Source: Perkinsus olseni (Eukaryota). Taken from it: a stretch of DNA of 20,000 nucleotides. The notes below the pieces were generated by a model. It did not search any database, was not told where the DNA came from, and saw only the letters and a program-made list of their open reading frames with translations. Positions 1-20,000 of this stretch are shown in pieces. Location: the NCBI GenBank assembly GCA_013115125.1, contig JABANN010000092.1:55828-75827 (forward strand). Direction: 5' to 3'. The translations under genes were made by a program, and so were the position numbers. How positions within the stretch are numbered: the first letter of the stretch is position 1; every line of letters starts with the position of its first letter.

Positions 1-577
1 GGGATGACGGTGACACTCAAATGGACGATACTTCATAAGATGCACAATTCATTCGGCTTCTTCATGATGAGCTCGCGTTCTTACCAGTGGCTAATAATAC
101 ACGATCGGAGGCCCAGTAAGCGATCTATCCTCTCCCAGTCGACCCAGCGCAGCGTTGCAACGGTTTCCCGTGACGGGAATCCCGTCGGACTCCAGGTCAA
201 CTGTGGAAGTGATGTGCCGCTCGCCACCTGGGCGGTGTGATCGCAGAATTTCTCTCGAATGCTTCTGCTCGCCGAAGCGCTACTGCGTCTCGCAGTTTGC
301 GCCTCCTGTGATGTTCATACGGACTTCGGGTCGCGAAGTGTTATCAGCTCGCAAACAATGCCCAACAGCCCATACGCATTGGAGCGTCGTCCTTATGGAT
401 CTGCATACCCCTAGCTCACTAGCGTTTCGAACCTTAGCTCATCACCACATGCCTGCCTAGCTCAACGCCACTGCACTCACCATCGTCTGAACTGCTAGAC
501 GTTAGACTATTAGATTATAGAACTACTATTAGACTAAAAATACGCTCCTGCGAAGTGTCTGGCGGTTTTCGTGCAGG

Positions 578-1312
578 ATGTCCATCCCTAGCGAGTACTT
601 GGCAGTGAATTACCCGCTCACAAAAGGGACAGAATCTGATAATTTTCAAGCTAGCACCTGTGAAACAATACCCCAATACGTGAATATCTACACGAACGAT
701 ATGTCATGCTGGTCAGCTCTGAAAGAGGCCGTCTGTATCTCCTTCACTTCTCGTTATGTTCTACTATGGGTATGCTATGTCCTCATCGTAGCTGGTTACT
801 CCATTGCCACCTATTTCTCACAAGCCCATCCAACTGATGCTATCAACGGTTACATTGTGGCAACGTATTTGGTGGTTGTAATAGTTCTACCCCCGCCGCT
901 CATCGTATACTATTCCTGGCAATTGGAAGATGGTCGTAGGCGGAGAGATGAACGGCGGCGGAAGCGGGAACGAGCTGCGGAGACCTTCTCGACTAAATGG
1001 CGGAGTTGGTTAGATACCCACACCAAGGTGGGGCCCTACGAGAAGGTCATGCTTGAGCGAAACGTCTCACGGTCCTCGGACAACACAGACGGCGATGAAG
1101 CTGAATCTTGTTCAATATGTTTGATTGACTTCGAGGAAGGTGACATACTCCGCAATTTGCCTTGTCAACATGTGTACCATGAAGATTGTTTTAACGAGTG
1201 CTTCTCTGAGCTGCCTCGAGGTAAGCACCACAAGTGTCCTATGTGCCGTGCCCGGATTGGTCCTGAGATTCGTGACCACTTGGACGAGATTGGCAATCCG
1301 ATTTCCGCCTGA
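578..1312 (+). CDS. Transmembrane RING-H2 (C3H2C3) E3 ubiquitin ligase, ATL/RNF-like, intronless
   Basis: C-terminal CSIC..F..GD..R.LPCQHVYHEDC...KCPMCR is a RING-H2 pattern. Two hydrophobic segments (YVLLWVCYVLIVAGYSIATYF; YIVATYLVVVIVLPPPLIVYY) are followed by a basic cluster. Confidence 0.9.
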   Translation: MSIPSEYLAVNYPLTKGTESDNFQASTCETIPQYVNIYTNDMSCWSALKEAVCISFTSRYVLLWVCYVLIVAGYSIATYFSQAHPTDAINGYIVATYLVVVIVLPPPLIVYYSWQLEDGRRRRDERRRKRERAAETFSTKWRSWLDTHTKVGPYEKVMLERNVSRSSDNTDGDEAESCSICLIDFEEGDILRNLPCQHVYHEDCFNECFSELPRGKHHKCPMCRARIGPEIRDHLDEIGNPISA

Positions 1313-1735
1313 TGTTTTTGAATCATCAACATAGCTTTTTAATTGTTTTCCTCATTGTAATAGTCCCAACAAATCATCAGCTGGCAGCTTTGCGTCCGCT
1401 TATTAGCTGCAGTTCGCCACCACTGTTAAATTTGGTTTCATTTCTTCCTCCTCGTAGCTGCGTTGTGAAAATCTCTTGAGACATCGTACGATGACAAGCA
1501 GGGCTTCTGGGAGACAATTGACACAACCGATCGTGACAGCTTAGGTTTTAATCGAATATGTGTATACGTGTGAGGAGCCGTCGGAGTCGCTCCAACCAAT
1601 GGAGTCAGCTCATTCTCGGCAGATGAACGACTGACTCACGGAAGGCTTAGTACTAAATTCCGTGAAATTCTCTTCTCCTCGATTCGTCTAGCGCGAGGTT
1701 CACAAGGCTTCCACAGTTTTCGCCTTTTCCTCATC

Positions 1736-2518
1736 ATGAAGTGCGTTGCTGCTTTCACCACTCTCGCCTGTTTCGCTGTTGCTGGCGCTATCACTAGTAA
1801 CGAGGCCCGCGTTGACGACACTTTGGCAAGCATTCTCGCCACTGGAGTTCCTGAGATGAACTCCATGATTTCTGCCAAGCTCCCGAAGGCTATGGTATTC
1901 AACCCACTGGTCGGAGTCGCCAGCACCAAGCGATCTCGCTTCCTCCATGTCGGTGAAGGCTACAACGTCTCCCTACTTCAATTGAATAATGTGGATTCGC
2001 TTCAAGTGGATCTGCTGGAGCCTTCTGTCACCTCCACTAACGAGTCTCTCACCCTTGGCATGGACATCTCTGCCAAATTCACCGAGGCTCCTAGAATCTT
2101 CGGCTACGTTGACGCCTACTACGGCAAGCTCAGCGCTGAGGGAGATGTGCAAGTCTCTATTGATCAGATCGCAGTGAGCACTCGCATCGATTTGACCGTG
2201 TCCCTTGTCGACAACACCGGTATCATGGTCAAGGCTCACATTGATGATCTCACGATGGCCCCCATCAAAGTGGAGAATCTCGATATCTACTGGGGGCTTG
2301 ATGGTCACGAGCTTCCTCACTGGTTGGATGATATTTTCAACGACCTATTGAATCTCAACGTCGATCTCGCTGAAGATATCGGCCGGTGCATCGAGAAGGA
2401 GCTCATTAAGAAGTTGACTGCCGAGGGTGTTGTTGTTGGTAACAAGGAGCTCACTCATTTTGCGCCCATCCTCTTCCCTATGTTGTTTGACAAGATCAAT
2501 GCTTTCCTCCAAGCATAA
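1736..2518 (+). CDS. Secreted protein of unknown function, possible BPI/LBP (TULIP)-like lipid-binding fold, intronless
   Basis: 260-aa ORF with ATG start and signal peptide MKCVAAFTTLACFAVAGA. Alternating beta-strand pattern, then a long amphipathic C-terminal helix (WLDDIFNDLLNLNVDLAEDIGRCIEKELIKKL). The fold call is inference. Confidence 0.75.
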   Translation: MKCVAAFTTLACFAVAGAITSNEARVDDTLASILATGVPEMNSMISAKLPKAMVFNPLVGVASTKRSRFLHVGEGYNVSLLQLNNVDSLQVDLLEPSVTSTNESLTLGMDISAKFTEAPRIFGYVDAYYGKLSAEGDVQVSIDQIAVSTRIDLTVSLVDNTGIMVKAHIDDLTMAPIKVENLDIYWGLDGHELPHWLDDIFNDLLNLNVDLAEDIGRCIEKELIKKLTAEGVVVGNKELTHFAPILFPMLFDKINAFLQA

Positions 2519-3058
2519 ATCGCTTTCTCCTCTCCATTTGTCCAGTTTGTTTGGACTGTTTAGACCTCACCTTGTCTGACTCCTTCGAGTCCTGTTGTCC
2601 TGAACAGTACATAGTCTTGTGTTGTTCTTAATGATGCTCACTGGGCATGGTAAGTGCGAGAACGGATATCCCAGGCCGTATGCTTCACATCAGAAACAAT
2701 GTTCCCGGGAAACACTTTCCAGTTCCCTTGAGTGGCGACGCTAGTGCTTAGATCACTAGGGGATATTCAATAAGCTGTAGAACCGCTAGCGTGGAAGTTG
2801 GAGAAAAGATAGCGCCAAGCAGAGGAAGTTCAGCGCCGATGAGAGAAAAATTAGCGCCCGTCCGGAGATTGTTCCGCTCGGGAATTCACCGGCCGACGAG
2901 AGTTTTGGGTATGTGACGTTTTGACTTGGGGTAAATCGTTCGCTTTCAGCATGCGCATAATCGTTGTCGTCGTGAGACGGCATACCGCACGCAAGCGCAT
3001 TCCTTTCTCGTGCTTAGCAGACGTCACCGTTCGGTTCCCTGTAGTGTTGTTTTAATTG

Positions 3059-4933
3059 ATGCGTTTTTCCTCAACTACTGCTGCCCTGGCCGCCGTTTTA
3101 GCAGTGCCCGCGTCGGTGACTTGGGCCTGTACGACAGTGGCTGTTTCGAAAGAGGCATCCAGCACCGGTGTAGCTATGCTGGCTCATTCGGCTGATTGCT
3201 TCATTTGCGATTCTAGGGTTGCTCTGGTGCCTGCTCGCGATCACCAGGAAGGTGAGGAGCATGAAGTTTTTGGTATCAATCAACCTTATCCTAGAGCCTA
3301 TAATAGACGTGCTGCCATCTACCTTCCCCCAGCCGGGAAAAATTTTACCGAGCCTAGTGCTAGAATTCCCGAGGTCCCCCGAACGTACGGTATGTGGGAG
3401 TCCAACTATCCCCTTATGAATGAAGAGGGTCTCACAGTTGGAGAATCCAGTACAAGCTCTAAGGTTCCTGGCGGCTTTGGCGTTGATCTTGCAGACCCTA
3501 AAACTGGTCAATACGGCGAGGCCAAGTTCAGTATTAAGGAGCTCATTCGGGTTGGCTTGGAGAGGTGTACAACTGCTGAGTGCGCCATCAGAGAGATGGG
3601 CGCCACAGCTGAGAAGTACGGCTTCTACCCCGAGTCCGTTGGGGCGGGTGAATCCCTCACCGTAGCGGACACTAAGGGCTCCGCTTGGGTTTTCGACATT
3701 AGCCATGACTCTACTGGTAAGTCCGCTATTTGGGCCGCTCAGAGAGTCCCTGCTGGCCACGTGGCGGCTATTGCTAATCAGTACACCATCAAGGAGATCA
3801 AGGAGGATGAGCCTGATAACTACATGTTCTCTCCCAATGTTAAGTCGGAGGCGCTTAAGCTCGGTTTGTGGGACGGTAAAAGCCCGTTCAGTTTTGTCGG
3901 AGCCTATGGTGTGAACACTGTGAAGCCAAGTTACACTAGCATCAGGTTGTGGGCCATTTTCAACCTAGTGGCACCCAACTCTGGCCTGGAGTTCAACATC
4001 GACCCCTTCGAGCTGCCCTTCTCTGTACCAGCGGAGAAGTCCATCACTCGCGAGGACTTGATGAACATCTTCAGAACTAACTACGAGGACACTCCCTTCG
4101 ACATGACCAACGGTATTCTGGCTGGCGTCTATCATAACCCTTACAGGATCGAAGGGGGCGATGGCCTTACTCAGGTCCCCGGTGAGTTCGCTAGGGGCAT
4201 CTCTATTCCCCGTACAACGTACAGCATGCTCGGTTATCCAGACCCCGCTAACCCGGTTGTCTTCTACGGTACCGATCAGCCCAGCTCCAGTGTTTTCGTG
4301 CCGTTCCTCGCCAAGACTCTGAAGGAGGCTTCCGCCAACGATCTGGAGGGCTCTAAGAAGTTGTATTCTTCCTATTATCAACTTGGTAACAGAGCTGACT
4401 TCAGCACCGCCCGAGATAGTGCTTGGTGGGCTTTCGATTTTGTCTCTAACTGGATGAACATGAACTACCAAAACATGTCTGAGCAATACGTCAAGCCGGC
4501 CATCGCCGAGTGGCAGCCGAAGATGATCGCTGCGGCTGATGCTGCCACCACTACAGAGGCAATGGACGCCCAGAGCTCAGTGGTGAAGGCTTGGTGGGAC
4601 TTGTCTGATAAGCTCGTTGTTCGCTACAATGACGGCTACTACAGCTTCCCTGAGTCTGACCCTGAGAAAGTTTTTTACATGGGTTATCCTGCGGACTACC
4701 TAGCGCAGATTGGCTTCAACAAGGATTATATTTACCCCAAGTACGTCCAAGCAGCTGGAACGCCATTACATGCTGATACTATGGTTGAACGTGTTGGCAT
4801 GTCTTACTGGTCGGTTGCAGTGGCTGTGGTCGTGGCGCTGTTAGTGGGCGTCTTTGCTGGACGTGTGTCTACTAAAAAGCAGCGTTCTGTGGTATCCGAT
4901 ACTCAAAAGAGGTTATTGGCATCAGAACATTAA
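3059..4933 (+). CDS. Peptidase family C69 (dipeptidase A/secernin-like Ntn hydrolase), type I membrane protein, intronless
   Basis: Signal peptide ends ..VTWA, followed by CTT..V...AS..G....AHSAD (N-terminal Cys nucleophile). Family motifs MNE.GL.VGES, GESLTVAD...AW, IWAAQRVP.GHV...AN, SAWWAFDFVSNW. C-terminal TM YWSVAVAVVVALLVGVFAG. ATG at 3059. Confidence 0.92.
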   Translation: MRFSSTTAALAAVLAVPASVTWACTTVAVSKEASSTGVAMLAHSADCFICDSRVALVPARDHQEGEEHEVFGINQPYPRAYNRRAAIYLPPAGKNFTEPSARIPEVPRTYGMWESNYPLMNEEGLTVGESSTSSKVPGGFGVDLADPKTGQYGEAKFSIKELIRVGLERCTTAECAIREMGATAEKYGFYPESVGAGESLTVADTKGSAWVFDISHDSTGKSAIWAAQRVPAGHVAAIANQYTIKEIKEDEPDNYMFSPNVKSEALKLGLWDGKSPFSFVGAYGVNTVKPSYTSIRLWAIFNLVAPNSGLEFNIDPFELPFSVPAEKSITREDLMNIFRTNYEDTPFDMTNGILAGVYHNPYRIEGGDGLTQVPGEFARGISIPRTTYSMLGYPDPANPVVFYGTDQPSSSVFVPFLAKTLKEASANDLEGSKKLYSSYYQLGNRADFSTARDSAWWAFDFVSNWMNMNYQNMSEQYVKPAIAEWQPKMIAAADAATTTEAMDAQSSVVKAWWDLSDKLVVRYNDGYYSFPESDPEKVFYMGYPADYLAQIGFNKDYIYPKYVQAAGTPLHADTMVERVGMSYWSVAVAVVVALLVGVFAGRVSTKKQRSVVSDTQKRLLASEH

Positions 4934-5519
4934 ACGACTTTTTGTTCATATTGGGGGTTTTCCTGTGATGGGCGTAGTCGTCGTCGTCAAGTCTCACTGT
5001 TCCATGAGCAGTGCCCTTCACGTAACAACCAACTGTTGCTCCTACTCAAGTTACTCACCTACTGCTGCTAAAGTTGCTACTACCACACCATCAACAACTC
5101 TGTTGACCACCGCTGCCACAGCTTGTTTCGGCTGAGAGTTTGTATTCTACTCTGTTGCTATCGTTGCTGCCTCCTAAGCGTATAGTCGCTTAATTGTAGT
5201 TACCGAAAGTTGCCAGAAAGCTGTCTAGGTCTTGCGTTGTCTTTACGTCACTGGAGTAGGGACGGTGCTGATTGAGATTAGGCGTTGGTTACTTTCCACG
5301 GTACCATGGATGCCGACAGAGGTGCGTCTTATGAGATGGTAGACGAAGTGTCGAAGATGCCTGGCGGCGTTGGAGTGGTAGTAGTGACGGCAATAGCTGC
5401 GGTCTGCAGACAATAGAAATTCTCTCAAGCCTCCTCCCGACACCGCTGCTCGCTCTATCTCAGCGAAATTGGGAACTCCTCCGCTGTGCAATAGCCCTTC
5501 CCTCGAACAGTTTTCTTGG

Positions 5520-6403
5520 ATGTGGCTCATCAACCCCTGCTCTCTTCAGGGAGCCTTCATGTGGTACGCCTTCTGCATCATAGCGTTACTACTGGTAGTC
5601 CGACTGGCATTGGGATTGACTGATATGAACCAAGGTGAGCAGTTGCGGTGTCGTGAGTGAAGCGGAACCCCTCGATCAGCCGCCGGTCAGCAACCGCAAC
5701 AGCAGCAGCAGCAGCGGGGCTCGTATCGACGGAAGAAAAAAGTCGGGAAGAGGCCCAGGAAAAAATCACCCCGTCAACGTCGCCTGTCGATAGAACTCAA
5801 GAGTGCCCTCGCCGCAGCTCTTGCTCTCCTACGATTGTTGTATGAGTCGTACAAGGCAGTTGTGTCGCGTCACGCTCATCGAGGAACGCTGAGGGCCAAG
5901 GACAGGAGCGGGCAACGAAAGTTGACCCGAAGAAGTGAAGAGAGGGTCGAGCACGTCGATGGTGGCAAAGTGGTGGATATGGATGAGGCTAGTGATAGTT
6001 CTGTGGAGTCCGAATCAAGCACTGCTCTCGAGGGAAGGGGTGCAGCGCCCGGGGTGTCCTCGCTCAATAACGACGTCGCCGTACAGGCAAGTGGTGATCA
6101 TCATCATCATGAGACTGTGGATGGTGGATGGATAACCGTTGAGAGGCCCTACCGACGACAGCAGTCGAATGTTTCTGATAGTACATCCTGTAGCAGTAGT
6201 GGTAGAAATGCAGTTGTATTTGGACGATACAACCGAGGAGGGGGAGGGGGACGCCCCACCGGCCTATCACGTCAGCAACGCAGCACCATCAGTGGCAAGC
6301 GTGTGGCAGGGAATCAGCCTCGTAACAGTGAGTCTGGCCTGAGCCTGAGTCCTGCGGTACTACAAGAGCCAGGTAAGCCGAATCGTTCGCTTCAGCACCG
6401 GCT

Positions 6404-6437
<34 letters not shown>

Positions 6438-6871
6438 CCGAGCAGGGCTGCAGGCAGTCCACGCATTTACAGGTGATGATCCACTGAGCGGCGGAGCGAT
6501 GCTCCAGTGCTACGGATGTATGATCAGGGTTGAAGAGCCCAAGGACCACCTCTCCCCGTACATGAGATACTCTTCGGAGACTACCAAGCTTGTAGACACT
6601 CGGAGGTCTTCCTCCCTTAAGGAGCTGTTATCTTCCGCAGCATCGTCGTCTCAAGTACTACGTCGACCGCTGCCGGCCTTCCTTGCGGCGGTTGTTGTTT
6701 TTTCAGGACGATATGCTACCGTATGATTCCCTGATTCTGGGGAATTCCTCTTCCACGGCCCCTAGCGAGTGTAACCAGGTCGATGAGTCTCCGACGAGCC
6801 CATTGGAGTGCTGCCAAAGCGCCGAAGCACGGTACTGTCCTGAGTGGGTGCAGAAGCTCATAGAGGACAGC

Positions 6872-6904
<33 letters not shown>

Positions 6905-7426
6905 AGTCAAGGCCCGGGACTGGATCGTCAGGATCAGCATCAAGAACCGTCTAGACCCGAAGCGGTGGAACTCCACTCAGGCGTCCCAGAGTTCTCCCCT
7001 GCCCTCTCACTAGTTTATAAAACGCTCCAGCCCAGCGGCATTTGGGTCGGCCTCAACCATTTGGCTCGTAAGATAGGTTATGCAGCTGGTGGGTGGGAGA
7101 TGATTTGGAATCTTGCGGACGTCGGTTGGATAGAGCTCAGTGACTGTGGCCTCTACTGTCGTCTAGGCGATGCCTGGGGCTCCTATGAGGCCTTCTCGGA
7201 TCCGGCAAGCACCAGCAGCAGCTCCTCTGCACCACGTGAATGTGGGGACATAGAATCCTATGCCGTGTACAGAGGGGGCAGTCTCGACTCCGAGCCTGAT
7301 TGGCAGCTCTGTGACGGTGAAGAAACGTACGAGCTGCCACGGGGCCGCCAGCCCTGGCAGTGGGGCGCACCGCCACAAAGGGGCTTTGCGAACCCCCCGG
7401 CGATGGTTATTGGACTGTTGAAATAG
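5520..7426 (+). CDS. Spliced hypothetical protein X: N-terminal TM, K/R-rich segment, disordered polyQ/polyD region, winged-helix-like Cys domain, acidic tail (5' end uncertain)
   Basis: GT-AG introns at 5635-5679, 6473-6527 and 6655-6706 join ORF fragments 5469+, 5835+, 6499+ and 6683+ in frame. TM MWYAFCIIALLLVVRLALGL; basic RRKKKVGKRPRKKSPRQRR; domain at about 7010-7165. Confidence 0.7.
6405..6434 (+). repeat. (CAG)10 microsatellite encoding polyQ
   Basis: Ten perfect CAG units in frame in gene X. A shorter (CAG)5 lies at 5700-5714. Confidence 0.97.
6872..6904 (+). repeat. (GAT)11 microsatellite encoding polyD
   Basis: Eleven perfect GAT units in frame in gene X. Confidence 0.97.
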
Positions 7427-7781
7427 TGAGTATCTGAAATCTAGGGTCTTACCGTCATCATCATTACCCTTCCCTCCTGAAGTACTATGAGATAGTCGTG
7501 GATTTCCCATTGCTACGTCTACTCCGTTCTTGGTTGCTGTTACTACTGGACGAAGACTACGACGTAGTTGTCACGCCCATTGACTTCTCGTACGTAAGCT
7601 TATTATCATGAATGTCGACTAGTTTCAATGCCCCCTCAGCGTGGCGTTGTACCCCTCCGTATCCTATGTCATAGGTCATGCGCCTTCAGTCCCGCTTCTA
7701 GTTCTTCCCGTCAGGATGCCCTTTACTTGTGGCCGCATCCGTCATCGCCTTCGCTGGTGGTACTCGGAAGGAACTGTGGGC

Positions 7782-8716
7782 ATGGACCATTGCGAGCTGG
7801 CATTGAATGTATTCTTTTTGTGCCTTCTCATTGCCTTTATAGCCCACGTTATCGCCAACCTCTTGCCAACGATTCGGGTGGCTCTCGATACGACACTCGA
7901 AGCCTCCAAGCTCCTCGGTATCGCCGAAGGCTTGCTGTGGATCATACCAGGCTGCTTGACGTTCACTCTTGGGCTGTGCGGTATCGCTGTTATCATGTGC
8001 GGCCTCACGGTAGGAGTTCTCTTCATGAGTCGCAGGGATGAGAGAGGCTCAACCAATGATGACGAAGCTGTCGCTGGAGGACCTGGGAGGAGGGTGATGC
8101 GCGACCATCCTCCTCGTACAGTGGATCGTAAGAAAAGGAAGTCGAAGTCTCACCGGTGAGCTCCAAGTTGGAATCTCCCAACTACCAGCGCGCGTTATAG
8201 CTTGCGTCTCGCAGGAAAGCCGATCGCCATAGGGCCTGTAGGAGAAGAGCCTCCTCGAAGGGTCGCTGTCGCCTCAGCTGCCTCAGCTGTCGATTCGACG
8301 ATATCTGCGACTACATGCAGCCTCGAGGCACCTGGGTGTCGGTTCTTTGGTTGAGGGCCCGTCTCGACTCTCTGGGCTCCCAAGCTCTCGACCACATGCT
8401 CAGCGTTGGTTGGCTGGAGATTACTCCATGCGGGAAGTACTGTAGGGCTTATCCTGACGGTAGCCAGCCACAGGAGAGGGCCTCGCCGCCACCGCCGCCG
8501 ACGCCTGACCATGGCGTGCCTACATTCAACCTGGCAAGAGATGACTCTGAATCCTGCGTCCACGACTGGGACATTGATTCCTGCAACGAACTTCTAGACG
8601 ACGAGGGTGCTGCTCCTCCTCCTCTCCTGCAAGAGGATGCCTGTGGACCATCCTCAAGACACGATGAGGACTCCTCCGAGAGCAGCTGGGAGGTGTGCGA
8701 GTCTTTGTTGCTGTGA
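7782..8716 (+). CDS. Spliced hypothetical protein Y, paralogue of X: multi-TM N-terminus, K/R-rich segment, CRLSCLSC, winged-helix-like Cys domain, acidic tail
   Basis: Intron 8156-8214 (cg|gtgag...tcgcag|g) joins the TM ORF (7641+ frame) in frame to the 8315+ ORF. Start is ATG 7782 or 7716. Confidence 0.72.
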
Positions 8717-8977
8717 TGATGATGATCTCAGAAATGCATGATGTGCAGCAGCAGCCTGCTGTTGCTGCTGCTGCTAGTGGAATGATGTGATAATAAATAT
8801 ATTAAAACTGCTCCCAAGCTTCATGATAAATGATAATCGACCCACCACTACCACACAGTCGGATACGTTGTTAATACTATCATATCAGTCAATAATGAAT
8901 TTATGAACTATCATTGTCCCGTTGCGTTGTAGTGCTACTGGTTATACACCTACTCCGGATCCAGGCGTCGTGCTTTC

Positions 8978-10759
8978 ATGACGTGCCGACCACTACTGCG
9001 GGTGCTGAGAAGAGGCTTCTGCTCCTCTCCCTCCTCTACTCAGCCTCCGAGCGCGTCGACTGGAGTAATGTCGACCGTACGAGAGGCCGTACCAACAGTA
9101 GCCTCTGTTCGGCACGACGGTATGCTGCTGCACCCAGAAGTCATAGGGCAAGTAGGGCCACCATGGGTCCGATGGAATGGGTCCGACTGTCGAGCTGGTC
9201 CTCCCACTACAGGTTGTCAAGAACTGGGACATCCACAGCTATTCGCTTCTTGAAGTCGCACCATGGATGAACGCCTCCCCTGCGCTACAGGAGCGGTAGG
9301 AGAAGCTTTTCAATTGGGGGTCGATACGTCAAGCTCGACAGGTTTGCTAATACGCTGGACATTTTTCAACTGTGTGACCCCACGGGCAAGGTGATGGGCC
9401 ATTATGATCGGGGGGTATCAGCTCTCTTGAGGACCACGCTCAAGCTCGGTGATAATAACACAGTACCGTGTGGCCTGATCCTGATGTGAGAGGTGGGGCC
9501 TCTTCGAGAGGCGAAGATGGCGAAGTTAGGTACGAGACACAGGAACATGCAACCAATGAGTTTTCGAGGCTCCAGATGAGGACCATGACGGAGAGGTGGA
9601 AGAGGGGTATACAGTCACGAGGGGTAGTGGCCTCTTGGACCGTGTAGTTACGCCGATGAATGGCTGAACGAGCTGCAGCCAGGAGAGGGAGAGGAGGCCC
9701 TCCCGGGAGTCATACTCACAGTACACCACTATGACCCTCAAGTGACGCATCCCTCACAGTACGAGATAGAACGGAGGGACGGCATATCTAAGTGATGGTC
9801 CTCTATGGAGGGGACGCTCCTGTAAATGTCCGCCTTCCAGGCTGGTGTGTGTTGTACGGGCGCTGCATGTGAAGTACTTCTGGCCACGAGAAGCCAGCGA
9901 GGGGCAGGTAGGCTACCCTAGAGTTACCTCCTGGTCACTCGGAAGGCTACAGGTCATCCAACTGCCGCCGGGACAAACCCTCGGCACATCAGATGACTAC
10001 AATATAGTTACGGATCTCCAGACTTGGGAGAGCGGGGAGAAGTTCAGAGAGATGCCTCAACAGTACTACTGGCATCACTGGCTGAGGGAAGAGACTTCTT
10101 TGCAGAGATAGCGAGGATCCGGAGGACTTCTTCAGAGTTCTTCCGTGGGTGAAGGACCGAACTAAAAGTGATTTCGTCAGAGCGACGTACGCTTATGTGA
10201 AGAGAGATGATGCTGGCGGTGAGAGGTGGGGACCATAGGAGGCCTTCATTGCTCAATGCAGAGATTACGTCGGTCCTGGCTGCCGTGTCTGTGACGGGTG
10301 ACGTCGACACGAAGAGGCCGGCACGATTGGTGATGTCCTCTCCTTACGTGGACACGGAGTCTGTGTCGCCTGAGGAGGCTGAGCAGGCTCTGGACGCAGT
10401 CCTCCAGCACGTCTTCGCTAAGCACCGGAGGAGCGTGTAATAGCAGCCCCTCGGTGTGTTGCGCTGACTGTGCTCCTGCTCCTCTTCAGGGGAGTGGTCC
10501 TGTACGACTCCAAGGACACCTTCTATGAGTTCGCTGAGGAATACATGCTCCCGCGACACCGGTATTGGACAGAGAAAGAGGCCGGCATATGTCTCACTGC
10601 GGGTACTTCGGATCGGTGCTCAGCTCGAGCCACTTCTCCTTGTTGTCAGTCCCGGTCCAGATGCCGGTGCCCGCCCAGGAGTGCCTCCTCCACTCCCCTT
10701 ACGTCATACCTGCCGAGTTCCTCAGTTTTGAGACCTACTTCAAAACCCCGACCGGCTGA
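8978..10759 (+). CDS. Multi-exon hypothetical protein with putative mitochondrial presequence
   Basis: N-terminus MTCRPLLRVLRRGFCSS is Arg-rich, acid-free and has an RRGF-CS cleavage-like site. Consistent introns at 9908-9952, 10219-10261, 10437-10489 and 10603-10649; ends ..FLSFETYFKTPTG*. Exons at about 9370-9680 are not resolved. Confidence 0.6.
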
Positions 10760-10864
10760 CGATGGCCCTCATCATGTGGGAAATGTTTCTGTGCTACCTT
10801 TGTTGCCGCGTTACCATCAGTATTACTCCTACTACCACGCCCCGCTTACAGGGTTGGATTACGC

Positions 10865-12407
10865 ATGCGGCAGCTCATTCTCGACACCGTTGCTGGCCGA
10901 AGAGTCTCTTCCGTCGTGGCCTGCGTCCTCGGCCTGTTGCTACTTGAGTACGTCGTCTGTCGATTCATCCTCGCTAGGGTGTCGTACACTGAGATAGACT
11001 GGAAGGCCTACATGCAGGAGGTAATCATGACGTGGTCATCATCCTTCACTGGCATCTCTGTGGCTCAGGTAGAAGGCTGGGTGGTGGATGGTGATACGAA
11101 CTACTACCATCTCAAGGGGGGCACCGGCCCCTTGGTGTACCCCGCAGCCTTCCTCTACCTCTACGCGGCCCTGAGGTGGATTGCCGGTGGGGACGGCTCA
11201 GACATTGCAGCGGCTCAGCAGGTGCTCCCCGACCACTCTTGTCTCGTCCAGCCAATTTCTGTAGGTTTTCTTCTGGCTCTACCTGGCCACTGTTGCCGTA
11301 GTACTCACGTGCATGGCGTTCGCTGGAAGGAAGAAGTCGATCCCGCTGCTCTACTACGCACTCGTGTGTTTCTCCAGACGGACACACAGTATCTTCCTCC
11401 TGCGCCTTTTCAATGACGCCTGGTAAACCCCCGACCAGCGGCGGTCCTCATGGTGGTAATCTCTCAGGTGCGTGGCCCTAGTCCACCTCTCCGTGCTCCT
11501 GATGGTAGTCCTCGGCTACCGTCGGTTGGGGTGCATAGTGTACAGCTTGGCAGTTGGTGTGAAGATGAATGCCTTCCTCTGGGCTCCGGGGATCTTCGTC
11601 TTTCTGTTGGGACCCGGAATCCCTACTTGGCGGAGATTCTTCTCGACCCTGTGCTTCGTTGCTGTATGGTGCGGCATACCGCAGGTGGGAGGTCTCTCCA
11701 TGTCGACTGGCCAGCCCTGCTGCCCTCAGATCCTCATCGGCCTGCCCTTCCTGACCACCCACCCCATAGCGTACCTTCATAAGTCCTTCGAGCTCTCCCG
11801 AGTGTTCTTCTATAAATGGACTGTCAACTTCAAGTTTTTGCCCGAGGAGGTCTTCGTATCTCCCGAACTTGGCCTTCTCCTGCTCGCCATGACCATCATA
11901 CTGTGGTTGTGGTTCGCCTTCCGCAAATGGCTCCCTTCCTGGGTATCGCAAGACCCTCTGCTGGTACTCTACAGCAGCAACTTCATCGGTGTGGCGATGT
12001 CCCGAACGATACACTATCAGTTTTATTGCTGGTGAGCGAATCGCCATTTCATACTGGCGCCGCCAAGCTTCCTCTCGATGCCCACAGGTATTCGTTCACC
12101 ATACCGTATCTGCTGTGCCGCAGTCAGTGGACGAGGAATGCCAGTATTGATTTCGTCATCAAGATGGCCGTATGGGGCTCGATCGAGTAAGCATGAGATC
12201 TTCCGTCAAGCTACGAGTTGTCCCGCTGACAGATACGCCTACAACGTGCCACCTGCGTCGGAGTGCCGGAGCCTTCCCAAGGGAACCGACTTCTGTGACA
12301 ATCCTGCGACCCCCCTTAGCAGTGCTCTCCTTCAACTCGTTCATGTGGCTCTACTAGTGGGGCTTGCGAGGGCTCAGGTCGGGAAAAAGGGTGCGAAACT
12401 TGAGTAG
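10865..12407 (+). CDS. ALG3: Dol-P-Man:Man5GlcNAc2-PP-Dol alpha-1,3-mannosyltransferase (GT58)
   Basis: Motifs YTEIDWKAYMQEV, G.TGPLVYPA, SRRTHSIFLLRLFND, SLAVGVKMN, FFYKWTVNFKFLPE, SNFIG...SRTIHYQFYCWY. Introns 11021-11068, 11222-11264, 11423-11467, 11685-11729, 12032-12087 and 12187-12232 are all GT-AG and restore the frame. Confidence 0.96.
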
Positions 12408-12517
12408 TTTCTTGAGTACATGTCCTCTTGCGCTGTTATTGCAGTCTGTAGCTCGGGGCTCGGAGCCGATCGGCCTTGTAGTTCAATATTGCTCCACTCT
12501 CTCTTTACTCCTCCTGA

Positions 12518-12766
12518 ATGGCTCACTCAGACGAGCGGCCAACAAGGGTATTAACCCGAGGAAGATTCTCTGTCAGCTTCGATGAGGGCGACTCTTCCTG
12601 TGGCCAAACGGTTGTGCTCTCCAGATCCCAGTGCGGCGGAATACCCTCCCAGTCTCGCCGAGTTGGTCGGTTCGAATGCTGTTGCCTCACCGCTGTCGGC
12701 CGCCGTGTGGGCCGGTTCGAGGTCTACGATGCTCCCTACGAAGCGATTACTCTGCGCCGCTACTAA
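12518..12766 (+). CDS. 82-aa protein with three RFxV/RFxC-type motifs (RGRFSV, RRVGRFEC, RRVGRFEV)
   Basis: ATG start 110 bp after the ALG3 stop. The duplicated RRVGRFE heptapeptide differs only at four synonymous third positions, which supports coding status. Confidence 0.7.
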   Translation: MAHSDERPTRVLTRGRFSVSFDEGDSSCGQTVVLSRSQCGGIPSQSRRVGRFECCCLTAVGRRVGRFEVYDAPYEAITLRRY

Positions 12767-13252
12767 TTTCTCGCTCGTTGCTGCATCATCTTGCAGTTGC
12801 TCACGTTAGTTCCCGTCTCATCACGATATCAGTATCAGTTCCTATTCTCAGCTTCGGTGCCGTTCAGGCATTTGTATAGTATTTTAGTTCGCGTGTTGTC
12901 TCACCTTTAAAGAGAATTTCTGTCGATCCTCTGAATCTTATCACGGCTTCGTCCTCGGTGCTGAAGCGCCGTCGTGTTTTACTGTGAAGCCTCCAAGCCC
13001 TAACTTCTCTTCACCCGTAAGAATTACTGTGTTATATGATGCTGCGAATCATCTTGTCACTTCGCCATCACCTCTAAGCCGTTTCACGCTCAACCCGGGT
13101 TTAGTTGATTACCCGCAGCGGAGCACGATAGACCTAGTCAAGCGGGAACTCCTCCCGAGAATTCGTCGAGAACTGTGTACTCAATGGAGTCGCCGTAAAT
13201 CGCCACTAACCGAATGAACTCTCTCAAGCAGCAGCTAGAAACAGTTGTTACA
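12767..13252. other. Convergent strand-switch region between the plus-strand and minus-strand gene arrays
   Basis: All supported genes to the left are on + and all to the right are on -. Confidence 0.7.
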
Positions 13253-13534
13253 TTATTTGGAGGATAAACGAGCGAAGCTTTCACCGGTAGAAACATCCAT
13301 CTTGAAGTCCAAACCAGCAGGACACACTTGATCAGCTTCAACCTTCTGCCACTCAGTAGTGGGATAGAATGGCCTCTTGCCCGTCGGGATGGCAGCCTTC
13401 TTCCTGGAGGCTTCTTCCCGCTCATCGTCAGTCTCGTCTCGGAAGAGGTAGACTGCAAGGCCGATCGCTGCAGCTACTCCACATACGATAGCGATGCTCC
13501 GACGACGGTCGACCAAGATCTCTGATAGTGTCAT
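13253..13534 (-). CDS. 93-aa membrane-anchored protein with a stand-alone SIL1-N-terminal-like motif
   Basis: TM SIAIVCGVAAAIGLAVYLF. The C-terminal FYPTTEWQKVEADQVCPAGLDFKMDVSTGESFARL fits the F.PT.EWQ.....Q..P.G......TG...A.L motif at the N-terminus of SIL1 (recalled pattern). Confidence 0.8.
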   Translation of the reverse strand: MTLSEILVDRRRSIAIVCGVAAAIGLAVYLFRDETDDEREEASRKKAAIPTGKRPFYPTTEWQKVEADQVCPAGLDFKMDVSTGESFARLSSK

Positions 13535-13634
13535 GATAAACAGGAAGAATCAAGCCTAAGACAAGGTTCACACCTTACGGACCACCACAAGACTACCAAC
13601 ACGACAAGCGTCCTGCAGTTGATGGAAAAGTACA

Positions 13635-14526
13635 TCAGTGAAGCTCAACAACACAATCGAGCACAAACTGGTGCGCCTTCCTGAGCACCGGCAGCAGTAG
13701 CGACTTGATACAGGTGTAGGCCAAAACAACGAGCCCCGTCCAATCACGAAGTGAGAAGACACTCCGATCTAGGTGGAGCTTGATGTTGTACTCATCCGAA
13801 TACAATGCTGCTGACCTGAGGGAACGATACCAATCAGCCGTGCAATATAGTCGGTCCACGATGCCTCACCGATAGAAGTGAGATGAGGTGGCCACCTCTA
13901 GCCCAGTAACGTTGGCTACATATGCTACAGCCTTGTCAGCGTCGAAGGGCGGGTCGATGCTGGCAGCAAACGCCTTGGTGTCGGAGCCCTGGACAGCGCT
14001 CAGAATGATAACCCGAGGAACGGTTATCCATTGCCTAAGAGTATGGACCACATTTGAAGGCGGGAAGGGGTGGTAGGGGACCGACTTACAACTGCAGTAG
14101 CTCGGCTTGAGTTGCTCCCACGAGATCCACCCGATAGAAACGAATGTCCGGGAAGCTGCCGGCCAGAAACTGTTCGAACTTGACGACTGCGGGAGAATCT
14201 GATGACACCCGTTTGGAAAGAGAATGGGCGAGGGAATGCTCACATGAAAACGGATTTGTCGAAGAGTAAAGGATGAGTCCACTAGGAACCGTCGTAGGGA
14301 ACTCGGGAGACCTGTTCCACAGGGCCGAGGCATAGAAGATGGCAGAGGCCTCCGAGACTGATATGTCCTCTATCGGCGCATAGGCCGCGCATTGCTGGGA
14401 GACGGAAGCTCGAGGAGGAACGTCGGGGGAAAGCTGCTGGTGTTGCACAGCCTGTGAAGCGACTACTCGCTCGGTCAAAAGGAGAAGTGGGAGAAGGCAA
14501 TGAAAAAATGGAGGCCTCACGAACAT
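13635..14526 (-). CDS. Signal peptide + redox-inactive thioredoxin-like domain + C-terminal TM (TXNDC15/plant APR-like family)
   Basis: Introns 14199-14243, 14035-14089 and 13816-13869 give GLILYSSTNPFSYSPAVVKFEQFLAGSFPDIRFYRVD...QWITVPRVIIL...AVAYVANVTGLE...DWTGLVVLAY. This resembles LFYxxWCxFS...F..L...FP.......P..........TG of TXNDC15/APRL. The last exon boundary is uncertain. Confidence 0.65.
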
Positions 14527-14697
14527 ACCAAGCCTGAAGAGGATGTCTAAAGTAGTCGGCCGTATGTATTCCACTCAAACTCGACAGCACTGTGAAGAGT
14601 ACAAAGGTGTCGTGGTAGCATGGTAATGAGAACAAATATACCTATTCAACTTTCGACTTCTACCTACACTGTTTTCTCTTCAGAAGTTCTCATTGCG

Positions 14698-15366
14698 TCA
14701 GTCCGGCGGAGGCGAGCCACCAGCCGGCTGCTCGGCATCCAACAACACAGTTTGGCGGCTCTCTGGCTGATGGTCTTCCACAGCGATGTCAAGCGGTGAC
14801 TTGTCGGTAGCTGCCTCCCCCAGTGATGATGCAGCGGCGCTGCTCGTCCGTGGTCGTGGTGAGAACCGTTGAGCGCTACCGGCCACTGACGCCGTCGAAG
14901 CTCTTCTGGCCGGAGGAGCGAGGAAGAGCGTGGTCCTCCGCGGTACCACTGACCCTTGGGCTTGCCCCTGGCTGCCAAGAGAAGCGCCTCCTCGGCTGAT
15001 CCTAGAATCTAATCTCTGCTTCTTGAAGTGATCGCGCCTGGAAACGCTCTCTCGCGCTATCTTGATGAGGGAGAGGAAAAAGTCGTCACTCATCTCCGTC
15101 AGAGTCTTCCGCTTCAACGATCTCATCCTGCTGACGACATGAGACGGGACAATCAGAGGACCTTACACTCCCAAGGAGGCATCGGCTTCGGAGTCGATCG
15201 ATATCTCTCTGTTCGGCCAGTCATAGGAAGCATGGCAGACGTCCTCGAGTGAGTAGGAACTCCTCATCCTCCTCAAGGAGGCGTTGTCGAAGACTCTAAG
15301 AGGATGTGCAGCGAGTGGCGGCGGACGACTAGCCGTCCGCCTACTCGAGGTAGCTTTGGTAATCAT
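14698..15366 (-). CDS. Two-exon basic, Ser/Arg-rich hypothetical protein
   Basis: ATG at 15366. A gtaagg donor at 15166 with tandem acceptors (15128 or 15131) joins ORF 15163- to ORF 14698- in frame. No recognisable domain. Confidence 0.5.
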
Positions 15367-15490
15367 CAATGTCCCTCACACAGAAGAATAGTCTTCGCCG
15401 AGGCAGGCACTTCACTTGAGCCGCCTTCTCCAAAAAGTACTCTCCTGGAGCGATCGAGCACCAGATTCACCAGCCGCTCCTAATGCGAGT

Positions 15491-17909
15491 TCAGTTACCG
15501 TTGTTCAGTTTCTCCTCAGCATCATATAGGTCGAGCCTGTCTATTATACTCCGGTCTGGCGGATTGCCTCGCGGCCGCCAGCCAAGGGTTGGGTTAAAGG
15601 TCTGCATGCAACACTTGCGAAGATTTCAAGATTACTCGGGGCCCCCGAGTCGGGGGGACTGAGCACTCCTCACCTGCGCCTGCTTCTTGAAACCGTCCAC
15701 TGAAATAAGAACGAAAACACGTTATCAAACTCCCAGAGTATAAAATTACCGGAGGAAGACACACCGCTGTCGCTGCTGCTGGCACTTCCCTCATTGGGAT
15801 CCCGGGAAAGTAGCCCCCGTAGTCGTTCCACTTCGCTCCGTAGCGAGTCAGCTTCCGTGCGCAGTTCCTCATTTTTCGTCAACAGATCTTCCTTTTCCAC
15901 CATCATCGCATCCAGTGCGTCCGTCGCAGCCTTTGACACCCCCACCATTCTCTCCCGGGACTCCCTCTGCGCCTGCGCCGAAGCGTGCATATCGTCAACC
16001 CTAGCCATTCCACTACACTGAGCTGCCAGCTATTGAAGCTCGATGCCCAAAGTGAAACTGTGAGGTATTCTGCAGTGATCGTCTCCGCGGCTCGAGTCAT
16101 CCTCATCAGACTTCGCTGAGCGTTCGCTGTAGCTTCTCCTACTTCAGCAGCTAGGGGAGGCCGAGAAATGCCGGGCGAGCGCTGTTGGTACCTCTATTTA
16201 CTTCTGTTTTCCTCTAGCTGTCGGATGATGATCTCTCTCGAAGTGGCATGGAACCATGCCCTTACCACGCTCGACAGGAGGTAGGTGTCAGCCTGTCGGG
16301 TTGACTGCTCCACCATGAGATGTGCTATCGACTTCTGCGACACTGCCAACTGCCGCCGTAGCTCCAGCTGATGTGAGGACTGTGAGCATGAAAGAGTGGG
16401 CTGCTGTTCACCTCCCTCTGCTCTATCCCCAGCAACAGTGCTTCGGTCTTCCACCCATCAAAGACCTGCCTCTTCAAACGCTCCACTCCTTTATCGTTGG
16501 CGTGATCGAAGAAGCCGTCCGCCAGCGCAAGGCGGGACTCCTGGGCCACCGAATACACACTCTGAACAGAGGTGGTGGTGGAGGCCATGGCCGATTGATC
16601 TTCGGTTGGAGTACATCCAACTGCCTCTCGAACACTTCCTCCCTCGCCCATGTTCTCCAAGCCATCAGGACCAGGTGTACGGTCCAAACTGATGTTGTGA
16701 CCTCCAGTAGCCGAGAGCTCTGAGTGAACCCGAGGAGGCTCTCACGGGTTGCAATGTAGCCGCGATATGACCAGGCAATCCACTTGCTGCATCAGCTTGG
16801 TCTCAGCCTGCTGGGACCTCGCTGCCTGCTCCGTGGTGACTTGTTGAAAGAGTCTACTAGCATCCACTTCTCTTTTCCAGCCACGGAAAGTGACTTTCAG
16901 CAGGGCCTGCGGAGGGTCGCGTGCTGGAGGAATGCTCCACATCCTTCCACCTCCTTCTCGAGGACGATATGGGCGGCTCCCTTCATCACGGTGAAGTACT
17001 TATCTCCCCACTCACGTATATTGTTCTGCTTCCTCTCCACCGCCAACTGATCGGAGGGACTAGCTTCACCGCTACAATCCAGATAGGAGTTCACCTTGAG
17101 CCTATCGATCGCCATCTTAGTCTTAGCATAGCTCCTCCACGAGTAGAAAGCATCGCCTTGTATGCCACGCTGCTGGGCTCCATTAGAGCGTACTATAAAG
17201 CTGAGGCCCCAACTGGTGAGAGCTGCCCGTCGGCGAACTTCGTTATTCATCATGGTCTGAGCTCGCTGTCCGAAGGCAGCAACAGCTGCTGCTGCTGCTT
17301 CCACTACCTCCTGGAGCCGAGCTGCCTTCCGCCGCTCTTCCTCTACCCTGGCCTGCCGGGTCACATCCCACCACGCAGCGAGAATGAACCCGGTCATCCT
17401 TGCCGACTCGGCCCGTATAAAGAAGTTACTGAACTACCAAAGGCGGCCGCCGCCGACGCTATTGGGAATGATCGCTACGAGCCTTACCCTTTGAAGGAGC
17501 TCTTCGTGATGCATTGATGCATCTCGCACAGCGTCATCCTCGTCCTTAGCCCGGCGGACCCTCCCTACCTCACTCTGCCAAGACCGCAGTACCATACGTA
17601 ACCATGCCTGAGGGGAACTCCTGACCACAACTACAGGCCCCTACTACCGCCTACTCTCTTGGACCACAGCCACTCCTTGCATTCTGCCATAGCTTGCGCA
17701 TGCGGATTGACAGGGCCTCCTCCCTCCTCAGCATTCAAGTCGTCCTCATTCACGATGTCGCCTTCTTCAGAGCTGGTCATCGCAGCCCCGACTATATCAT
17801 ACCCGTAGTCTAGTAGGTCCTGTAGAACTTCCTCCCCAAACTTGTTTAGGTTCAGGGAGGCTATGCTCCCATCAGCAGAGACGGTCTTCCGGCGTTGGAC
17901 CCTGCTCAA
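15491..17909 (-). CDS. Multi-exon helical/coiled-coil protein with Sfi1-like (centrin-binding-type) F/LxxW repeats; 5' end unresolved and may extend to about 18.2 kb
   Basis: Frame-consistent GT-AG introns at 17621-17664, 17434-17487, 17047-17094, 16907-16950, 16741-16783, 16562-16614, 16368-16411, 16151-16201, 15973-16016, 15700-15749 and 15602-15673. Repeats RMVLRSWQ, FILAAWWD, DAFYSWRS, KVTFRGWK, HLVLMAWR, RQVFDGWK, SVVRAWFH, SSFNSWQL. C-terminal coiled coil EKEDLLTKNEELRTEADSLRSEVERLR. Confidence 0.72.
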
Positions 17910-18491
17910 TGCTACCGCCTGGATGACATCAGCCGCTTTACGGTGGCTGGTGGCGTAGAGGATTCCGAAAGAAGTGACAATGGGTGATGTTGGACAGCTA
18001 CAGGTGGACTAATGAGCTTCAACGCAGCAATGACAACAACGATGATCTCCCGTACTCGAGGACAGGCAATAATAGAGGTACTTGGCGGTGGCAGAATGCC
18101 GGCCTCCAGTGGCTCCGAGCTTTTGCCGCTGCATCTTGCCTTCCATCTGCCTCTCGGGAAAGGCACGAAAGTCCGTCATAACACAGAATCCCAAGGACGT
18201 CAAGAGGAGAGAGATCTCTCTCCTGGCCGACGAGAAGAAGCCCGGAGCTATGTTTATGTGAGCTAGTTCCTCAACGTTGAAGCCACCATCAAATCCAAGC
18301 GCGACGAGGGAAACCAATGCAAGGGCAGTCCCTGCCACCCCTCACAGTGCCTATTCTATCGTTGGAGCCTGAGCATTTGGCTTGTTTCCTCGAAAATACA
18401 CACCCCACGCACTCCACGCAACACCAACCGGATGAGAAAACTTCGAGAAGCACAGTTGGAAGGAGTTGACGCAGTGGCTGGTTTGAACCCG

Positions 18492-20000
18492 CTACTCCTG
18501 ATAGGCCCCGCTGCCTAGCCTATGAGTGTCGCTACTACTCGAAGAGCTTCGCGTTGGTGTATCACCATCATTACCAGAATCACTCTCTCCCACGGAGCCC
18601 TCTTCCCTCCTGGTCAGCTCATCGCTATACGCCTTCAGCATGGGCAATATCACGGTCGATCGAGCGTCACCGTCGGTTTGGTACCTTCCGGCCAGGTCGA
18701 GCGGGGTCATCCTGGCAGAGGACGCGGGTCGAGGAGATGCTGTCTGCCTTGTCATACCGTGTTCGTGATGGAGATGCTATCTCTGCTTGAAGGAGGCTCT
18801 CACTACGTTCAACGCCAAGTTCCTTCTCAGTGGATATGACAACCTCACAGCAGCGGAGAGAGGTACCCTCGACTGCATAGTGGAGGCAGGTCCACCCGTA
18901 CCGATCTCTAAGAGACGGCCAGTACTAGTGCCAGCGTTAGTCGACTGTCACTACCGTTCTTCCAAGGCCTCAGCCCCCAGCCTGTGAAACAGGAGGTCTA
19001 ATGAAAGCGGAAAGTCGTAGAGTGCAGCTGTCATGGCTAATGTTTGGCCGGAAGCATTCAACGGGCCTGCCGGGATGTGGGGTGGACACCAAGACGATTC
19101 GGCAGATGTGTGGTATCACGGTTTGCGCGCACGAGCTTTCCGCGAGAAAGTAGTCCAATCCCATGGCTGATAGTTTTATCGTCCTTTCCAGCGGCCATCT
19201 CGGCCATCAATCTGTCTCTGCGCCGCTCGCCTGCCTTATTCATGGCAAGTAGGCATCTGTAACGTCAACGGGCCTCATCTACCCCAGGGTTCCCAAGCGT
19301 AGTACCTCCCCGCCGATTGTATCTGTACTATTGCCAGCAGGCGTCGCTGAGCTTCTTGCCGTGCTGCATATCCTTTCCAACAGGCCGCAATAGTAACCTC
19401 AGCCCTGCACCTTCGACGTTGATCGTACAGCGGTCGCCACCAGTTCTACGGAGGCAGGAGCTAATCTGATGCACATTGGCCGCAAGGCAGATACCTGTAT
19501 CCTAGCAGCTGCTCGGTACGGTCGTAGAGGATCCGCTAGCCGCCGCAGCCTTTCCTGCTGGGCCTTCTCCTCTGATCTCCACGCTACGAGAGGTAGGGCG
19601 AGGTAACACAGCCATCTTGGTATATCATCTGTTGCTACTACAGTACTAACCTGAGGATGCTCATGTGATACTCTGAGACGTTCGAGGAGCGTGAACCTTT
19701 TCGGATAGGGTGTTTCCCTCACGAGTGATCAACTTATAGGATGCCAGCCATAGCGCCGAGGTGAGGATGGTAGTGGCTGCTATTAGGAGGAAGATTATGA
19801 GTAGGAGGCATGAGGCAGCAAGGGACGACATGCAAACAAGCCAAGTACACTCCCAACGCAATGTCGTATCGCCGTGAGCTTCATGATAGAGTTGAATGGT
19901 GAACCCAAACCCACTGGATGCGACACAACTGTAGTGTTCCCGGCTTGACCAAACCGTTCACTAGAGACAGCAGGAAGCTCGCCACCCTTAGAACTCGACG
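18492..20000 (-). CDS. Membrane protein with three IQ calmodulin-binding-type motifs and three ankyrin repeats (5'-partial)
   Basis: Introns 19446-19494, 19257-19305, 19067-19119, 18908-18954 and 18712-18757 give AAARIQNWWRPLY..EVTIAACWKGYAARQ..AIVQIQSAGRCLLA, then NASGQTLAMTAALYDFPLSLDLLFHRLGA, DRYGWTCLHYAVEGTSLRCCEVVI and RMTPLDLA. The hydrophobic exon at 19723-19913 is joined tentatively via introns 19673-19722 and 19616-19650. Confidence 0.78.

What the first reader, a model, noticed from the sequence alone, without database searches (positions are those of the whole stretch)
5520..8716. Tandem pair of membrane-tethered proteins sharing an unnamed winged-helix-like domain
Seen: two adjacent, otherwise dissimilar spliced genes share a domain of about 50 aa. 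X (about 7010-7165) reads LVYKTLQPSGIWVGLNHLARKIGYAAGGWEMIWNLADVGWIELSDCGLYCRL. Y (about 8300-8450) reads DICDYMQPRGTWVSVLWLRARLDSLGSQALDHMLSVGWLEITPCGKYCRA. Consensus: QPxGxWV-x4-L...VGW[IL]ExxxCGxYCR. Both proteins have the same order: TM, K/R cluster (NLS-like), linker, domain, acidic tail. Inference: the helix-strand-helix-helix-hairpin pattern is winged-helix-like. TM + NLS + winged helix recalls inner-nuclear-membrane chromatin tethers (Man1/Src1 type) or membrane-tethered transcription factors. I do not recognise the family.
Basis: partly seen in the sequence, partly recalled or inferred. Interest (0 to 1): 0.78.

Follow-up and report, generated by a model that had tools for sequence, protein, structure and literature searches.

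The report
Membrane-anchored winged-helix protein pair in Perkinsus
Two neighbouring genes of the shellfish parasite Perkinsus encode membrane-anchored proteins that share a small, so far unnamed winged-helix domain; they probably act as docking points on the nuclear envelope or ER, but what they bind is untested.

Summary
X and Y share a ~55-aa domain (31% identity; 0 of 200 shuffles reach the score), and both copies are predicted to fold as compact winged helices (pLDDT 89 and 83). RNA contigs from three studies give six exons (583 aa, start 5306) and confirm both proposed introns. The order TM, K/R cluster, disordered linker, domain, tail is kept in P. chesapeaki, where the genes are also adjacent. 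True relatives were found only in Perkinsus-type records (7 of 9 hits among 1.84 billion proteins). It is not Src1/Man1: HeH and MSC are absent, and a real Src1-like gene lies on another contig. La and Z-alpha signatures are absent too. Helix 3 of X is acidic with two invariant tryptophans, which argues against a classical DNA-reading transcription factor. Best guess (0.4): ER/nuclear-envelope adaptors whose winged helix is a docking module. Rivals: an ER mRNA anchor (0.25) or a released transcription regulator (0.15). New lineage-restricted family of a common fold; function untested.

The parts
5280..5282 (+). Spliced-leader acceptor (AG 5280-5281); X mRNA begins at 5282
   Evidence: Loose end of 10 letters before 5280 in 1 of 3 runs (X4) matches the P. 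marinus leader printed in PMC9399869; by record arithmetic X1 record 2 starts at 5282
5306..5377 (+). X exon 1 (ATG 5306; short acidic N-terminus)
   Evidence: Joint 5376/5549 in 3 of 3 runs; open frame; same start in public model P0002
5550..5634 (+). X exon 2, single TM / signal anchor (aa 26-47, 5553-5618)
   Evidence: Joints; hydropathy 2.4; TM kept in P. chesapeaki and P. marinus
5680..6327 (+). X exon 3: K/R cluster (5724-5783), amphipathic segment (5787-5852), conserved linker block (6069-6215) with GW-x-x-V and a basic-then-serine-rich stretch
   Evidence: 13 K/R in 20 aa; block 50% identical across three species against 3-9% in flanking linker; coordinates
6373..6472 (+). X exon 4 (poly-Q from a CAG repeat)
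   Evidence: Loose end mapping to 6375 and joint 6469/6525; repeat
6528..6654 (+). X exon 5
   Evidence: Joints in 3 of 3 runs
6707..7426 (+). X exon 6: conserved short helix motif (6833-6862), poly-D (6872-6904), domain, tail, stop
6989..7180 (+). X winged-helix domain (aa 439-502); helix-3 tryptophans at 7094 and 7106
   Evidence: AlphaFold2 pLDDT 88.8; fold searches; 77-83% identity to orthologues against 37-48% for the whole protein
7298..7315 (+). X tail motif D-W-Q-L-C, like the S-W-E-V-C motif in Y's tail
   Evidence: A [DSG]W[EQR][VLK] match in the tail of 6 of 7 proteins scanned
7716..8155 (+). Y exon 1: TM1 (7797-7865), second hydrophobic stretch (7911-8030), start of K/R cluster
   Evidence: Contigs from 7701 without a joint; hydropathy; two TMs also in P. 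chesapeaki P0010
8215..8716 (+). Y exon 2: rest of K/R cluster, Cys-rich lead-in (8267-8290), domain, Pro-rich hinge, acidic tail with two Trp motifs, stop
   Evidence: Joint in 3 of 3 runs; X4 record 11 joins 7867-8154 to 8214-8598; X1 record 6 runs unspliced to 8908
8288..8452 (+). Y winged-helix domain (aa 172-226)
   Evidence: AlphaFold2 pLDDT 82.9; best match Rpa2 winged helix, Z 8.3, rmsd 3.1, 61 aligned

Best explanation
X and Y are old tandem paralogues, made as separate mRNAs, that encode integral proteins of the ER/nuclear-envelope membrane. Shown: gene structure, order of parts, conservation, predicted fold. Inferred: (1) the hydrophobic segments are uncleaved anchors, and the basic cluster behind the last one puts the whole C-terminal part on the cytoplasmic or nuclear side; (2) the basic cluster also serves as an import signal, so the proteins most likely sit at the inner nuclear membrane; (3) the disordered linker carries short conserved binding and phosphorylation motifs and holds the domain away from the membrane; (4) the winged helix is a docking module for a protein or single-stranded RNA partner, as in RPA32C, cullin WHB and the Heh1/Lem2 winged helix, not a sequence-specific DNA reader. 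They would work like the C-terminal half of Src1/Lem2 without being members of that family.
For: Splicing puts TM and domain in one frame. The order of parts is kept in P. chesapeaki X and Y and in P. marinus X. The P. chesapeaki genes have adjacent locus tags on a contig of the same length. 12-13 K/R in 20 aa follow the last TM in 5 of 5 full-length proteins. The domain is the most conserved part of X (73% identical in all three species). Domain pI is 4.1-6.5 in 4 of 4 X copies, and their helix-3 region has 0-1 basic and 2-3 acidic residues plus two invariant Trp. Y's best structural matches are Rpa2 WH (Z 8.3) and cullin WHB (Z 7.3); their role as protein-docking domains is recalled. A membrane-anchored Heh1 winged helix recruits Chm7 (PMC6461442 passages), and Heh2's binds pore components (PMC9512039 passage).
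Against: No localisation or binding data. Fold matches are tied (Z 7-8) and X's best rows are DNA- or RNA-binding domains (MarR, IclR, SelB), so the fold does not pick a function. Y domains have pI 6.5-9.2 with an invariant Arg in helix 2, and the wing Arg is invariant in 8 of 8, which fits nucleic-acid contact. In Heh1/Heh2 the import signal lies N-terminal of the TM, here C-terminal. The genome already has a Src1-like gene.
Confidence: 0.4

Rival explanations
1. ER-surface mRNA or ribosome anchors of the p180/kinectin type: the basic cluster binds RNA without specificity and the winged helix, with aromatic helix-3 residues, adds RNA or ribosome recognition.
For: [quoted passage not shown] RNA-binding winged helices are among the top fold matches (SelB Z 8.2, ZBP1 Z 7.5). 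A degenerate Z-alpha-like RNA binder with Trp at the Tyr177 place is described (RBP7910; PMC10523160 section 11). A Perkinsus La-related gene shows similar short words at strand 1 and in the wing.
Against: Profile comparison with 6 Perkinsus La motifs is not significant (P 0.12, probability 0.5%). No RRM, decapeptide repeats or long coiled coil. The X domain is not basic.
Confidence: 0.25
2. Membrane-tethered transcription regulators: a signal triggers cleavage, the basic cluster imports the fragment, the winged helix binds DNA and the acidic Trp-containing tail activates.
For: All parts are present in a workable order. Many top fold matches are DNA-binding regulators. The acidic Trp motif in the tail is shared by X and Y. 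A serine-rich block behind a basic motif could be a regulated phosphorylation site (inference). A review notes that an unknown transcription-factor family may remain to be found in dinoflagellates (PMC5029490 passage).
Against: Helix 3 of X has no conserved basic residue and is net acidic. Known cases that I recall (ATF6, SREBP, NAC, Spt23) carry the DNA-binding part N-terminal of the TM. No cleavage site was identified.
Confidence: 0.15
3. X is a membrane-anchored receptor for selective autophagy or a similar motif-driven scaffold; its linker motif GW-x-x-V binds ATG8.
For: The motif fits an xLIR pattern (recalled) in 3 of 3 species, inside a conserved block of a disordered linker. The genome has two ATG8 loci.
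Against: 38% of shuffled X sequences contain such a match (753 of 2000). Y has no such motif outside its folded domain in P. olseni. The tail motifs lack the final hydrophobic residue. It does not explain the domain.
Confidence: 0.08
4. X's hydrophobic segment is a recessed signal peptide, and X is exported to act in the host cell nucleus, like disordered apicomplexan effectors (recalled).
For: One N-terminal hydrophobic segment, a basic cluster, disorder with short conserved motifs, genus-restricted.
Against: Y has two or more TMs in both species with a full N-terminus, so the family plan is integral-membrane. The RRL word after X's basic cluster is not kept in the other two species. The domain is strongly conserved rather than fast-evolving.
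Confidence: 0.06

Closest known systems
Src1/Heh1/Heh2, Lem2, Man1 (HeH/LEM-MSC inner nuclear membrane proteins)
   Same: Membrane anchor, basic cluster, long unstructured region and a C-terminal winged helix (PMC6461442 passages).
   Different: No HeH or MSC match in X or Y; no large luminal domain; basic cluster after the TM. A separate gene on G000:C3028 has HeH over the cut-off, a weak MSC match, a second TM and a C-terminal domain; that domain does not align to the X/Y profile (P 0.56).
RPA32/Rpa2 C-terminal winged helix; cullin WHB; MCM C-terminal winged helix
   Same: Compact three-helix, short-wing fold; best match for Y (Z 8.3, rmsd 3.1, 61 aligned); RPA32C Z 7.0 for X.
   Different: 10-18% identity, Z tied with unrelated winged helices; no OB fold or cullin body; these are soluble proteins.
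Z-alpha domain (ADAR1, ZBP1, PKZ) and trypanosome RBP7910
   Same: Same topology; Z 7.5 (X) and 6.9 (Y). X has Trp in helix 3, as RBP7910 does.
   Different: No Asn-x3-Tyr on helix 3 and no Thr-Pro-Pro-x-Trp wing in 8 of 8 sequences (signature from PMC10523160).
La motif (La/LARP)
   Same: Winged helix; similar short words at strand 1 and in the wing in one Perkinsus LARP gene; Foldseek rank 17 for X, TM 0.46.
   Different: Lacks the first La helix and the three inserted helices (PMC4288179 passage; models); no RRM; profile match not significant.
p180/RRBP1 and kinectin
   Same: Short N-terminus, single TM, lysine-rich region, long cytoplasmic part.
   Different: No decapeptide repeats or coiled coil; has a folded winged helix; no sequence link was tested.

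Membership tests
Winged-helix fold | H1-S1-H2-H3 followed by a two-strand wing | tested here: met
   Predicted for X and Y (alignments of only 7-8 sequences; 1 of 5 Y models at pLDDT 58.8); best rows are winged helices at Z 7-8.3
Src1/Man1/Lem2 | N-terminal HeH/LEM domain | tested here: not met
   No match in 8 of 8 proteins; X has 25 residues before its TM; the genome's one HeH match is on another contig
Src1/Man1/Lem2 | Two TMs around a luminal MSC domain | tested here: not met
   X has one TM; Y's loop is about 15-25 aa; the only MSC signal in the genome is on C3028
Src1/Man1/Lem2 | C-terminal winged helix homologous to the MSC winged helix | tested here: inconclusive
   Fold shared; no profile match to the genome's own Src1-like C-terminal ORF (P 0.56), but that side was one sequence
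Src1/Man1/Lem2 | Inner nuclear membrane location | not testable with these tools
   No localisation data
La motif | First helix with the conserved aromatic pocket residues, plus three inserted helices | tested here: not met
   The Q-x-E-[FYW]-[YW] helix seen in 6 of 6 Perkinsus La motifs has no counterpart in alignment A3; models have three helices
La motif | Adjacent RRM1 | tested here: not met
   No RRM in Pfam scans; low-complexity tail follows the domain
La motif | Common ancestry of the winged-helix core | tested here: inconclusive
   hhalign P 0.12; best HMM E 0.046 among 6 sequences; three of the six rest on predicted splicing
Z-alpha | Asn173 and Tyr177 on helix 3; Thr191, Pro192, Pro193, Trp195 in the wing | tested here: not met
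   Absent in 8 of 8 sequences in any register (signature); no PF02295 match in the genome
RPA32 C-terminal domain | Sequence match to PF08784 and position behind an OB fold | tested here: not met
   No Pfam match; no genome match at E 1; no OB fold in X or Y
OST-HTH/LOTUS | Match to PF12872 | tested here: inconclusive
   3 of 3 weak genome matches lie elsewhere; no match for X or Y; distant kinship not excluded
Membrane-tethered transcription factor | Regulated proteolytic release and sequence-specific DNA binding | not testable with these tools
   Only indirect: non-basic helix 3 in X
p180/kinectin-type ER mRNA anchor | Short luminal N-terminus, one TM, basic region | tested here: met
   X in three species; description
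p180/kinectin-type ER mRNA anchor | Decapeptide repeats and long coiled coil | tested here: not met
   Sequence shows neither; only CAG and GAT repeats in the window

The most novel reading that the evidence does not exclude
X and Y are a Perkinsus-specific pair of membrane-tethered gene regulators with a Notch-like orientation: anchored by the N-terminus, released by cleavage, and reading nucleic acid through a new winged-helix family whose Trp-bearing helix 3 recognises an unusual structure such as left-handed or single-stranded nucleic acid. That would be a membrane-to-nucleus signalling route in the sister group of dinoflagellates.
Probability: 0.15. Interest if true: 0.75.

Novelty: new variant of a known kind. 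Interest (0 to 1): 0.42.

Why it matters
Perkinsus is the sister lineage of dinoflagellates and keeps ordinary nucleosomal chromatin (PMC5029490 passage), and few regulators of its nucleus are described. A conserved, expressed, genus-specific pair of membrane-anchored winged-helix proteins gives a concrete candidate for a lineage-specific nuclear-envelope or ER adaptor that exists alongside a normal Src1. If it is a released regulator it would be a new signalling route. As it stands it is a new small family of a very common fold, two genes in this genome, with no functional data. No paper naming five of its public identifiers or describing such a Perkinsus protein turned up in the open-access library. 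The work also corrects gene models: three public P. olseni models fuse Y to the next gene.

Tried and rejected
Family scans: Pfam gave only AbiEi_3_N, below cut-off, for 3 of 7 domain members (best E 0.054); NCBIfam 1 of 8 at E 0.15. PDB sequence searches with both profiles gave only chance rows. P0012 and P0013, 2 of the 9 hits, were dropped: both are repeat proteins (7 and 5 stretches; P0013 is named as Rhizobium, P0012 is unnamed) and I judged them by eye to match through short words. ESM Atlas: best 0.85 (X) and 0.89 (Y), under the 0.9 mark; the named neighbours of Y are small winged helices, leads only. No relatives in viral contigs (0 of 55 pattern matches) or metagenome contigs (0 of 594, X domain only); viral fold search gave no match at E 0.001. 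La origin: attractive by eye, not significant; no La chain is among the 50 rows listed, which does not exclude it. The La homologue search returned only 4 Perkinsus proteins, so the La profile was shallow. Complex prediction of X domain with Y domain: no verdict (0.00, 0.00; alignments not used), neither for nor against binding. Raw-read run X23 laid 0 reads, so strand, ends and expression level were not measured. The fusion of Y with the next gene in P0007-P0009 was rejected: the three models leave Y by three different continuations, and contigs run unspliced through the stop; a rare spliced form is not excluded. A plastid-targeting reading of TM plus basic region was considered; I saw only a search listing and did not test it. 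No supplementary files were read; Perkinsus proteome or transcriptome tables could bear on expression and location.
Full report
Setting. The X domain is 99-100% identical to three public Perkinsus olseni proteins, so the window is P. olseni-type DNA. Its neighbours are ordinary genes: a RING-finger protein, a C69 peptidase and ALG3.

Checking the observation. The two domain ORFs align at E 2e-8. With the spliced proteins the match is 33.9 bits over 50 residues, and 0 of 200 shuffles of Y reach it (maximum 25.0); no other alignment between X and Y is better than E 2.4. In the own genome each copy finds itself and the other and nothing else (2 of 2 candidates each).

Gene structure. Four runs were laid on 4900-9100; one (X23) gave no reads, and three from different studies gave contigs. 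Only X4 is on record as RNA, but all three show the same five GT-AG joints. They confirm introns 5635-5679 and 8156-8214 and add 5378-5549, 6473-6527 and 6655-6706. A sixth intron, 6328-6372, appears as a loose end in 3 of 3 runs whose letters map to 6375. The six-exon model opens at 5306 and gives 583 residues without an internal stop; public model P0002 has the same structure. A 10-letter loose end at 5280 in X4 matches the leader printed in PMC9399869 (passages), and X1's contig starts at 5282. No single contig spans X, because pieces break at the CAG and GAT repeats; continuity rests on the open frame and on orthologues. Y has two exons and 313 residues. One X4 contig joins its second hydrophobic stretch to the domain, and an X1 contig runs unspliced through the stop to 8908. 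X contigs end near 7620 and Y contigs begin near 7701, so these look like separate mRNAs, though contigs cannot prove ends.

Anatomy. X: 25 residues, one TM (26-47), 13 K/R in 20 residues, an amphipathic segment, about 320 low-complexity residues, poly-D, domain (439-502), tail. Y: TM (28-50), a 40-residue hydrophobic stretch (66-105), 12 K/R in 20 residues, a Cys-rich lead-in, domain (172-226), a proline hinge and an acidic tail. In X the domain is 73% identical across three species, while linker stretches are 3-10% identical, apart from three short blocks at 40-50%.

Distribution. HMMER over 1.84 billion representatives with a 7-sequence profile gave 9 hits at E 0.001. Seven carry the domain: five are named Perkinsus proteins and two are unnamed Logan records, one of which clusters at 90% with a P. 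marinus protein. The other two hits are repeat proteins that I dropped by eye. P. chesapeaki X and Y have adjacent locus tags and the same longest-contig length. The two Logan records also share a contig length, which suggests but does not show a third tandem pair. X-to-Y identity is 25-33% in every pairing, against 60-93% within Y and 70-86% within X, so the duplication predates the species split. Scans of viral and metagenome contigs found nothing.

Fold. AlphaFold2 gives helix, short strand, helix, helix, hairpin for both copies (pLDDT 88.8 and 82.9), from shallow alignments. Foldseek finds no match at E 0.001. VIA-align ranks winged helices at the top. For X: MarR (Z 8.3, rmsd 2.5, 63 aligned), TtgV and SelB (8.2), ZBP1 (7.5). 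For Y: Rpa2 WH (8.3, rmsd 3.1, 61 aligned), cullin WHB (7.3), ZBP1 (6.9). These rows are tied and at 10-20% identity, so they give the fold and not the family. That the listed proteins are winged helices is partly from titles and partly recalled.

How it may work. The basic cluster behind the last TM implies that everything C-terminal faces the cytoplasm or nucleoplasm (positive-inside rule, established knowledge). The domain does not look like a classical DNA reader in X: pI 4.1-6.5 in 4 of 4 copies, helix-3 region with 0-1 basic and 2-3 acidic residues, and two invariant Trp four residues apart. By a recalled Z-alpha register these Trp sit on the outward face; I could not measure that. Y is more basic (pI 6.5-9.2), with an invariant Asp on helix 3 and an invariant Arg in helix 2, and all eight sequences keep the wing Arg. 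I therefore favour a docking role for protein or single-stranded RNA, at the nuclear envelope (0.4). [quoted passage not shown] The ER mRNA-anchor reading (0.25) rests on the p180-like opening (PMC3362647, passages) and on RNA-binding winged helices among the matches. A released transcription regulator (0.15), an ATG8-binding receptor (0.08; the motif is kept in 3 of 3 species but arises in 38% of shuffles) and an exported effector (0.06) follow. None of these steps is shown.

Comparison with known families. Src1/Man1: X and Y have no HeH or MSC match, and the genome holds a proper candidate on C3028, with HeH over the cut-off and an MSC-like exon 2.8 kb downstream; its C-terminal ORF does not align to the X/Y profile. 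La: a Perkinsus LARP gene shows similar words at strand 1 and in the wing, but the profile comparison with six Perkinsus La motifs is not significant (P 0.12), and the pocket helix, inserted helices (PMC4288179, passages) and RRM are missing. Z-alpha: the binding residues listed in PMC10523160 (passages and section 11) are absent, although trypanosome RBP7910 shows that a Trp variant can be linked to RNA binding. RPA_C and OST-HTH models do not match; PMC2848206 mentions Perkinsus only in a figure's species key (passages).

Novelty. A search for five public identifiers found 0 papers. Perkinsus with 'transcription factors' and 'winged helix' found 0; Perkinsus with 'winged helix' found 3, of which 2 were listed: one is the OST-HTH paper and the other I saw only as a listing on viral genes in Symbiodiniaceae. 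Of 97 papers with two of 'membrane-tethered transcription factor', 'winged helix' and 'protist', the 12 listed titles show no such protein. The library lacks most subscription papers, and no supplements were read.

Verdict. A real, expressed, conserved pair; a new Perkinsus-restricted winged-helix family in a membrane-anchored arrangement that no tested family matches. The fold is common and the function is open, so interest is moderate (0.42); the boldest reading, a released regulator, has probability 0.15.

Noticed in passing
G000:C3028:5509-10036 (L018): A Src1/Man1-like gene: HeH over cut-off, weak MSC match in a Cys-rich exon, a second TM and a C-terminal domain.
   Followed up: partly
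window 8693-10760: Public models P0007-P0009 fuse Y to the downstream gene by three different continuations; RNA contigs end Y near 8908. The downstream protein has no Pfam match.
   Followed up: partly
P0015 and P0006 (P. marinus): P0015 carries X's C-terminal half twice, the first copy with a cut-off domain (real duplication or assembly error). P0006 is a second X-like protein on another scaffold whose model lacks the TM.
   Followed up: no
window 6069-6215, 6833-6862, 7370-7423: Three conserved short blocks in X's disordered parts (40-50% identical in all three species against 3-10% around them); partners unknown.
   Followed up: partly
window 7716-8130: Y's membrane-side region differs strongly between P. 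olseni records (P0007 against P0008, P0009) while the domain is 92-94% identical.
   Followed up: no
L008 (G000:C1382), minus strand: La-related gene whose first helix has two Trp in place of the usual two Tyr, read through one or two in-frame inserts that look like introns.
   Followed up: partly
window 533-1312, 3056-4933, 10760-12035: Ordinary neighbours: membrane RING-finger protein, C69 peptidase with a C-terminal TM, ALG3 mannosyltransferase.
   Followed up: no
window 15670-16029 and 18667-18924, minus strand: A coiled-coil exon and an ankyrin-like exon, both below Pfam cut-offs.
   Followed up: no
G000:C2370 and G000:C2662: Two ATG8 loci in this genome.
   Followed up: no

Follow-up and report, generated by a model that had tools for sequence, protein, structure and literature searches.

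The peptide V-G-R-F-x-V has, in the literature excerpts used here, a single well-described reader, the CCT (PF2-like) domain of OSR1/SPAK/WNK-type kinases, and the sections of PMC12413468 drawn on for this study list it as the ligand best suited to the CCT domain of OSR1/SPAK. The same sections describe a strong preference of OSR1 for Gly at −2, an increase in affinity with branched residues at −3/−4 and a reduction in affinity for the CCT domain upon phosphorylation at +3. They further state that WNKs carry mainly G-R-F-x-V/I and that this pattern is rare in the human proteome (PMC12413468). In TSC22D proteins, a variant of the R-aromatic-x-C form, RWTC, acts as a true CCT ligand, and the motifs are clustered in a short conserved stretch and are thought to be multivalent, according to the portion of the preprint considered here (bioRxiv 10.64898/2026.04.15.718729). 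WNKs are encoded by unicellular protists, and TSC22D arose in Metazoa, as stated in the relevant part of bioRxiv 10.1101/2024.02.13.579840.

Here we analyse a short open reading frame (ORF) in a 20-kb stretch of DNA from Perkinsus, the whole of which is referred to as the window. From the letters of the DNA, the ORF had been predicted to encode a micro-protein made of RFx[V/I]-type docking motifs, serving as a minimal multivalent adaptor or inhibitor of a WNK/OSR1-like kinase module. With the RFx[V/I] (Rphi) motifs of WNKs and cation-chloride cotransporters, the micro-protein has in common the R-F-x-V core preceded by Gly (−2) and Val (−3), an arrangement also present in the WNK4 peptide QLVGRFQVTSSKE. 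The Ser at +3 of its first motif corresponds to the regulatory Thr/Ser of those systems, and the core and the residues beside it are free of Pro. However, whereas the WNK and cotransporter motifs sit in long disordered tails, those of the micro-protein account for a large share of a stand-alone protein of 82 residues; in addition, one of its sites ends in Cys, and the organism that encodes it is an alveolate parasite.

The long TSC22D isoforms, which are metazoan WNK/NRBP adaptors bearing RFRV and RWTC, resemble the micro-protein in clustering several Rphi-type motifs, including R-aromatic-x-C. Unlike them, the micro-protein has no TSC22 box or leucine zipper (no Pfam family at E values up to 10), and no sequence likeness to them was found among 1.84 billion representatives. 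Judged by these features, it is at most a minimal analogue of the TSC22D multi-motif region or of the WNK tails, and not a TSC22D member. The gene itself shares with the spliced-leader small genes of Perkinsus and dinoflagellates an AG acceptor, a short 5′ UTR and a close upstream gene on the same strand. Here, in contrast to those genes, the leader is deduced by analogy and the product is without relatives.

A separate transcript between two neighbouring genes

RNA contigs were taken from four runs (X3, X14, X4 and X1) belonging to four studies. Two of the runs are recorded as RNA, and because the introns of an ALG3-like gene are spliced out in all four, all four are RNA. In the RNA contigs of the ALG3-like gene, the introns at 11422–11466, 11682–11726, 12031–12086 and 12187–12232, each bounded by GT..AG and 45–56 nt long, are skipped. 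The spliced ALG3 frame is open to 12407, and its last exon (12233–12407, + strand), which includes the stop codon at 12405–12407, is present in spliced contigs from four of four runs. The ALG3 contigs run to 12349–12415; they stop at most 8 nt past the stop codon, the furthest at 12415 (in X1), where three unmatched letters follow. These ends suggest a very short 3′ UTR, with the probable trans-splice acceptor of the micro-gene only about 65 nt beyond.

Further along the window, one contig per run covers 12480 to 13078–13088, in four of four runs, matching that interval letter for letter and without joints inside it, and no sequence variants are seen in these contigs across the four runs. The interval 12480–13088 is an intronless RNA contig of its own, about 610 nt long, with the ALG3 gene on one side and a small convergent gene on the other. 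The original prediction had left room for the ORF being just ALG3 3′ UTR; the RNA data instead place 12518–12766 on a separately assembled transcript in every run. Positions 12416–12479 have no contig cover in the four runs, and no contig bridges ALG3 and the ORF, missing cover not being counted as evidence. Of the 24 listed runs, 20, from 13 studies, contained half or more of the words sampled from 12300–13000. The depth of the micro-gene contigs is 2.5–17 times that of the ALG3 contig of the same run, a quantity unsuited for ranking genes. Three runs follow the genome to 13083–13088. The contig from X1 departs from the window at 13078 and continues with 52 unlike letters, which are neither spliced leader nor poly(A); this divergence could be an alternative 3′ end, a haplotype or an assembly chimera.

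In every run, the fit of the micro-gene contig to the genome begins at 12480, at the AG of the genomic ccttgtAG (12480–12481, + strand), and the letters upstream are non-genomic (7 in X3, 5 in X14, 4 in X4 and 6 in X1). The meaning of these letters is suggested by the convergent neighbour, whose transcript (13236–13557, − strand; RNA contigs in four of four runs) contains a 93-codon ORF (13534–13253). In X3, X14 and X4, the loose end of the neighbour contigs at 13557 is TGAGCCAAG, and its reverse complement joined to the genomic AG is CTTGGCTCAAG, and this matches PmaSL1 at its 3′ end, as does the CTTGGCTCA plus AG carried by the neighbour at its 5′ end. PmaSL1, the spliced leader of P. marinus, has TCTT where the dinoflagellate leader has TTTT, as described in part of PMC3101222. 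Because a spliced-leader 3′ end of the Perkinsus type is seen on the convergent neighbour, we read the start of the micro-gene in the same manner, so that 12480–12481 is probably its trans-splice site. The contigs themselves are unstranded, and it is this analogy, by which the unmatched letters are taken as spliced leader, that assigns the RNA to the + strand.

Downstream of this putative acceptor, the 5′ UTR (12482–12517, + strand) measures 36 nt and contains no ATG. The first AUG after the start at 12482, which is also the first ATG of 12482–13085, is located at 12518 and opens an 82-codon ORF running from ATG to TAA (12518–12766, + strand, stop included). A 3′ UTR (12767–13088, + strand) completes the transcript, the contigs ending at 13078–13088 with no joints within 12480–13088. 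The GC content is 0.60 within the ORF and 0.46 over the remaining transcript, the drop occurring at the stop codon. The predicted product (MAHSDE...TLRRY) has a mass of 9.2 kDa and a pI of 9.1, and contains 13 Arg and 5 Cys residues. We consider it very likely that the RNA is a + strand, spliced-leader trans-spliced mRNA of an unannotated gene, with its first AUG (12518) starting the frame of an orphan protein of 82 residues.

The repeated RRVGRFE motif and its likeness to CCT ligands

The ORF contains three motifs, all at the positions given in the original prediction and all on the + strand: RGRFSV (motif 1, 12557–12574), RRVGRFEC (motif 2, 12656–12679) and RRVGRFEV (motif 3, 12701–12724). 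Motif 1 has Ser at +3, motif 2 is immediately followed by CC, and motif 3 shows four synonymous differences from motif 2. The two 21-nt units encoding RRVGRFE are 45 nt apart and differ at four bases, at offsets 5, 8, 11 and 20. Each of these is a third codon position and each change is synonymous, which bears out the synonymous-only divergence on which the original prediction had relied. The eighth codon carries two non-synonymous base differences, giving C in one copy and V in the other, and the sequences flanking the two units have no likeness to each other. The G-R codons of motif 1 (gga, aga) are unlike those of motifs 2 and 3, for the same residues. Outside the motifs, no internal repeat was detected in the rest of the chain. 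Seven residues preserved through four silent changes, in a chain that is otherwise without repeats, are what a short linear docking motif would be expected to leave.

This pattern was compared with several chance expectations. In simulations, the heptapeptide was unchanged after four random substitutions in the 21-nt unit in 831–1,035 of 200,000 trials (about 0.4–0.5%). When the residues of the micro-protein were shuffled, three or more RFx[V/I/C] motifs arose in 19 of 200,000 shuffles, and an exact repeat of at least seven residues in 4 of 200,000. A scan of the 20-kb window in all six frames, amounting to about 40,000 positions, turned up three GRFx[V/I/C] sites, each of them inside the micro-ORF, and a total of nine RFx[V/I] sites. 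The RRVGRFE repeat pattern exceeds chance. The DNA motif GGNCGGTTCGA was also considered as a dispersed element and rejected, as it has 3 matches against 1.1 expected, two of them being the ORF's own.

The R-F-x-[V/I] core of CCT ligands, with no Pro in or beside it, is present in RFSV and RFEV. The core of motif 2 is RFEC rather than RFx[V/I], a variant that resembles the RWTC of TSC22D. Gly occupies −2 in all three motifs and Val occupies −3 in two of the three, so that the flanks, as read from the residues, fit CCT ligands better than the original prediction noted. The prediction was also right, by the literature, in recalling RFx[V/I] as the CCT ligand and in attributing an R-aromatic-x-C motif to TSC22D, where RWTC is the second motif and binds NRBP1.

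A candidate mechanism and its alternatives

Binding of the micro-protein to a CCT domain is the single most likely specific mechanism suggested by the motifs, and one that we put forward as tentative. The micro-protein would have no enzyme-like fold and would act through its three G-R-F-x-[V/C] strand motifs, each of which could be bound through β-strand addition by the CCT (PF2-like) domain of an OSR1/SPAK/WNK-type kinase. With three sites in 82 residues, several CCT-like domains might be bound at once, and the micro-protein could thereby bridge kinases of the WNK and FRAY classes or compete with the normal partners of these kinases. The role of adaptor or inhibitor for a WNK/OSR1-like module that the original prediction proposed is plausible, given the resemblance of the motifs. 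Speculatively, the Ser at +3 of motif 1 might allow phospho-regulation and the CCC formed after the core of motif 2 might serve as a lipid anchor. Perkinsus is an oyster parasite that lives through large salinity swings. A more elaborate version, which we regard as doubtful, is that an abundant 9-kDa 'motif cassette' bearing GRFSV, GRFEC and GRFEV, possibly tethered to membranes through CCC, scaffolds or damps WNK–FRAY osmosensing as a non-metazoan, independently evolved counterpart of TSC22D.

Possible receptors of this kind are listed for P. marinus. The original prediction presupposed that the proteome has a WNK/OSR1-like module, and the kinome table in Additional file 1 of PMC3239843 contains two WNK_Other and two FRAY_STE20_STE (OSR1-like) entries, classes that were assigned from kinase-domain profiles only. 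The kinome in question belongs to P. marinus ATCC 50983, and the window may come from a different species. In the main text, as far as it was covered here, two P. marinus STE20 kinases are given as MST and PAKA, whereas the table labels none so (PMC3239843). Literature searches combining WNK with Perkinsus, or WNK/OSR1 with Alveolata or stramenopiles, returned nothing useful.

Two explanations would leave the ORF without a protein of its own. The ORF begins 110 nt past the stop codon of ALG3 and shares its strand, as would be expected if it were part of the ALG3 3′ untranslated region, the null attached to the original prediction; genes resolved by trans-splicing usually share a primary transcript, and ALG3 and the micro-gene may do so. 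Against this reading, the contigs start exactly at 12480 in four of four runs and the letters upstream of that point are non-genomic and are not ALG3, and we consider it highly improbable. The RNA might instead be non-coding, or its coding frame might be a different one or lie on the opposite strand, with the ORF and its repeated motif a by-product of local duplication in A-poor sequence. The length of the ORF is marginal by itself, a first-ATG ORF of at least 82 codons being present in 253 of 5,000 dinucleotide shuffles of the transcript, which makes length alone weak evidence; this A-poor region is open in five of its six frames, and no homologue was found in the protein searches. The codon-usage score of the ORF frame, +0.5 bits, falls between the coding and off-frame ranges (in-frame windows, at least 3.9; off-frame windows, at most −2.9; the +1 frame of the ORF, −1.2), as measured with a small, non-cross-validated training set of about 1,200 codons from the window. 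The contigs being unstranded, unmatched letters at 12480 would also be expected from a minus-strand RNA with a poly(A) tail there. These points are opposed by the synonymous-only divergence of the heptapeptide (p about 0.004–0.005), which occurs in the frame set by the first AUG, and by the shift in composition at the stop codon. Moreover, no ORF that opens with ATG and reaches 40 codons exists on the minus strand of 12400–13138, the two remaining + frames have no Pfam match, and the transcript has no match in Rfam and no excess structure on RNA folding (z = +0.36). We judge a non-coding origin, or coding in another frame or strand, improbable.

Two further explanations accept a real micro-protein and give its motifs another function, and we regard each of them as unlikely. 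In one, R-R-V-G-R-F-E is read by a partner other than CCT, such as the docking groove of a MAP kinase, some other module that binds strands, or a basophilic kinase for which the micro-protein would be a substrate or pseudosubstrate; the evidence from the transcript, from coding and from selection on the motif is equal for this reading and for the CCT reading. G-R-F-S-V presumably fits the loose '.R.S' basophilic site, and we take RR-x3-F-x-V to resemble a docking motif of a basic cluster plus a hydrophobic residue. In the MAPK D-motif, the first hydrophobic site is I/L/V/M and not F, and in the RVxF motif of PP1, V and F are separated by one residue, not two; by these consensus patterns neither motif fits strictly, and both specific readings were rejected. 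Entries for CDPK/CAMK, AGC/PKA and ERK1-type MAPK kinases are plentiful in the P. marinus kinome table (PMC3239843, Additional file 1), which would provide such partners; on the other hand, motifs 2 and 3 have no Ser or Thr, and the literature covered here describes only the CCT domain for V-G-R-F-x-V. In the other explanation, the GRFxV units are structural, forming repeated β-strands of a small sheet or a homo-oligomer unrelated to docking. The best single-sequence AlphaFold model has strands at all three motifs (residues 16–20, 53–57 and 63–72), and two HMMER matches, discussed below, align residues 11–50 of the micro-protein to strand-turn-strand repeats. However, the confidence of this model is low (mean pLDDT 55, pTM 0.41; 35–44 for the other four models), and the HMMER scores were built by summing five to six repeats of the targets. 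In addition, structural repeats usually keep a hydrophobic pattern, not seven consecutive identical residues, four of them charged, amid unlike flanks.

Should the CCT mechanism be true, the micro-protein would be without precedent outside animals as a stand-alone multivalent CCT-ligand protein, and would offer a small, tractable handle on salinity sensing in an economically important oyster parasite. If the motif-cassette version holds as well, multivalent Rphi–CCT wiring would not be an animal invention. Should the mechanism fail, the locus would still offer a clear case of purifying selection on a short linear motif in an otherwise unconstrained orphan micro-protein.

Searches for relatives and the other genes of the window

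Searches with the micro-protein returned 0 families from Pfam at E values up to 10 and no relative from the ESM Atlas or from PDB sequences. In a word-index protein search, proteins of 45–144 residues included no relative, and those of 145–2,000 residues included 55 candidates that had words in common with it, none of which gained a score. A metagenome scan gave 575 pattern matches and 0 relatives. In 44 metagenome loci with ALG3 relatives (32–83% identity, none close to Perkinsus), no syntenic orthologue was detected (best tblastn E value 0.037, over 186 kb), and no ORF with two GRFx[V/I/C] motifs was present at these loci. HMMER, run against 1.84 billion representatives, reported two matches with E values of 6e-7 and 7e-4, to a 2,087-residue Tudor-like repeat protein and a 1,547-residue bacterial surface-repeat protein. 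Both were rejected as spurious, because these are long repeat proteins that are aligned six and five times through residues 11–50, a short strand-turn-strand or hairpin-like stretch.

The exact sequence of the micro-protein is absent among about 15 billion proteins. The C69-family protein of the window is present in the same collection, and the micro-gene is therefore unannotated. This agrees with the original prediction, which had expected gene finders to miss the micro-ORF: the protein databases searched do not include it. By its sequence, the micro-gene is probably an unannotated orphan encoding a basic, Cys-containing protein of 82 residues. If the protein is real, the annotation of this genome has missed an expressed gene that is in none of the protein collections searched.

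The 93-codon ORF of the convergent neighbour probably represents another unannotated micro-gene. Its predicted protein has a hydrophobic N-terminal segment; Pfam assigns it to no family, an exact look-up in the protein collection did not retrieve it, and its only match among PDB sequences (E value 1.5) was treated as noise. Near the 5′ end of this gene, further RNA contigs begin at 13623 (in X1) and 13627 (in X3) and continue past the interval that the RNA analysis covered, indicating another transcript. Several other long ORFs of the window have no Pfam family. A RING-finger ORF is located at 533–1312 (+ strand), and the C69-family dipeptidase ORF occupies 3056–4933 (+ strand; Pfam E value 1e-33), its nearest named relatives being from Perkinsus chesapeaki, P. 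marinus and P. olseni.
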